Assembly: GCA_040285745.1 (NCBI GenBank)
Contig: JAUFOR010000002.1
Location: 124,001-188,000, forward strand
DNA length: 64,000 nt
Source: Barthelona sp. PCE
Taxonomy: Eukaryota
Direction of reading: 5' to 3'
Shown: positions 1-64,000 of the stretch, piece after piece
Layout: every line of letters starts with the position of its first letter
Position numbering within the stretch: position 1 is the stretch's first letter
Translations under genes and position numbers: made by a program
The notes under the pieces: model-generated
What the model was told of the DNA's origin: nothing
The model's database searches: none
What the model saw: only the letters and a program-made list of their open reading frames with translations

Positions 1-2
1 TC

Positions 3-947
3 TTCCGCTCGTCAGAGGCAGCCCCTTTCCATGAGCAGCAGCGTACGGCGCAGACAAAGCGCACATCAGAAGAGATTCTAAGAAATCCAAAGGCGAGCTT
101 CAAGACCGACAGTAATGTTTTAATGAGATACAAGCTCGATGTCACACGCAAGGAGGAGCTACATGAACTGCGCTCCTTTGGCATTTCGAACATTTCTGAG
201 AAAAACATGGCGAGAGCCAGCCCCCGTGTCAAGAGCACACGTAAAAAGGTACGTCGTCCATCTGCAATGGCCCAAAAACCCACGGTTTATGCCCCCATTA
301 TGCACTCGAACGAGCCTACGCCAATTGCTAACAGGCACCAACGAAAGAATCTAACAGACACCGCGCGAAAGATCGATAGGAGAATGAAGGCGAACAGAGC
401 CGTCGCTGTCCCGCCTGCAACAGGAGCTACGTTCCTCGAGACTGTGGCCATCAAACCGAGCGAGGTCGACTTTGGATCTATCGCAAATGGTGGTAACTAC
501 AAGCTCACAGTTAGTATTCAAAACATACACACCCGCAAGGTTCGTGTTAGGATGGCACATGTGCCCAAGCATTTAGAAAATGCAATCAAGTACAAGGTGC
601 CTGTACCAATCATGCCAGGTCTGACCTCGAATCTCTCCATCTATGTTAGGAGCTCTGAGTTACCATTTAACGAACTATTCTCTTTCGAGGTTTCTATCGA
701 GACAGAAACAGCTGTGTATAATCTTCCGTTGTACGCGCAAGTTGTTAACCATGAGGATGTACGCGACCACTCAAACCACTCGACCAATCCCAAGGTAGTT
801 TGTGTATCATACAAGCATGTTGATAGGGCTGTGAGAGAGACAGATGACGAAGATTCATTTGATGCTAAATTCGATTACAGAAACCCAGAAGACCTATCAA
901 TGGATGAGATCGACAACGTTTTGGAAAAAACTGTCAGTAGATACTAA
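3..947 (+). CDS. 3' part of a protein with a C-terminal Ig-like ASH/PapD-like domain (SPAG17/Hydin/CFAP-type ciliary protein); 5'-truncated by the window edge
   Basis: The frame is open from base 3, upstream of the ORF-track start at 123. IKPSEVDFGSI...VSIQN...IMPGLTSNLSIYV...IETETAVYNLPLYAQV fits the ASH-domain pattern. Confidence 0.55.
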   Translation, partial: FRSSEAAPFHEQQRTAQTKRTSEEILRNPKASFKTDSNVLMRYKLDVTRKEELHELRSFGISNISEKNMARASPRVKSTRKKVRRPSAMAQKPTVYAPIMHSNEPTPIANRHQRKNLTDTARKIDRRMKANRAVAVPPATGATFLETVAIKPSEVDFGSIANGGNYKLTVSIQNIHTRKVRVRMAHVPKHLENAIKYKVPVPIMPGLTSNLSIYVRSSELPFNELFSFEVSIETETAVYNLPLYAQVVNHEDVRDHSNHSTNPKVVCVSYKHVDRAVRETDDEDSFDAKFDYRNPEDLSMDEIDNVLEKTVSRY

Positions 948-965
948 TGTAAATTATTTATATTT

Positions 966-2816
966 TTACTCTTCATACTCTTCATACTCAACTACTTCAT
1001 CCCTAACATTCACATGTATGCATTTGGTCAGCTTTGGGATTTCGTCAACTTCTTTTGTTGCTGAAAAAGTACGCTTTCGGAGTGAAAACATGCCTCTTCT
1101 CCTTTCTGCTCTAGGTTTATACTCAATTGAAAATCCTGGTAGCTCTTCATCCAATATAACATTAACTTCACACTTCCCCTTTGGAATCTGCATTACATCC
1201 AACGGAGTGGTTGATTTCTCTGCAACATCAAAAACTGTAACCAGGCATCCAGCACGGCGAACGGCACAAAGTGCAAACTTTGTAAGGGAGTACCATATGG
1301 ACGATATTTGCTCATTACGATAATCAGAATCAAAAGTACATATCTGCTGCAATGCAGAATTATAAACAGCAACATTCATGTCTTCGTCCAAAATGACGCA
1401 GTATTCATCACTGTCTGTAACATATTGTCCTGTTATCTCGGCGGCATGGGGCTCTGTAAGCAACTCAACCGATAGTAATTGGAACTTATCGTAGGACCGT
1501 AAGGCACGTTTTCCACTCATGATTTGAACAGTGTTTTCTTTCACAAACGTCACATCATCAATCAAAGAAATTCGAGAACTGCTGAAAACACATTCACCTG
1601 TTTCGTTACAATATATGCTTACTTTCTTATCAACGACAAGAGCTGAGAATAAATTGCTTGCATACACTGCTGAATGCTTTTTATGCCCCAAAGATCCAAC
1701 TTTTGCAATCCTGTCAAATGGAAGGAGGCCAACAAACGAAATCGAAGATGATTCAGCATTAAACTTGACAATGCTATTGCCAACAACAGTAATGTCTTGA
1801 TGTGAAAACCTAGGGACGCATTTGTGGACCAATTCTACTGCTTTTGTTCGACAATTAAGGGTATAAACACCCAGATCGCAATGTAAAGCGACGATTGTTT
1901 CATCACTCACGAACTCAACACTTGAGATATAGAAGTCAACTGACTTTTCAGTGACTAACTGGAGCTCGCCGTTTCTGAGGCTCATCACATACACTGTTCC
2001 GGCGCTGCAAAAGGCAAAAAGCCACGTGTCATTGTCTGTGTGTGTTACAGAGAAGCAGTCTGGTTTATACTCGAGGTCAAACAGCTCCTCGATGGACGAA
2101 TCATTATCGCTTATAGAATATATTATGTTGTTGTTGCAATAAAATATCTTATTTATAGGAGAATCGACACCACTCTCAATATGACAGTAGTATGATGATA
2201 CGTCTGACTTGAGCAATACAAGATCATTTTCACTATAATTTTTGACATGCAGCAACCCAAAGTGGTGAGAAACTAGAAGATTATTCATCACATGCATTTG
2301 ACTCTCACTTGGAAAAGGTACCGAAAACTGTGAAACTCCAACACTCGTCCTACCGTTCGGTGTACATCTTCCCGGGACAGCTACATTGCCAATAGTGACG
2401 TACACTATGCCAGAACCATCCGTACCATGCTGATAAAAATTGCTTAATCGACCAGCGCCTTCATAACTGCTGAAGGTACATATCTCATCACTAGAGTCGT
2501 CTTTATGGCAAAAAACGGTATATTCCTTCTTGAACCTGTCTGAGTGTGTCTCTGACCAATTTAATATATGGCCCTCGTCAGTTAAATTATAGATCAAATG
2601 AGTTTGGGAACCGATTTCCTTCAATGGCACTTCATTGTAAGCAATTCCGGTACATTCTCTGACTAACTCACCCGTTAGCGTATCGAAAACAGATACATTG
2701 CAACTGTCGCGCTTCAAACCTGTAATTCGTGCAAAAAACTTTCCGTTATGCGAAAATTGAACCCCAACCTGTACAGAAGATAAGGGTTTGCTCTCCAAAT
2801 CAACAAAATGCTGCAT
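966..2816 (-). CDS. Hypothetical beta-strand-rich (beta-propeller-like) protein
   Basis: ORF of about 616 aa from the first ATG (MQHFVD). Repeated short beta-strand motifs such as VQFSHNGKFFA and VSVFDTLTGELV. Confidence 0.55.
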   Translation of the reverse strand: MQHFVDLESKPLSSVQVGVQFSHNGKFFARITGLKRDSCNVSVFDTLTGELVRECTGIAYNEVPLKEIGSQTHLIYNLTDEGHILNWSETHSDRFKKEYTVFCHKDDSSDEICTFSSYEGAGRLSNFYQHGTDGSGIVYVTIGNVAVPGRCTPNGRTSVGVSQFSVPFPSESQMHVMNNLLVSHHFGLLHVKNYSENDLVLLKSDVSSYYCHIESGVDSPINKIFYCNNNIIYSISDNDSSIEELFDLEYKPDCFSVTHTDNDTWLFAFCSAGTVYVMSLRNGELQLVTEKSVDFYISSVEFVSDETIVALHCDLGVYTLNCRTKAVELVHKCVPRFSHQDITVVGNSIVKFNAESSSISFVGLLPFDRIAKVGSLGHKKHSAVYASNLFSALVVDKKVSIYCNETGECVFSSSRISLIDDVTFVKENTVQIMSGKRALRSYDKFQLLSVELLTEPHAAEITGQYVTDSDEYCVILDEDMNVAVYNSALQQICTFDSDYRNEQISSIWYSLTKFALCAVRRAGCLVTVFDVAEKSTTPLDVMQIPKGKCEVNVILDEELPGFSIEYKPRAERRRGMFSLRKRTFSATKEVDEIPKLTKCIHVNVRDEVVEYEEYEE

Positions 2817-2932
2817 ATTGAATGTGCATATTGAATGAAAGTGAAAAAAAAAATAGAATGTTTTACAATGAAACACACGAACGTATGAGATGCTTAAATC
2901 TCTGTATCATTCGTAGCGTTTAACACGATCAT

Positions 2933-3970
2933 TTAGCGTCTTGCTACACGATGGTAGCTATCGTGAGAGTACTTACGGAAGACAGCTTGGAAACGACTTG
3001 TTCTAGCGTTGCTAAGCAAATTCTTCAGGACACGACGGGGTTCCTCGAGCTCAGCTTCAGCGTACTCGGTGTAGTGATGTAAGTTGTCAGACCATCTAGC
3101 ATGACCGTTCTCCTCTAAAGCAACAGAGATAGCAGCGGCAGAAAGCTTGGAAGGTAGGAACTCTAAGGAACGCTCAGAAACAACGGCTAACTCAATGAGA
3201 TAGTGTGCAAGGTACTTAGTGAGCCTGTCAGCACGAGCAGCACGTGTGTAACGTCTCAAGAATGTGAAGGAGGTTGGAGCGGCCAGGTCAAATGTGAGGG
3301 TCTTCAGGAGTAAGCGCTCCATGCGCAATACTTCGCTTGTGGTGTAGGCATTATCGGTAATGTAGACGAAATCCTTAACAACAGGTGTCCAGATCTCCTC
3401 AAACTTGGAAGATAGGAAAAGACATGTGATGCCAACCAGTTGGAGCTTGTTACGACGAACAAGACGACGAGAAAGGAAACGATCCAAATAATTAATTGCC
3501 AAGAAAAGACTCTCGGGAACAAGCTTGAACTTGTGGTGGACGTCGACTAACCAGTCAACAAGGATAGAACGCATGCGGGGGGTTACATCCTGCTGAGTTT
3601 CAAACATACCAGGATTCCATGTGAGGTTCTTCTCCTGTGACTTAAGGTAAGAGTATATTTCAGGAGCGTATTCAGCTGCAAAGAGAGGGTTGTCCATGTT
3701 GGTAGTGTCAATGTCGTACTCAGCCTCAGGAATGTTGTCAACAACGGGAACCATCTGCTCAACATGTTGTACATTTTCGAGAACAGTGTTTTCACGTACA
3801 ATAACTTGAGGCTTGCGGCCTGCGGTGAATCCTTGGTTACCGCTCACCTCACCCAAGGTAGAACGGGTTGAGGTGGAGCGCGCGCTTGGTCGTGATACTG
3901 AAGCAGTTCTGCGAGAGTTAAATCTACCACTACCATTGAAGCTGCGGTTGTTGCGGTACTGATTCATCAT
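2933..3970 (-). CDS. CYCB: Mitotic B-type cyclin
   Basis: Cyclin box MRSILVDWLVDVHHKF, LQLVGITCLFLSSKFEE, and an N-terminal destruction box RSTLGEVSGN. Confidence 0.95.
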   Translation of the reverse strand: MMNQYRNNRSFNGSGRFNSRRTASVSRPSARSTSTRSTLGEVSGNQGFTAGRKPQVIVRENTVLENVQHVEQMVPVVDNIPEAEYDIDTTNMDNPLFAAEYAPEIYSYLKSQEKNLTWNPGMFETQQDVTPRMRSILVDWLVDVHHKFKLVPESLFLAINYLDRFLSRRLVRRNKLQLVGITCLFLSSKFEEIWTPVVKDFVYITDNAYTTSEVLRMERLLLKTLTFDLAAPTSFTFLRRYTRAARADRLTKYLAHYLIELAVVSERSLEFLPSKLSAAAISVALEENGHARWSDNLHHYTEYAEAELEEPRRVLKNLLSNARTSRFQAVFRKYSHDSYHRVARR

Positions 3971-4328
3971 TTTAATGTTATGAATAAAGTCTAAAAAGCA
4001 AATCCATTCAAAAAATGTGCGGACAAAGTTTATAGCTTTCTATACCTAGTTTATGACATTTATGCTGTATATTACAAAATGTAGAGCTATAGAAAAGACT
4101 ATAAAATGCTCATACGTTGAGATAATTCTAGGAGATGAGTAATGCTTATCTTCTGGGGATAGTTATCCTGCTGTAGTACAATAATTCATCATATAATCCA
4201 CGATTATGATAGTATAATGAGTATATAACGACTTTTTCACCATATGCCTGGGTTGTTTACTAATTTTTCTCTACAATGCTTATTGCCTTAAACTATACTT
4301 GCCTCAGCTCGTTCTTCGATAAATGACA

Positions 4329-4985
4329 TTACCTGATGCGTATATCACTGTCACAGCACTCTATTATCTCACCAAAATTATGAGACATGTACACAAATAA
4401 ACAGAAGTCAATGGCACCAACAGACATTTCCGAATCCACGTTTTCCCTCAGATACCCACACAGATCCTGAACGTTCTCAAACTCAAAGCGTTCAAGAAGT
4501 CTTGTTAAGTGCAGGTCTGGTTTGCTTACACTTGAGTATCCTGTGTTCCTTGCAATGTGATAACATGTGATATCACCGATGTATGGAAGAACCTTAAAAT
4601 CCTGAATCTCATTAATGGAGTTAACAAATTCCTGATATGCCTCAATGTTATCTTTAAAACCGTTAAATACGGATCTTATCGCCCTGATCTTGCGTCCATT
4701 CTTAAAGATAATCAACAAAGCTTCCTCATCCTCGCCGTTAGTCTTGATTAGAGCATCATAGAGTTTTGGGGCCAATTTTGCTGCATGCAAGGATCGAAAA
4801 CCACTTGCACAGACGACATATATATATTCATCCATGAAATCCATGAATGATGGAGGCCAACTTCTGCTATTGACGTGATCCAAATCCTTACTGTGATGAG
4901 CCAGTGTAAACTCTCTTGCTGAGGTGAAAAACGCCTCTAAGTCTGATTTTGTCCGGAGGGAATCCAATTTTGATTCTGAAGTCAT
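4329..4985 (-). CDS. Helix-hairpin-helix (HhH-GPD superfamily-like) protein, possible DNA glycosylase
   Basis: HhH motif LPYIGDITCYHIARNTG followed by KPDLHLTRL (Asp after the hairpin). Start taken at ATG 4985. Confidence 0.55.
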   Translation of the reverse strand: MTSESKLDSLRTKSDLEAFFTSAREFTLAHHSKDLDHVNSRSWPPSFMDFMDEYIYVVCASGFRSLHAAKLAPKLYDALIKTNGEDEEALLIIFKNGRKIRAIRSVFNGFKDNIEAYQEFVNSINEIQDFKVLPYIGDITCYHIARNTGYSSVSKPDLHLTRLLERFEFENVQDLCGYLRENVDSEMSVGAIDFCLFVYMSHNFGEIIECCDSDIRIR

Positions 4986-5384
4986 ACTGAAAGTGGACAA
5001 AGAAGAAAAATGAGCTTGATAAATTTGTATCTTTTTTTCAACAGTTAACTGCCTTTATTGTTTATTTAAGCCAAAATTTTGGGTACAAAAAATAATTAAT
5101 GTAAAAAAAACAAAACCTGCGTACCTATTCAAAGCATATGCACATTTAATATTTATTTAACATCCTTTTATTTGGTAAATATTGCTTTTTACGGTTATTA
5201 AACAGTGTAAAAATGTGATATTACTGGAATATCCTACAATGATCTTTACTCACCTTTTAACAACAGCTGAAGTGTCCAAATACTACTATGTCCTAAAAAT
5301 CAGATGGTTGTAACAAAATAAATCTCATTATAAAACTGAATTCCAAAAATTCACCCTTTTCTATTTACTCATCGTTCATGAGCG

Positions 5385-6701
5385 ATGTCAACACTCACAC
5401 AAGAGGAGGTCATTAATAATCTTACGAATTCGGGCAAGAATGATTCTTTTTGTCAATACTTTCGCACATTAAGTATAAGCGATTTAAATAGTCGTGTATT
5501 TTACAAGGCCCTCAAGATATGCGTCACAAACGATATCAAAATGATTCACAAGGTCTACTATTCACTACTACAACTTTTACAGCCTGAGCTTAAATTTGTT
5601 GCAGCAGAAGACGTAGATGAGGAGGAAATCGGTGGAGAAGACAAGGGAGAAATTGTTGTCACGAATGTACCATCATCAATTGTCGATCTAGTTCATTTCC
5701 TCATTTATGATTTACTTGACTTCATTCCAACGTCAACAAACACATTTTGGAAACAGTTGGTACGGGTAAAGCCCGATTCACAGAGTCATCATATGCTTGT
5801 GCAGTCGTACTTAGGCAACTGTCTAAAATTTGCCTCTGAACTACCTTTTCTTTCAATGAGTATCCTACAGACAGTTCTTTTGTTTCTAATAGATGTAGAT
5901 TTGCTGGCTCATAATATGATTAACAATCCCAAAGAATCAGAGAATGCAAGCTATATTCAAACACTTGATTCAGTATTGTTCATGCTTTTCAGATACTTTT
6001 CGAATGTCACAAAGGAGGAAGAATCGAATTTTGAGTTCTTTGACCTCTTTCACAAAACTTTTTTTGATCAACTTGATACTCTCGGATTACAATACCTTGT
6101 TTTCTTAGTTGTTTGTCTTAAGGAGGACAACAAGGACGCCTTTCTTGAATCTTCTTTTGAATCTTTAAGAACTGACTCACTTGATGAGCTCACAATGATG
6201 CATTGGTTAGTTGGTATAACCAGTAGAGTGAAATCACTCAGTCAGCTTGATATTTTCAAGGTTTTAGAGTTTATTAATGTTCTTCTTCACAGCAATTTAG
6301 ATATACTAAGAGTTGAACAAATTTCTCTCATTTTAAGTGGATTGCTTTACATTATCATATATAGAATTGAAGATTTACTGGCTGGGTCCATCAAAGGAAC
6401 AACTATATTTAACCAAAAGATTGTCTTTATCAAAAAACTCATTTTTTCAGAATATGAACAGTTTTCTAAAGTTTTTATTGATAGAGAAGTTTTAATGAGT
6501 TTTGTTGATGTATGTGAATTCTATGATATCGATATCCCCTGTGCATGGCTTGAAACACTCTACAAAAACACATTTGTTGAAGAGCGCAATCCACTTCTAA
6601 AATTCCTCTTCGACCCTTATCCAGAAGTATTGGAATGTAGTAGGAAATTTATTACACAGTCATTTAAGGAATTTAGCAACCTAGAACACGTTAAAAAGTA
6701 A
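5385..6701 (+). CDS. RRN3: RNA polymerase I transcription initiation factor RRN3/TIF-IA-like
   Basis: YLGNCLKFASELPFLSMSILQTVLLFLIDVDL, LDSVLFMLFRY and C-terminal FLFDPYP...SRKFI resemble RRN3 blocks. Confidence 0.7.
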   Translation: MSTLTQEEVINNLTNSGKNDSFCQYFRTLSISDLNSRVFYKALKICVTNDIKMIHKVYYSLLQLLQPELKFVAAEDVDEEEIGGEDKGEIVVTNVPSSIVDLVHFLIYDLLDFIPTSTNTFWKQLVRVKPDSQSHHMLVQSYLGNCLKFASELPFLSMSILQTVLLFLIDVDLLAHNMINNPKESENASYIQTLDSVLFMLFRYFSNVTKEEESNFEFFDLFHKTFFDQLDTLGLQYLVFLVVCLKEDNKDAFLESSFESLRTDSLDELTMMHWLVGITSRVKSLSQLDIFKVLEFINVLLHSNLDILRVEQISLILSGLLYIIIYRIEDLLAGSIKGTTIFNQKIVFIKKLIFSEYEQFSKVFIDREVLMSFVDVCEFYDIDIPCAWLETLYKNTFVEERNPLLKFLFDPYPEVLECSRKFITQSFKEFSNLEHVKK

Positions 6702-6729
6702 ACAAAAATAATTAGGAATAATGGGGTTA

Positions 6730-6863
6730 GCGTGTTTCCCACTGACAGTCCCGTTTTTACTATTCTGATATTTAGACCGAAGTCCCGCGTGACGAGCGGT
6801 ATCAGAAAAGACTGTCAGCAGCTCCTTTCACATGAAACAGCGTCTTATTTATACTACAGACGC
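6730..6863 (-). ncRNA. Unidentified structured RNA candidate (rod with a branched end)
   Basis: Minus-strand stems UGCUGACAGUC/GACUGUCAGUG, UUCUGAUA/UAUCAGAA and UGUUUC/GAAACA. The end branches into CCGC-7nt-GCGG and GAC-UUCG-GUC (a cUUCGg tetraloop). Confidence 0.5.
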
Positions 6864-8315
6864 AAAAAGTAGTTTAACACAGTAAAAATGTATATGGTCT
6901 ATATTTGGGGTGTAATTTACACACCTTTCAATGTGAATAAAGAGTGAAACCCACTAACAGCTTCATTTTTACAAAAACCTTAACTTTAATATGTTAATAG
7001 TTCGTGGACAGCTCATCCCTACTTCCCTTAACAATATCTAAAAGTAAGAATTAACAAACAACTTCGATGCCTGCAGATCAATATTCGCTTCTGATATTCT
7101 CTTCTAATGTGATTTACAGAACTAACACTATTGTTTTACCAATTGTTTCAATTCTAAAATCTTAAAAATGCAGATTTAAAACGTGCCACCCAAAAAATTC
7201 GCAATCTGCAAACTGAATTTGTCACAATCATGATTCTGTATGTGTGTGACGCAAAGTATACAACCATTTTGTACGCATGGATTGAGAAACAAAACTTCCT
7301 ATTTTGTAAAAAAGTGAAATCTTGTAGAGAACCTTAAATATGATTGTAAAGTTGCTTAATACACTGTAACATAAGTAACAAACAAAATACAAAGCAAATA
7401 GCAGAAGAATTGTCAATACAAGCAAATATTTACACAAACTTGACTTCTTTATATATTATGATTAAAATTGTTATTGCATCGCGGATTGGGCACTCAGCTA
7501 TGATCCCAGACGATGCTGGGGGTTGAACTGAAGCTCACTATCAATGCTATTCTGCTTCGACCTATAAGATAGATAAATATGTGGGTTATTGCGTCACAGG
7601 CACCTTCATCATTGCTTTACACAACTCGGGTTACTTGCATCAGCGGAAAAAGGTCGAAAACTAAAATTCACAAGTTGCTATGCAGCTCTATCATTCCATA
7701 ACCATTCGTGCAATGAGCTAATAAATTACAACGAGCACTTTGATAATGATTTTTTTTGTCTAAGTTTATGAGGCATATAGAAAGAATTTTTGACCTCTAT
7801 TTTCTTAGTTGAGTATGATATGCTTAGCGCTATGATGCCTTCAATGAATCCTCCAGATCACTGAGTGATTCATTCTTGCTTAAAACAATGGACAGAGATA
7901 CATTTACTAAATAAAATCATGCTAAATTGATAGCTATAAAGAGTATTATGAAAGTCTTTTAACTTACTGCGTTCTCCCTTTTTACCCAATAAAGGGGACT
8001 GTAAGTTAAAGCAAAAACTGCCGGGCTCATAATTCTCCAAAATACTTTCAAAAAATATCATTGCTCCAATAAAAAGATGCTTTTTGAGGTGGATAAATCA
8101 CAAATAATAGTATAAACATCGAACAAACATTGTTTAAACAGCCAAAAATCTCACACAAGGACTAAACCTCATGTTGAATCATTATTAGCAGCTAATTTCG
8201 TAGTGGTAGCACAATAAATTGCTTAAAATCCCAAGAAATTGAAAAAAGGAGGAAGAATGACAAAAACCTGCTTTCAGTTTTATTTCTTGATTTCTACCCT
8301 TAATACATTTTCTAA

Positions 8316-9795
8316 ATGCAGGTTCGTGACATTAACAGTATTTCGTCTTACATACCAACACAAAAACTAACATTTATTCGACTTTCAACACGCCATTTCT
8401 CAAAAACCTATACACAAGGCCCCTCCTACTGTTTCTAACATCCAACCCCCGAACAAGCAGCAAAGGACCCCATTGAAACCTGATGTTGTAATCGAAACTT
8501 CAGTCACAACACTGGAATCAACTCCTAATTCAACTACAGAAGTTGAGCTGGTTTCACCATCTTGCAAACCCAACAAGGATGTTTACGTTGAGAAAGAGTA
8601 TGAACCGACAACGACTACCCCTTCTAAAGCTCCCAACCTACAGCCAACGACCGCTACAAAAAGCAAAAAACCAAAAGCACCGAAAACCAAGCCCGTTGCA
8701 ACCAAAAAAACATCCGAGGTCATTGATATAGATCTCCCTGAACCCGAAAACACCCAGGATCACATCGAAAACTGCACGAAAATCTATGATCAGATGAAAC
8801 AGCGCATTGCCGACCCTCAACGCTGCGAAGCCACACGCTATCCGCTCGACGTGGGTGACAAAATAATCTGGATCCCACAGGCCACCGAGAACGTCATTTC
8901 TCACTACAAGGATGAGGAATACGAACGTCCCAACTCTGAGCACTGGAACAATCCCTACGGATGCGTTATGGGTATCGTCACCGGGGTCCAAGACAGCCAT
9001 ATCTATGCGTATCAGCAGAGAATCACAATCAGTGAGCTCGATGCCCAATGCGTCAGTGATATCTCATCATCTGTCCATTCCTTTCTGTATGAGGACGATC
9101 ACGAGCTGAACGGCGCATCGTACACGCTCCCATACATGGAGATATTCGACAGCGATGTCCCCGTTTGCGTTATCACAGGCATGGCTCTTGCTCAGTCACT
9201 GGAACAGAAACCTAACAAGCACCCTTACTTTCATATGTACTACGGGTGCACTGATGACCCAACGCAGGTTCAAATTCATGAAGGTCGTGTGTGGGATACG
9301 CGTCCGTTTCAGGATACTTTTCCAAACTCACTTTTCAATAAGTACAAGGTCATCTGGTACGACACCCTCATGTCGGGCGAGTATGCCATCTCTATCGGCC
9401 AGTGCGAGCGCTATGTTTCACCATGGGAGGTTACCCTTGACTCGGAGGAGAACTACGCGTTCAAGAATAGTTACACTAACCAGGACGCAACAGTAAGGGA
9501 GAAAATTGTTGCGCTCCTTACAAGCATCAAGGACATGGAGGGATTTAAATCTTTGCTGAATAAGCCAACCAGTACTGAATGCATGGGCTACAATCAACGC
9601 TTCCCTAACGCCATTGATCTCAAGACGGTCGCCAAGCGCTGCGGCACATACAAGACCTTTAATGAGTTCATTGATGATATTGAAACTGTTGTACAACAAG
9701 CAAAAGAATGGAATAGTCCCGATCGTATCCAGTACATTGCTGCTGAGATGATTGAAAAGCGCATCGCACAGGCCCTCGATCACTATGCCCAATAA
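8316..9795 (+). CDS. BRWD1/PHIP-like protein (ancillary Tudor-like domain plus bromodomain, no WD40); the 5' exon join is inferred
   Basis: YPLDVGDKIIWIPQ and PFQDTFPNSLFNKYKVIW...VSPWEV match the BRWD/PHIP ancillary domain. GYNQRFPNAIDLKTV...QAKEWN is a bromodomain. The main frame is open from 8371; ATG 8316 needs an intron to join it. Confidence 0.7.
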
Positions 9796-10099
9796 AACTA
9801 CCCAGTTAACTTTGAGAAGAGGAATAAAATTCAATACAGTCACGCCACATAATCTCTTTCGCTTCTTCTGCAAGCCACATGAAAACTGCAAATATCCCAG
9901 GCTACCAATGCAAATTAGCTAAAAACAGTCGGAAAATTCAGATCAGGGGTTTATTCTGGGAAGAAGCATCCTTAAAACACATATTCCTCCTTTGAGAACC
10001 AATTACGGTTAATATATATCCCAAAGAAAGGCAGGAATATTGTGTATTTAAGCTAGAACGTTGCTTTTGTATTTTTTACCCTTTCATTAAACTAAAACC

Positions 10100-12086
10100 A
10101 TGGGTTGCAATTCTAGTTCTGCTGTTCCTGTTGAAGGTATGTCGACTCATCGAAAATTTTTAACGCAACTCACACCAAGAGAACATTGAAGAAAACGTTG
10201 AGGAAAAACCAATCGAGAAACCAACCGAAAAGCCCATTGAGCAGCGCCCTGCGCCCCCTGTACTTAAGACTGAGGAGCCTAAGGAGCCTACTCCCGTCCA
10301 GCCTGTTGAACCCACTCCCGTCCAGCCTAATCCTAAGGAAGAAGAGGAAGAGAGTGATTTCGAGTTCGATGACCACATTGATGACTCTGATGAAGAGGAA
10401 AGCGATGGTGAAGAAGATTTCCAAACCATTAACGCAGTTATTGATATCGATGATGCTGCTGTTGCCAATTTCCTTGATGATGACAATCCGGAAACCCAAA
10501 AGAAACTTATCAACGCAATCCGTAAGGAAGGAGTTGAGGAGATTGTCTTCAAGGGTGGCATGAATAGAGAAATTTTTGCGTTCCTCAAGGCCGCCAGTTA
10601 CGCTCTAACTGATGCCCAGAAGACCAAGTCCCTTTCTGTATCATTCGTTGCATCCAGCGAGGATGGTATGGAGCTTGAGAACGAACTTATCCCTATCCTT
10701 GCTCACGCCATTCGTGGCAACACATCACTTGAGAAGGTTTTCATTTCCGCCAACCGCCCCGAGATCCTTGTTCCTCTGCTTGAAGCTATTGCAGAGAACA
10801 CCTCTATCACAACACTTTCCCTTTGGCTCAGTACCATCTATAACCGTGTATTCGAAGCTCTGGTCAACGCCTTCAAGGTCAACAACCGCATTCACAAGCT
10901 CATTGTACGCGGTACTCGTATCCGTCGTTCTGGCTATCCCATTCTTTTCGAAGGCCTCGCTGAGATCGAGTCTTTGCAATCTCTTTCTATTAAGAGCTTC
11001 CCCGTAACCAAGACCTTCTGTGCCAACCTCCTCAAATACATGGAAACTGTCAAGGGACTCGGCCGTATCTCCTTCCGCCTCAAGACCGAAGAAAACTCCC
11101 GCGAGTTCATTGCCGCTCTCACCAGTGGTATCGCTAAGGCTGACTCCATTCGCGCACTCTCTCTCAATTCTATCGACTTTAACGAAGACCAGTGGGATAC
11201 TCTTTTCAGACTCCTCCCCAAGACAAACATTAACGACCTTGAGCTTGATGAGTGTGAAGTCCCCGCCTCCACATCATCCCGCTTCGCACGTGCACTCAGC
11301 AAGATGCGTCTTACCCGTCTCTTCTTACCCACCAACGGTTTTGACGGTTTGGCTTTCGACTCACTTATCAACAACTATACCCACCACGGTTTCCCTATTC
11401 GTGAGTTGGTTCTTGATAACAACGATAATCTTCAAGAAAACGTTATTGTAGAGCTCATCAAGAAGCTTAGCGGTTCCCCCACCCTTAAGATTCTTTCCCT
11501 TCAGGGTTCTTTCGGTGATGCTGTAGCGCTCGCTGTTGCTGATTTGATGGAAGAATGCCTCATTGAGGACGTATCTCTTGCTGGTTGTGATCTCTCTGAG
11601 GAAACCTTGTCTGCTTTGTTCGAAGCTGCATCCAAATCTGGCACCCTTCACAAGCTTGACCTCGCAGATACAGGCATGTCAGATTCTTCATGCGGAACAC
11701 TCGCCCAAACCCTCTCACAACTCGAGATTGACCACATTGATCTGAGCCACAACAACATCTATGATGATGGTCTTGAAGCTCTGGGCAAGGCATTCTCCGA
11801 AATGGAAGGCAAGACCTGCTCCCTCCGTGTACTTGAACTTGATCACAACAACTTCGGTAACAACGGTGCTACTGCCCTTTCTGAGGGTCTCCGCACACCC
11901 AATTGTCACAAACTGCAACGCATTACACTTAACGATGCAAACTACGATGCTGAAGGTCTAGGTGCTCTTATTGATATTCTACGTGGTTCAGCCACCATAG
12001 AACGCCTTGAAGTTGACGAGAAGGCCGCTGGTGAGATGAAGGATGATATCTTTGTTGAGTTTGGTACCAAGGTTGAGTTCTTGTAA
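10100..12086 (+). CDS. N-acylated RNI-like leucine-rich-repeat protein; two exons (10100-10136, 10180-12086)
   Basis: Splicing gives MGCNSSSAVPVEENIEENVEEKP..., an acidic/Pro-rich linker and RNI-type LRRs (IDLSHNNIYDDGLEAL, LELDHNNFGNNGATAL). MGCxxS is a myristoylation/palmitoylation motif. Confidence 0.85.
10137..10179 (+). other. 43-nt spliceosomal intron
   Basis: GTATGT donor, branch-like ACTCAC ending 6 nt before the end of the AAG acceptor, and an in-frame TAA at 10161. Removal restores the frame. Confidence 0.85.
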
Positions 12087-12104
12087 AAAAAAATTTTTTC
12101 TTTA

Positions 12105-14138
12105 TTATTTTCTAACAACTGGTCTGAACATTAAGATCTTACACACCCTCTTATCATGAGGATTCTCAATACAATAAACATTATCCTTTAACACGAAAAT
12201 AGCACTGTTCTGTTTCGCGTGCTGTGTTGTTGATTCATCACTTCCGCTATTCTTGATATAAAACAGTGCCTCTCCGTACATAACGAATGCGACTATATCG
12301 CTTGCAGTGCGCAGAGCCTTGGTTCTCTCATCAACCCCAAGCTTCAACACTCGTACATCGAATGAGCCCTGTTGGAACACGTCAGCTGTGCTTCCGCCTG
12401 TCTTTGGTGTGGGGACGAACTGAAGCTCCTTTGTTGGACAGATGTTCTCCACATCATCCCAGATACCCTGGCTTTGGTCGTACATTGTGGCTATCTTTGG
12501 AGTCTTTGCTATTTTCTTCCTCTGCTTCTTCTTCTCGGCCTCCAGCTCTTCCTCCACAAACTCCTCAAAACGGTCATTGAATGTTGGATTCTCGTTGGCT
12601 TGTTCCTTGCGCATCTCCCTGAAGTGTCTCGCTCGGTCGCGCAATCCACCGTGCCTGTTCAGCTTCTCCCTAATATATTCGATCTCTAGGTCGCTCTCGT
12701 TGCCCTCAAACTTATAATCCTTATCATTTGGATCATCACTAAAAAACTCCTCATCAACATCATGCTGCTCGTAGTCCAGTGCATTAAAATTGAATCGATC
12801 CATGAACTCGTCTTCGAGCCCTGGCTCCGTCTGTTCGTTATCTTCCTCAGAAATAAGATCATCGTCATCAAAATCATCAAGAAAATCATCATTATACCGT
12901 GGTGTGCTTTTTTTACGGCGCTTCACCTTCTGCGCTGATTCCACGTAGCGTTTTTCCCTACCCGGCCTCCTTGTTGGCCGAACAAGCTCAACTGTGTCTT
13001 CAATATCAGTTTCAGTTTGCTCATCGTCACTCTCAACTGGTTCTACTTCTTCCTCTATCTCGCTCTCGTACTCCAGCACTGACCTCTCTTCCTCCACGGC
13101 ATGCACAGTTGGTGTATCCTCCGGTATCAAAGGAACTGTGCTCTCCATATCATCAGGGAGATCCGGTAACGCATCAACGAACGAAGTGACGGGCTCCTCG
13201 TGCACGTTATCAATGAAAGATGTCCCCAACATGGGTGAATTGTCCGCTGCTGCTATGTCTGTTGACAAATTCCGCACCGTACTGTTCAATATTGATTTCG
13301 TGATGTTCTTCTTGTCCTGGTCCACCCTTGAGAAGGGAGACTGCTCCTCTGTGATGGTGACATGCCTGGCAGGGATGTTTGATGTCACCGGGCCGGCATC
13401 CTTATGCTCTTCTATGGCACTGATTGGGGGCATTCCGCTTTCGTCCAGTATTGATGAAAATGGTTGCGTGATGCTAACCGATGGCAGTTCCTCAAACAGC
13501 AACGGGCGCTGCTTTATGGATGTGTGCATAGGAAGATTAGGAAACGGCAGAACGATATTCTTCTTTTTTGATTTCACAGGCGATTGATTCTTTTTCATCG
13601 CAACATGAATTCTCTCGAGTATCTTTTCAGGTGCCTCAAACGGTAGCACCGACGAAACTGAGATATCTTCCTGTCTCTCATCCACCTCTTCCTCTTGCTC
13701 TACTTCTTCTGTTTCTACAATCCTCTCCACAATTCTAGGACGGACGGCCTCAATGGGGCTTGTCCGTAGGATGCTAGAGTCTACCTCACTTGTCATGAGT
13801 TCAAAATTGCTATTAGACAACGTGTCAGGCTGTGATTGTGAGACTGAGTCACTCATAAAAGATGTATGAAGCAGCTCCGACGTGTCCATGTTGGTGTTCA
13901 TGCTGAATGCAGGTGACTTTTGCACCAGTCCATCACTCTCTAATCGAGCCAAATCAGAATAAGTACGGTATTTTGGATATAATGCTGTTTGCGAAGATTC
14001 TGGGTTAAATCGTTTAACAAATGATGGGCGATTCTTTGCAAAATCCCTTCCAAACGTTGCCCAACGGTTCTTTGATGCACCTTGATTTTCCGCAACTTTT
14101 GTAACAGGAAACTTCGGGTTTCCATCAGGTTGTGACAT
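12105..14138 (-). CDS. CENPC: CENP-C/Mif2-like protein (long disordered region plus C-terminal cupin)
   Basis: The C-terminus FDVRVLKLG...IVAFVMYGEALFYI...AIFVLKDNVYCIENPHDKRVCKILMF fits the CENP-C cupin (F.VP.GN.Y.I.N pattern). Start taken at ATG 14138 (MSQPDG). Confidence 0.6.
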   Translation of the reverse strand: MSQPDGNPKFPVTKVAENQGASKNRWATFGRDFAKNRPSFVKRFNPESSQTALYPKYRTYSDLARLESDGLVQKSPAFSMNTNMDTSELLHTSFMSDSVSQSQPDTLSNSNFELMTSEVDSSILRTSPIEAVRPRIVERIVETEEVEQEEEVDERQEDISVSSVLPFEAPEKILERIHVAMKKNQSPVKSKKKNIVLPFPNLPMHTSIKQRPLLFEELPSVSITQPFSSILDESGMPPISAIEEHKDAGPVTSNIPARHVTITEEQSPFSRVDQDKKNITKSILNSTVRNLSTDIAAADNSPMLGTSFIDNVHEEPVTSFVDALPDLPDDMESTVPLIPEDTPTVHAVEEERSVLEYESEIEEEVEPVESDDEQTETDIEDTVELVRPTRRPGREKRYVESAQKVKRRKKSTPRYNDDFLDDFDDDDLISEEDNEQTEPGLEDEFMDRFNFNALDYEQHDVDEEFFSDDPNDKDYKFEGNESDLEIEYIREKLNRHGGLRDRARHFREMRKEQANENPTFNDRFEEFVEEELEAEKKKQRKKIAKTPKIATMYDQSQGIWDDVENICPTKELQFVPTPKTGGSTADVFQQGSFDVRVLKLGVDERTKALRTASDIVAFVMYGEALFYIKNSGSDESTTQHAKQNSAIFVLKDNVYCIENPHDKRVCKILMFRPVVRK

Positions 14139-14220
14139 TCTAACGCGACTGGTAAACTCAGCCGATTGCTCAAAAACCAGAAAAAAGAGGAAATGAGTTG
14201 TAAAATGAATAACAACCCTT

Positions 14221-16719
14221 ATGCCAACTAGTGACGAAATTTTACAGCTAATTAGCAACTGGGAACAATCTGCAAACGTTCTTAAGGTGAAACTAGACCA
14301 GTATACCAAACCTTCTGAAAAACATGTTCATTTCGCTCCGCTGAATGACTTGCAGTTTCATGAACAGACGCGCAGGGCTGAAATGGGGCATATAATCAGT
14401 TCACCAGTTCAGAACGAGGTTTCCTACTCAGCAAACACAGTTGATAATACGCTCGACGAGATCGAAGCTTATATCAACAGGGCAACTTTACAAGGTGTAT
14501 CATCCCCTCATATCAAACATGAGGAAGTTGAGCCTGAACCCGCTGTTCAACCAGTCGTAGTTGAAGCTACTCCTGTAGCTCCTGTAGCTCCAATAACACG
14601 TCCCAAAACTCCTCCTCCTCCTGTGCCTGTGTCCCCTACCCTCCCACAAATGCCTAAAATAGAGTTTGTTAAGGTCAACAAACACAGCTTATTCATGGCT
14701 AAAAACGCCCTTGTTGTATGTTTCTTTGGTATGAACATCTATATAAAGAGCATTATATGCACGTGCACAGGTAGCACGGGGCTAAAACACGATTTCGTAT
14801 GGCGATTCAAGCCTGGACAGCAGGGAACCTCTCTTACACTGCCATTTGACACTGGTTATTCTTTAAAGCTGTCCATTGAGACGATACCCGGCATCGTCAC
14901 GTTTCTTGAAGAGGTGCATTACAACGATGATTTCTACCCCCCGAAGGAACCAAGGTTTTCTAGTTTCAGCGAGTTATTCCGAAATCGCAGCGTCGAGGGC
15001 CCACTTACACATGCATTGTGCTTTCACGGTACATATAAGGAATGTGGCAGTGCGTTAAAGATATATAAAGCAGTGCAGGACATCGGATTATTTTGGAAAA
15101 AGAGAAAAAAGTGTAAGCCAAAAGGTTTCAATTTACTTGATCGTATCGAGTCTTACATCGACGACGTACGCCCCCTGGACCTTTCTGAGAGCAAGGATGA
15201 GTTCCAAGGGTTACCGGAAAAAGAAGAGAAAATTGAGAATGTGGAAAATGTAGAGGATGTGGAGCATGATGAAGATTTTTCTGAGTATCCAATAAGTACG
15301 CATATTGTGCCTCAGCCAGCCCCTGAGGCCCCAGTGCCCGAGCCTGAATCAATTGTGCTACCAGTTGACGAACCTACACCTTTAGAATCAGTTTACAATG
15401 ATGAAATCGACTCGAGCCCAATGGAACTGTCGATAGACACAATGCCCGACTTTGACTCGTTCGACGCAGCACTCAACGAAGCTGAGAAGCTCGCCCCGGC
15501 GGAAGATAAAGAGGAGAAGAACCTGTATGTTTTTCTCCCCAACACCGCAAAGAGATCGATGGAGAATCTCCCCATAACGCAAACCGGATTTAGCATCAAA
15601 TTTTCAGACGTTAAGATTGACCAGAGCATGTGCGTTTCCAACTCCGACCTGTTCTCCTATTATTGGAGCACGGGCTTCTACTCCGACGATGATACCCCAT
15701 TCGATGAGCGCATGGACATGTACCACAGCCCGGTGTTTGCGCAGAACGGAACGGGATTCCAATGGGAGATGTCGTTGCCAATGACTGTATCAAAATTCTT
15801 CCTGTATAGGAAGCCGGTAAACCTGTCACATAGTCTAATTGGTGTTCTCGACGTGGCAGCCTCTGTTGCTGAGCTGCAACACTGTGAGATGAGCGTTCTG
15901 TTTTCTGATGATGGGACTGCAGTTGACGCTGATGATATAATAGCAACCTGCAATATAGCAATTGAGCCTCTTTACAACGACGCAATGGTCTATGACGAGC
16001 CTGTCGAGCACCCTCTTGAGCTTCATAATGAGCACAGTGTTTTCTCAATCCACCAGAACTTAATCGACGTAGACAGCATTTTCTCTAACAGTCCCAATCC
16101 ATCTATTGCAACCGCGACTCCCACAAAGCCCGCGACTCCTATTGCTGAGGCGGAAGACAGCGACATTGACATCAGCAGCATAGATTTCCAGCATATGGAC
16201 TCGTTGCCGATCGAATCGCCTGATCTACCATCTTTCATGGAAGACCCGCCGACGCCGCCACTGAAGGTTGTCGAAAATGTACTATTTGAGTCGGAGGACG
16301 AGGTTGAGTTCGATCTAAAGGCTAGTGTTAGCGATTTGAAACGTGCTCTGGCTGAGCTTGATCTAATGACGGACCGGTGTAACAGGAGACTTGATACGGG
16401 AAGTTGGGACGATGGAAAGAGCGATAACGAGCAGCCAATGGAGCACAGCTCGGAAAAGAACGTCAAAATCAATAGCAACCCATTACCTAGTTTTGAAGCA
16501 CCCAGTTTTAGGAGTATAGATGATGATATCTCCAAACTACGCGTTAAGCTTGCGGACACCGTCATCACTCCGCCCAGGCAGGATGAGAAATCAATCATCA
16601 ATGCCAAGGAGAAGTTGCATTTCAGTGAGCAAGAAGACGAATTTTTTGCTTTTGAAGACGATGTTCGCTTTTTGGACAAGAAGATTGAGGAGTTCAGACG
16701 ACTGGCGTTCCTTGACTAG
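14221..16719 (+). CDS. Hypothetical protein with acidic/Pro-rich regions and a short C-terminal coiled coil
   Basis: 832-aa ORF starting at ATG; no family recognised with confidence. Confidence 0.7.
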   Translation: MPTSDEILQLISNWEQSANVLKVKLDQYTKPSEKHVHFAPLNDLQFHEQTRRAEMGHIISSPVQNEVSYSANTVDNTLDEIEAYINRATLQGVSSPHIKHEEVEPEPAVQPVVVEATPVAPVAPITRPKTPPPPVPVSPTLPQMPKIEFVKVNKHSLFMAKNALVVCFFGMNIYIKSIICTCTGSTGLKHDFVWRFKPGQQGTSLTLPFDTGYSLKLSIETIPGIVTFLEEVHYNDDFYPPKEPRFSSFSELFRNRSVEGPLTHALCFHGTYKECGSALKIYKAVQDIGLFWKKRKKCKPKGFNLLDRIESYIDDVRPLDLSESKDEFQGLPEKEEKIENVENVEDVEHDEDFSEYPISTHIVPQPAPEAPVPEPESIVLPVDEPTPLESVYNDEIDSSPMELSIDTMPDFDSFDAALNEAEKLAPAEDKEEKNLYVFLPNTAKRSMENLPITQTGFSIKFSDVKIDQSMCVSNSDLFSYYWSTGFYSDDDTPFDERMDMYHSPVFAQNGTGFQWEMSLPMTVSKFFLYRKPVNLSHSLIGVLDVAASVAELQHCEMSVLFSDDGTAVDADDIIATCNIAIEPLYNDAMVYDEPVEHPLELHNEHSVFSIHQNLIDVDSIFSNSPNPSIATATPTKPATPIAEAEDSDIDISSIDFQHMDSLPIESPDLPSFMEDPPTPPLKVVENVLFESEDEVEFDLKASVSDLKRALAELDLMTDRCNRRLDTGSWDDGKSDNEQPMEHSSEKNVKINSNPLPSFEAPSFRSIDDDISKLRVKLADTVITPPRQDEKSIINAKEKLHFSEQEDEFFAFEDDVRFLDKKIEEFRRLAFLD

Positions 16720-16810
16720 GCATTTATATTGCTCAGTTCATCATTAATCGTGTGTGCGTTGTAAATTGTTGTTTCAATTCTTTATCCCTTTTCATCATTT
16801 TCTTTTAAAT

Positions 16811-18094
16811 ATGCGCCGCGCTCCACGAATGCAGCCCAATGAGGTGAAGCTTTCTTCAACACAGACCATTCAATCGATTGTATCTAATCCACACATAACG
16901 AAACTCGATCTGGGTCCACATGCACTCGAAGATGTGCGTGATATTGCGTCGCTTTGCTACCTACCACACCTAACAGAGCTAGATTTTGTTGCAGGAACGG
17001 AGTTTGTAGAAAAGTACATTATATTCATGTTTCCGACAATTAAAGTTATAAACGGGCGTGAAATCGACGACGAAGAGCGAACTTTTATTAGGATAAACAT
17101 ACACCGTTTCCACGTCAAGTACCCACTCAGTTTTCACAGTCTTTGCAAGTATCTGGCTTCAGCTGATCGGTCAGTGGACTCATCTCGCATCTCCAGCACG
17201 CTGTCTGAACAGCTGACACGTGTTAAGAATCCAAAATTCCTTGTTCGAACATCTGTATCATCACCCAAGTTTGAGCAAAAAATCCCTGTTATCCCGTATC
17301 AGGATACAAATATCAACAGAGACCTTGAGCGGGACCTCCTCCTCGAGGACCTGGAGGGACCGAACCGTAAACCGTCGCGTATGGCTCCGAAGATTGAAAA
17401 GCCTACGCCGAAGACGGTTATTCCCGAGATAAAGATCGTTAACGAGCGCCCCAAAGAGTACTTCTACCCCAAGCGCACGGATAGCGAATTAGAGGAGAAG
17501 AGACGTGCAGCTGTTTACACAAACGATGGCTCAGTTACCGTTTACTATCCAACGGGGGAGACAGCAATCACAGTAAGCCGCCTAGATGGCCTCTATTCCC
17601 TTGTGTTTGCGTACTCTCCAAGAGGAGACGTGCTTATTGCTCTCAACGATGAGGGTTACGGGCAAGTTCTCGACCACAATGGTAAACTGCTGTTGACGGT
17701 GTCTGAGGAAACTGTCATGGCGTGCACATCCGTGCTCCCCTCTTCGCTGATCAGCGAAGAGGAACGCCTTGACAAGACGGAGATAATCACCGGTGGCCTA
17801 CTCAAGTTGAGAGTTTCTCCTGATATTTTGCTCGAGTTCGACGTTGAGACGCGTAGAGCCGCAATTGTTTACGACAGACATATCCGCCTCCTGCTTAAAA
17901 ACACAGAGAGTCTGAACCCGGACCAGTACCTGGTGTCACCAGACATCAGCAGGATACAGACCACTCCAAAGGCGAAGCATAGCCGTAAGATCGTGACTCA
18001 GGAGATGAAGGAGTTACGGACGATGCAATCACGACTCAGCACGCTCCTCACAAAAATTGAAAACGAAACCAATGTCTTTGCGTCAAAGCTATGA
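16811..18094 (+). CDS. Protein with an N-terminal LRR/LRRcap-like region and a FAM194/ERICH6-like C-terminal domain
   Basis: LPHLTELDF...FPTIKVINGREI (LRRcap-like). DGSVTVYYPTGETAITV...LIALNDEGYGQVLDHNGKLLL resembles the FAM194 domain. Confidence 0.55.
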   Translation: MRRAPRMQPNEVKLSSTQTIQSIVSNPHITKLDLGPHALEDVRDIASLCYLPHLTELDFVAGTEFVEKYIIFMFPTIKVINGREIDDEERTFIRINIHRFHVKYPLSFHSLCKYLASADRSVDSSRISSTLSEQLTRVKNPKFLVRTSVSSPKFEQKIPVIPYQDTNINRDLERDLLLEDLEGPNRKPSRMAPKIEKPTPKTVIPEIKIVNERPKEYFYPKRTDSELEEKRRAAVYTNDGSVTVYYPTGETAITVSRLDGLYSLVFAYSPRGDVLIALNDEGYGQVLDHNGKLLLTVSEETVMACTSVLPSSLISEEERLDKTEIITGGLLKLRVSPDILLEFDVETRRAAIVYDRHIRLLLKNTESLNPDQYLVSPDISRIQTTPKAKHSRKIVTQEMKELRTMQSRLSTLLTKIENETNVFASKL

Positions 18095-19063
18095 TTTCTT
18101 CTGTTTCCTTCTTCCCCGTCGCTTCTTGTGCTTCTGTTTGGATTTGTATGTGTCTCTCAGACAGCTGGGTCTTGTTTTCTCAATATCTTCACTCGTTGCA
18201 TATCTTGGGTTTTGATTTTGAAGCAAAACAACAGTTTCCAGCATACTAACAGCCTCAACGTTATCCTTGTTGGTGATCTTGGGTGCTATTGTGATCCATC
18301 CTGGTCGAGCACGCGTTGGGATAAGTGATACAAAGAGACGGTGCTTACTAATAACGAAATTTTCAACAATGCTTTGCATACGAGGTATACGTTCGCTTTC
18401 ATTATCAACGTACACGTCAGAGTCCATGTTGCTGTGTATGAAATCACCATCATGTATCCTGTTGATGCGTCCGCGAATTCCAAGGTAGCAATCGAAATGA
18501 CCGTTTTTTATCAGAGAATCTGACTGATTCTGCTTATTTCTTGAAAGAAAACTGATCATCTCAACACGGCGCACACCAAATTTCCGAAATAAATTATGCA
18601 AATAGTTGTAATCATTGTGAAAAAAGTATAAAAAACTACGCTGGGCAAGTAACCCATCAAAATTGATATCAAAGAACCGTTTCTTTGTTGAATCGGGGAG
18701 ATTTTCGGTACCTGGGTCAACAAGAATTGCCTCAAACTTCACAGACCTAAAAACATCATGAAAAGGAAACATAAACACGTCATCAATCTCCCAATAACTT
18801 GCTGGATTCCCGTTTGCAGCAATTTCTTCTTCTTTAAGCAGTCTTAAATCACGCCTCTTTGGATAAAAGTCTGGATTAAGTGTAAGTAAAAAATTTGCTG
18901 GACTCACCCGAGGTTGTGTGTAATTAAAGTTAAGAATCGGTACTTTAAATCGCTCGTACGATATTGTTTCTTGTTTAAATGATGCAGAACAGGAGTGAGA
19001 TTCTTCATCTTCACAAGTTGTTGAAAGACCATATTTGTTTAAAAGTGCAGGATGAAAGCTCAT
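18089..19063 (-). CDS. METTL14: METTL14-like MT-A70 family m6A writer subunit
   Basis: PANFL; YPKRRDLRLLKEEEIA...PASY; KFEAILVDP; DGDFIHSNMDSDV; RPGWITIAP. These are collinear with METTL14 blocks (YPKLRELIRLKDELIA, DGDFIHANVDIDL, RPGWLTVGP). Confidence 0.8.
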   Translation of the reverse strand: MSFHPALLNKYGLSTTCEDEESHSCSASFKQETISYERFKVPILNFNYTQPRVSPANFLLTLNPDFYPKRRDLRLLKEEEIAANGNPASYWEIDDVFMFPFHDVFRSVKFEAILVDPGTENLPDSTKKRFFDINFDGLLAQRSFLYFFHNDYNYLHNLFRKFGVRRVEMISFLSRNKQNQSDSLIKNGHFDCYLGIRGRINRIHDGDFIHSNMDSDVYVDNESERIPRMQSIVENFVISKHRLFVSLIPTRARPGWITIAPKITNKDNVEAVSMLETVVLLQNQNPRYATSEDIEKTRPSCLRDTYKSKQKHKKRRGRRKQKKS

Positions 19064-19166
19064 ATAAAAATCATTTTAACAAGTGAGGACCACAACGAAA
19101 AGGATATATTGGAAAAAACACTTGTAGTCTTCATTATCCCTGTCTTAGTGACTTACCTGAGTTTAT

Positions 19167-20795
19167 ATGTCAGAAATCGTTCAAAGGCAGTTGGAAAGTT
19201 GTCTTCCAGAACTGCAAGAGTACCTAGAAAAAGAACTATTCACAAAAAACGAAATTTCCAAGATTTTGGATCGCAGAAGGCATTTTGAGTATCTTTTATT
19301 AAAGAGAACGCCTGAGGTATCTGATTTTCTCGAATACATTCAATACGAAAGTGCCTTAAAACTGCTCAAGGACGCACGCAAAAAGGAGAAGTCCGTTACA
19401 AAGTTAAACAATGACCATTTCCTCACTCAACGTGTGCAAATGCTCTTTAACCGGGCTGCTAACCGGTTTCCTGGGGATTTAAAGCTTTGGAATCAGTATT
19501 TAACAACCTTAATCAAGGATAACTCAGTTAAGCAACTCAATGGTGTTCTTGCCCGTGCAATCGCACTGCATCCACGCGAGCCCATGTTCTGGAAACTTGG
19601 AGCTGAGGTTTCTGTCGCTAACGGTGACTTCGATGCTGCTAGAAATCTTTTGCTGAGGTCATTATCAGGAAATAACGACTGCAACGATCTGTGGGCTGCA
19701 TATGCAGGCTTTGAAGTTAGCTATCTGGAGTTTCTGAGGTCAACTGGAGTGCTTAAAGTGTACCCTGGTGACAGTGATGAGCAAAAGGAATCGAAAACGA
19801 ATTTGGCTGCTGGAACTACCCTCCTAACTGTTTTAGATGGTGCTTTGGAGGCAGGAGTATCACAGGAGTGTCTCCGTCAGATCATTAAGAAAATTGAGAA
19901 AAAAATGGATACTGAGCTACTGCCCCAGGTATATGGATGTCTTGACATGGAAGATGACAAGAATGTCATGTTCTACTGGTCACATCAGCTGAGAATAAGG
20001 GTGGATTCAGCAGAAGAAACGATACTGATGCTGGTTTCGCTCGATGTTGAAGAGAAAGTGAGGTTCACAATGGTAATATGCGACATTCTCCTCATGCTGC
20101 ACGAGCAGCTAGAAGACGTGACCGCTGCCGTTTCACACTTTTTTGAACTTTGGAAAGAGGAAAAGGTGTGGGAGATCCACCAAGATGATTTGTTTTACAA
20201 GACTATGTACGCTCTTGTTGCTGCAATCCCATTCTCTGAGCCTGTCTACGCATTCTACATGGCTGTGATCACAGAAAACATTGTCAATGAGTACGTTTTC
20301 TCAGCTTTATATGTTATGAATGCAGAGATCGACTATCTCGATGTCTTACAGGAGGGAAAGTCAACCGTTCTCTTTGATCTTATGCTGAAGGACGACACAC
20401 GCGGTGTATCCGATGCAATCGACGTGTTGCGCGTCTTGAGTGAATCCGTCATCCACCGTAACACCAAAGAGAAATTTGTTATGACTTTCTTCTCGTTACC
20501 TCACATAATCAATGACCTCACAATCGATCATGTATACACGGTGCTATCACTTTTTGCTTTTGAGCCCAATATTATTGACTGCACTTTCCCTTTATACAGA
20601 ACACTTTTCACAACAGATCACCTGTTTGCGCTTCTTAAGCGCATCACAAAACGTTCGAATAACTACATGGTATGGTCCGTCTTTATCAAGTTAGTCGAAG
20701 AGCAAGGATCCCTAAAAGAATTCAACCATTGGCTTGAAATTGCCCGTCAGGAGGTTGATGATAACATAAAGTTTATCAGAGAGCTACAGAAGTAA
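19167..20795 (+). CDS. UTP6: U3 snoRNP/SSU processome protein Utp6 (HAT repeats)
   Basis: MSEIVQRQLESCLPELQEYLEKELFTKNEISKILDRRRHFEY...DFLEYIQYE; LFNRAANRFPGDLKLW. Confidence 0.9.
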   Translation: MSEIVQRQLESCLPELQEYLEKELFTKNEISKILDRRRHFEYLLLKRTPEVSDFLEYIQYESALKLLKDARKKEKSVTKLNNDHFLTQRVQMLFNRAANRFPGDLKLWNQYLTTLIKDNSVKQLNGVLARAIALHPREPMFWKLGAEVSVANGDFDAARNLLLRSLSGNNDCNDLWAAYAGFEVSYLEFLRSTGVLKVYPGDSDEQKESKTNLAAGTTLLTVLDGALEAGVSQECLRQIIKKIEKKMDTELLPQVYGCLDMEDDKNVMFYWSHQLRIRVDSAEETILMLVSLDVEEKVRFTMVICDILLMLHEQLEDVTAAVSHFFELWKEEKVWEIHQDDLFYKTMYALVAAIPFSEPVYAFYMAVITENIVNEYVFSALYVMNAEIDYLDVLQEGKSTVLFDLMLKDDTRGVSDAIDVLRVLSESVIHRNTKEKFVMTFFSLPHIINDLTIDHVYTVLSLFAFEPNIIDCTFPLYRTLFTTDHLFALLKRITKRSNNYMVWSVFIKLVEEQGSLKEFNHWLEIARQEVDDNIKFIRELQK

Positions 20796-20824
20796 ATAGC
20801 ACAATATTTTATTGTATTAATGAG

Positions 20825-21601
20825 TTAAGATTGAGTAAATAATTCAAACTGTGAAATTCGTCGTTTCAAACTCTCAATATCTTGAAAAGCTTCTTGAAAT
20901 TCATCTGATTGGCTCAAAAATTCGTCCTTTTTCTTCAGTAGGTACTTGTTTTTATCCTCTTCATATTTCAATTGTTCATCAAGGTAGATATTCAAATTAT
21001 CGAGTGTCATAACTGCATTAGATGAATACGTGTCTTTTAAATATCGCAATCTCAACATTTGGAGCGCATACAGTGAGTTATGACTCTTTTTAGATATGTA
21101 TTCACTGTAACTTAACAGAAAATCTGAATAACCCAAAACTGACTTTTCTATATAGTCTCTGTGTATTTCTGTTAGTGAATGTGATTTTTCGTATATTTCG
21201 TCTACATTATTCGAAAAATTAGCCAGAATTTGCTGATATTTGCGGTCTAAAAATCGATCGTGCTCAACTAAAGATTTTACCGCTTCAGGTGCTTCTACAA
21301 GCTCGTTTTCTTCTGTCAAAATGGCACGTACATTATCAAAAAATCTTTGCAAGAAAGTATTACAGAATTCCAGGAAAAATTGCTCAACCTCTGGGTTATG
21401 GTCTCTGCTTTCATGATAAAGTTCCATATAATCCTGGGGTATAGCGTTTTCCTGCTCGGAAAACTTACTAATTACAGACATAATCAAGAAATCTAAAAAA
21501 AGTGGTTCCTTACTCTTAAATTGTGCACGGAACTCCCTCCAAAGTGTAATTAACACTTGCCCTTCCAATGCAGTCAGTTTCTGAAGTTCAATATCAGACA
21601 T
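20825..21601 (-). CDS. Coiled-coil protein, HAUS4/augmin subunit 4-like
   Basis: The C-terminal LRLRYLKDTYSSNAVMTLDNLNIYLDE...FQEAFQDIESLKRRI resembles the HAUS4 'L.DTY...AL..IR.YL.E' block. Confidence 0.45.
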   Translation of the reverse strand: MSDIELQKLTALEGQVLITLWREFRAQFKSKEPLFLDFLIMSVISKFSEQENAIPQDYMELYHESRDHNPEVEQFFLEFCNTFLQRFFDNVRAILTEENELVEAPEAVKSLVEHDRFLDRKYQQILANFSNNVDEIYEKSHSLTEIHRDYIEKSVLGYSDFLLSYSEYISKKSHNSLYALQMLRLRYLKDTYSSNAVMTLDNLNIYLDEQLKYEEDKNKYLLKKKDEFLSQSDEFQEAFQDIESLKRRISQFELFTQS

Positions 21602-21676
21602 TAAAGTAGTAAAAACATAAATAGTTTATTAAACAAATAGTCAGTCGAGTAGAGGGAAATTGTCATAGCAAACACC

Positions 21677-23014
21677 TTAGTATTCGAAATCATCTTCCTC
21701 CTCTTCGTACTCGCCTTCCTCCTCAGCAACGGCATCCTGGTACTGTTGGTATTCAGCAACAAGATCGTTCATGTTGGACTCAGCCTCGGTGAACTCCATC
21801 TCGTCCATACCCTCACCAGTGTACCAGTGAAGGAATGCCTTACGACGGAACATCTTGGTGAACTGATCGTGGACACGCTTGAAGAGCTCCTGGATACAGG
21901 TGGAGTTACCAATGAAGGTAACACCCATCTTAAGACCCTTAGGAGGAATGTCACAAATGGAAGACTTGATGTTGTTGGGAATCCACTCAACGAAGTAAGA
22001 AGAGTTCTTGTTCTGGATGTTAAGCATCTGCTCATCAACCTCCTTGGAGGACATACGACCACGGAAGAGGGCGGAACAGGTCAAGTAACGACCGTGACGA
22101 GGATCAGAGGCAGCCATCATGTTACCAGAGTGGAACATCTGAGAAGTGAGCTCGGGAACAGTGATCTGACGGTAGGCAGAAGAACCACGAGAAGTGAGGG
22201 GAGCGAAACCAACCATGAAGAAGTGAAGACGAGGATAAGGAACCAAGTTAACAGCGAGCTTACGGAGATCGGAGTTGAGCTGACCGGGGAAACGGAGACA
22301 GCAAGTAACACCGGACATAACGATGGAAACGAGGTGGTTGAGGTCACCATAGGTAGGGGTGGTGAGCTTAAGGGTACGGAAACAAATATCGTAAAGAGCT
22401 TCGTTATCGATACACATGGTCTCTTCGGAGTTCTCAGTAAGCTGGTGAACAGAAAGAGTACAGTTATAAGGCTCAACGACGGTATCAGAAACCTTGGGGG
22501 AAGGAACGACGGAGAAAGTACACATTTGACGATCGGGATACTCCTCACGGATCTTGGCAATGAGGAGGGTACCCATACCGGCACCAGTACCACCACCGAG
22601 AGAGTGACAGATCTGGAAACCCTGAAGGCAGTCACAAGACTCAGCCTCCTTACGGACGATATCGAGGACGGAGTCAATGAGCTCAGCACCCTCGGTATAG
22701 TGACCCTTGGCCCAGTTGTTACCGGCACCGGTCTGACCGAAGATAAAGTTATCAGGACGGAAGAGATGGCCATAAGCGTTACCACGAATGGAATCCATAG
22801 TACCAGGCTCAAGATCAACTAAAACGGCACGGGGGACATACTTGCCACCGGCAGCTTCGTTGAAGTAAACGTTGATACGCTCCAATTGGAGGTCGGATTG
22901 ACCCTGGTAAGAACCAGTGGGATCAACACCATGCTCATCAGCAATGGTCTCCCAGAACTTGCTACCGATCTGGTTACCGCACTGGCCTGCTTGAATGTGG
23001 ACGATTTCACGCAT
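21677..23014 (-). CDS. TUBB: Beta-tubulin
   Basis: [24 protein letters not shown] and an acidic tail; strong codon bias. Confidence 0.99.
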
Positions 23015-23551
23015 TTAAAAAATGTATCTAAAAGTTAGAAAACCTTTTGGGCACAAAGCACCGCGCCTACGTGCACAACGCTGTTAGAGCGCTGAGCATG
23101 TACTTTGCGGAGCTTTTCTATGGTTGATCATACACAATAAGGATGAAAAAGGAAATTCAAGTTTTTAAAATTTTGAACTCATTCGATGCGATTGGTGACC
23201 TTCTTAGGTGTCAAAAGACCCCAAACATAGGTCTTTTTGACCCATACTCCTCAGGAAACTGAAAAAGCTTTTTTTTATCATCACTTTTACAATGAATCAG
23301 TGTGCTAGACCATAACAAAGCAGTGTAAGATATGCTATCTTGCTTGTGTGATGATGGATGCCTTTAATTCGACCCTTTTCTCATACCTGCCTATGCAATT
23401 CAAAATCTTTACATCTTACGGTATATTCATTGTGTTACATCGTGCACACACTTAGTTGCCAAACAAATAGGAGCATTGAATACGTGCAATCCGTAGAACC
23501 CGACTAATACAACGGTGCGCACTTTGTGCCCGCTTGCAGTGAGTATAAGCA

Positions 23552-24274
23552 GTCACAAGTCGCCAAACGGGCATCTAGTGGGTAAGTCCAGCAGACAAAT
23601 TTACACAAAAGCAAAGAAGCACAGCGAAAAAATTATGGTTAAATAAAAACTATCATATAAACCTACTACCTGCCGGTCTCGACAATGCACCGCACAATAG
23701 GCGGCAGCAAAGTCGAGAGAGGCTCGGTCATCAACGTAGCACAAGTCTACAAAACTTCACGAACGGCAGCAGGTTAGTGGAATCATCTAGTCTTAACGTT
23801 ATGTCTCTTTCGAGAACGATAGATCAAAACTAACTAAAGAAATGATCCTATAGAGCATAGTCGTAATAAAAGAAAATGCAAGGTCTTCTACTCTTTCGCG
23901 CACTGTCCGCACCTTCACGCAGATGTACTGTTACGTTTATTGTTGTATGTGGTGTCCGTTATCCATTGAGAAGGCCGTGCGTGCTTTTTTTAGGATCCAA
24001 CCATGAGGCCATCTGTGGTGGCACATACACTCTGCTTTGGCGTTTCAATGTGTGTTTATGCTGACTTCAAGCGAGATATACCACCTTTGAGGCTAAGAAA
24101 TTCCGTTAAAGATTCAGTTGGATTTTGTGGTCTATTTCGCTTGAATGTCCTTAAGAATGATGTGTGGTGTGTTTTTATGGATCTTTTCGGAATAAGGCAT
24201 CATATTATTTCGCTATGAAGTCTTAACTCTACTATATGAGAAGTATGTTGAACTTTGTTATTTGATCAAATTTA
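23552..24274. repeat. Left arm of a 723-bp perfect inverted repeat
   Basis: Base-by-base reverse complement of 25739-26461 with no mismatch or indel found. Mirrored ORFs in the track all sum to 50013. Confidence 0.97.
23648..23864 (-). ncRNA. U3: U3 snoRNA, copy 1
   Basis: Identical inverted copy of 26149-26365. Confidence 0.88.
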
Positions 24275-24953
24275 ACCGGCGTTGTTTATTTCTCGTTTTA
24301 TCCATATTTAGAACAACGCATCTGGTTCACAGAGGATAATTGTACACTTTAGTGTTGCAGAATGGAGTTTGTTTGTTTTGAAATGATTTTTTCTTTCAAT
24401 ATTTGTTGATAAGGTTACCTGATGCATGATTCATTCAGTTCTCATGAGAACAGTGGTACGTTGTAGAAGTTCAATTGTCATAGTATTTATGAAAGTAGAG
24501 TGATGTATTGCTTTGAAAATGCTTGTATTTGTTACTCTTACCTTTTACATTTTTTTTTGGCTTAGTTATGGGGCTTTATTACGAAATATGCCACGCTTTA
24601 AGGAAAATATTGCGGGAAACTTTACATTACAACCTCTTATTAGATATTGCACAGTCAGTAGCACTTCTGTTAAACACAAGAAAGGTGTGTATTATTGGGA
24701 GACTACAGGATTCGTTCACAGCTGGTCCAACTGCATGGGAAGATGATAAGACTGTTCTATGCTGCTGAGATTAACTATGTTAAAATCTAACGTGTTTTAC
24801 TTTATGACTCATATCCGGCCAGATGTGGGATGTAACAGGCTGGAATTGAACTATTTGAATTATTGATAGGAGATTACGTTTTTAGAGTTAATGTTTTCTT
24901 AATTACATTTCATAAGATTTCATAGTTGCCTGTGTGGAAAACAGAAAAATTTT

Positions 24954-25167
24954 GATTTATACTGAAGTGGGTTTATTGACGTCGGGGGAACGCTCACATG
25001 GGAAGGCTCGCCTTCACGCGTGGAGTGTGTTTCGTCCTGGAATTGGCTCAATATCCCCTTTTTTTTCAAAAAGGGAAGACAAAACTATGTAGGGTTCCAA
25101 GAACACCATCCACACAAGAAGGTTCGCTTCGTCCCCCTCCGCTGTTTACTACCTCAAGTATAAAGTC
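24954..25167 (-). ncRNA. Unidentified rod-like structured RNA candidate (about 215 nt)
   Basis: Nested stems on the minus strand with many G-U pairs, tandem G-A pairs and a GAAA tetraloop tip. A T5 run follows just downstream. Confidence 0.55.
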
Positions 25168-25738
25168 TGAAGGCTAGCGCATATATGTCACCGTTGGATA
25201 TTATGTTGAGAGAGAATTATCATAAAGATGGAAAAATAGTCTTGTTGACTTTAATACTCAGTTGTGGAATGTGATATATATCCTGGTATTGGTGTGTTTG
25301 GTGGATTTACTTTCATTGCATTGAAGAAAGAAGGAGCTATGTATTATTTTCGGATAGTGATGGCATTTGATGAAGTGAAGATATGCTACACATTGAAAAT
25401 TGTTCAAGTAGTTGTTGTTGTACGGTTTTAGACTTCAAAGAATGATCACAGTGGACGATGAATATGGATAACAATTTTAAACTTTTTGATCAAAAATGGT
25501 ATTACTTCCTTATTCATGCAGTCAGAGACCCGAAGTAAGACCCGTGGACTTGATTTTGCATAACACGCTTGTTTAACACACTAGTTCGTAGCAGTAAATT
25601 TGCCTGTTGAGAGTGCAAAGGATACTCCCTCATTCAGCTTTTCTTCTTTTTCGCATATTTTTTAAAAAAGAGGCAATGGAACAGTTCACAGGGCAAACTC
25701 AGCACTCGGTGCAGCTCGCTGCTTTGGATAGGTTCATG

Positions 25739-26461
25739 TAAATTTGATCAAATAACAAAGTTCAACATACTTCTCATATAGTAGAGTTAAGACTTCATAG
25801 CGAAATAATATGATGCCTTATTCCGAAAAGATCCATAAAAACACACCACACATCATTCTTAAGGACATTCAAGCGAAATAGACCACAAAATCCAACTGAA
25901 TCTTTAACGGAATTTCTTAGCCTCAAAGGTGGTATATCTCGCTTGAAGTCAGCATAAACACACATTGAAACGCCAAAGCAGAGTGTATGTGCCACCACAG
26001 ATGGCCTCATGGTTGGATCCTAAAAAAAGCACGCACGGCCTTCTCAATGGATAACGGACACCACATACAACAATAAACGTAACAGTACATCTGCGTGAAG
26101 GTGCGGACAGTGCGCGAAAGAGTAGAAGACCTTGCATTTTCTTTTATTACGACTATGCTCTATAGGATCATTTCTTTAGTTAGTTTTGATCTATCGTTCT
26201 CGAAAGAGACATAACGTTAAGACTAGATGATTCCACTAACCTGCTGCCGTTCGTGAAGTTTTGTAGACTTGTGCTACGTTGATGACCGAGCCTCTCTCGA
26301 CTTTGCTGCCGCCTATTGTGCGGTGCATTGTCGAGACCGGCAGGTAGTAGGTTTATATGATAGTTTTTATTTAACCATAATTTTTTCGCTGTGCTTCTTT
26401 GCTTTTGTGTAAATTTGTCTGCTGGACTTACCCACTAGATGCCCGTTTGGCGACTTGTGAC
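25739..26461. repeat. Right arm of the 723-bp perfect inverted repeat
   Basis: Reverse complement of 23552-24274; the unique spacer is 24275-25738 (1464 bp). Confidence 0.97.
26149..26365 (+). ncRNA. U3: U3 snoRNA, copy 2
   Basis: 5' ACGACTATGCTCTATAGGATCATTTCTTTAG (GAC/box A'/box A), box C' GATGA (26226), box B CGTGAAG, box C TTGATGACCG and box D variant ATGA (26357). Terminal stem GACTA/TAGTT and an 11-bp stem AACCTGCTGCC/GGTAGTAGGTT; about 217 nt. Confidence 0.9.
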
Positions 26462-26510
26462 AGTTTAAGATCTTTTTGCTTAATCACTAGGAGGTATACC
26501 CATTTTTTAT

Positions 26511-28880
26511 TTACAAAGCGCTGTACTTTCTCAGCAGCATCTTTTGTTTGGAACACATGTTTATCACATTGTCTAACTCATCCTCCAATTTAGCAATTTC
26601 TCTTCTGACGCGAATAGTTTGGTGTTGTCTACGTTTCTTATTCAAATCGTTATTGACTCGATCTTTCTCAAGTTGCCACTTCAACAGCTCTTTTTCGATT
26701 CTTTCAATCTGAATCTCTCCCTGAGTAACCGTGTTATCAGCAAAAATCTGTCGTGAGGGGCTCTGCTGTTGTGTAATCGTAATTGACGATACATGTTTTT
26801 GTACTTTCGGTGATCCTGGTTCAGGGAATAGGTTAGATTGCATCTCTTTCTGATGCATTTGCTGATTGTAACTCATCTGCTGTTGTTGCCCGACTCCGGC
26901 CTTCTTCCTCCTCATAAATTCTTCGAAAGACATTGGAGGTGGGGGTTTGTTCGGATCGTTACCAATAGATGAGTACATCTTCATCATCGCGTTATGTCCG
27001 CGCTTCATCTTATCTTCGAATTCCTTCTTCTTTGCGAGTAATGCTGCGCTTGCATTGGTATATTTGGGTTGAGCTGGTTGTGACTGCTGCGGGTTTATAT
27101 ATCCATTTTCTTGATGAGTGTGACCCTGCTGCTCATATTGAGTCTGTTGAGCTTGGATTCGTCGCTGTTGCTCATACATTCTTTCCCTATGTGCGGCAGC
27201 CTGTCTTTGCTCTTCCATCTGTCTCTCCAAGTCTTGTACACGCTTCTGCTCATTGGAGAGCATTTGCTCATATCTGTTAACGTACGTCTCAAACTTTGAC
27301 TCCATCGTACGCTGCAATTCTTCGAGCCTATCCGGCTCATCTCTTTGTAACTGAACAGGTTTCGCTGCCTGTTGCGGCTGCTTCACAGGTGTCCGCTCCA
27401 TCACAACTGGTTGACGCGGTTCAGCATTGCGCTTCCTGGGAGAGTCAACGAATTGATTTTCCTCATTTCCGAGTGTAAAGTGGGACTGTTGGCGGGTCTT
27501 GTTGCCCTGGGCACGTGCATGGTGTTGCGTTGGGGAACGGTTTAGAGCATGCTTCGGTGCAAATGGGTCAACAGTGTCATTCTGGGAAAACGGTGCTCTT
27601 TTTTGTTGTTGTTGTTGGTTGCTCATTGAGTACTTCTGTTCATCAATAGTCCGCTGTAGGCTCTCGTTTTTCCGGCACAGACTTGAAACTTCGCTTTCAA
27701 GGGAATGTACTAGATTCTGTTTTTCCGAAATTTCTTTCTTCATCGTCTTTAGTGTGGTACTTAATTCGCGAACCTGTACCTCTGCATCCTGCTGCAGACG
27801 GAGTCTGTCTTTTGCCTGCTCCTTCAACTTGTTCGACTCCTTCTCAGACATGTTGAGCTCATTGCTCAATTGCAACACTTGCAGGCCAAGCTTCTCCTTC
27901 TCTTGTTTCAATATGCTCTGCTTTTTCTCCGCTTCCTTCATGTATGCATCCTGGTTGCCCTTAATACGAGCTATATCGGCCTCAAGCATGGTGTTTTTCT
28001 CCTTCATCTCTGTAACAGTTCTTCTGTGCGTGTTTTGCAAAGCGCTGAGCGCCACACGGGTGTCTTCCAACCGCTCCTGTAAGGATAGGTTCTCAACAGC
28101 AAGTTTATCATGGTTCTTTATCTTCTGCTGCTGATCATCTGTTAATCCCATCGGTAGCTCTATCTCCTTGCGTGATCCAATGAAAGAGCTTTGCTCCTTG
28201 CGAATAGGGCTCACCTCGACGTCCGAATGATGAACGGGGGATAACAACTTTATGGGAGAAATTTGTTTCTCTTTCAATGACTCGTTTCTTGCGATTTCTT
28301 CATCCGAGTCAGTCATATCAATGGGAACGCGCGTCATTGTCGGTCCCTTTTGCAACGGTCGCTGTTCTTGCAACATGTGTTGTGGCATGTATCGAGGATC
28401 ATAAGCCAGCTGAGGATTCATCTGAGGATTCATCTGAGGATTCATCTGCGGTGGAGGGTAATAGTACATGGGGAACGGCTGAGGGGCGCCATAATACATC
28501 TGTTGCGGCATTCCGTGAGGCTGTGTTGGCTGGTGAACGTGGTTTGATTGGAGAGGTGTTTTCTTTGCAAATACTTCCCTGCGAGGTGTAGGATTTTTAC
28601 GGACAGGTGACTCGAATTCCGACTCGTGGTTCATGATAGGATCAGGAAGAGAGAGATCTGTGTCTTCATTCATCAATGCCTCTTGTAAAAACTTGTTTCT
28701 TCGTGACACAACCCGTCTCATTTCGTCTGTATCAGTTGTTTGCGAGGGGGCATACTCTGAGAACACAGGGCTAGGCTGTGCGGTCCCACAAAGCAGCGAG
28801 TAAAGATCATTTGATGCAGACTCTTCTTTCTGCGAATTGTTGTACCCCAATGCGCTCATCCTTTGTGATATGTCAGTCAT
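26511..28880 (-). CDS. Gln-rich coiled-coil protein with an MPHOSPH9-like C-terminal domain (centriole/basal body candidate)
   Basis: C-terminal IERIEKELLKWQLEKDRVNNDLNK...TIRVRREIAKLEDELDNV...LLRKYSAL; short MNPQ tandem repeat at about 28408-28448. Confidence 0.55.
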   Translation of the reverse strand: MTDISQRMSALGYNNSQKEESASNDLYSLLCGTAQPSPVFSEYAPSQTTDTDEMRRVVSRRNKFLQEALMNEDTDLSLPDPIMNHESEFESPVRKNPTPRREVFAKKTPLQSNHVHQPTQPHGMPQQMYYGAPQPFPMYYYPPPQMNPQMNPQMNPQLAYDPRYMPQHMLQEQRPLQKGPTMTRVPIDMTDSDEEIARNESLKEKQISPIKLLSPVHHSDVEVSPIRKEQSSFIGSRKEIELPMGLTDDQQQKIKNHDKLAVENLSLQERLEDTRVALSALQNTHRRTVTEMKEKNTMLEADIARIKGNQDAYMKEAEKKQSILKQEKEKLGLQVLQLSNELNMSEKESNKLKEQAKDRLRLQQDAEVQVRELSTTLKTMKKEISEKQNLVHSLESEVSSLCRKNESLQRTIDEQKYSMSNQQQQQKRAPFSQNDTVDPFAPKHALNRSPTQHHARAQGNKTRQQSHFTLGNEENQFVDSPRKRNAEPRQPVVMERTPVKQPQQAAKPVQLQRDEPDRLEELQRTMESKFETYVNRYEQMLSNEQKRVQDLERQMEEQRQAAAHRERMYEQQRRIQAQQTQYEQQGHTHQENGYINPQQSQPAQPKYTNASAALLAKKKEFEDKMKRGHNAMMKMYSSIGNDPNKPPPPMSFEEFMRRKKAGVGQQQQMSYNQQMHQKEMQSNLFPEPGSPKVQKHVSSITITQQQSPSRQIFADNTVTQGEIQIERIEKELLKWQLEKDRVNNDLNKKRRQHQTIRVRREIAKLEDELDNVINMCSKQKMLLRKYSAL

Positions 28881-28946
28881 TTAAGATGAAAAACGATTCT
28901 AAATTAAAAATTAAAGAGAAAAGGGTGCAAAATATTCTAACATAAT

Positions 28947-29681
28947 TTACTCATCGTTTTGTGGCTCTAGCACAATGTTCACGTATTGGTCAAGCTCCTG
29001 TGGGGTGAGTGCGCTGAAAGGTGTATCATTGGTAACAATAGAAACATCAATAAGTTCAGCACTCAGTGTTTCCTGTTTAAGAGTTGTGTTTAGTGCTCTG
29101 ATTGCGTGTAAAATCAGTTCCTCGGTTGATGCCGTCTTGAAAGCCTCTGCGTTGACATCCAAATATGTCTTTGCTGATTCCGAACGTGCTCCTAATGTGT
29201 GACAGTGGAATTGGTAAGCAGAACCACTTGGATAGAGACAGTAAAGCTTGGGACCAGTGCGGTCCACACCTGCAAGAAGTACACCGACACCATAAGGTCT
29301 GTTACCATAACGAATAGTTCGCTTGTGAATCTTGAGAGCTAAGTTGTTAGCAATCTTTTGGATAGGAATATCACTCTCGTAGACGTAATCCCAGTTGTCA
29401 GCCTCCTGCTGAAGGTAATCGATCAAATAAATAACATCAGCGTTAAGACCAGATACCGTCATACCCATATGATCGTATAATTTGACTGTTTTCTTTGCAC
29501 ACTCCGCCAGATCCTCGAACTTGCGGCGGTATGAAGCAATGACAACTGCACCACTCTCTTCTGAAACAAGACCAACAATACATGCACCCAGCTTCACAGC
29601 TTCGAATGCATACCTGATCTGTTGCAGCTTACCCTCGGGGTTGAATGTGGAAACGTCCTTGTCGTACTCAGAACTATTCAT
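28947..29681 (-). CDS. PSMA1: 20S proteasome subunit alpha type-1 (alpha6/Pre5)
   Basis: YDKDVSTFNPEGKLQQIRYAFEAVKLG, RPYGVGVLLAG, LGARSESAKTYL. Confidence 0.9.
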   Translation of the reverse strand: MNSSEYDKDVSTFNPEGKLQQIRYAFEAVKLGACIVGLVSEESGAVVIASYRRKFEDLAECAKKTVKLYDHMGMTVSGLNADVIYLIDYLQQEADNWDYVYESDIPIQKIANNLALKIHKRTIRYGNRPYGVGVLLAGVDRTGPKLYCLYPSGSAYQFHCHTLGARSESAKTYLDVNAEAFKTASTEELILHAIRALNTTLKQETLSAELIDVSIVTNDTPFSALTPQELDQYVNIVLEPQNDE

Positions 29682-29932
29682 GATTTAAGTGAAAAAGGAA
29701 CAAACATGTACAGCCGTTCTAATGTTTAACATCTTTGAGCAAACGTGTGTATCCTGCTTGTAATCGTGCAAGATTGGATTTAATATGTTGTTGATGTAGA
29801 ATACTAGATGAAAGATTGGGGTCATAATATTTACTCACTACAAGGTTCACCTGTGCTACTTCATGGGTTTCTGTTTCGACTTGTGTTGGAGAGAAAGACT
29901 GAATCGGTTAAAAGATGAGGGTTATTTATTTT

Positions 29933-32900
29933 CTATGTTTGCCACACAATCTCTTCAATTACACCTTCAAGTGTCCTGTTCATGAGTGCAATGAGCTGTG
30001 AGATGGAAAATACACAGTATCTCTGTTCTCCTTCTTTCTTAGGCTTCGATTCTTCCATATCATGCAAAAATGTCACACCTCTGTAGTTGTCAACCTTCGA
30101 CTCCTGAAGCTTGAACGCGTCGGGTCTCAGAACGACGCCAATCTCCGTGTAGTCCATGTTGGGGAAGAGCAAACAAACACCTTCAGTTTTTGCCTGTAAT
30201 TCGTCATACAATTCCTTGAGGGGGTTAACAACAAAGATTGCGTTGTTGTACTCTGAATGTGTCTTTGCCAGTGATAAATTAGCGTACTTCTGCTTTTGCT
30301 GCTTTGAATTCTTGCTGAAAATATCGCTACATTTGATCGTAAAGTTGAATCGTTGTCTCTCCTCCTCTTCTGAAACTGGAGCACCAAGGAACTGTTCATA
30401 GCGGCGCTCGGGCAGCTTATTCAACCGGTTGAGTGTGTATCTAGCCATTGTCACGACGAGTTGAAGCGAGTACTGATCTACGCCATTATTCCACAGAGTG
30501 CCATCAGCATCGTACGCGGTGATGATGCGGATACACTCCTCCTTCTTGGAAGCCTTGGAGAAAGATGAGACGTGGATGATGTTTTCAAGAGAAATGTCTG
30601 AAAAAGAGGGAACCAGCATTGTGTTAGGTGTGGTTACGCTGAGTTCAGATACAAATCGGAATGCGTGATTCACAAGCGCGCTGGTATTACACGTACGATA
30701 CCCGAGGGCGAATGCGCTGGCAACGGCACCGCAGAACAGCAATTCTATAAACTCTGATCGGAACGGGAGCATCTTAGCGACTGCCCAAGCTCTAAAGAGA
30801 CGGAAAGCGCGCAGAACGCCCTTGTTGTTGGGATGCAGATAGTTCTTCACCATTGATACGTGGTGTTTCTTTGCATAGTAGAACTGATCAAAAACTATAC
30901 GTGTGGGTGTACCCATGTCATCTTCCTCCTTAAGGTAGATGGCACGTTGCGACGGAACGTAGATCTCAAACGACCAGACATAACCGCCAAAGACAACGAT
31001 AAGACGGTTTGTGGCTACGGCTGAGAAAAGAGACTTACCGTACTGCGGCAGCTTGCGGAGACCGGCGTGCATCTCAACGTAAAACCCAATCTTCAGCTGA
31101 TCGATCGCCACAGCATCCTCAGGCCAACCACCGCTATGTTCCAATGTCAGGAGGACGCGCTCTCCTTCATAGAAGCTGTGCTCATCGGCAGGGAGTGGTG
31201 TGTCGAAAAGAGGCGTTGGTTCCCTGATGTAACTCGATTTGTCAGACAATGAAGAGAAGTTGATAACGGTCAGTGGTAGCTCTAGTCCCTTGATTATGTC
31301 TGTGACTTCACCATACGCAGCGTCGAACGCAAAGTGGGGGTCCAGGTTCTCCTTTGCGGGTGCATCATTGACCTTGAGCGTGAATGCCAAGTCGAATTTG
31401 AACGATTCAACCTTCATCAGCAAAAGACGTTGGAATAGATAGCTTACGACAACGTACATACGCTCGACCAGCGACACTTTCTTAGGGAGTATGACGGTCT
31501 CGAGAATAGACCCGTCCTTGAATCTTCGAAGACCTGAGAGCTCACCCCAGAACTGATAGAACTCTCTTGCGGCAGCGGTCTTGGCTGTTGGTCCCTTTAG
31601 GACATAATCGAATCTGTAGTTATCGTTCAAGCGCAGCATCAATTGCAGGTCCTCACCCGGTACCGCTACAACTGCGTCGAACAATGGGAGAGAAGCGAGG
31701 ACGGATGCAAACTCCATCATGAAAAGCCAAGCGAACTCATCGACTGACTGGCATAGCAGTTGCTGAAGGGTGCCGTTCTCATACCACAAACCCATTGTTA
31801 GATCCTGGATAGAGAGACCAAAATCGCTGAGAGTCATTTTGTAGTCGAAGTGGTCCGAAACGGTTTTCTTCTTATGGAAGAGTGCGTTGAAGCAGTCAAC
31901 AACGACGCCTTCTTCGTATTGGAGCATGGCATACATGTCGGAAAAGAGCATCTTAAGTATTGATACAAACGACAGTGGCATGTACCTCAGGACATTCAGT
32001 CCATCAACAATAAATATGCCAACGTTCCTCTCCTCAAACAGGGAGTACTCGGCGAGAGCCTGCTTCTCAAAGCGCTTCTTTTGCATCTTTGACATAACCT
32101 TACTGTTGATAATGACCAAATTGGTTATTCCGTCCTTGAAATGAGAAAGGAAAACACGAAGCAGCTGGAAACTGCTCATATGGTTGAAGATAAGACTGTT
32201 TTTGAAGAGATATAACCACAAAACGTTGGTGTCAAATTTGAATGTCTCCAAGAAATACTTCTTTGAGAGACCATGGTTCGTCAGCAACAGGTCAAGGAGA
32301 ACCATACCCTGTGATACGTTGGGCACGGTCTCAAACATAACCAAAAAGTCATCGCGAAGTGAATCACGAATACCGAGTTCAATTAAGCTTTGATTGTAGT
32401 AGATTGAAGGGACTGGATCACATTCCACGGGCTCAGGGAGCTTTTCAGGATGGATGTTGCACCTCTGAAGGGAAACAATATCTTCTGAGAATTGGTTGTC
32501 CAGGCAAGGGTTGATCCGCAGTTGAATGCGTTTCTCAATCTTTGGCAGCACAATAGATACCATGACAGAAGCTTCCTCTGTATCTACGTCGTCAACCCAC
32601 TCGAGATTAATCATTTGTGAAGCCAGGTGTGTTTGGAGTGCCGTGATTACGTCTGTGATGAGGTTGTTACGTACCTTGAAGCTACCCACGAGTTCGAAAG
32701 GGTACACTGCAAGGAGGTCTACAACGAAAACATCATCTTTCGCATTGAATGCTGTGAAAAGGTAGTCACCATATGTGACAATTTTGGGGCGTTCAAAGCG
32801 AATTCTACGATGATCCTTATCATGGTTGATGAAGGAGAGACCGTTCTCGATCTGATCGCGAATAGTAAACTCTGTAGCTTCCAGAGAATTGATGAATTGA

Positions 32901-33109
32901 AAAAACTGATGCTTTAAGAAGTTTGCAATTCCACTGTATACTTGTTTGGGGACAATTGAGTCTTCCAGGAGGCCCTCTACGAGACGTTTCATGACGAAAC
33001 CCGAATATAGAAGCTTAGCCGACTGGATCTCCTGCAGCTCTTCCAGTGTCGGTAAGTCTTTATCGTGAAGCTTCGTTCTCTGGGCCTTTAATGGTGGTGA
33101 GTTTGGCAT
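29933..33109 (-). CDS. UTP22: Utp22/NOL6 (Nrap) SSU processome protein
   Basis: KGPTAKTAAAREFYQFWGELSGLRRFKDGSILETV and LEHSGGWPEDAVAIDQLKIGF. Start taken at ATG 33109. Confidence 0.9.
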   Translation of the reverse strand: MPNSPPLKAQRTKLHDKDLPTLEELQEIQSAKLLYSGFVMKRLVEGLLEDSIVPKQVYSGIANFLKHQFFQFINSLEATEFTIRDQIENGLSFINHDKDHRRIRFERPKIVTYGDYLFTAFNAKDDVFVVDLLAVYPFELVGSFKVRNNLITDVITALQTHLASQMINLEWVDDVDTEEASVMVSIVLPKIEKRIQLRINPCLDNQFSEDIVSLQRCNIHPEKLPEPVECDPVPSIYYNQSLIELGIRDSLRDDFLVMFETVPNVSQGMVLLDLLLTNHGLSKKYFLETFKFDTNVLWLYLFKNSLIFNHMSSFQLLRVFLSHFKDGITNLVIINSKVMSKMQKKRFEKQALAEYSLFEERNVGIFIVDGLNVLRYMPLSFVSILKMLFSDMYAMLQYEEGVVVDCFNALFHKKKTVSDHFDYKMTLSDFGLSIQDLTMGLWYENGTLQQLLCQSVDEFAWLFMMEFASVLASLPLFDAVVAVPGEDLQLMLRLNDNYRFDYVLKGPTAKTAAAREFYQFWGELSGLRRFKDGSILETVILPKKVSLVERMYVVVSYLFQRLLLMKVESFKFDLAFTLKVNDAPAKENLDPHFAFDAAYGEVTDIIKGLELPLTVINFSSLSDKSSYIREPTPLFDTPLPADEHSFYEGERVLLTLEHSGGWPEDAVAIDQLKIGFYVEMHAGLRKLPQYGKSLFSAVATNRLIVVFGGYVWSFEIYVPSQRAIYLKEEDDMGTPTRIVFDQFYYAKKHHVSMVKNYLHPNNKGVLRAFRLFRAWAVAKMLPFRSEFIELLFCGAVASAFALGYRTCNTSALVNHAFRFVSELSVTTPNTMLVPSFSDISLENIIHVSSFSKASKKEECIRIITAYDADGTLWNNGVDQYSLQLVVTMARYTLNRLNKLPERRYEQFLGAPVSEEEERQRFNFTIKCSDIFSKNSKQQKQKYANLSLAKTHSEYNNAIFVVNPLKELYDELQAKTEGVCLLFPNMDYTEIGVVLRPDAFKLQESKVDNYRGVTFLHDMEESKPKKEGEQRYCVFSISQLIALMNRTLEGVIEEIVWQT

Positions 33110-33309
33110 TAAGTGCAGAACCAATTAAAACGAAGGGAAAAGGAATAAAGTCTGTTATTCGAGGTTGTATCCTTACATTCTTTTGTTTGTAAAGGCTGTT
33201 GCTTCCTTAAACATAGTTCTAGAATGTTAAAAACACACAGGAGATAAAAAACAAAAACCACCACAAAAATACTATTCTTTACAATTTGAAAAACTATGAA
33301 ATGCATGTA

Positions 33310-34482
33310 TTAATCACCAATGGGGATCATTTCGTTACCATTCATCTCTTCCTGAGCCGCAATAAACTCTTCATGTTCGCGAACCATAATCTCAAATTCA
33401 TCATCGTTATCATCATAAAATTCACGCATTGTGTTAAAAACATGCATCTTAATATCTTCCGGTTCCAGGATCTCAAGCTCTTCAAATTCATCAGCGTCGC
33501 ACACAAATTTAGAGACGGGTTCTTTCTGTTCATCATGGAACTGAGCCAGATATGGGTGTTCCAGTGCTTCTGCCGCGCTGAGCCTACTGTGAGGGTTGAA
33601 GACAACTAATTTATCCAACAAGTCAAGAGCGAGAGGGTTCGCATCAGGGAACAGTCTCTCCCAGTTGACCTTATTTGAACTTGGCAACGAATCCAAAAAG
33701 TGCAGCGCCTTGCGGCTCTTAATGTATGAACGATCTTCTGCACTGGGATTTCCAAGAAGCATCACAATCTTTTTGATCTGGTCAAGGAAGTTCTCACCAG
33801 TTAGAAGTGGTGCACGGCCCAGAAGTTCGGCAAGAATGAGGCCAACAGACCACATGTCGAGTTTCTCGGAGTAGTAATCGAAACCCAGCATGACTTCAGG
33901 GGCACGATACCAACGAGTTGCAACATAAGGAGTCAGACGATCTGCTGAGTACTGCTCTGGTCCTTGTACACGTGCAAGACCGAAATCACAAATTTTAATC
34001 TCGCAGTTAGCCTTGATCAAAATATTTGATGGCTTTATGTCACGGTGGATGATTTGAGCTGAATGTAGGTACTTGAGCGCTGTGCAGATCTGCCAGATGA
34101 AGAATTGATAGTGGCTGTCTTGTAGCACTTGACGACTGGCAATAATACGGTGCAAATCAGTGTCCATAAATTCTGTGACAAGATGGATGTCATCAAAAGC
34201 CTGATACGTGGGTGGCTTGATGATTTTCTTCAGTGTGAGGATACAAGGATGATCAATTGTGGTCATGAGCTTAATTTCTCTCAATGTTCGCTTTGCGTCG
34301 GTAGAATTATGAAATGCGTTGAGAATCTTCTTAATGGCGACCTTTTCACCAGTCTCACGATCCTCAGCAGCACTAACAACACCGTATGCACCAGTTCCCA
34401 AGAAGGATTTCACGTCATAGCAGTTTTCCAGCTCATGCTTCATACCAGCAAAAATACGCTTTGCAGCTTCCTTAGTAGGCAT
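33310..34482 (-). CDS. Mitogen-activated protein kinase (ERK-like, TPY activation loop)
   Basis: GTGAYGVV, DAKRTLREIKL, HRDIKPSN, DFGLAR, TPYVATRWYRAPE. Confidence 0.95.
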   Translation of the reverse strand: MPTKEAAKRIFAGMKHELENCYDVKSFLGTGAYGVVSAAEDRETGEKVAIKKILNAFHNSTDAKRTLREIKLMTTIDHPCILTLKKIIKPPTYQAFDDIHLVTEFMDTDLHRIIASRQVLQDSHYQFFIWQICTALKYLHSAQIIHRDIKPSNILIKANCEIKICDFGLARVQGPEQYSADRLTPYVATRWYRAPEVMLGFDYYSEKLDMWSVGLILAELLGRAPLLTGENFLDQIKKIVMLLGNPSAEDRSYIKSRKALHFLDSLPSSNKVNWERLFPDANPLALDLLDKLVVFNPHSRLSAAEALEHPYLAQFHDEQKEPVSKFVCDADEFEELEILEPEDIKMHVFNTMREFYDDNDDEFEIMVREHEEFIAAQEEMNGNEMIPIGD

Positions 34483-34684
34483 GTTTAAAATAGAGAAAAG
34501 GAAAATATATCAAAAACGAAAAAGTTTTTCTGTGATGATTAGTGTCAGGGACATCGTTTCAAATACAGGTAAGGATCTGTTATTCATAATTATGTGAAAA
34601 ATGTAAAGTGGTAATATACTTATTGAGCGACAATGAGCAACATGTAAAGGAATGGTTTCTGTTTACTATTTAATACATTATTGG

Positions 34685-35857
34685 TTAGACTTGGGAGAGA
34701 GCGTTGTCTAGATCAGCAATGATATCATCAATGTGCTCGAGACCAACATGAAGACGAACAAGACCGGGGTGAATACCAGCGGCGATCTTCTCCTCTTCGG
34801 GTACACCAGAGTGTGTTGTTAGGGCGGGTACACACAGAAGAGAGTCTGTACAACCAAGAGAGACGGCATTGGTAAAGATCTTAACGGCCTCAACGAAGCG
34901 GACAGCGCCAGACTCGTCACACTCCATCTCAAAGGAGAAGGTTGAACCGTAGCCAGATGATTGCTTTGTGTGAACGGCATAACCAGGGTGGGACTCGAGG
35001 CAGGGATGCCAGACCTTCTTGACCTTAGGGTGAGCTTCAAGGTGGTGAGCAACTGCAAGTCCGTTCTTATAGTGCTCCATCATCCTGAGGGGGAGCGTTC
35101 TCATACCTCTGGCAATGAGGTGAGCGTCGGAGGGGCTGAGGAGAGCACCAAAGTCGACTCTGAACTCCATCAAATGTGTGAACATCTCGGCATCGTTCAT
35201 AACGGCGGCACCGAAGATCAAATCGCCGTGACCATTGAGGTACTTTGTTCCAGAGTGGACGACGATGTCAGCACCAAGGCTGAGAGGGTTGCAAAAGATG
35301 GGGGTGGTGAAAGTGTTATCAACAATGCAGAGACAGTTGTTTTCGTGGGCGATCTTGGCAACTTCTTCGATATCGACAACCTTCAGGTTAGGGTTGGCAG
35401 GGGTCTCGAAGTAGACAATCTTTGTGGCATCAGTGATGGCGTTCTTAACGTTTTCGACATCACCCATGTCGACAATGGTACGCTTGATACCGTATTGCTC
35501 GAAACGTCTTGAGAGAGAAACTGTGCATCCATAGACGCAATCAGACATTACAACTTCATCACCAGCCTTCAAGTTTGCGAAGAGTGAAGCTGAAATTGCA
35601 GCCATACCTGAGCTAAAACCAAGGCAGAATTTGCCACCTTCAGATTCAGCGATAATATGCTCTGTGTTCTGGACAGTAGGGTTTGCAAGACGAGAGTAAA
35701 TGTGGCCCTCGGCTTCACCATTGAAAAGAGATGAACCGTGTGCAACAGAATCGAAGGAAAAGGTGCTTGTTAAAAACACGGGGAATACGTGACTGTTGAA
35801 GGGGTGTTTGTACTTGTGGGATTGAACACAAGTGGTTCCGGTTTGAGGTTGAGACAT
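34685..35857 (-). CDS. mgl: Methionine gamma-lyase (PLP-dependent trans-sulfuration family)
   Basis: YSRLANPT, SSGMAAI, VYGCT (the MGL-typical Cys), ETPANP, DNTF, HSGTKYLNGHGD, AVSLG. Confidence 0.88.
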   Translation of the reverse strand: MSQPQTGTTCVQSHKYKHPFNSHVFPVFLTSTFSFDSVAHGSSLFNGEAEGHIYSRLANPTVQNTEHIIAESEGGKFCLGFSSGMAAISASLFANLKAGDEVVMSDCVYGCTVSLSRRFEQYGIKRTIVDMGDVENVKNAITDATKIVYFETPANPNLKVVDIEEVAKIAHENNCLCIVDNTFTTPIFCNPLSLGADIVVHSGTKYLNGHGDLIFGAAVMNDAEMFTHLMEFRVDFGALLSPSDAHLIARGMRTLPLRMMEHYKNGLAVAHHLEAHPKVKKVWHPCLESHPGYAVHTKQSSGYGSTFSFEMECDESGAVRFVEAVKIFTNAVSLGCTDSLLCVPALTTHSGVPEEEKIAAGIHPGLVRLHVGLEHIDDIIADLDNALSQV

Positions 35858-36269
35858 TGAAGAAGGGGGATAAAAAGAATGTAGGAAAGTATGGCATTTT
35901 ATATTCTTGCTACAGTTGACTACCACTTACGTGGGTGTTGTGGTAGTTACGCAAAGTAAAGCACGTTGAGACCAGTGGTAACTGAACAAAAGAAAAGTTG
36001 CCTTTAGTAATTCAATATCTGAAAGTTTTACTGGATTGGAAATCAACCACATTGGCTAAACTTGTAGTACCGTGTTGCTATCGCAGTTGCAAATTTGTGT
36101 TGTATGATTGAAGTATAATAAAGATGAAGCAGTCAATAGTGGATTTAGTCATGTAACATACTCATGATTAACCGTATATTGGTTTATACTCACAATGTAA
36201 CGTGTTTTTTAAACTAAAAGGGAATTTGGTATCGATATTATCAATTATTTCCCATTCTCAACTGATCAT

Positions 36270-36431
36270 ATGGACTTTGAACGTGAAACAGAGGGCACTC
36301 CACTTATCGAGGGCAAGGAAACCAATATAAAACTACCGCAGTCAACCAACAAGGTTTATGTTCTCACTGTTCTCAGCATTATCTTTATTATTATATCCAT
36401 TGTGTTTCTCAAGGTCGATCTTAATCGATAA
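36270..36431 (+). CDS. 53-aa small tail-anchored membrane protein (not in the ORF track)
   Basis: MDFERETEGTPLIEGKETNIKLPQSTNKVYVLTVLSIIFIIISIVFLKVDLNR*, with an acidic dileucine motif (EGTPLI) and one C-terminal TM helix. Confidence 0.6.
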   Translation: MDFERETEGTPLIEGKETNIKLPQSTNKVYVLTVLSIIFIIISIVFLKVDLNR

Positions 36432-36526
36432 GAGCATCTTTTAAATGGTATAAATCACTTTACAATGATCATACAATGATTTCTGTTTATTGGTTTTTTC
36501 TCTGCGTTTTACCATCTATACTAATA

Positions 36527-39500
36527 TTACTCAATGAGATCCATCAGGCTCTTAACGCCCGAGGCATTATCCTTCTTATACTTATTGATATACTTAACAA
36601 ATTGTGTCTTAAACGTTTTATCCTGCAAGAATGGTTCCAATACAGCGATGTTCTTACGCAATGCAGAAAAAACGCTCGCAGAAGTGGGGCATATGAGCAG
36701 GAATGCAATAAAACGTTGCATTGTTGAAGCTCCAAACAGATTATCGCTGTTTAGATATCGATTAACAATAGAGACAATTTGCTTCGGTCCCATCAGCCCA
36801 GAAATTGTCTTTGCAAAGACAGGGAAGACCTTGTTATCAAATAAAAACGTTGTAGGTTGGTGAAATTGAAGCAAAATTGGATCCACTTCATCACTGTTCT
36901 CTTCATCCACATCCACAAGCACATTGACCTTCTTTAGGTCGTCTAGCGTGTCACATAATAATAGAACTGTGATCAATAGCAAGCTCGAGCTCAATTCGGT
37001 CGAACCTAAAGAGTGGACAAAGTCAGACCACAACATAAGTGTTTTCTCCTCAGGCTCGATACTAATAACGATGTTATGGTCTTCATGACGCTCAAACATT
37101 GCTCCAAGAGAGAAGAAAAGAAAATATATAAGAATTTTGTTGATCTTCAGGAGTCCATTCAGAATCAGATTTGTGATAACAGTGAACAGGAGAAGCTTTA
37201 GTTTATGAGGACAGTCCACCAATAGAAGAGAGCAAATCTTGCTCACATGTTCCAACAAAAGATTGTTGTGATGGCTCACGAGATCATATAAGGACGTAAT
37301 GAGGTACTCGGCGCGTGCATAAGATCGTGTTTTAACAGCGTTGACCAAAAGTGAGAAGTATGCGTTGATGTTACTCTGACAAAATTTCGGGTCGAGAATC
37401 AGTAGCGTAACAAACGTTTGCAAAACAACCATTGATTTGGTGACGTCGTTTTGACTGCACACGTTCTTGAGCAGGTTAAAGTACGGTCGCACTACGGCGT
37501 TTGATCCAAAGGACTCAAGGGAGAGGTACAGCTCAGATATGGAGGATTCAAGTTCAGCTATTGTAGACTGGTCATCTGGTTCTGCACTACCAGACTGGAC
37601 ACGCTCTATTATGGTTGACAACATGCGCTGCTTCTTTGTGATAGTTGCACGGTTTGCGATCGAGCAGCACAAAAATGTCTGGTTCAACACCAAAAGCATC
37701 TTATGGGGCTGGTTTCTGATTTGATCAACCACACGCATAAGGATAAACTTAACAACGCCAATTTCATCCGATTCCAATGCCTTGAATACATTGAGTATAG
37801 CATACTTGATCACGTTCAGCCACGGCATCGGGTCGTACTCAACACCGTCCTCTGACAGACCAAAGTTATCGACAATTAGACTGACAAGGTAGTTGATGAC
37901 GGACGAGCCCATCTCTGTTAAATGTGTGTGCATGAATTCAAGGATGGACACAATCAGGGATGTGAGCGGTCTATCATGTGTTGCATTCTCCACAACGCTT
38001 CTGATTATGGAGCAACACATCTCAGCTGTGAAATAGTCTCTTTGAATTCGGCTGAGAATGAAGAATGCCGCCGATCGAAGGCTGTCATTTCGCGACTGTA
38101 AAAAGCGCTGTAGAACCTCATAGTGCTCGGGAGTCATCACTGGGTAAACGAAGTGTGGTGCATCGAATGATTTGACAATGCCCTTTCTGAACTCGGTTCT
38201 GTATTCTGTTGTGAACAAAAGCACGACATTTTCAAGGAACTCCAGCTCCGCAAGAGAAAGGCTGCTGACAAACTCACAAAGAAAACGAGTAATGAACACT
38301 ACACGGTCTGTTTCCGAGTTTGTGTTTCTGTCAAATGCAAAAATAGTCTCTCCAAACGCAAAAAGCACCAGATTCATAAGCTCTACGCGTTCGCTTTCTT
38401 TCTCAGCAGTACGAGGATCGCAAAAAGGAAGGATACGACGCAATTCAACAATGGGAACAACCGAGAAAGAGATCATATGCACCAAAACATGACCTGCCAT
38501 AACACTGTCTCGGTGAAAGCCACTGTTTAGGAGGAGATAGAGCTTCTCAGTGCAACCCTGAAGAAGCGTAACAAAGAACTTACACATCAGGATGGTCTCT
38601 TCATCTTGCGTCAATTCAACCATCTCCATGACCTCTGTGATTTTCTCAATACTCTCCTCTTCGGTCTTTTCTTCAACAGTCTCGACAGTCTCTTCAGCTT
38701 CGTCAACTTCCTCCGACCTTTCTTCCTCAGAGCGCTCATTGTTCTCATCAACGGTCTCCATCTCTTCGTTGCCAAAGAGCATCACTGCTATGTCCTCATC
38801 CATCTCAAAGCGCCCACTGCGTATCATTCGTAGAAACATCATGCGCTTTTCGGAACACACGCTTTCAAATGATTCATTCAGATGCTTGGCATTGAGATAA
38901 TGCCCGTAAGGGTTCTTTTGCAAACATACAAGAAGCGTGTCCAACACCTGCCTTCGGACAGGCTGACTTTTATCTAGGACATGGTTGCAGAGTATTTTGG
39001 CAACACTATTGTAATGCTCTTTAGCAATTTTCTCATGCTCCAACAAACCACGGAGCTCACGGAAGCAACTACTTCGCACATAATGTGTCGGATCTAGTCT
39101 TTTAGTGAGTAGGATCTGTAGGTACTCCAGATTGAATTCAACCATTAAAAGCTGACTGAAGATAGCAATAATCATCTTACGGACCTGATATATTCCATTG
39201 AATTCCAGCTCTTTCAGCACAGATACATGCTTCAAAAACACACTTGGAATAACAGTGGATAACTCAACGATGAAATCACAATAGCAATTGATAACAGCGG
39301 TCTTTAGTGTTCCCACAACCTTCCAGTCGTTCTTCAGGAGCTTATCTATTAAGTTTGTTGTGATATTTGGGGTTAATAATAGAAGTTCAATCAAAAAAGA
39401 AACGTCAAGCTTCTTGGAGCCGATGTTGCTTGATTCAAACGCCGATAGAATGTATGAATTCAAGCTCTGTATATATCTGACACCGTGGTCTCCTCTGGTC

Positions 39501-40144
39501 TCACAGCTCAGATCCTCTAGCGATAGCAAAACATACGCGAAATTTTGCAAAAAATTAGTCACCGATGCCTTCCATTTAACAGTCTTCTTCTTTCCTTTCA
39601 TCGGGGAGAGGCGCAGTAGCAGCGGCAAGAGTTCAAAACAAAATTCAATGAGACCATACGAATAAAGATTCTCAAAAATTCGGAGACCTTCATTAGCAGC
39701 ATCCATGAAAAGAGCAAGGTCAGCCATAATTGCTTCGGAGACCGGCCCATAAAGGATCTTGTATGTGATTGATAGACCAATGAAGAGGAGACTGAAGTAT
39801 TCCTGCTGTAAGAACGCGTCAATATTTTCTTCCTGTGAAATGGCTGCCAACCGCTGCCGAACAAATGTAAGGGCGGCGCTTGCATACGTGTAAATCTCAG
39901 ATATGCTACTTTCGACATCCCATTCCATGGAAATTGTACCCAAGAAAAACGCGCATTGTTCTTCTGTAATGAATCCATCTTCTATGGACTGAACGGTGCA
40001 CTGTGCGACATGTTCGGCGCATTCAGCCAATGACATTGCGGTTTCAAGCCCCTGTAAAGAAAAAAAATCATTGTGTAATAAAAGTCCGTTTCCCAAGTCT
40101 TCCAATGAGGAAGGGAACTGGTAAAATTCCAGGTTGGTGGTCAT
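36527..40144 (-). CDS. NCAPD2: Condensin HEAT subunit CAP-D2/Cnd1/Ycs4-like
   Basis: LDPTHYVRSSCF, LDKSQPVRRQVLDTLLVCLQKNPYG, FCQSNINAYFSLL, ITNLILNGLLKI. Confidence 0.75.
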   Translation of the reverse strand: MTTNLEFYQFPSSLEDLGNGLLLHNDFFSLQGLETAMSLAECAEHVAQCTVQSIEDGFITEEQCAFFLGTISMEWDVESSISEIYTYASAALTFVRQRLAAISQEENIDAFLQQEYFSLLFIGLSITYKILYGPVSEAIMADLALFMDAANEGLRIFENLYSYGLIEFCFELLPLLLRLSPMKGKKKTVKWKASVTNFLQNFAYVLLSLEDLSCETRGDHGVRYIQSLNSYILSAFESSNIGSKKLDVSFLIELLLLTPNITTNLIDKLLKNDWKVVGTLKTAVINCYCDFIVELSTVIPSVFLKHVSVLKELEFNGIYQVRKMIIAIFSQLLMVEFNLEYLQILLTKRLDPTHYVRSSCFRELRGLLEHEKIAKEHYNSVAKILCNHVLDKSQPVRRQVLDTLLVCLQKNPYGHYLNAKHLNESFESVCSEKRMMFLRMIRSGRFEMDEDIAVMLFGNEEMETVDENNERSEEERSEEVDEAEETVETVEEKTEEESIEKITEVMEMVELTQDEETILMCKFFVTLLQGCTEKLYLLLNSGFHRDSVMAGHVLVHMISFSVVPIVELRRILPFCDPRTAEKESERVELMNLVLFAFGETIFAFDRNTNSETDRVVFITRFLCEFVSSLSLAELEFLENVVLLFTTEYRTEFRKGIVKSFDAPHFVYPVMTPEHYEVLQRFLQSRNDSLRSAAFFILSRIQRDYFTAEMCCSIIRSVVENATHDRPLTSLIVSILEFMHTHLTEMGSSVINYLVSLIVDNFGLSEDGVEYDPMPWLNVIKYAILNVFKALESDEIGVVKFILMRVVDQIRNQPHKMLLVLNQTFLCCSIANRATITKKQRMLSTIIERVQSGSAEPDDQSTIAELESSISELYLSLESFGSNAVVRPYFNLLKNVCSQNDVTKSMVVLQTFVTLLILDPKFCQSNINAYFSLLVNAVKTRSYARAEYLITSLYDLVSHHNNLLLEHVSKICSLLLVDCPHKLKLLLFTVITNLILNGLLKINKILIYFLFFSLGAMFERHEDHNIVISIEPEEKTLMLWSDFVHSLGSTELSSSLLLITVLLLCDTLDDLKKVNVLVDVDEENSDEVDPILLQFHQPTTFLFDNKVFPVFAKTISGLMGPKQIVSIVNRYLNSDNLFGASTMQRFIAFLLICPTSASVFSALRKNIAVLEPFLQDKTFKTQFVKYINKYKKDNASGVKSLMDLIE

Positions 40145-40222
40145 TCACGAGTGAAAAGGGAAATCAATCGATTAGCATCGTGCTTTCATATATTCTCTCC
40201 GTTTCACTATATTTTGTCGAAC

Positions 40223-43200
40223 ATGAGTGCTAAGCATCCTGCAGATCGACTGGAGGAGGAGCTTGGTGATCGCTACAAGATCATAGAGGACTTTGTCCGT
40301 AAGAGGGGTGTTGCTCACGGTCAGATTGCTTCATTTAATTATTTTATTAACCATGAGATCTTTAAGATCTTCGAGCAGAACAACCTCATCACATCAAATA
40401 GTCATAAGCAGCTGAAAATTAGGTATTCAAATCTCACCATCGGTAGCCCAACCGATCCAACCACAGAGGGCGCATCCATCAAGGCAATTTCTCCGCAGCA
40501 GTGCCGTCTCCGAAGTCTCACGTATTCTTCTGAAGTTAAGTGTACTGTTCAGGCAGAAATTCCTACTGCTAGTGGGATTCAGACCATAAGTGAGAAGAAC
40601 GTTACCTTGGGACGCATACCAATCATGCTCGGGTCATCCCACTGTGTCCTGACATCCAAGTCGCCGGAGGAGCTCGCACACCCAACTATTGCCGAATGTC
40701 CTCATGATGTCGGCGGTTACTTTGTCGTCCGCGGTGCCGAGCGTGTGCTGCTGATGCAGGAGCAGATGTCAAAGAATCGTGTAATTGTTGAGATCGACAG
40801 CAAGGGCCAGTACGTTGCTTTGGTCCAGTCGAGCACAGTTGTCAGGCGTAACAGAACAGACGTGTTCCAGGCCCCATCAGGCCGTATTTTCGTCAAGAAT
40901 AACTCATTTACGGACGATATCCCACTGTTTATTGTTTTTAAGGCGTTTGGTCTTGTTAGTGATATGGAGATTGTGCAGCTGATTTGTGGTTACGACACTG
41001 CACAATTCGAGACTCTTCTACAGCCTGCGTGTCACGAGGCCATCGCGTTCAATGTACGCACGAGACAAGACGCGTTGGCATGGATCGGAAGTAAGATCAG
41101 GAAGCGCTCAAAGGCAACGATGAATTTCACATCTGTGATCGAGGAAGGCAGGGAGGCGCTGTTTAGTATTCTGCTTTCACACGTTCCATGCGACGGCTAT
41201 GACTTCCGTCGTAAGACCCTTTACCTGGCTATTCTCGTCAGGCGGCTCCTTACTGCTATTAACGATCCGGCATTCATTGATGACAAGGATTATTATGGGA
41301 ACAAGAGGATCGATATGGCGGGATCCATGATCTCGCTACTGTTTGAGGATGGTCTTAAGACACTCAATTCTAACGTGCGTCGTTCGTTCGAGAAGATCAT
41401 CAATAAGAAGAGCTCGATAGCTAACCTCACATTGAGCGAATTTATCAGCTCAAGGACAATCACTCAGTCATGTGTGACATCATTTGCGACCGGTAACTGG
41501 AACTTGCCGCGTTTCAGAATGGAACGTGCGTCGGTTACATCCCCGATCGATCGACTCAGTTACATCGCTACGAACGGTCACACAACACGTATCACGTCAT
41601 CGTTCGAAAAGACACGTAAGGTCGCCGGACCCAGAGCTATCCAGCCTTCGCAGTGGGGCGTAGTATGCATTAGTGATACACCAGAGGGAGAAGCTTGTGG
41701 TCTTGTGAAGAACCTCGCGCTCATGGCCGAGATCACTGTTGATGAGGACGATTCGGTCGTTTCTCAGCTCCTCTATGACCTTGGTGTCATTGACGCTGTT
41801 TTCTTAGGCGGTGAGATTATTCACTCTCACACACTCGTGTTGTTGAACGGTACTGTTATGGGTGTACACCGTGATCCGCTCGCTCTATGTATGCAGATCC
41901 GCAAGCTACGCAAACAGGGTCGTTTGTCGCGTTTCCTTAGTATATACCATAACTCTCGCCACAAAACAGTTTATATCGCAACTGACGGAGGTCGACTTGT
42001 CCGCCCCCTGCTCATTGTGGAGAGGGAGGTGCCTCTTCTTCAGCCAGAACACATTAAAAGTATTGAATCAGGCCTCCTCTCGTTTCAAGACCTGTTCCAT
42101 ATGGGTGTTATCGAGTACCTGGACGTAAACGAGCAGAATGACACGTTTATTGCGCTCACACCGAAGGAGATCACACCGTACACAACCCACCTCGAGATCG
42201 ATCCGTTTACGCTACTTGGTGTCTGTGCGGCGCTTGTTCCGTATCCCCACCACAATCAGTCACCGCGTAACACATACCAGTGTGCAATGGGTAAACAGGC
42301 AATGGGAGCCATTGCAGACAACCAGCTCAACAGATTCGACACGATTTTGTTCCTTTTGGTCTATCCCCAACGCCCAATGGTTGCATCTCTCCCGCTTGAG
42401 ATGACAAACTACAACAAGCTACCGGCAGGGCAGAACGCAATCGTCGCAGTCATGTCCTACTCCGGATACGATATTGAGGATGCGCTTATTCTTTCGCGTG
42501 GTTCGATTGATCGTGGTTACGCACGATGCATGGTGCTGCGAAGAGAGGTTGTGAAGTTCGAGGACGAAAACAAGAGCGCGGTGGATAAGCTGCCTCAGAT
42601 GGATGGAAATCGCAGTGAGTTCTTGAGTAACTCTGACCCTTCGTTTGCTAACATTGATTTCGATGGTCTCGCGATGACTGGATCGAGATTGAAGAAGGGA
42701 GATATCTATGTGAGAAAGATCGTTGAAGTCGAGTCAGACACGAAGGATATTAACGTTGTTGAGCAGAACGCCAGATACAAGGCTCCCACACCAGCTATGG
42801 TTGACCGTATGGTTATTGCAAAGACAGAAAGGGACGCAATCATCGTTAAAACAACACACCGTAGAGTGCGCCGTCCAGAACTGGGTGATAAATTTTCGTC
42901 AAGACACGGACAGAAGGGTGTAACCGGTCTCATTGTTCCTCAGGAGTCCATGCCCTTCAGTGAGTCAGGCATCAACCCTGATGTTATTATGAACCCACAC
43001 GGTTATCCTTCGAGAATGACTGTTGGCAAGTTGCTGGAGATGATTGCAGGAAAAGCGGGTCTTTTCCATGGTAAGTACGGATATGGAACTTGTTTCGGTG
43101 GTACAAAGGTGAATGACATCGCAGAGGATTTGGTAACGGCTGGTTACTCGTATGGTGGTAAAGATTTACTCTTCAGTGGTATTACAGGTGAGATGTTGGA

Positions 43201-43597
43201 GGCATATATCTTCTTCGGACCCATCTACTACCAGCGTCTTAAACATCTGGCGGTGCTTAAGATGCATGCGCGTGGACGTGGTCCAGTTGCATCCCTCACG
43301 AGACAGGCAACAGAAGGTCGATCCAGAGATGGTGGTCTTCGACTAGGTGAAATGGAGCGTGATTGTTTGGTGGGATATGGCGCAGGTATGCTCATGCGGG
43401 AGCGCCTTCTCATCAGTGCAGATCAATATGATGCGAATGTATGTCAGAAGTGTGGCATTCTTTCTGATGCAGGATATTGTCGTAGTTGTCGTACCAGTAA
43501 GCATGTGACTGAAGTGAAGATGCCCTATGCGTGTAAGTTGCTGTTCCAAGAACTTCAGTCCATGAATGTCGTTCCAAAGTTAAAGCTCAAGGTGTAA
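40223..43597 (+). CDS. RPC2: RNA polymerase III second-largest subunit
   Basis: QEQMSKNRVIVE, QPSQWG, KLPAGQNAIVAVMSYSGYDIEDA, GDKFSSRHGQKG, GGLRLGEMERD. Start taken at ATG 40223. Confidence 0.95.
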   Translation: MSAKHPADRLEEELGDRYKIIEDFVRKRGVAHGQIASFNYFINHEIFKIFEQNNLITSNSHKQLKIRYSNLTIGSPTDPTTEGASIKAISPQQCRLRSLTYSSEVKCTVQAEIPTASGIQTISEKNVTLGRIPIMLGSSHCVLTSKSPEELAHPTIAECPHDVGGYFVVRGAERVLLMQEQMSKNRVIVEIDSKGQYVALVQSSTVVRRNRTDVFQAPSGRIFVKNNSFTDDIPLFIVFKAFGLVSDMEIVQLICGYDTAQFETLLQPACHEAIAFNVRTRQDALAWIGSKIRKRSKATMNFTSVIEEGREALFSILLSHVPCDGYDFRRKTLYLAILVRRLLTAINDPAFIDDKDYYGNKRIDMAGSMISLLFEDGLKTLNSNVRRSFEKIINKKSSIANLTLSEFISSRTITQSCVTSFATGNWNLPRFRMERASVTSPIDRLSYIATNGHTTRITSSFEKTRKVAGPRAIQPSQWGVVCISDTPEGEACGLVKNLALMAEITVDEDDSVVSQLLYDLGVIDAVFLGGEIIHSHTLVLLNGTVMGVHRDPLALCMQIRKLRKQGRLSRFLSIYHNSRHKTVYIATDGGRLVRPLLIVEREVPLLQPEHIKSIESGLLSFQDLFHMGVIEYLDVNEQNDTFIALTPKEITPYTTHLEIDPFTLLGVCAALVPYPHHNQSPRNTYQCAMGKQAMGAIADNQLNRFDTILFLLVYPQRPMVASLPLEMTNYNKLPAGQNAIVAVMSYSGYDIEDALILSRGSIDRGYARCMVLRREVVKFEDENKSAVDKLPQMDGNRSEFLSNSDPSFANIDFDGLAMTGSRLKKGDIYVRKIVEVESDTKDINVVEQNARYKAPTPAMVDRMVIAKTERDAIIVKTTHRRVRRPELGDKFSSRHGQKGVTGLIVPQESMPFSESGINPDVIMNPHGYPSRMTVGKLLEMIAGKAGLFHGKYGYGTCFGGTKVNDIAEDLVTAGYSYGGKDLLFSGITGEMLEAYIFFGPIYYQRLKHLAVLKMHARGRGPVASLTRQATEGRSRDGGLRLGEMERDCLVGYGAGMLMRERLLISADQYDANVCQKCGILSDAGYCRSCRTSKHVTEVKMPYACKLLFQELQSMNVVPKLKLKV

Positions 43598-43636
43598 ACG
43601 ATTTTTAATTCCTTTTCATTATTTTAATGTGCCTAC

Positions 43637-44944
43637 ATGGACACCAGTGTCGTTAGGGAACTCAAAGAGAAGTACAATCAGTTACGAAGCGATGTTTGCT
43701 CCATCAATCTTCCAATCGATGATGTAGATCGACTTGTAGACCATATTAAACACACATTGGATCGACAGCGGAATCAGGTAGCGAGCTTCCTTGAGGAAAA
43801 CAACAGATATATCAAGGCTTACTCGCTTATTTTTGAAAAGGCTGAGGAAATGGTCCAAGAGTCTAAGAAAACACTTACTGCACTGGAAGAGACAGTATTC
43901 ACACTGTCATCAGTTCCAGTTCGACAAGAATTACGTCCAACACCTGAAATTCAGTACATCATTGATTTTCTTGATGACAGCATCATTAACACAGTACGTG
44001 ATCGGATAACAGAGGGCGTATCTGTAGTGGAGGGCTACCCCCGTGACGATTTTTGGCGAATGCGTGAGAACATTACAGTTATCGAGGCTGATTATCAAAT
44101 GATGCTGCAAGAGGTCGAGCCATACATTCAAAAGAACAAAAAGACCAGCGAGATCCACGAGATGATGGGCGCTAAGGTCGATGAGGTACAGACAGTCATT
44201 GATCGCTTGCAGCATTCTGCAAGTTTCACGGAACAAGATGTTGATAACTGCAACCGACTAATCGAACGCGCAAAGTCATTTGTGCTACGTGCAGAGTACT
44301 ATTACGAGATGCTGAAGACAGCAGCTGACGTAATGCATGCGTTCTCGTGCTCTATAGAGGAGTATATCGAGTATATGAAGTCAAAGCCAATGATGACTTT
44401 GAAACACAACATGGTCTTAGTGCATGAGAACAACCAGGGGTTGCAGGGCCTTATTAGGTTCGGAAACGCACTGCTTGATAAGATCAGGGGACTACCAGAA
44501 GCTTTTGAAGTGGCGGAACAAGAGATACAGAGAAGAACACTGATTCTTCGTTTGATGGCCGAATATTCTGCCAGCGCACAAGCAAACTTGAACAAGATGG
44601 TTGCGTACGAAAAGAAGGAGAGGGAGACTTTTGAAGAGACACTACAGATGTTACCGTTACCAATGCAGCAATTGTTCAAGCTGGATGAGGTCCCGGTGTT
44701 TGATGTTTCACCAAAAGAGATCAATTTCAGACTCCCCCTGCTCTCAGACGATAAATATAACGATGTTTCTCTCAATGATGAGCGTATATCTCAGTTTTTG
44801 ATGGATTTATTGAGCGGCAAAAAACCTTCAATGCAAGATCTTGATCAATCAATACTGGCGCCGTCATCGATTTCATCAGCGAATTCAACGTCGACATCAT
44901 CGCTTTTCTCATCAACTTCGAGAAAAGCAGGTTCTCCTTTGTAA
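43637..44944 (+). CDS. Coiled-coil protein with an Atg17/Atg11(FIP200)-like domain
   Basis: LPEAFEVAEQEIQRR...YEKKERETFEETLQMLP resembles the Atg17-like 'E..RR...E...R..F....LP' signature. Confidence 0.45.
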   Translation: MDTSVVRELKEKYNQLRSDVCSINLPIDDVDRLVDHIKHTLDRQRNQVASFLEENNRYIKAYSLIFEKAEEMVQESKKTLTALEETVFTLSSVPVRQELRPTPEIQYIIDFLDDSIINTVRDRITEGVSVVEGYPRDDFWRMRENITVIEADYQMMLQEVEPYIQKNKKTSEIHEMMGAKVDEVQTVIDRLQHSASFTEQDVDNCNRLIERAKSFVLRAEYYYEMLKTAADVMHAFSCSIEEYIEYMKSKPMMTLKHNMVLVHENNQGLQGLIRFGNALLDKIRGLPEAFEVAEQEIQRRTLILRLMAEYSASAQANLNKMVAYEKKERETFEETLQMLPLPMQQLFKLDEVPVFDVSPKEINFRLPLLSDDKYNDVSLNDERISQFLMDLLSGKKPSMQDLDQSILAPSSISSANSTSTSSLFSSTSRKAGSPL

Positions 44945-45082
44945 AGGTGTGTTTATACTTTCTATTTGGTTTTTGAGGTATTTCTAGCACTTTTTGTGTC
45001 AAAAAAAATTGTAAATTATTACTGTGAATGAATTTATGAGGAAAAAGTTGTTTTCTTCTGTTTCTTCGTTACTACATATAAT

Positions 45083-46045
45083 ATGCCAGAAGGATGGCCT
45101 TTGATTTTGAACGAGCCAGGTGTTTTCACGGGATTAATCAATAGTATGGGTCTTTCAGATATTCAAGCTGAAGAACTCTACGAATTTAAGTATGAGTCGT
45201 GGAAATCACTCTCTCCAGTGTATGGCATCATATTTATGTACCCATGGGCACCAAACACAATGGATGATAGCAGAGTTCTCCTTCCTAATGAATGTGATTT
45301 TTTCTTTGCTAAGCAGGTTGCAACAAATTCCTGCGCCACACAGGCTCTCCTATCCGTTCTTATGAACCTTCCAGCCACAGTTGATCTTCCCCCATTACTG
45401 AAAAGGTTTAAAGACTTTGCCATGCCGCTTACCGCAGAGGGACGTGGTTTAGCGATCCAAAACAGCACTGAGCTCTTTGACATCCACTGCTCGATGGCTC
45501 GTCCACCTATGATGACAATGGAACAAGACACCACGACAGAGAGCAATGAGGAGTCGTTCCACTTTGTTGCTTTTGTTCCTATTGACGGGAAACTGTATGA
45601 ATTGGACGGCTTGAAGCTTGGCCCAGTATGTCTTGGTGATATTGTACCTGAGAACGAAGAGTCAGAGGAGGATTGTTTTCTGCGAGTCGTTGCTGAAGAA
45701 ATGACTGATCGTATTCGGGAAACCATGTCGTCTACGCTTTCTTTCTCGATGATGGCAGTCTGCAAAGATATTTTATTGAGCCTCAAGGAAAAGTTAGATG
45801 TTGCGAAGGATGCCAATGATGAGGCGGTTATTGCTGAACTTGAATTCGATATTAACGAGGAGGAGATGCGCCGAGAGCAATGGAGCAACGAGAACATAAG
45901 GCGTAAACATAATTATATTCCGTTTTTGATTCAGTTGCTCAAATTGATGTCTGAGAAAGGCGAATTGGAATATGCAGTTAACAGAGCACGAGGTATGGCA
46001 AATCATGCAGCCAACCACGCAGAGAAAATTCTTCGTAGAAAATAG
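45083..46045 (+). CDS. UCHL5: Ubiquitin C-terminal hydrolase UCH37/UCHL5
   Basis: FFAKQVATNSCATQA, FHFVAFVP, LYELDGL, C-terminal ENIRRKHNYIPF. Confidence 0.93.
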   Translation: MPEGWPLILNEPGVFTGLINSMGLSDIQAEELYEFKYESWKSLSPVYGIIFMYPWAPNTMDDSRVLLPNECDFFFAKQVATNSCATQALLSVLMNLPATVDLPPLLKRFKDFAMPLTAEGRGLAIQNSTELFDIHCSMARPPMMTMEQDTTTESNEESFHFVAFVPIDGKLYELDGLKLGPVCLGDIVPENEESEEDCFLRVVAEEMTDRIRETMSSTLSFSMMAVCKDILLSLKEKLDVAKDANDEAVIAELEFDINEEEMRREQWSNENIRRKHNYIPFLIQLLKLMSEKGELEYAVNRARGMANHAANHAEKILRRK

Positions 46046-46070
46046 TTGACCAGTAAATAAAATCAATAAT

Positions 46071-48602
46071 CTAACGATTGAAGTTTACAAAACCGCATGG
46101 AGAATCAGGACAAAATTTCCATCTCTTACCGGGTTGGTTCTCAGGTGATACATTGTGCTCAGATGTAGCAAATATTTTGCTCCAAATATCGTCTTCAAAA
46201 ACAACCCTTGACTTCTCCAGCAATCCACTTGTGTTGGGATGGGTCATGCTATTAATTATCTTTGGATGCCCCAGGGTGAGAGGCAAAGCCTCAGGGATAT
46301 CGATTTCAATGTTGTAGTTGTTTAAATCTGATGCAGCAACATGGGAATGGTGGGTGAGGGTATATATAGGACTATCAATGTCAGGATCGTCCTGTCTCAA
46401 CTGGATGATACCAGTGTGACTGCCAAACCTGATGGGGATGTGCATCAGAATCTCGTTGTTGGCAGACATACGAATGGCACGGACTGTGCAGGTTGATATG
46501 GCGCTGCGCTTATTCTTGAGAGGAATAGGAGGCATCCTGAACCCGTATATGTCGATGTCGTTCTCCAATAACATGTCGAACATTGCACTATGGATCAGCA
46601 CCATGTTAGGGGCAGCTTTTCCTTGAATACGAGCAGCAGTGTTGACTGTATCACCAATAACAGTGAATTCAAGTCTTCCTTCATTTGCTGATCCCACTGC
46701 ACCAGCGACTGCCGTGCCACAGTTGATACCGACGGACATATGTAACTTGAATGTTCGCCAACTGTTGCGGATTGTGCCATATTTTTGTGGGTCTATCGTT
46801 TCAATTTTATCGCTCAAAAACATAGGAAGAACGCTATTGAGAGCCTCAAGCTCGCCGTACATATGCAAGGCAGCACAGAGAGACAGATGGGCGGAGTCAA
46901 CACCTTTTAGCGTACCGCCATCTTTGTTGAAGATCCAGTAGGCCATGAGTCCATCACCCAAGAACTTGTCGATGATGCCATTAAACGCGATCAGGGACGG
47001 GAGCACAGCGTCATAGAACTGGTTGAGGATCTGGATAATAACGGTTGAGGGAAGCTGTTCACTCAGCTTTGTGAAACCGCAAATATCCAAGAACATGGTT
47101 GCGCAGTCGTACTCCACACCGCGGAGCTGGTTGACGATTGCAGTTTGGTCATGTGAGTGCGTGACTAGTGTTTGAATGAGGGGGGTTGGTAAGAAATTCT
47201 CGAAACGCGACACGATCAGCTTCTCACTGTACAGCTTCTGTATTTCCAGTTGTGACTTGAGCGCCAAGGCCGTATGGCTACACAGACTTGTTAAAAGTAT
47301 TATAAGACCACGGCTAAGATCAACACCAGATGAAGTTTCGCAAACAACAAGACCCAGCCTCTCGATCTCGCTCTTTGAGCCATCCGTCTCGTTCTCAATA
47401 CATAAGGGAACGTAGAGCAGCTGCTTATCAGCGATTGAGTTATCTAAAGCAGCACTTGTTTGAGGAAGCGAGTCGTGCGACATCATTCTAACATATTTTT
47501 GATCTTCAACAGGACGGGTTGTGCAGCACACAGCTTCGACGCTTGTCAGGGCGAGTTCTGCCATACTGGGTACAATGTATGTGATGTCGGCGCTCTTCTG
47601 CGGCTGCTTTTTGAACTGGGGCGTGAGCCCGTTGGGATCAATCTCATTGAGAACATCATCGTCCATCTCGGCATCTTCATCGATTGCACCCAACGATGGA
47701 ACGAGCAGTGACGCTGCATTGCTTTTACCAACAACAGGTGTTGCTGTTGAGACGGAGTATCTGCGCTCGGTGGGAAGGCTGTTTGCCACATCGCTCAGCC
47801 TATCACTTTCGTAATCTGGCTCAGTGTAACATAGACTTTTGAACAAAACCATGTTCTGGAACACAACTTCCCCTTCACCGCCTCCAATCTGACCAGAACA
47901 TCCCTTATCGAGCAGGGTGGTGGTCTGCAGAAGGCCGAATCCAATCAGTTCATGGATACAGTCCATTAGGTTTGACACAATACCCTGGAACGTGTTTGCG
48001 GCTGTAACCTTCCTTGAAAGATCCAGCAACTTGGTCAAGAACGGATTTATCGCGTCTGGAATATCGGATGTGAATAATTGACTGTCAACAAACGTTTCAG
48101 TTGTTACGTTCGTGGACTTCGAAGGGGTGAATTGAAACTTCTGCTCAGGTAAGAAAACAATAGAGTTTGCCATGCTGGATGCTGGGCGGGAAGGGAGCTC
48201 CAGCGATGGTGCGATACTCCCTGACTCAGGCTGATAGAACATATTGCTGGTTGGTGCTTGTCGCAGCAGCAGTAACTTTGTGGAAGCTACCGTGATTGAG
48301 TCATGCAGCTTAAGTATGTACAATGCTTGTTTCCTTAGTCTTGCTCCGTTTAAAAAAGTTCCATTTTGACTTTGATCTTCTAAGCGAACAATTTCATCGT
48401 CTCCTATTGTAAATCTGCAATGAAGCCTGCTCACTAGCTTGTCTGGTATGGTGATTGAGCATGTGTTTGATCTTCCGATTGTTACAACACTTACATCATT
48501 CAATGGAAAGACTCTACCACTAAGAGGCCCTGTAATTACACGCAAAACATGCACATGGTCGTTTTTCTCAGCAATGAATGTTTGAAATAATCTTGGATCC
48601 AT
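46071..48602 (-). CDS. FHA-(GAF-like)-class III adenylate cyclase
   Basis: FHA motifs IGRS, VSRLH and SQNGTFLNG; cyclase motifs MFLDICGFT, IDKFLGDGLM and EFTVIGDTVNTAARIQ. The start may be 48602 or 48653. Confidence 0.85.
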   Translation of the reverse strand: MDPRLFQTFIAEKNDHVHVLRVITGPLSGRVFPLNDVSVVTIGRSNTCSITIPDKLVSRLHCRFTIGDDEIVRLEDQSQNGTFLNGARLRKQALYILKLHDSITVASTKLLLLRQAPTSNMFYQPESGSIAPSLELPSRPASSMANSIVFLPEQKFQFTPSKSTNVTTETFVDSQLFTSDIPDAINPFLTKLLDLSRKVTAANTFQGIVSNLMDCIHELIGFGLLQTTTLLDKGCSGQIGGGEGEVVFQNMVLFKSLCYTEPDYESDRLSDVANSLPTERRYSVSTATPVVGKSNAASLLVPSLGAIDEDAEMDDDVLNEIDPNGLTPQFKKQPQKSADITYIVPSMAELALTSVEAVCCTTRPVEDQKYVRMMSHDSLPQTSAALDNSIADKQLLYVPLCIENETDGSKSEIERLGLVVCETSSGVDLSRGLIILLTSLCSHTALALKSQLEIQKLYSEKLIVSRFENFLPTPLIQTLVTHSHDQTAIVNQLRGVEYDCATMFLDICGFTKLSEQLPSTVIIQILNQFYDAVLPSLIAFNGIIDKFLGDGLMAYWIFNKDGGTLKGVDSAHLSLCAALHMYGELEALNSVLPMFLSDKIETIDPQKYGTIRNSWRTFKLHMSVGINCGTAVAGAVGSANEGRLEFTVIGDTVNTAARIQGKAAPNMVLIHSAMFDMLLENDIDIYGFRMPPIPLKNKRSAISTCTVRAIRMSANNEILMHIPIRFGSHTGIIQLRQDDPDIDSPIYTLTHHSHVAASDLNNYNIEIDIPEALPLTLGHPKIINSMTHPNTSGLLEKSRVVFEDDIWSKIFATSEHNVSPENQPGKRWKFCPDSPCGFVNFNR

Positions 48603-49006
48603 CAGCAGAGAAGAAAAAGAAGGAAAATGAATAAAACGTCTTTTAAAAGACATGTTGATATGTAACGGATGTTTAATCTTCGAATAAATAGGGGAGAGAT
48701 GGGCGCTTTGTCAAAAACAGATGTATTGAGCAGTTTCTATTCATTTCGTTTTGGAATCCAAAGTTGTATTAATTGCTTCTTAAAGTATTCTCATATATTT
48801 AACTGTCAGATAAAAGCTCAAATACGTAGTGTGCACGGTATTAATGAAAAGGATGGTGACTGTTTTGTACTGTGAAGTATTAACCTGATATTAGAGTTTT
48901 ACTGTTATAATATGGATAGTGAATCAACATAACACGATTTTATTAGAGTGAATTGGATGAAATGTGTTTTTGTTTTTGATACCTTATCTTTGACAGTTTT
49001 ATAATT

Positions 49007-49930
49007 ATGAGCTATTCCGACATCAGCTCTTACACAGCAGTAAGTGCAACACCAAGTCCCGAAGCACTTAGGGCAGAACAGCTCATTCAAGCTAACAGCA
49101 GAAAAATTTCTGCATATTTCGGGCAATACGAGCTTTCTCAACTCACACTCAACCAATTTGAAGATAAATTATTTGGAGAATTGGGCTTCATTCGCACACC
49201 AGCATTCAACCGTCTTCTTTCAAAAGACAGAATTGCTCTCATTGATGTATACCGCGCGCTTCGTGCTGTTGACGAGACCCAGTTCCACCTGAAGACAGAG
49301 AATAATGCACGTATCGATCATTTGAAAGGGTTTACACTGAACCCTGAGACTCTTCCAGATTCTTCCGTCAGAAAACGTAAAGTTGAGGGTCTCGTTGATC
49401 ACGTCGGGTTCATAGACACACATATACCAGATAATTTTGTGCTCCCAGCAGCGACAGAAGACCCATATGAGCAGATTCAAGAGTATGCCAGACTTCTAAG
49501 TATCAATGTTGTATCTATTGTCCAGTTCCGCATGAAGCTGGAGGAGCTGGGCATTCCCTTTTCACAGAAAATTGACACGATCATCAACCAGTTCAGTGCT
49601 TCGAACATCTTTCCTTTTTCTCAGTTCGTCAATGCGTTGAATGAGGTCCTGAACATGCCACGTTTCGAGCAACAACCAGTGAACAACATTGCGGTACCTG
49701 GTGTTTTGAGAGAGCCTGTCTTTTCACCAAGTAAGAGGGTGTACAATAACGCAAACAGGTCAACGGTGAATTTCATTACGTGGGAGGATGACAAGCCCCA
49801 GCAAACGACACCAGTGAAGAACACTAGTCGAGCGCAGTTGGATCATGGCAATCTCCTTACATGGAATTCCCCAAGTAATTCAACGTTGGAATCAGAAGAG
49901 AAAAAAGGTCCTCGTCAATGGATTTATTAA
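49007..49930 (+). CDS. Hypothetical protein
   Basis: 307-aa ORF from ATG; two similar helical segments and a repeated 'ITWE/LTWN' tail motif. Confidence 0.7.
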   Translation: MSYSDISSYTAVSATPSPEALRAEQLIQANSRKISAYFGQYELSQLTLNQFEDKLFGELGFIRTPAFNRLLSKDRIALIDVYRALRAVDETQFHLKTENNARIDHLKGFTLNPETLPDSSVRKRKVEGLVDHVGFIDTHIPDNFVLPAATEDPYEQIQEYARLLSINVVSIVQFRMKLEELGIPFSQKIDTIINQFSASNIFPFSQFVNALNEVLNMPRFEQQPVNNIAVPGVLREPVFSPSKRVYNNANRSTVNFITWEDDKPQQTTPVKNTSRAQLDHGNLLTWNSPSNSTLESEEKKGPRQWIY

Positions 49931-49957
49931 TAAATGTATCTTTTTATCAATTAATGA

Positions 49958-51595
49958 TTATTTTCTCTTCCTTTTTGAAATGAAAGATTTCATTACTTTT
50001 TCGATACGCTTGTTACGAATGCGGTCCTGTCTCAGCACACCGATATGGTTTTCTATATCATTAATACGATTGAAACACATTGACAACACGTGTTCCAAAT
50101 CTTCATTGAAAACATTGGTGATATCTCGATCTTCTTTTAGCAATTCTTCCATCTCCTCTAGTTTCTGTCTTGAAACCTCTGCATACTCTTTACGATGTTG
50201 TGAAGAGAGTGTATTTGCCAAATTTGTGAGTTGATTTCGACGATCTCTGAGGAAATCACGTTGTTTACGCTCGATTTGTCTGTTCAATATTACACGATCA
50301 CGATCTGCACTGTCTTGTTCTTTTAGCATATTATCAAAGAGACCATTCAGCATATCCTTAAGATTAGCCTTTTCTTGTTTACCATTTGATACGTCAGTGT
50401 ATAAGTTCTTCAATGAATCAACAATTTTCTTGCTCTTACTCTCAAACAGTGAACCATTTCTTTTAACCTCATGATCCTTTTCTGTAAGAAACATGTGCAT
50501 CTCCTGACGCTTCTCTTTCTCACTAATAATGCGGCGTTCCAGCAACATTATAATATCTCGTATGGAACGGAGTAACCCAGCTTTCTTTTTCCGAAGTTTT
50601 CTAATATCATTTGTATCAATTGTATCTTTTAAAGATGTATCTGTGCATAAACTGACCAAGAGAGTTAACTCCTGTTCGGTTAAGAAACGTGGTAACTGCT
50701 TCAGTTCATCATTGATCCCATGATTAACAAGTTTGCTAATTAAATCATCAAACTCTTCCTCCGGTTCGTCATTGTCAAATGTAAGTTTCTTTTTATCATT
50801 TTTAACACGTTTCAATAACTTTTTGTTTCTTTGTGCAATACGTCTACGACGATCCTCGTTGCTTCTCTTATTTTGTCTTCTAACTGGCTTCTTTGGAGTT
50901 TTATACTTGATAATTTGCTTCTTTTTAGGTACTTTCTTCTTCTTTTTCGATTTAGTCTTGGTGCTTTTAGCAACAAACTCTGGTTCTAACTCCGGATCCG
51001 GTTCCCTCTTAGTAGGAGAGACGCTCGGTACGATGACAACATGATCTTCTCTTTGCCTTATCATCTCATCCTTTGCAATAAGTTGTTTCTGTAGCCTTTC
51101 AATATCGCTTTCAAGAGCGGAATTGCGCTGACGAATTGCATCGATTTCTAAGCTTTCCTCGATCCTTGTTCGGTCCACATTCGTGGATATGGGCTTTTCG
51201 GGCAGTGTTTGAACTTGTTTTGTTATAGGACGCTGCAAAGTAAGAAAGTAAAAAACTTCAAGCAGGTGTACGATGCTTGTGTAGAATTGAGGGTGTGAAT
51301 AGAATACAATGGACTCAGGGGAGATGTGTGAGAATGCTGAAGCGCGTAGATTGAGCACATCATTTGCTAGATAATTCAAAAGCGCCTGCGCATTATGAAT
51401 TGCATCTTCATCTGAGAGCGGCCTGCGAATGACATCTGTGACTTTCTTGTGATATAGGTGTTCTAAAATGCATATAAAATAGGATGGGGTGACATCTTCC
51501 AGTTTTTCAACTTCAAAATCGTTTGAAACAACGCTTTGCAAGATTTCGTTGGCAGCATGAAGCACTTCGCTGCGCTGTGGCTTCTTATCCTTCAT
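49958..51595 (-). CDS. CEP95-like centrosomal coiled-coil protein (DUF5745-type N-terminus)
   Basis: IRRPLSDEDAIHNAQALLNYLANDVL...SHISPESIV...SIVHLLEVF followed by coiled coil. Confidence 0.6.
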   Translation of the reverse strand: MKDKKPQRSEVLHAANEILQSVVSNDFEVEKLEDVTPSYFICILEHLYHKKVTDVIRRPLSDEDAIHNAQALLNYLANDVLNLRASAFSHISPESIVFYSHPQFYTSIVHLLEVFYFLTLQRPITKQVQTLPEKPISTNVDRTRIEESLEIDAIRQRNSALESDIERLQKQLIAKDEMIRQREDHVVIVPSVSPTKREPDPELEPEFVAKSTKTKSKKKKKVPKKKQIIKYKTPKKPVRRQNKRSNEDRRRRIAQRNKKLLKRVKNDKKKLTFDNDEPEEEFDDLISKLVNHGINDELKQLPRFLTEQELTLLVSLCTDTSLKDTIDTNDIRKLRKKKAGLLRSIRDIIMLLERRIISEKEKRQEMHMFLTEKDHEVKRNGSLFESKSKKIVDSLKNLYTDVSNGKQEKANLKDMLNGLFDNMLKEQDSADRDRVILNRQIERKQRDFLRDRRNQLTNLANTLSSQHRKEYAEVSRQKLEEMEELLKEDRDITNVFNEDLEHVLSMCFNRINDIENHIGVLRQDRIRNKRIEKVMKSFISKRKRK

Positions 51596-52051
51596 CCCAC
51601 TTGTGTAAAAAAGGAGTATTTTGCTATAACAATTGAAGTTTAACTATCTTAATATAGTGGATAGTTTAACTGATTTAAACGTGTTTAAGTGATGTTCAAT
51701 ACAAGGTACTTCCATAATAAAGCCACATTTTATTGTATAATCAACAAAAACCTTGTTCATTATGTTGCAAGGTTGAGGTGGTTTTAGAATACCAAAATTG
51801 GGTTAAATTCTATATTATTCTTGTTTTTACTATCAAACCAAATTTTAGCTAATAATTCAATAGGAATTCAAATCTTTGCGATTTACAAATTTTTGATGAA
51901 TCAGTATCTGTAAAAGTGACATAAATGAACCAAGAAGGGCAGGCCTAGGATGATACGTTTGAGTGAGGAGGAACTATAGTGATTTGAGTTTTCTTTCTCT
52001 TTTGTTTAAATATAGTCCTCATTTTTTGTTGAAGCACTTTAATACTGCAGC

Positions 52052-53035
52052 ATGAACGAATCCACACCACTAACTGCGGCTCCCATAAAACCGACAGAAT
52101 ATATTCCAGCAGAACCTGTTCTTGAAGAATCTACAACTAGTTCGATCTTCCCAAAACATGCTCTCCTCATTAATATAAGCGTTTTTTTTCTTTGCTTTCT
52201 TATTGTGATATTTTCTTTCAGTGCATCAGCTTTCTTCGGATCTTTCATGGTTTTAGTAATTCAAGTTAAATTCTACCATCCATACGTTGGCTACATCACC
52301 TTAAAAGACCGTGATGACATTTCTAAGACGATAAAAACAGTCATTGCAGTTTTTGATGCAGTTCATTTGTTGTTATCTTTTAGTGTTGTTTTCTTCATGA
52401 CAAACACGACCATTTTCCTCATCGTTGGTGGTGTTATGCTTCTTTTGGGTCATATGACTGTGTTTTCGGTTCGTTTCTTCTACTTCTCCAAGAAGCATTC
52501 GTTTTATACCTTTTCAGGAATAATGTGCATTGTGTGTCTGATTGACCTTGGTATTGAAATCAACCTCGTCACAGAAACACCGTTTCATTACACAGATTCC
52601 AGATCTTACAAGAGTTCAATTTTTGTTATTGCTCATACTTTGTACAGCATTGTATATATTTGGCGTCTTACAAAGTTCAGCAGTGCTGGAACGATGGAGC
52701 TTACTGGCAATGAGATCATTGCAATCATTCAGTGTTTCATTTGTTGCCTCTTTACCTGGTTTATCACACCTTGGTTTATTCGCGGTTGGTATTATTTTTT
52801 CGAAAATTATGATCCTAAGCATCTTGATACAGCACAATTTTTGTGGGATTGGGGAAGAGGAACTACATTTTTCGGTCAAGTAGCCTTTATTACTATTGCA
52901 GTTCTTCTTATCATTTGGTTGCTCATTACTTTCTTCAGGATCATTAGGAATTGCGTCTCTTCTTATGGTGAGTACGTTGAAAACTATGATCGTTTATACA
53001 ACAACGGAAAGAAGAAAGTTTCTAACCCAGTCTAA
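52052..53035 (+). CDS. Multi-pass membrane protein of unknown family
   Basis: About 7-8 hydrophobic segments. Confidence 0.7.
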   Translation: MNESTPLTAAPIKPTEYIPAEPVLEESTTSSIFPKHALLINISVFFLCFLIVIFSFSASAFFGSFMVLVIQVKFYHPYVGYITLKDRDDISKTIKTVIAVFDAVHLLLSFSVVFFMTNTTIFLIVGGVMLLLGHMTVFSVRFFYFSKKHSFYTFSGIMCIVCLIDLGIEINLVTETPFHYTDSRSYKSSIFVIAHTLYSIVYIWRLTKFSSAGTMELTGNEIIAIIQCFICCLFTWFITPWFIRGWYYFFENYDPKHLDTAQFLWDWGRGTTFFGQVAFITIAVLLIIWLLITFFRIIRNCVSSYGEYVENYDRLYNNGKKKVSNPV

Positions 53036-53345
53036 ATTGTTATTTAGTGGTTTTCTTGAATACAAACCGTATATGAGTGCTAATAATACACTCTTTTTAA
53101 TGTTAATATGTCCATAAACTAAATAAATTCCTATTTATCAATTTTTTTTCAACTCGTATGAGATAGATTTACAACTTCTAGCTACGATCAGCGGTACAAA
53201 TATGCGTGAATCTTGGTGTTTGAGTGGTCATTTCACCGCGAACATTCAGGAAAAGTAATTCCTGCAGCATACCGAATTTATCCCTCTTTGCTCTTTTTGA
53301 AAGTTTTTAACACCTTAACCGGTTACTTACAAGTTATTTACTCCT

Positions 53346-54488
53346 ATGGACATCTCATTGAACGCTATTGCCAACTTTTTTGGTACGATCAGTTTAATTC
53401 TATTCATGATTGCCTATTTCTTCCCGATAAGGCTCAGCTACAAGCTGAAGGCAACAGATCTCTCCTTACCGTTCGTTATATTTTGGATTATTGGAGATAC
53501 GCTTGCCTTGTTAGGACTTTTTATCACTGGAACCTTTGTCACCTCACAGCTCCTCATCCATATCTTTTTTGTGGTCATGAACTTTGTTCTTCTCACACAG
53601 TATCACTTATATAAGAAGAAGAGCGATGCTGAGCAGTTAGAAAATGACGAGTTCGAACTTAAATTGCCTTCTATGATGCCTGCTTTTATTATGTTAATCG
53701 GTGTTGGCTTTACACAGGTCCGTGCTGCTGAAGGTTCACTCTTTGGTATTGAAATTAATACATATGCTACTGTTCTTCCATGGGTAAGCACATTGATGTA
53801 TTTCTCTTCTCGTGTGTCCCAGGTATACAAAAACTACCAGGACAAGAGTTGCGAGTCACTCTCAATTGGAATGTTCATGTGTACGTTCACTGGTAACGTG
53901 GTGTACTGTGTTCAGGTTATCATTTCCGTCTACGATCACAACGGAACTACTTTCGGACGTCAGCTCCCTTACATGATGAGCACCGGTTTCATTGCAATGT
54001 TAGATCTTGTTGTGTTGTATCAGTTCAAGCTTTATAAGCCCACTGATATTGCTGTTAATGAAGACAGAAAGACAGGTACTCCATCTCTCGAAGTCCTCGT
54101 TGATGACGTCCATAACGCCTCCCCCCGCCTCTCCTCATCCGTTGACGAAGATATTGACATCGTCCAATACTGTCTTGATCTCCTTGCAGTGGATGAGCAT
54201 GATAGCCATGAAGTCGATATTCCTCATATCAAATCTCTTATTGAGGAACACACTCTCAACCCGTTTGATAGGTTAAAGGGTGTTCAAAAGGAAGATCTTG
54301 AACTTGCAATCGTGTCTACGGTTTATTATTTATACACTTGCTCTGTTGAAGAAACGACCTTTGAAGAGATAATTAGTGAAGTACTTGAGCGTGTTGAAAA
54401 GCTCGAGAGTGATGAGATTGAACATTTGTTTAACAATGATCAGTTTGTTATCGCTATTGCTTCTGAAAAAAAATCCCCCCAACTATAA
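53346..54488 (+). CDS. PQ-loop family transporter (PQLC2/Ypq-like) with an acidic C-terminal extension
   Basis: LSLPFVIFWIIGD and YFSSRVSQVYKNY...SCESLSIGMF...GN in a 7-TM layout. The PQ dipeptides are degenerate. Confidence 0.75.
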   Translation: MDISLNAIANFFGTISLILFMIAYFFPIRLSYKLKATDLSLPFVIFWIIGDTLALLGLFITGTFVTSQLLIHIFFVVMNFVLLTQYHLYKKKSDAEQLENDEFELKLPSMMPAFIMLIGVGFTQVRAAEGSLFGIEINTYATVLPWVSTLMYFSSRVSQVYKNYQDKSCESLSIGMFMCTFTGNVVYCVQVIISVYDHNGTTFGRQLPYMMSTGFIAMLDLVVLYQFKLYKPTDIAVNEDRKTGTPSLEVLVDDVHNASPRLSSSVDEDIDIVQYCLDLLAVDEHDSHEVDIPHIKSLIEEHTLNPFDRLKGVQKEDLELAIVSTVYYLYTCSVEETTFEEIISEVLERVEKLESDEIEHLFNNDQFVIAIASEKKSPQL

Positions 54489-54511
54489 TCCCCCCAATAA
54501 ATACCACATTA

Positions 54512-55729
54512 TCAGTTTACTTGTTGCATACCATATAGCGTACAGAATGCTCTAATATCGTTTGCACAATGATCTGGGACAATGATAACGTGATTACCTG
54601 GACATTTAAATATTCCATCTACTGATGTATCATTATACAGTGTTACACTCATTTGAGTGCGGCATCTGTTTTCTCTGAACCCACCAGCATCGATAGTGAC
54701 ACCTTCTTCAAGATAATATCTCTCCAGGTTCATACCACCTAATCTAAAAATGGTAACCTTTCTCCCAGGACAGAAATAACCCTTCACAGCATAGTTGAGT
54801 TTGGTCTCAAAGTGAGTGTCGAGCTCAGCGTAATCAGGAATCTCAGGCGCAATTGTACAGTGAGCAAAGTCCAAGGAACGTGACTCTTCATCAACAGATT
54901 GCGGGTTGGCCATGAAACAGGGCATGTCACTCACTAACCGCGCAATATGCATCGAGAGGGTTGCTTGTATGTCTCCTTCACAACCAGCAGTCATATGCTT
55001 ATTCAACAAAGAAAGCGACAGGCATGCAGTTATGCTTGGGTCAATACGTTTAATCATGTCAAAGCAGCATATACTCATCATTTCAGCATTATGTGTCTCG
55101 CAAAGATTCTCAATAGCAGTGTGAAGTCTGAGGAATGGGATATTTTGTTCTGTTGGTTCAAAACCGTTAAGCTCTTGAAATTTAACAGCGGCTTCCTCGG
55201 TTTTATCCGCTGCAGTGATGTTATATAGCTCAAGCAATTCATCCAAATCAATTTTGATGATATTCGTACCGAACTTATCTTTGATTAACTTATCCTGCAA
55301 TGTAGTGGCACCCGAGGCAATGAGCCACTGTGAGGGGTTCCCAATAAGGAGGAAATTGGTTCCATGAAGTCTATTGGCAACCTTCATACTGTTACCAATA
55401 TCTGAATTGAGATGATCTGTGATGTCATCGTGGCTGATGATCTTCACATTCACCCCTTTCTGTTCCAGGTATGCGTTAACCTCTATTGTCGCTGCAAGTG
55501 AGTTGTCTGAACCAGAAAACACTAATAACATGCGTCTGTGCATAAATTCGGATTCATTCTTGGTGTAAAACTCTCTTAAAGCTCCCTCAGTACCTCCTGT
55601 TAAACAAAAAATACCGACATGCTCCCCATTGAAAACAAAATCCGGATTTTGATCCATAATGATAAATTCAACCCCATCAACATGCCTAGGCGTAACACTA
55701 AGATCTGTTCTGAAACATAAAATCTTCAT
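54512..55729 (-). CDS. L-fucose/L-arabinose isomerase-like protein (prokaryotic type)
   Basis: TGGTE, GNPSQWLIAS, GCEGD, FMANP, AHCTI, THFET, CRTQ, GNH motifs. Start taken at ATG 55729. Confidence 0.75.
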   Translation of the reverse strand: MKILCFRTDLSVTPRHVDGVEFIIMDQNPDFVFNGEHVGIFCLTGGTEGALREFYTKNESEFMHRRMLLVFSGSDNSLAATIEVNAYLEQKGVNVKIISHDDITDHLNSDIGNSMKVANRLHGTNFLLIGNPSQWLIASGATTLQDKLIKDKFGTNIIKIDLDELLELYNITAADKTEEAAVKFQELNGFEPTEQNIPFLRLHTAIENLCETHNAEMMSICCFDMIKRIDPSITACLSLSLLNKHMTAGCEGDIQATLSMHIARLVSDMPCFMANPQSVDEESRSLDFAHCTIAPEIPDYAELDTHFETKLNYAVKGYFCPGRKVTIFRLGGMNLERYYLEEGVTIDAGGFRENRCRTQMSVTLYNDTSVDGIFKCPGNHVIIVPDHCANDIRAFCTLYGMQQVN

Positions 55730-55795
55730 TTTAAAATAAAGTTGTGAATGGAGAAAAAAACAATTAAACAATACTTCTATTTACTACAACTGATG

Positions 55796-56722
55796 TTACA
55801 GGTCGAACTTCCAGATATGCACAATCTTATCACAGCCGCCAGAACATACATAGCCTTCATGGAAAGAAAGATTTAAGATATTTGATCTAGAGATGCCTTG
55901 ACATTCAACATGAGTGTTATCATCAAGGTCAAAGAAGAAGAACTTCTTGTCATCACCGGTTGACAGGAGCATGTTGTCTCTGAGGAGGAGCATTGCTTTG
56001 ATTTTCTTCTGGTGACCCATCAAGATTTGTCCCTTTTGTAGTCCATCATTGACGGCCCAGCAGATGATGGTGTTGTCAAAGGAACCTGAAAACAGACGTT
56101 TCTCGACTCTATCAAAGATCAGAGAGCGAATTGAACCGCGATGACCTTCATGCTCTGCCAACACAACAGGGTTTGTCTCGTTGGAGATGTCCACGGAGTA
56201 GATGTTACGGTTGTATGCACCACAATAGGCGATTTTTGCATCGGTATCGAATGTTAGACAAGAAAGCCATGCAGAACACACGTATAATCGAGAAAAAGAT
56301 CCGTCCTGGTAGTTGTAAACGGTCAGATACTTATCACGCGAGACACTAATAATCAGATGACGCTCGTTATCGATAGCAATAGCAGTAACACGGTTACGAT
56401 GAGGTTCAAAATCTCCATTGGGAACAAGCCTGGGGGTTCCTGTCATATCAAGGGAAAAGAAAAGGATAGTTCCTGACTTTAAACCAACGTAAAATGTAGA
56501 ATCATGATTGTTATAGACCAAACATGAAGGATGTGATGCTGTTTGATGCATTTGCAACTGGATAAACGTTTGTTCGTTCTCCTTTACACGCCAAAGACGG
56601 ATAGTCTTATCCTCTGCAATAGAAACACACAGGTTTAAATCTGAGAGGTAATACGCTCCATTGACGTCTCCTTTATGCCCTGAAATCTTGCATACTTCGT
56701 GAAATTGTGGAGCTTCAGCCAT
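55796..56722 (-). CDS. WD40-repeat protein
   Basis: GH...WD-type repeats, for example GHRGSIRSL...LFSGSFDNTIICW. Confidence 0.9.
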   Translation of the reverse strand: MAEAPQFHEVCKISGHKGDVNGAYYLSDLNLCVSIAEDKTIRLWRVKENEQTFIQLQMHQTASHPSCLVYNNHDSTFYVGLKSGTILFFSLDMTGTPRLVPNGDFEPHRNRVTAIAIDNERHLIISVSRDKYLTVYNYQDGSFSRLYVCSAWLSCLTFDTDAKIAYCGAYNRNIYSVDISNETNPVVLAEHEGHRGSIRSLIFDRVEKRLFSGSFDNTIICWAVNDGLQKGQILMGHQKKIKAMLLLRDNMLLSTGDDKKFFFFDLDDNTHVECQGISRSNILNLSFHEGYVCSGGCDKIVHIWKFDL

Positions 56723-57143
56723 TAAATATATTGATATGGGTATAAATCTTCAAAACTCTTTTTTGTAAACTTTTTGGCTATCATCAATCCTGAACTTTGA
56801 GTTAATATCTTGTATAATGGACGGGAACGATGGTAAATTATTCAAATAACATTATTGATTGAAGAAGTTTCATCCCTGCTTAACTTCAATAAACTTTTTG
56901 TCTGTCTGAACAAGTCCAATGCACCATTCTGTATTGCCATGTTGCAATACAAAAGCACTTAAACAGTTATATTCTCCTAGTAAATACCTGCAATGTGTTG
57001 AGTTCAATGTTTTTAAGATATTTACAATAAAGTTGGATATAAAATAAAGGTTTAACAACGAATAATTGATAATCTGGCATATATATATAAAACAGTACTA
57101 CTTTCTCGTTTTTTTCCTTTTCAAATTGTTATACACACTTTAA

Positions 57144-58697
57144 ATGAACTCTGAGATTCTGAGGAAGAGACTTGCATCTTTTCGCAAGAAGGAAAGTACA
57201 TCAACAGGACTTCCTGCAAAAGTACAGACAAAGGCAGCACCTAAGAAGAAAAAACAGTTCTTCCGCGATGCTAACAAATCAGGAGCAAACGAAATTGAGG
57301 TTTCTGAGCTGATTGAATCCGAACCAGAGGCACCTTTTGATGAGTATTCTGAATTCATGAAAGAAGGGGCTTTATCGGGCAAAACAGAAGAAGAAGACTT
57401 CGAGACAGTTGATCTCGGGGATGAATTTAGCGATGAAGATGAAGAATTGCAAGATCTCATTCTGGAGAAGAAGGCTGAAGATTTTATGAACACAATGCTC
57501 GAAAATCAACGTCTTGCACAGGAGGATATCCAGGAACAGATGCTTGAAGAGGATAGCAGCCTCATAACCAACGTTTCAGTACCTGAAACTTATAAAGTTA
57601 ATGATGATCAGATCCTTATGAAGGATACCATCCTCACCCTTGATCGCACAGTTCTTCGTGAGGAGATCGACAATGCACTGCGTACCCTTGCTAACTTCAA
57701 AAGCATTCCCCAGGAAAAGCGCCCTAGCAGATCACAGCTTATTTCTCAACTCAAAACACATTTGTCTGCATTCTACGGATGGTTACCATCACTTATTGAT
57801 AGGTTCTTCAACATGTTCAGTATCGATGAGGTCATTGCATTCCTCGAAGCCGCAGAAATGCCTCGTCCCACAACTATTCGTGTTAACACATTGAAGGCAC
57901 GTGTGAAGGACGTCTACAGATACCTAACCTCAAAGGGAGCGAAGATCAAGAAGGTACCGTGGGCCAAGGAGTGCCTTCAGATTGTAGATTCCCAGGTTCG
58001 AATCGGTGGTACTGCTTCATATCTCACAGGTAATTACATGCTCCAGACTGCCGCATCTCTCATGCCTGTAATTGCTTTAGACCCAAAGCCCGGCATGAAG
58101 TGCCTTGATATGGCATGTGCTCCAGGTGGTAAGACAGCTCATATGGCAGCACTCATGAAGAACCGTGGTGAGCTCATTGCTAACGATCTTCGTAAAGATA
58201 GACTGGTTGCAGTTTTTGCTAACTTGCATCGTTTGGGTGTTCGGATTGCGTCTATTATTAATTTTGACGGTAAGGATATTCCAGAAAATATCGGTCTTTT
58301 CGATCGCGTGCTTTTGGATGCCCCTTGTTCAGGTCTTGGTGTCATTGATCGTGACCCTTCGGCAAAGTTGCGCAGAAACGATAAGGATATCGGTCGCAGC
58401 TCACACTTACAGAGAGAACTTATTCGTAAAGCTTTTGCTATGGTTAAGCCTGGTGGTTACATGGTTTACTCCACCTGTTCCATTTTATGTGAGGAGAATG
58501 AAGGTGTTGTTGATTATTTGATCAAGAGATGCAGTAACGCAAAGATTGTTGACAGCGGTTTGGAGTTTGGAGAAAACGGTTTTACTCGTATTAAGACTCA
58601 TCAATACTCCAATGAATTAGCTAAAACAAAGCGTTATTATCCCCATCGTCATAACTTCAGTGGTTTCTATGTTGCCAAAATCCAAAAGGTTCAATAA
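57144..58697 (+). CDS. NOP2: 25S/28S rRNA m5C methyltransferase Nop2/NSUN1
   Basis: LDMACAPGGKT, FDRVLLDAPCSG, VYSTCS, RYYPHRHNFSGFYVAK. Confidence 0.95.
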   Translation: MNSEILRKRLASFRKKESTSTGLPAKVQTKAAPKKKKQFFRDANKSGANEIEVSELIESEPEAPFDEYSEFMKEGALSGKTEEEDFETVDLGDEFSDEDEELQDLILEKKAEDFMNTMLENQRLAQEDIQEQMLEEDSSLITNVSVPETYKVNDDQILMKDTILTLDRTVLREEIDNALRTLANFKSIPQEKRPSRSQLISQLKTHLSAFYGWLPSLIDRFFNMFSIDEVIAFLEAAEMPRPTTIRVNTLKARVKDVYRYLTSKGAKIKKVPWAKECLQIVDSQVRIGGTASYLTGNYMLQTAASLMPVIALDPKPGMKCLDMACAPGGKTAHMAALMKNRGELIANDLRKDRLVAVFANLHRLGVRIASIINFDGKDIPENIGLFDRVLLDAPCSGLGVIDRDPSAKLRRNDKDIGRSSHLQRELIRKAFAMVKPGGYMVYSTCSILCEENEGVVDYLIKRCSNAKIVDSGLEFGENGFTRIKTHQYSNELAKTKRYYPHRHNFSGFYVAKIQKVQ

Positions 58698-58975
58698 ACA
58701 AGAAGAATTGTTTTAGTTCATCTATTTAGCAGCATTAGACGCAAGGGCGCACGCTGAGAGGGAGGGTCTGAAACATCCATGTCACGCACGCGCAGAAGGA
58801 CAGACTAGAAGATTGATTTTCATAAAAACAGAATCTACCCAAAACAGCTCACTCCAACAGTCCCACTTTCACAGTAAGATGCATGCTTCATATGCCATCC
58901 ATCCACAACTTGTGTACCTCTGAGGTCCATCTAACAACACATTCAATTTTCTCTCTGTAATCACAGTACACAATA

Positions 58976-59725
58976 ATGTTTAACAATATGCAACAGCCTG
59001 GTATGGGTATGCAGCCCGGTATGGGTATGCAGCCTGGTATGGGTATGCAGCCTGGAATGGGTATGCAGCCTGGTATGGGTCAGCCTGGTATGGGCATGCA
59101 GCCTGGTATGGGCATGCAGCCTGGTATGATGAACCAAGGTTTTGCCGCCCCTCAATTTGGTCAGCCTATGCAGACCAACCCTATGATGAATATGATGCAG
59201 AGTTCTTTCGGTTTCCAAATGCCTCAGTTCGGTCAAGGTATGATGAACCCCCTTCAGCAGAAGTTTCAACAGCTCGATACTGATCGCAGCGGTTCTATCT
59301 CTGCCCCTGAGATCTACCAACAACTTGGTATGAACGGTCCCAACGCCTTCCTTGCCGCTAAGCTGCTCACACGTCTTTTCTCTAATCCCATGAGACCCGG
59401 TGAGATTGATATTCAGTCATTCGCGATGTTTGATGCCTTCCTCCAGAAGCTTCAGGGTATTTGGAGTCAGCTCGGCGCTCGTGATGGTTCCATCTCCGGT
59501 CAAGAATTTTATGCTGTCCAAAGCATGCTCCCTGGTCTCCAGGCCACCCCTGGTATCCTCCAGAACCTCTTCATGACATTTGCTCAGAGAGGTGTCCTCA
59601 ACTATGAAGGTTACGTTGTCGTCTGTACCTTCCTGTACCTTGCTAACCGTCTTATGGCTCAGAGCCCTCAGCTCGCCCAGCTCGGTTATGAGAGCGTCAT
59701 GAACTTCGTTCTCCAGTTTGTCTAA
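58976..59725 (+). CDS. Penta-EF-hand-like (peflin/ALG-2-type) protein with an MQPGMG-repeat N-terminus
   Basis: EF-hand DTDRSGSISAPEI and a Gly/Pro/Met/Gln low-complexity N-terminus. Confidence 0.7.
   Translation: MFNNMQQPGMGMQPGMGMQPGMGMQPGMGMQPGMGQPGMGMQPGMGMQPGMMNQGFAAPQFGQPMQTNPMMNMMQSSFGFQMPQFGQGMMNPLQQKFQQLDTDRSGSISAPEIYQQLGMNGPNAFLAAKLLTRLFSNPMRPGEIDIQSFAMFDAFLQKLQGIWSQLGARDGSISGQEFYAVQSMLPGLQATPGILQNLFMTFAQRGVLNYEGYVVVCTFLYLANRLMAQSPQLAQLGYESVMNFVLQFV
58988..59127 (+). repeat. Coding tandem repeat, 18-bp unit ATGCAGCCTGGTATGGGY (about 7 copies, one shortened)
   Basis: Directly visible in the sequence; encodes MQPGMG. Confidence 0.9.
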
Positions 59726-59911
59726 GCAGCATTTGACATTGGTTAATTAATAAATTCGTTTGTAGTTGCCTGTTTTTTTGTTTTATTCTCCGACCTCAAA
59801 TAATTCATTCATATTCACGTTTTTGGCTCAACATTACGTTGATACAGTAACTAATACTTATAATCCAGAATTGCTGACTTGGAATTTTTTTTTTCCTCCA
59901 ATTTCTATCAA

Positions 59912-60946
59912 ATGACATCTGATAACTTGCCTCTTCTCACAAATAAGACACACGGTTACGATAAAAACGATCCTGCAGCTACATTCGAGCCTTTCTTTCA
60001 CTATAATGAAGATATGTCTGCATGGGAATTCTTTAAGCATTCAATAATGGCCTGGACCCTTTTTCCAATCCGTTATGTGGTTGGTTGGCTTTCTGTTTTC
60101 TTATGTCTTCTTTTCACTGCAATTTTTGCTATTGGAAGAGATAACGAACATGGCACAGTCAGTACTCGTCGATACGGTATCTTCCGCTTCATTGGTCGAA
60201 TCTTTACGCGTTTTCAATTGCTAACATACGGATTTTATTGGCTCAATGTTGAAGGAGAGCAACATGTTGGTCCTAACGGAGAAAAGTATGGTATTGTTGC
60301 AAACCATGTTAGTTGGGTTGATATTTTGGTTGTCTCTACCACCGCATTCCCCGCATACGTTGCTAAGTCTGCCATTCGTGACACACCCGGTGTTGGTTTA
60401 CTTGCAAAGATGTGGGGCTGTTATTTCCTTGATCGTGATGATCCTCTAGCTCGCCAGCATCTTATCGAAAACATTCAACAACGGGCAAGTGATCCTACTT
60501 TGCCTCCTATTGCAATTTTCCCTGAAGGTACCACAACACGAGCTCAATTCATGATGAATTTCAAGAAGGGTGCATTCACTGCTGGTACTCCAGTCCAGCC
60601 TATGCTTCTTTTGTACACTGGTAATAACAATTCCGTTGCTTGGGACACTAATTCCCTCTTTAATGCAATGTTTAGGGTGGGGACACAGTTTTATAACAAA
60701 GTCACAATCAAATATCTTCCTGTTTATTATCCTAACGATGCTGAGAAGGCCGATGCTGTGTTATATGCTAACAACGTTCGTAAATATATGGAGAAAAGTT
60801 CTGGAGGCAAGCTTCAATCAGTCGATCTTCGCTATCGTCACAAGAAGATTTTCGAGGATTATCTTTCAAGCAAAATTGAGTGGGGAGAACTCTTGGACAA
60901 GATGGATCATCCTGATTACACTATTGAGAAATCTCCTCTCTTCTAA
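59912..60946 (+). CDS. Lysophospholipid acyltransferase (LPCAT/LPEAT-like)
   Basis: NHVSWVD (HxxxxD), FPEGTT, FKKGAF...PVQP. Start taken at ATG 59912. Confidence 0.9.
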   Translation: MTSDNLPLLTNKTHGYDKNDPAATFEPFFHYNEDMSAWEFFKHSIMAWTLFPIRYVVGWLSVFLCLLFTAIFAIGRDNEHGTVSTRRYGIFRFIGRIFTRFQLLTYGFYWLNVEGEQHVGPNGEKYGIVANHVSWVDILVVSTTAFPAYVAKSAIRDTPGVGLLAKMWGCYFLDRDDPLARQHLIENIQQRASDPTLPPIAIFPEGTTTRAQFMMNFKKGAFTAGTPVQPMLLLYTGNNNSVAWDTNSLFNAMFRVGTQFYNKVTIKYLPVYYPNDAEKADAVLYANNVRKYMEKSSGGKLQSVDLRYRHKKIFEDYLSSKIEWGELLDKMDHPDYTIEKSPLF

Positions 60947-60975
60947 ACCCTTCATTATTCAAACTTTCATTTATT

Positions 60976-62775
60976 TCATGTAAAACACCTCTTTACGCCT
61001 GATTCAAAACTTTCCTTAAGATCACCTGAATGTGAAGTTGATAGTACATAGATAACAGTATCGTGCGCAGCTCTGAACTGGAATCCACTCGTTAGAGTGT
61101 GTTGAGATCCACTTATGTATGAATGTTCACCCTTTCGCACAATAATCTTCTCCTTAATATACTGTGAGTCCTCAAATATTGATAGATAAGGAGCTGGTGG
61201 TTCAGTCCAATGAGGTAATACCATAATAAATCTCAACTCGTCTTCACGCTCCTCTGCATGGTCAAGCCACATGTTAAACCGAGTAGCACATTCAACCATA
61301 GGTTCCATAGCAAAAGGAGGGTTGGCTTCAAAAGTTCCATTACGGGGCACGAATTGAAATCCTGAACCCCTTGAGCCAAAGAATTGGTCAATGTCAGGGA
61401 ATGCTGAACAAAACACAGGGAAGTAACAGTTAAAAGGAGAGGCAAACATCTCCATGCCACACTTGGCATCAGTTCCCAAAAACGAGAACAAGGACTGAGG
61501 AATTGCAGAGTGGAATGTACTTCCTCTCAGCCAGTTGGTCTTATCCCATCCCTTATTGTCCATTAAACACGAATATCTACACATGAGACAGAAAACAAAA
61601 ACGAGCAGATCCTGTTGGTCGTATTTGATGCGTAGAGACAGTTTCATGCCTTCATTGCGTCTCTGATTCATGTGCATTTCATAGAGGCGCTTCAACTTAT
61701 CGTAGTGCACACGTGATATGTAGAATGCAGATTTCTTCTCACAGTGCTGGATAACAACCATATCTTCTTTGAGAGAGCCTTTAACGAACTTGAACACGTG
61801 CCTGTTGATGTCTTCGTGGTCACTGTCAACACGTGTGTGTAACAGTTGAACACAGTCATTAGATGGGGATTGTTGGGTGAGAGAAGTAATACTTTCGCTG
61901 ACAAATGACTCTAATTCGCTAAACAACTCGGTTTCGTCAATATAATTAGCAACAAACGTCTCACACTCACTCTTAAATTCGCGACTCATATCCTTCAGCA
62001 ACTCAATCTTATCAGCATCAAAATCCTCAATCATACTCTTCACCAGATCATTGTAAGCAACGAAATGTTCCATGAGAGAGTGGTCTTCGCCCAATTCCAT
62101 TTGAGAAAATGCCTTTTCAGTCAGATTAGCAAATTTCTTACATTTCTTAACACAATAGTTATCATCAATTCCATCAAGATATAATCTAGCCGGAAAATCA
62201 TTAATGAGCTCAGTACGAAGTAACATAAAATCAAGAACGTTGGCAGAACCAAGCACGGGATCACAAAAATGTTCAGTATCACCTACAAAATAACAACCAT
62301 CTTCATTATATCTTGTCAGCATCAAGCGGGCATAAATCCAGCGATTAAAAGACTCCTTAGGGACTCGCAATTTAAATTCTGAGCACAAATGACGCCACTT
62401 CTTTTTGACATCAAGAACAGTATTGTAACGCAAAAGTTCGATATCTGGGTCAATTGCACAATCAGGAACATAACTAACACCTTTTGTGGCAAACATGATG
62501 TCGTTGGCCAAGGCAATGGGTGACTTTGAACCTAAAAACTGTTTTTGAGACATTGAAGATCTAATGGGAGTGTATTTATCTCTTCTTGGTCTAGTAAGAG
62601 TAATCTTGACACGTTCCTCACTTGGTGGTTGTGATTTTTGCTGTTTTCTACCCTGTTTGCGTGTTTTAGTTTTACGTGTTTTAGTGTTTGCCTCAAGTTT
62701 ACGATTCTTTAATCTTTCGTAAAGCGCAGGCACGCCCTTCTTCTTTTTGTTGCCCTTTTCAGAAATAGATTGCAT
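60976..62775 (-). CDS. PCIF1: PCIF1/CAPAM-like cap-specific adenosine N6-methyltransferase
   Basis: EMFASPFNCYF..FCSAFPDIDQFFGSRG, GTFEANPPF (catalytic NPPF), PKESFNRW, HSYISGSQH. Confidence 0.85.
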   Translation of the reverse strand: MQSISEKGNKKKKGVPALYERLKNRKLEANTKTRKTKTRKQGRKQQKSQPPSEERVKITLTRPRRDKYTPIRSSMSQKQFLGSKSPIALANDIMFATKGVSYVPDCAIDPDIELLRYNTVLDVKKKWRHLCSEFKLRVPKESFNRWIYARLMLTRYNEDGCYFVGDTEHFCDPVLGSANVLDFMLLRTELINDFPARLYLDGIDDNYCVKKCKKFANLTEKAFSQMELGEDHSLMEHFVAYNDLVKSMIEDFDADKIELLKDMSREFKSECETFVANYIDETELFSELESFVSESITSLTQQSPSNDCVQLLHTRVDSDHEDINRHVFKFVKGSLKEDMVVIQHCEKKSAFYISRVHYDKLKRLYEMHMNQRRNEGMKLSLRIKYDQQDLLVFVFCLMCRYSCLMDNKGWDKTNWLRGSTFHSAIPQSLFSFLGTDAKCGMEMFASPFNCYFPVFCSAFPDIDQFFGSRGSGFQFVPRNGTFEANPPFAMEPMVECATRFNMWLDHAEEREDELRFIMVLPHWTEPPAPYLSIFEDSQYIKEKIIVRKGEHSYISGSQHTLTSGFQFRAAHDTVIYVLSTSHSGDLKESFESGVKRCFT

Positions 62776-63157
62776 TGAAAAAAAATAGAAGAGATAAAAC
62801 GAGCTGAAAACTTGTGTTTTTTAATTATGTAAGCTTTTTGTTCGAGATAGTGAACCTTATTTGTAAATCAAGGGTATCTACCTTAAGAAAATCCAATAAA
62901 CTTGGAAATAATGTACGTTTTTTTTGTAATCAAAACTTTTTCAACAGTAAACAATGTATTTAGACAACAGAATCTTATACTTTTGTCATCTTCTTCCTGA
63001 AGATCATCAAGAATTTGGTTGACATTAATGTTGCAGAGAACGTTTCCATTTTTCTTTAAAGAGTCTCGAATTATTATGTTTCTTAAAGTTTGGTCATAAC
63101 CTGACCGTATGCTAGCAGAGCAACTTTTTTTGATAAAATTAGCTGATAGAGAAATGT

Positions 63158-64000
63158 TTACTCATCTTGAGGATCAAAAATGATTGCTTCATATACTTTT
63201 GATTCTATAATACCATTTGCAACAAAGTAAAGGTTATTGCTTCGGACAACAAATTTACCTTCATTCTCTTCAATTGGATATCTCTTCACAACATCAAAAT
63301 CTCGAATAACAATAATTTCTTGCGTATCATTAAAAGCATAAATATGACTCTTGAAGTAGATACACTCTTTTATACGTCCAGTTCCGATACTCGTTGCAGC
63401 ATCTGCTACGAGTGACACTGATCCTTCTGCAAAATTAGAAAGAATCCCATCATTAATTGTGATGAGACTGTAAAATTTGTCTGAAAGGAATGCAACAAGA
63501 TATTCTTTGCATAGAACAACAGAAGAGATATCATGCTCAAAGGATAAACAAACTAAACCAACAGGATAAGATCCAGATATATCGAAACATATAATCTCCG
63601 AACCTTTGACACCTTTCGATTTAATTACGACAATAATTACAGTTTCATTAATGAATACAATGTCTTGTATTATTGCTGACGTGTTTGGCATTTGGAATTC
63701 TTTTGTTAGAAAGACGTGATGTTGGAGCACACCCTTGAGGAATTCATTAGACGGAATACAAGCGATGCGTATAATGTTCTTGCGACAAAGAACGATGCGG
63801 GATCCATGGGGGCTGGCGTGGACAGTGGAGTATCGGTTGAGCTCGTAAAAAGAATGTTCCAAGACAGTAAAATCATTATTAAGCACAACAATACCCTTCT
63901 GGGTGAGACATACAAGCTTATTTCCGGCCTGACATACGCTCTTTGTTTCTTCCATCACATCAACCGTAATTAGATCTTTTGGTCTCCTCACGTAACCAAC
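63158..64000 (-). CDS. 3' part of a beta-strand-rich (propeller-like) hypothetical protein; 5'-truncated by the window edge
   Basis: The frame is open to the window end. Confidence 0.55.
   Translation of the reverse strand, partial: VGYVRRPKDLITVDVMEETKSVCQAGNKLVCLTQKGIVVLNNDFTVLEHSFYELNRYSTVHASPHGSRIVLCRKNIIRIACIPSNEFLKGVLQHHVFLTKEFQMPNTSAIIQDIVFINETVIIVVIKSKGVKGSEIICFDISGSYPVGLVCLSFEHDISSVVLCKEYLVAFLSDKFYSLITINDGILSNFAEGSVSLVADAATSIGTGRIKECIYFKSHIYAFNDTQEIIVIRDFDVVKRYPIEENEGKFVVRSNNLYFVANGIIESKVYEAIIFDPQDE

Follow-up and report, generated by a model that had tools for sequence, protein, structure and literature searches.

The locus studied here raises the question of how two identical copies of a predicted U3 snoRNA gene came to lie in opposite orientation within one small gap between protein genes, and of what keeps them identical. 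The locus is part of a 64-kb stretch (the window, C2:124,001-188,000) of the genome of Barthelona, which we take to be a free-living metamonad and kin of Giardia's group. The genome comprises 10.2 Mb in 8 contigs, and the window is rich in genes, most of which lack introns and some of which have flagellar domains. The reading preferred here, to which we give a probability of roughly 0.6 from the sequence pattern, is that the second gene is an inverted duplicate that would raise U3 dosage and is probably kept identical by conversion.

Inverted arms with predicted U3 genes

The left arm (23552..24274) and the right arm (25739..26461) are exact reverse complements over 723 bp, or over 729 bp if two mismatches are allowed, and enclose a spacer of 1,464 bp (24275..25738). 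This exact complementarity bears out the initial annotation, which had described two 723-bp identical inverted arms around 1,464 bp; the remaining 12 inverted pairs of the window are 25-35 nt long, at 71-81% identity. Within each arm, the U3 gene is preceded by 410 bp and followed by 95 bp, close to the approximately 410 and 96 bp given before. The arms lie in a gap of 3,496 bp (23015-26510) that is, as had been claimed, the largest in the window without an open-reading frame of at least 120 aa, and that is also the largest of this kind across the scanned part of contig C2 (584 kb). On the left, the gap is bounded by a beta-tubulin gene (21677..23014, minus strand), the product of which is identical to a protein (P0029) labelled as Barthelona by its source, and part of the gap is beta-tubulin promoter, since the 150-250 bp upstream of this gene is similar to that of two other genomic copies. 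On the right lies a 789-aa ORF without a Pfam match (26511..28880, minus strand), the stop of which is 49 bp from the end of the right arm.

Past the arm ends, homology was not above that of shuffled sequence in any of seven comparisons, and the edges are sharp. No target-site duplication of at least 4 bp was present within 8 bp of the arm ends, and no further genomic copies of the arms, including their 410-bp upstream part, were found. These results bear on the possibility that U3 was captured by a DNA transposon with long terminal inverted repeats, which would be in keeping with two hAT-like remnants 100 kb away on C2 (arms of 131-158 bp, interiors of 1.2-1.3 kb). The hAT-like remnants have 8-bp target duplications, indicating that the search could have seen one, whereas none of at least 4 bp was seen at the U3 arms. 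Given also that the arms have no other copy and that the spacer has no transposase-sized ORF (longest, 75 aa), capture by a transposon is extremely improbable.

The U3 genes were located with the Rfam models Plant_U3 and RF00012 at 23647..23864 (left copy, minus strand) and 26149..26366 (right copy, plus strand), facing outward with their 5′ ends 2,284 bp apart. Both matches are full-length, with an E-value of 1.7e-7 and 36.9 bits for Plant_U3 (cut-off, 80 bits) and an E-value of 1.5e-4 and 31 bits for RF00012 (cut-off, 34 bits), and an Rfam scan at gathering level gave no match. A genome search with RF00012, in which 43 of 105 candidates were scored, returned these two places only. In the right copy, the Plant_U3 alignment and pairing with 18S rRNA place box A' at nt 2-13 and box A at nt 15-22, and the alignment places box C' at 26226-26230, box B at 26249-26258, box C at 26279-26285, and box D at 26357-26360. 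Boxes C', B, C, and D occur in that order inside a 3′ two-hairpin domain, which folds with a z-score of -4.4. Box B, GUUCGUGAAG, and box D, AUGA, depart from the usual consensus. The earlier claim of a complete U3 in each arm thus holds for the order of the boxes and has to be qualified for the full-length matches, whose bit scores are below the cut-offs, and for boxes B and D, which deviate.

The main evidence that the genes are U3 is their pairing with the 18S rRNA of the same organism. Nucleotides 2-13 of U3 pair at 12 of 12 positions (G-U included) with 18S 1100-1111 at -18.9 kcal/mol, which is the best site for this segment in the whole 18S and was equalled by none of 300 shuffles, and nucleotides 15-22 form an 8-bp duplex with the 5′ end of the 18S. 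Boxes A' and A of yeast U3 are reported to pair with 18S likewise (10.1101/175547). Together, the Rfam alignments and the 18S pairing support the annotated arrangement of two outward-facing U3 genes within identical inverted arms. For pairing of the U3 hinges with sequence upstream of the 18S, in a test that used the rDNA upstream spacer as the likely location of the 5′ ETS, 45 and 216 of 300 shuffles did as well as the real sequence. Metagenome contigs searched with two U3 patterns yielded 0 stretches. The U3 of this locus is divergent, is missed by the Rfam cut-offs, and comes from a lineage that has been little sampled, a result of modest importance.

The 3′ end of the right U3 copy coincides with a run of five T (26364..26368, plus strand), which may be a Pol III terminator. 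Runs of at least five T follow 22 of 22 tRNAs in the fetched loci and also the 5S gene, and this likeness of gene ends makes transcription of U3 by Pol III plausible. Repeats of the two families present in the spacer are also enriched near tRNA genes, with solo retrotransposon units within 1.5 kb in 4 of 30 cases (0.32 expected) and copies of the second repeat within 1 kb in 5 of 35 cases (0.26 expected). This enrichment would fit Pol III for U3, although gene-free space alone may explain it. No upstream motif common to snRNA genes was apparent by eye, in a comparison in which U2 was found once and U6 was not found.

The upstream part of each arm also contains a stem-loop (25864..25950 in the right arm), seen in one of 37 windows folded outside U3 and the solo unit, with a z-score of approximately -3.4 for either strand. 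It has no Rfam match and is possibly a promoter element, a small RNA, or chance. A two-hairpin H/ACA RNA at 25860-26085 was considered and rejected, as its folding was no better than that of shuffles (z -1.7 and -1.3).

The spacer and the inner junction

The spacer had been annotated as unique and as containing an RNA; the first description has to be withdrawn, and the second is not supported. It has 37% GC and contains approximately 420 bp of debris from two repeat families (24957-25192 and 25564-25745), and the folded, RNA-like stretch (z -3.15, minus strand) is a solo retrotransposon end. An Rfam E-value scan of the spacer and the upstream part of the arm gave only matches with E of at least 3, and a scan of the same sequence for C/D motifs and rRNA complements gave no C/D box pair and rRNA complements no longer than 12 nt, none of them in a box context. 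Neither scan revealed an RNA gene in the spacer; the Rfam scans found no U5 in the locus, and no gene was found among the spacer ORFs.

The first repeat (24957..25192, minus strand), recognized by sequence matches, is a solo A-B unit from an older subfamily of a tyrosine-recombinase retrotransposon. It has 41 matches elsewhere in the genome (47 minus 3 to itself and 3 of the second repeat) and is 91% identical to its nearest copy and 86-87% identical to the ends of five full-length 6.1-kb copies. In all five of the fetched full-length loci, A1 is followed by 5.6 kb and then by B1 A2 B2, with A measuring 133-143 bp. Two frames, of 526 and 1,307 codons, occupy the interior of the one copy that was read, the longer of them with a reverse transcriptase match above the cut-off (PF00078, E 1.3e-14) and a weak phage-integrase (tyrosine recombinase) match below it (E 0.002). 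Judged by this layout, the spacer unit is the solo AB of a split-direct-repeat element of Ngaro-type organization, which may belong to Ngaro, PAT, or VIPER. The Ngaro element of Cafeteria is described as an approximately 6-kb A1-ORFs-B1A2B2 unit with RT and tyrosine recombinase and scattered solo AB units (PMC8547959). The Barthelona retrotransposon shares the layout, size, and solo AB leftovers given in that description and differs from it in that a single 1,307-codon frame of the copy read contains both the RT and the recombinase motifs.

The second interspersed repeat (25564..25745, plus strand), recognized by family comparison, is an old copy that lacks its last 14 bp. The family is approximately 235 bp long and has approximately 35 loci (43 matches minus 5 to a neighbouring repeat and 3 merged pieces), and the spacer copy is 73-82% identical to three other old copies. 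Aligned to one copy (L039), it continues in gap-free register as far as a 7-bp word with which the right arm begins (25739..25745, plus strand, from the repeat-copy alignment), and all 10 of the other copies shown extend approximately 14 bp past this word. That the repeat ends at this word when other copies are longer indicates that the right arm overwrote the end of the repeat at a microhomology.

These features suggest that the 723-bp block, U3 together with its 410 upstream and 95 downstream bp, was copied in reverse into the right site from the left one, and that the inner junction was formed at the 7-bp microhomology, perhaps by a template switch or by recombination repair. Based on the junction at the right arm, the left arm would be the donor and the right arm the recipient. 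Pairing between the near inverted copies, with repair of one from the other, would then keep the arms identical, and both predicted copies would supply U3 for 18S rRNA processing, with dosage and mutual back-up as the likely benefit. The spacer would be passive ground for transposon remnants, and flipping it would have little effect, as the 410 bp upstream of each gene belong to the arms. These features could also be produced by one recent inverted duplication, too young for divergence, with conversion unneeded. The sharp arm edges fit a single recent copy equally well and so count against the conversion reading; the clean microhomology junction also favors a recent event, as does the activity of rearrangement in a genome whose mobile elements are young (97-100% alike).

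Other inverted gene pairs in the genome

The matches from eleven gene-family searches were inspected visually for nearby hits on the opposite strand, and three more inverted pairs were found in two of the families, the other nine being without such a pair. Two further candidates that were fetched (C2:2078-2088 kb and C8:241-246 kb) contained no inverted pair. An H2B pair on C3 matches over 897 bp with one mismatch, encloses about eight genes, and has its copies 9.8 kb apart. A tRNA-Glu pair on C5 matches over 604 bp with one mismatch and encloses a 453-aa ORF; two insertions are present in one arm, with 98.7-100% identity around them. An H3 and phosphoesterase pair on C8 extends over 2.4 kb at 94% identity and encloses an actin-related gene and a UAA transporter. 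The copies of the H3 pair and those of the tRNA-Glu pair are separated by 3.7-3.8 kb. Paralogues dispersed in the genome resemble each other less than these pairs do (beta-tubulin coding sequence, 98.5-98.8%; a third H2B, 94%). The U3 pair is the sole inverted repeat of at least 300 bp in the scanned 584 of the 2,129 kb of C2, which, with nine of the 11 families lacking a pair, indicates that inverted pairs are uncommon in this genome.

In the C8 pair, only 4 of 135 differences fall in the inner 1,800 bp and 131 fall in the outer 575 bp, a part with 45 amino-acid differences, and the longest identical run is 854 bp compared to at most 200 bp in 5,000 permutations. This inner identity beside outer divergence indicates that the C8 pair is an old duplicate that was homogenised from the inside at least once, although the pattern could reflect one recent overwrite instead of ongoing conversion. 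A homogenised tract beside old divergence favors conversion over mere youth, and conversion at the U3 locus, we infer, gains support from this pair of the same genome. All four pairs are at or near 100% identity inside, one of them despite its 45 outer amino-acid differences, and the tRNA-Glu arms remain 98.7-100% alike around two insertions that only one arm has. Given these pairs, a single recent duplication without conversion appears doubtful as the full account of the U3 arms, though it deserves serious weight. Local homogenisation of inverted solo units on C8 was also considered and was rejected, as these units are 98% alike and no closer to each other than to other young copies.

The C8 pair also bears on the quality of the assembly. 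It contains one-base indels, one of which breaks the H3 frame, suggesting residual errors, and polishing may have erased a few differences between the U3 arms. An assembly or polishing artefact, in which one arm is false or true arm differences were polished away, is nevertheless very unlikely, as unique sequence lies on either side of each arm, repeats of 6 kb and rDNA units are resolved in the assembly, and the inner junction lies at a biologically sensible microhomology.

Comparison with known systems

In human, U3 genes at 17p11.2 lie in arms that are tens of kb long. They reportedly form a complex cluster with an inverted-repeat structure, according to the title of a 1997 study by Gao, Frey, and Matera. 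U3 lies in an inverted-repeat structure in both cases, as a 2.9-kb two-gene unit in Barthelona compared to a complex cluster in human. In mammalian sex-chromosome palindromes, arm identity above 99% over arms of more than 10 kb is attributed to conversion (PMC3723533, 10.1101/800185). Conversion was measured there from variants, whereas conversion in Barthelona would be read from a sequence pattern. Euglenozoan U3 genes are described as having their own promoters, as multi-copy in Euglena and of Pol III type in trypanosomatids, and as linked to tRNA or U5 genes, and that account reports no tandem U3 in Euglena (PMC2784804). Unlike the loci described there, the Barthelona U3 genes were found with no tRNA gene in the 64-kb window and no U5 alongside. 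A literature search covering mainly open-access papers found no report of a head-to-head U3 pair in a protist.

The initial annotation had also raised a possible dual role for the locus as an inverted-repeat centromere; in such a compact centromere, the U3 genes would be the boundaries and the spacer the core. The centromeres of Komagataella phaffii are described as having arms of 2.0-2.7 kb and 6-9 kb untranscribed, one per chromosome, bound by CenH3, with a core that inverts through arm recombination (PMC5010909). Barthelona resembles that description in its near-identical arms around a core of approximately 1 kb in a gene-dense genome, and the length and GC of the spacer are like those of Komagataella cores (PMC5010909). 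The locus holds the only inverted repeat of at least 300 bp and the largest ORF-free gap in the 584 of 2,129 kb of C2 scanned, the four inverted pairs lie on four contigs (chance 0.31; the contigs are perhaps not whole chromosomes), and two divergent H3-like ORFs in the genome (C1:1.20 Mb and C3:0.118 Mb) might be CenH3. The Barthelona arms, however, are 723 bp long and carry U3 within a 3.5-kb gap, compared to 2-kb arms and 6-9 kb untranscribed in Komagataella (PMC5010909). In addition, three of the four inverted pairs enclose ORFs, and larger ORF-free stretches with tandem arrays are present on C5 (a 295-bp array) and C8 (a 6.9-kb array of 420-bp units). These observations weaken the proposed dual role, and a minimal metamonad centromere with Pol III-type U3 boundary genes and a transposon-littered 1.5-kb core flipping by arm recombination is highly improbable. 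A centromere of this kind would be very compact and bounded by genes, but on balance the evidence points the other way.

For the preferred reading, that of an inverted U3 duplicate probably kept identical by conversion, the closest counterpart is in Giardia lamblia, for which 14 identical inverted vsp pairs, 2,190-3,847 bp apart, are described, arranged head to head or tail to tail, with flanks that are near-identical up to an abrupt end 139-729 bp out (PMC2996952). The U3 genes are likewise identical, inverted, and 2,284 bp apart, with flanks that end abruptly 410 bp out on the inside and 95 bp out on the outside, the latter below the range given for Giardia. The H3 and tRNA-Glu pairs, at 3.7-3.8 kb, fit the described vsp geometry as well. 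Unlike the vsp pairs of that account, the Barthelona pairs contain housekeeping RNA and histone genes instead of variant surface proteins, the H2B copies are 9.8 kb apart, and the C8 pair has old divergence beside a homogenised tract. The Giardia authors preferred recent duplication, which adds some weight to that explanation here, and termed the pairs a 'cryptic observation' (PMC2996952). On the sequence as it stands, the inverted U3 pair is a real case of an already known kind of inverted gene pair, and the vsp geometry recurs at housekeeping genes of another putative metamonad relative. It may be, at somewhat less than even odds, that metamonads share a process making and homogenising inverted gene pairs 2-4 kb apart. 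Such a shared process, if true, would explain the identical vsp pairs of Giardia.

Genes around the U3 pair

The two identical, outward-facing U3 snoRNA genes are flanked, three genes away on the left and right, by genes for Utp6 (window 19167-20795) and Utp22/Nrap (window 29933-33109), both of which are proteins of the U3 processome. This closeness may be due to chance; the window additionally holds RRN3 and a Nop2-like gene. A stem-loop was present ~200 bp upstream of each U3 gene, at window 25864-25950 and, in mirror position, 24063-24149.

rDNA, tRNA and small nuclear RNA genes

In the rDNA of contig C6 (locus L014), visual inspection showed a 5S rRNA gene on the same strand as 18S, ~1.0 kb upstream of where 18S begins. 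The first part of this contig carries 18S genes at a spacing of ~7.6 kb. Among 22 tRNA genes inspected by eye (loci L011, L014, L016, L022, L026, L041, L088, and L089), the majority are preceded by TTTCCG or a close variant within ~25 bp of the gene start, and this motif is possibly a lineage-specific Pol III element. The same inspection by eye gave no clear occurrence of a TTTCCG-type element at the U3 genes. U2 gave a single, divergent match of 51.7 bits (L041:1500-1673; C1:606049) with a divergent tRNA-Leu ~550 bp away, and U6 was not found at E 0.1.

Other inverted pairs, tandem arrays and contig ends

Inverted gene pairs were also found for H2B (C3:825079-836286; L085-L086), tRNA-Glu (C5:238528-243396; L084), and H3 plus a phosphoesterase (C8:2008984-2016443; L087). 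In the C8 pair, near-identity drops abruptly to ~75-80% within the phosphoesterase gene. A single-base indel in one of its H3 copies is possibly an error of the assembly. Elsewhere on C8, a 6.9-kb tandem array (C8:244213-251084; L089, L145) of 16.4 copies of a 420-bp unit at 98%, adjoined by a tRNA cluster, is a candidate centromere or satellite. A 9-bp tandem repeat, unit TATATGGTC, occurs at two contig ends (L053 on C4 and L056 on C8) and may be telomeric. The two ends of C2 (L044 and L090 versus L091 and L052) are inverted copies of each other, 98% over 6.6 kb.

Mobile elements and tRNA-associated repeats

Split-direct-repeat retrotransposons are present as five full-length copies of 6.1 kb (L015-L019), whose ends are nearly identical, at C1:46.6-52.7 kb, C1:502.6-508.7 kb, C1:899-905 kb, C2:1264.8-1270.9 kb, and C4:556.6-562.6 kb, besides ~25 more solo or partial units. 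In the one copy read, a single 1,307-codon frame carries both RT and tyrosine-recombinase motifs. Two remnants on C2 (250239-251783 and 261916-263460; L098, L099), which we take to be hAT-like from a C-terminal motif, have terminal inverted repeats of 131-158 bp and 8-bp target duplications. A third repeat, distinct from both repeats in the U3 spacer, has a unit of ~240-295 bp and, once 57 rows had been merged manually, was counted at 29 loci, including L084:7103-9766; on C5, it forms nine tandem copies. At 19 of the 29 loci, it follows a tRNA gene of the same strand at a distance of no more than 600 bp, a placement that resembles that of the retroelements targeted to tRNA genes in Dictyostelium.

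Follow-up and report, generated by a model that had tools for sequence, protein, structure and literature searches.

Does the strongly folding stretch that lies between the two arms of a large inverted repeat in the genome of Barthelona sp. PCE represent a small RNA gene in its own right, or is it a hairpin without function, left behind by the duplication that surrounds it? Barthelonids are metamonad flagellates that branch deeply, as the sister group of Fornicata, and they have hardly been studied. We addressed this question in a contiguous stretch of 64,000 nt (hereafter, the window; GC ~42%, with dense, intronless genes, roughly one every 1.9 kb), for which a first-pass annotation had proposed a rod-shaped RNA, read from the minus strand, in the spacer of a large palindrome. 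The genome as a whole has been described as 10.2 Mb in 8 contigs, with 40.3% GC and 4.46% repeats, and as the smallest reported for any free-living eukaryote (PMC11316075). The terms non-coding, tRNA, snRNA and SRP do not occur in the main text of that paper, and non-coding RNA is not a subject in the titles and abstract openings found under the genus name Barthelona, among the matches listed.

The proposed RNA (hereafter, the rod) sits in the largest of the 34 intergenic distances in the window, a gap of 3496 nt compared to a median of 127 nt (Table 1). A protein gene in this gap was considered and rejected for unspliced ORFs, since none exceeds 75 aa and an exact look-up of eight of them in the protein collection found none. 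As to the two protein genes that bound the gap, a scan of metagenomes with the beta-tubulin gene returned 79 loci, all of them at most 87% identical, and hence none from a close relative. The 789-aa ORF on the other side is Q/N/P-rich and has no Pfam family; a protein search with it gave no homologue, with the candidates swamped by low complexity, and it is missing in its exact form from the protein collection, so that the annotated model probably differs. The gap is not the only long one in the window: a second noncoding stretch of ~1.5-2 kb (~6700-8400; GC 0.33-0.34) has ORFs of at most 75 aa and no Rfam match, which indicates that the genome tolerates some long spacers. Of the RRN3 profile, the 438-aa ORF that precedes this second gap (~6702-8400) covers positions 134-219 alone, and the remainder of RRN3, judging by the profile alignment, may have been split off or lost.

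Table 1. Positions of the rod, the U3 snoRNA genes and the surrounding features (numbering of the window)
Feature	Position	Strand	Remarks
Beta-tubulin gene	21677..23014	-	Left bound of the 3496-nt gene-free gap
Left repeat arm	23546..24274		Perfect 729-nt inverted repeat
U3 snoRNA gene, left copy	23647..23864	-	Directed away from the spacer
Spacer	24275..25738		Unique, 1464 nt; AT-rich apart from the rod; no annotated protein
T5 run	24945..24949	-	Separated from the 3' end of the rod by 4 nt; reads A5 on the plus strand
Rod	24954..25167	-	214-nt imperfect hairpin, 69 pairs, GAAA tetraloop; basis: MFE fold, shuffles and GC island
Internal T5	25068..25072	-	5' side of the apical helix
Right repeat arm	25739..26467		Perfect 729-nt inverted repeat
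U3 snoRNA gene, right copy	26149..26366	+	Directed away from the spacer
Box A, right U3	26165-26179
Box C', right U3	26225-26232
Box B-like, right U3	26253-26258
Box C, right U3	26280-26285
Box D-like, right U3	26356-26363
T5, right U3	26364-26368
T6, right U3	26381-26386
789-aa low-complexity ORF	26511..28880	-	Right bound of the gap; stop codon 43 nt from the repeat end

The palindrome is present as described, with arms that are 100% identical around a single-copy spacer, and it is the sole long repeat in the window; a short tandem repeat (18 nt, 8 copies, 58969-59146) gives an EF-hand protein a G-M-Q-P-type repeat at its start. What the first-pass annotation had overlooked is the content of the arms. 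Each of them carries what covariance-model alignments and the order of the boxes indicate to be a full-length U3 snoRNA gene, and the identical head-to-head pair represents new annotation of a known kind of gene. Both copies (218 nt) align to all model positions (1-209 of 209) of the Rfam family ACEA_U3 (RF01848) with 48.4 bits and an E-value of 1.4e-8 (2.1e-6 for the whole window), and to Plant_U3 (RF01847) with 36.9 bits and an E-value of 1.7e-7. The former falls short of the 55 bits that Rfam sets as gathering score; the copies were missed at that threshold and found in E-value mode. Boxes A, C', B-like, C and D-like follow one another in the correct order, box D deviating from the consensus (AUGA), and the 5' domain is unpaired to the 3' domain. 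A T5 run comes directly after box D and a T6 run 13 nt later, with no run longer than T4 inside the gene. Plant U3 genes are transcribed by Pol III and likewise end in a T5, and the T5 after box D hints, by analogy with them, at Pol III transcription of the U3 genes described here. The arrangement differs from the U3 families of Rfam in that two identical copies stand head-to-head in a perfect inverted repeat.

Since the two U3 genes point outward, their upstream regions (410 nt per arm) face the spacer. With U3 genes in the arms, the context of the rod becomes a small-RNA gene island rather than an anonymous palindrome. Each arm also contains a 19-nt inverted repeat (24066-24145 and 25868-25947; 89% complementary, with a 42-nt loop) about 200-280 nt upstream of U3, which could be a promoter-region element. 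At a larger scale, genes for Utp6 (PF08640) and Nrap/Utp22 (PF17404/5), at 19167-20795 (+) and 29933-33109 (-), flank the U3 pair, neither of them more than 4 kb away; the proximity of these U3-associated protein genes may be a coincidence or may reflect a small ribosome-biogenesis neighbourhood.

Turning to the rod, the MFE structure of its minus strand is one unbranched hairpin of -74.4 kcal/mol, as the first-pass annotation had drawn it, with a nearly identical centroid structure and a mean pair probability of 0.89 for the MFE pairs. The pairs comprise 29 A-U, 31 G-C and 9 G-U, distributed over 14 helices of 8, 5, 2, 3, 6, 2, 2, 5, 8, 4, 8, 4, 2 and 10 bp from base to tip, and the helices are separated by asymmetric loops (9x3, 2x13 and 5x6 nt) and a 2x2 tandem GA/GA loop, among others. 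Most of the nested helices listed earlier reappear in this fold: the 8-bp terminal helix, GAGGU/ACUUC, the GCG, tandem GA-GA and GGGGGA segment, CCUUC/GAAGG, the 8-bp UGUGUGGA, GUGU/ACAC, the 8-bp UCUUGGAA, and the uninterrupted 10-bp apical helix closed by GAAA. The exception is GAAG/CUUC, in place of which the MFE fold has a 13-nt bulge. The GNRA loop and the tandem G-A pairs that had been reported are thus both part of the MFE structure, and within the symmetric loops 5 of the 10 opposed bases are G-A and only a single A-C opposition occurs. The base composition of the rod is balanced.

The energy of this fold is far better than expected from composition. Comparison with dinucleotide shuffles, a check named beforehand, gave a z-score of -4.70 with 0 of 200 shuffles as good, and in a second test none of 2500 shuffles reached the native energy (mean -53.97, sd 4.49, best -69.7 kcal/mol). 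The claimed preference for the minus strand was also borne out, with the plus strand folding at -65.0 kcal/mol (z -2.32; 4 of 200 shuffles as good), and under DNA parameters the z-scores are weak (-2.01 and -1.22). Further, an alignment of the two arms of the rod that allowed Watson-Crick pairs only scored 11 against a null of 8.2 +/- 1.4 with a maximum of 14.5, which is not significant. The structural signal is, therefore, at the RNA level and strand-specific, not at the DNA level. The 9 G-U pairs compared to a single A-C opposition on the minus strand agree with this conclusion, but the count is biased, the structure having been optimised on that strand; the MFE structure of the plus strand has 8 G-U pairs of its own. 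When the halves of the rod were folded singly, nothing notable appeared (z -1.09, -1.51, -1.91 and +0.92); that is, the pairing runs between the halves. Adding 30-50 nt of flank lowers the significance of the rod (z -2.60). The extent of the signal in the sequence is also marked by base composition: the rod has a GC content of 0.47 against 0.30-0.36, with 0.53-0.58 in its arms, compared to 0.22-0.45 in the spacer and 0.44 in the U3 genes, and this GC island matches the extent of the two arms exactly.

How unusual such a fold is depends on the background against which it is judged. In a structure scan of the window (1595 positions on both strands, 214-nt segments, step 40, energy regressed on GC), the GC-corrected residual of the rod corresponds to z -3.24, and the only stronger residuals belong to the two U3 copies (-3.6) and to one coding stretch (17601-17814, plus strand, -4.38). 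By the shuffle z-score the order of rod and U3 is reversed (-4.70 for the rod vs. -3.93 for the neighbouring U3 segment). The rod, then, stands out, although other segments of the 64 kb do so too, and it is clearly beyond chance inside the 1464-nt spacer. Within the 3.5-kb gap, predicted structure peaks in three places only, at the two U3 genes and, between them, at the rod, in each case on the sense strand. The coding stretch with the top structural residual of the window (17590-17830, plus strand) lies inside a 427-aa ORF with a FAM194 domain and folds at -88.5 kcal/mol (z -3.85; 0 of 200 shuffles; MFE frequency 0.029). Since a coding stretch folds comparably well, a gene cannot be proven by fold statistics on their own.

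The signals for transcription are mixed. The T5 run that had been noted beyond the 3' end of the rod (24945-24949) is there, and it mirrors the T5 that ends the neighbouring U3 genes; its role could be that of a Pol III terminator or, alternatively, of an Sm-like U-tract with a weak hairpin (-2.2 kcal/mol) behind it. A run of the same length as the one that ends U3 also lies inside the rod, at its apex, and the plus strand has a T8 near the apex (25059-25066). To judge from its position, the apical T5 argues against a full-length Pol III transcript of the rod: it would halt Pol III midway, leaving no rod, so that a full-length RNA would need Pol II or read-through. A pair of half-length Pol III genes was rejected as neither half of the rod folds notably. 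So was a Pol III type-2 gene, as A- and B-box matches do not rise above chance; at the rod there are only matches with two mismatches, on the plus strand and 160 nt apart, and across the window the numbers are at expectation for both boxes (117 vs. 111 expected and 190 vs. 208 expected). A promoter common to the rod and U3 can be set aside as well: k-mer comparison of the 410 nt upstream revealed no word that both have at a similar distance. A 12-nt motif for 3' processing has been described for ncRNA genes of Giardia (PMC3510501), and its matches in the window number 5 compared to 6.4 expected, none of them near U3 or the rod.

A search of the rod against 4227 Rfam families returned no match to any of them. 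More specifically, no SRP, U5, U2 or telomerase covariance model matched at E<=10 in the region 24700-25400, and no SRP model reached its gathering score anywhere in the window. The suggestion that the rod may be a divergent SRP RNA was not supported. The apex of SRP helix 8 is a GNAR tetraloop with, within a few pairs, a conserved symmetric loop that has AGCA on its 3' side. The rod resembles SRP RNA (7SL or 4.5S) in its shape, its GNAR-type apical tetraloop and its paired 5' and 3' ends, but it differs in that the conserved helix-8 loops, helix 6 and the Alu domain are lacking: AGCA is absent on both strands, the 10-bp apical helix is unbroken, and both the MFE and the centroid structures are unbranched. 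U5 was rejected on the same grounds, with no match at E<=10 and with the loop-I 9-mer absent from the rod. For U2 there is again no match at E<=10, and the single GUAGUA (position 16) has flanks that, by eye, add no similarity to U2; the U2 of Giardia is treated in PMC3510501. RNase P/MRP RNA has no model match either, and, read by eye from 5' to 3', the rod has its G-run and C-run in the opposite order to a P4 helix; H/ACA and C/D snoRNA covariance models likewise gave no match to the rod.

Telomerase RNA, the other identity that had been suggested on the basis of an ACCCUAC template, fared no better. For Barthelona sp. PCE the telomere repeat has been reported as TATATGGTCT (PMC11316075), and its complement gives no match of at least 11 nt in the 64 kb and none of at least 9 nt in the rod. 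(One exact 10-nt copy of the complement of the repeat occurs far from the rod, at 6891-6900 on the minus strand in the second noncoding gap; this is within chance.) The 7-mer AACCCUA of the rod fits only a TTAGGG-type repeat. The rod is similar to telomerase RNA in being small and structured and in having this 7-mer, which would be able to template such a repeat, but the ACCCUAC motif sits in the 9-nt internal loop of a hairpin that is predicted without a pseudoknot, and the reported telomere is a different one.

It is still conceivable that the rod represents one of these universal RNP RNAs (SRP, telomerase or a U5-like snRNA) that has diverged past recognition of its defining motifs. Family models are apparently weak in this lineage, given that even U3 scores under its gathering score (48.4 vs. 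55), and the GNAR-type tetraloop, the 7-mer AACCCUA and the U-tract with a small hairpin after the 3' end would all be in keeping with such an origin. Against it stand the lack of any SRP, U5, U2 or telomerase match at E<=10, the absence of AGCA and of the U5 loop-I 9-mer, the lack of a template for the reported telomere repeat, the unbranched fold, and a 3' hairpin of only -2.2 kcal/mol. We rank this origin as the least probable of all those considered here.

The strongest competitor is that the rod is a functionless hairpin, i.e., chance or relic inverted similarity that was left by the inverted duplication of U3 and is either untranscribed or transcribed without consequence. It is important to note that the rod was picked from 64 kb after the fact, that in the scan of the window one coding stretch surpasses it and the U3 copies match it, and that it has neither a family match nor a promoter motif in common with U3. 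The internal T5 and T8 at its apex, the existence of a second long noncoding gap in the window, and the bias of the G-U count toward the optimised strand (with 8 G-U pairs in the plus-strand MFE) also favor this explanation. Such a hairpin does not easily account for a native energy that 0 of 2500 shuffles match, or for a GC island that coincides exactly with the two arms. Nor is the rod a decaying DNA palindrome, since the Watson-Crick-only alignment of its arms is not significant and its DNA folds are weak. A larger decayed palindrome centred on the rod was rejected as well: outside the rod, the flanks of the spacer have no inverted similarity (score 12 vs. a null of 13.2 +/- 1.9), i.e., they are not inverted copies of each other and the rest of the spacer has no palindromy that would mark such a repeat, and the apex of the rod (~25067) and the point about which the large repeat is centred (25006.5) are ~60 nt apart. 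We consider the absence of function nearly as likely as a small RNA gene, which we tentatively prefer.

Three other explanations assign the locus a different role. The rod could give rise to small RNAs as an miRNA- or hpRNA-like precursor, transcribed by itself or together with adjacent spacer sequence and processed by a Dicer-type enzyme. This role is compatible with the single long hairpin, whose ends are paired and whose mean pair probability is 0.89, and small RNAs derived from snoRNA loci have been described in Giardia (PMC2583053), but the MFE index of the rod (0.74) is low against the norms for such precursors, large asymmetric loops (2x13 and 9x3) interrupt the duplex, and the words Dicer and Argonaute do not appear in the main text of PMC11316075. 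We regard a precursor as quite improbable. Less probable again, in our view, is a non-autonomous foldback or MITE-like transposon remnant that was inserted between the U3 genes. The ends of the rod do form inverted repeats, with 8 perfect bases and an imperfect extension, and its size is typical of such elements; however, no target-site duplication is visible at its ends, there is no second copy in the 64 kb, only 4.46% of the genome is repetitive (PMC11316075), and the arms are not significantly alike at the DNA level. The rod resembles long-hairpin precursors and MITE-derived hairpins in being a single hairpin with ~100 nt per arm, and it differs from them in its large asymmetric loops, the low similarity of its arms as DNA, and the lack of a target-site duplication and of a second copy in the window. 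Finally, the locus could act as DNA, i.e., as a cruciform, an origin or a centromere-like core, with the repeat working as in the inverted-repeat centromeres of yeasts. The centromeres of Komagataella phaffii and Barnettozyma consist of a near-perfect inverted repeat of 0.5-2.7 kb around a unique core of ~1 kb in a long gene-free gap (PMC5010909, PMC12711049), and a perfect inverted repeat with a unique core in the largest gene-free gap of the window does resemble them. However, the organism belongs to another eukaryotic supergroup and is not a yeast, the arms are accounted for by functional RNA genes (U3), and the folds under DNA parameters are weak. A yeast inverted-repeat centromere was also rejected on account of the flagellar/ciliary proteins found by Pfam (CFAP74/PapD-like and FAM194), and a yeast origin because human or plant homologues resemble the proteasome alpha subunit at least as closely as yeast PRE5 does. 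The beta-tubulin belongs to the same 90% cluster as a protein named from Barthelona sp. PCE. We find a DNA-level element highly improbable, above only a diverged universal RNP RNA.

We favor, with less than even confidence, the hypothesis that the rod is an independent, lineage-specific structured small RNA gene inside the U3 gene island. Several lines of evidence point in this direction: the structure is strand-specific at the RNA level and coincides with a GC island on its two arms, authentic small-RNA genes flank it in the largest gap of a compact genome, and a T5 run follows its 3' end, as at U3. We infer that such a gene would be transcribed from the minus strand over the whole 214 nt, by Pol II or by Pol III reading through the T5 run, and that its RNA would fold into one extended hairpin. 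The tandem sheared G-A pairs, the GNRA tetraloop and the asymmetric loops would fit a protein-binding scaffold (i.e., an RNP RNA) better than a Dicer substrate. Consistent with a small RNA gene at this position, the U3 genes of Euglena and trypanosomatids have other small-RNA genes as neighbours (U3-U5 and U3-tRNA), at distances from a few hundred bases to ~1 kb (PMC2784804). In this linkage of Euglenozoa the partner is downstream, convergent and a known RNA, whereas the rod is upstream, between two divergent U3 copies, and unclassified.

A bolder version of this hypothesis would make the rod an abundant RNP RNA of a new, rod-shaped class, or else a universal RNP RNA (e.g., SRP RNA) that has diverged beyond recognition in barthelonids, in either case coupled to U3 in the most streamlined genome known for a free-living eukaryote and kept in a gene-converting palindrome. 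We consider this version unlikely.

In conclusion, the firm gain from this locus is the annotation of two identical U3 snoRNA genes that stand head-to-head in a perfect repeat, and the rod between them is a credible and testable candidate for an orphan structured RNA. Should it turn out not to be expressed or conserved, it would still be useful, as an illustration of how far one can be misled by fold statistics alone. If it is expressed and conserved, it would provide an entry point to the RNP repertoire of the barthelonid lineage.
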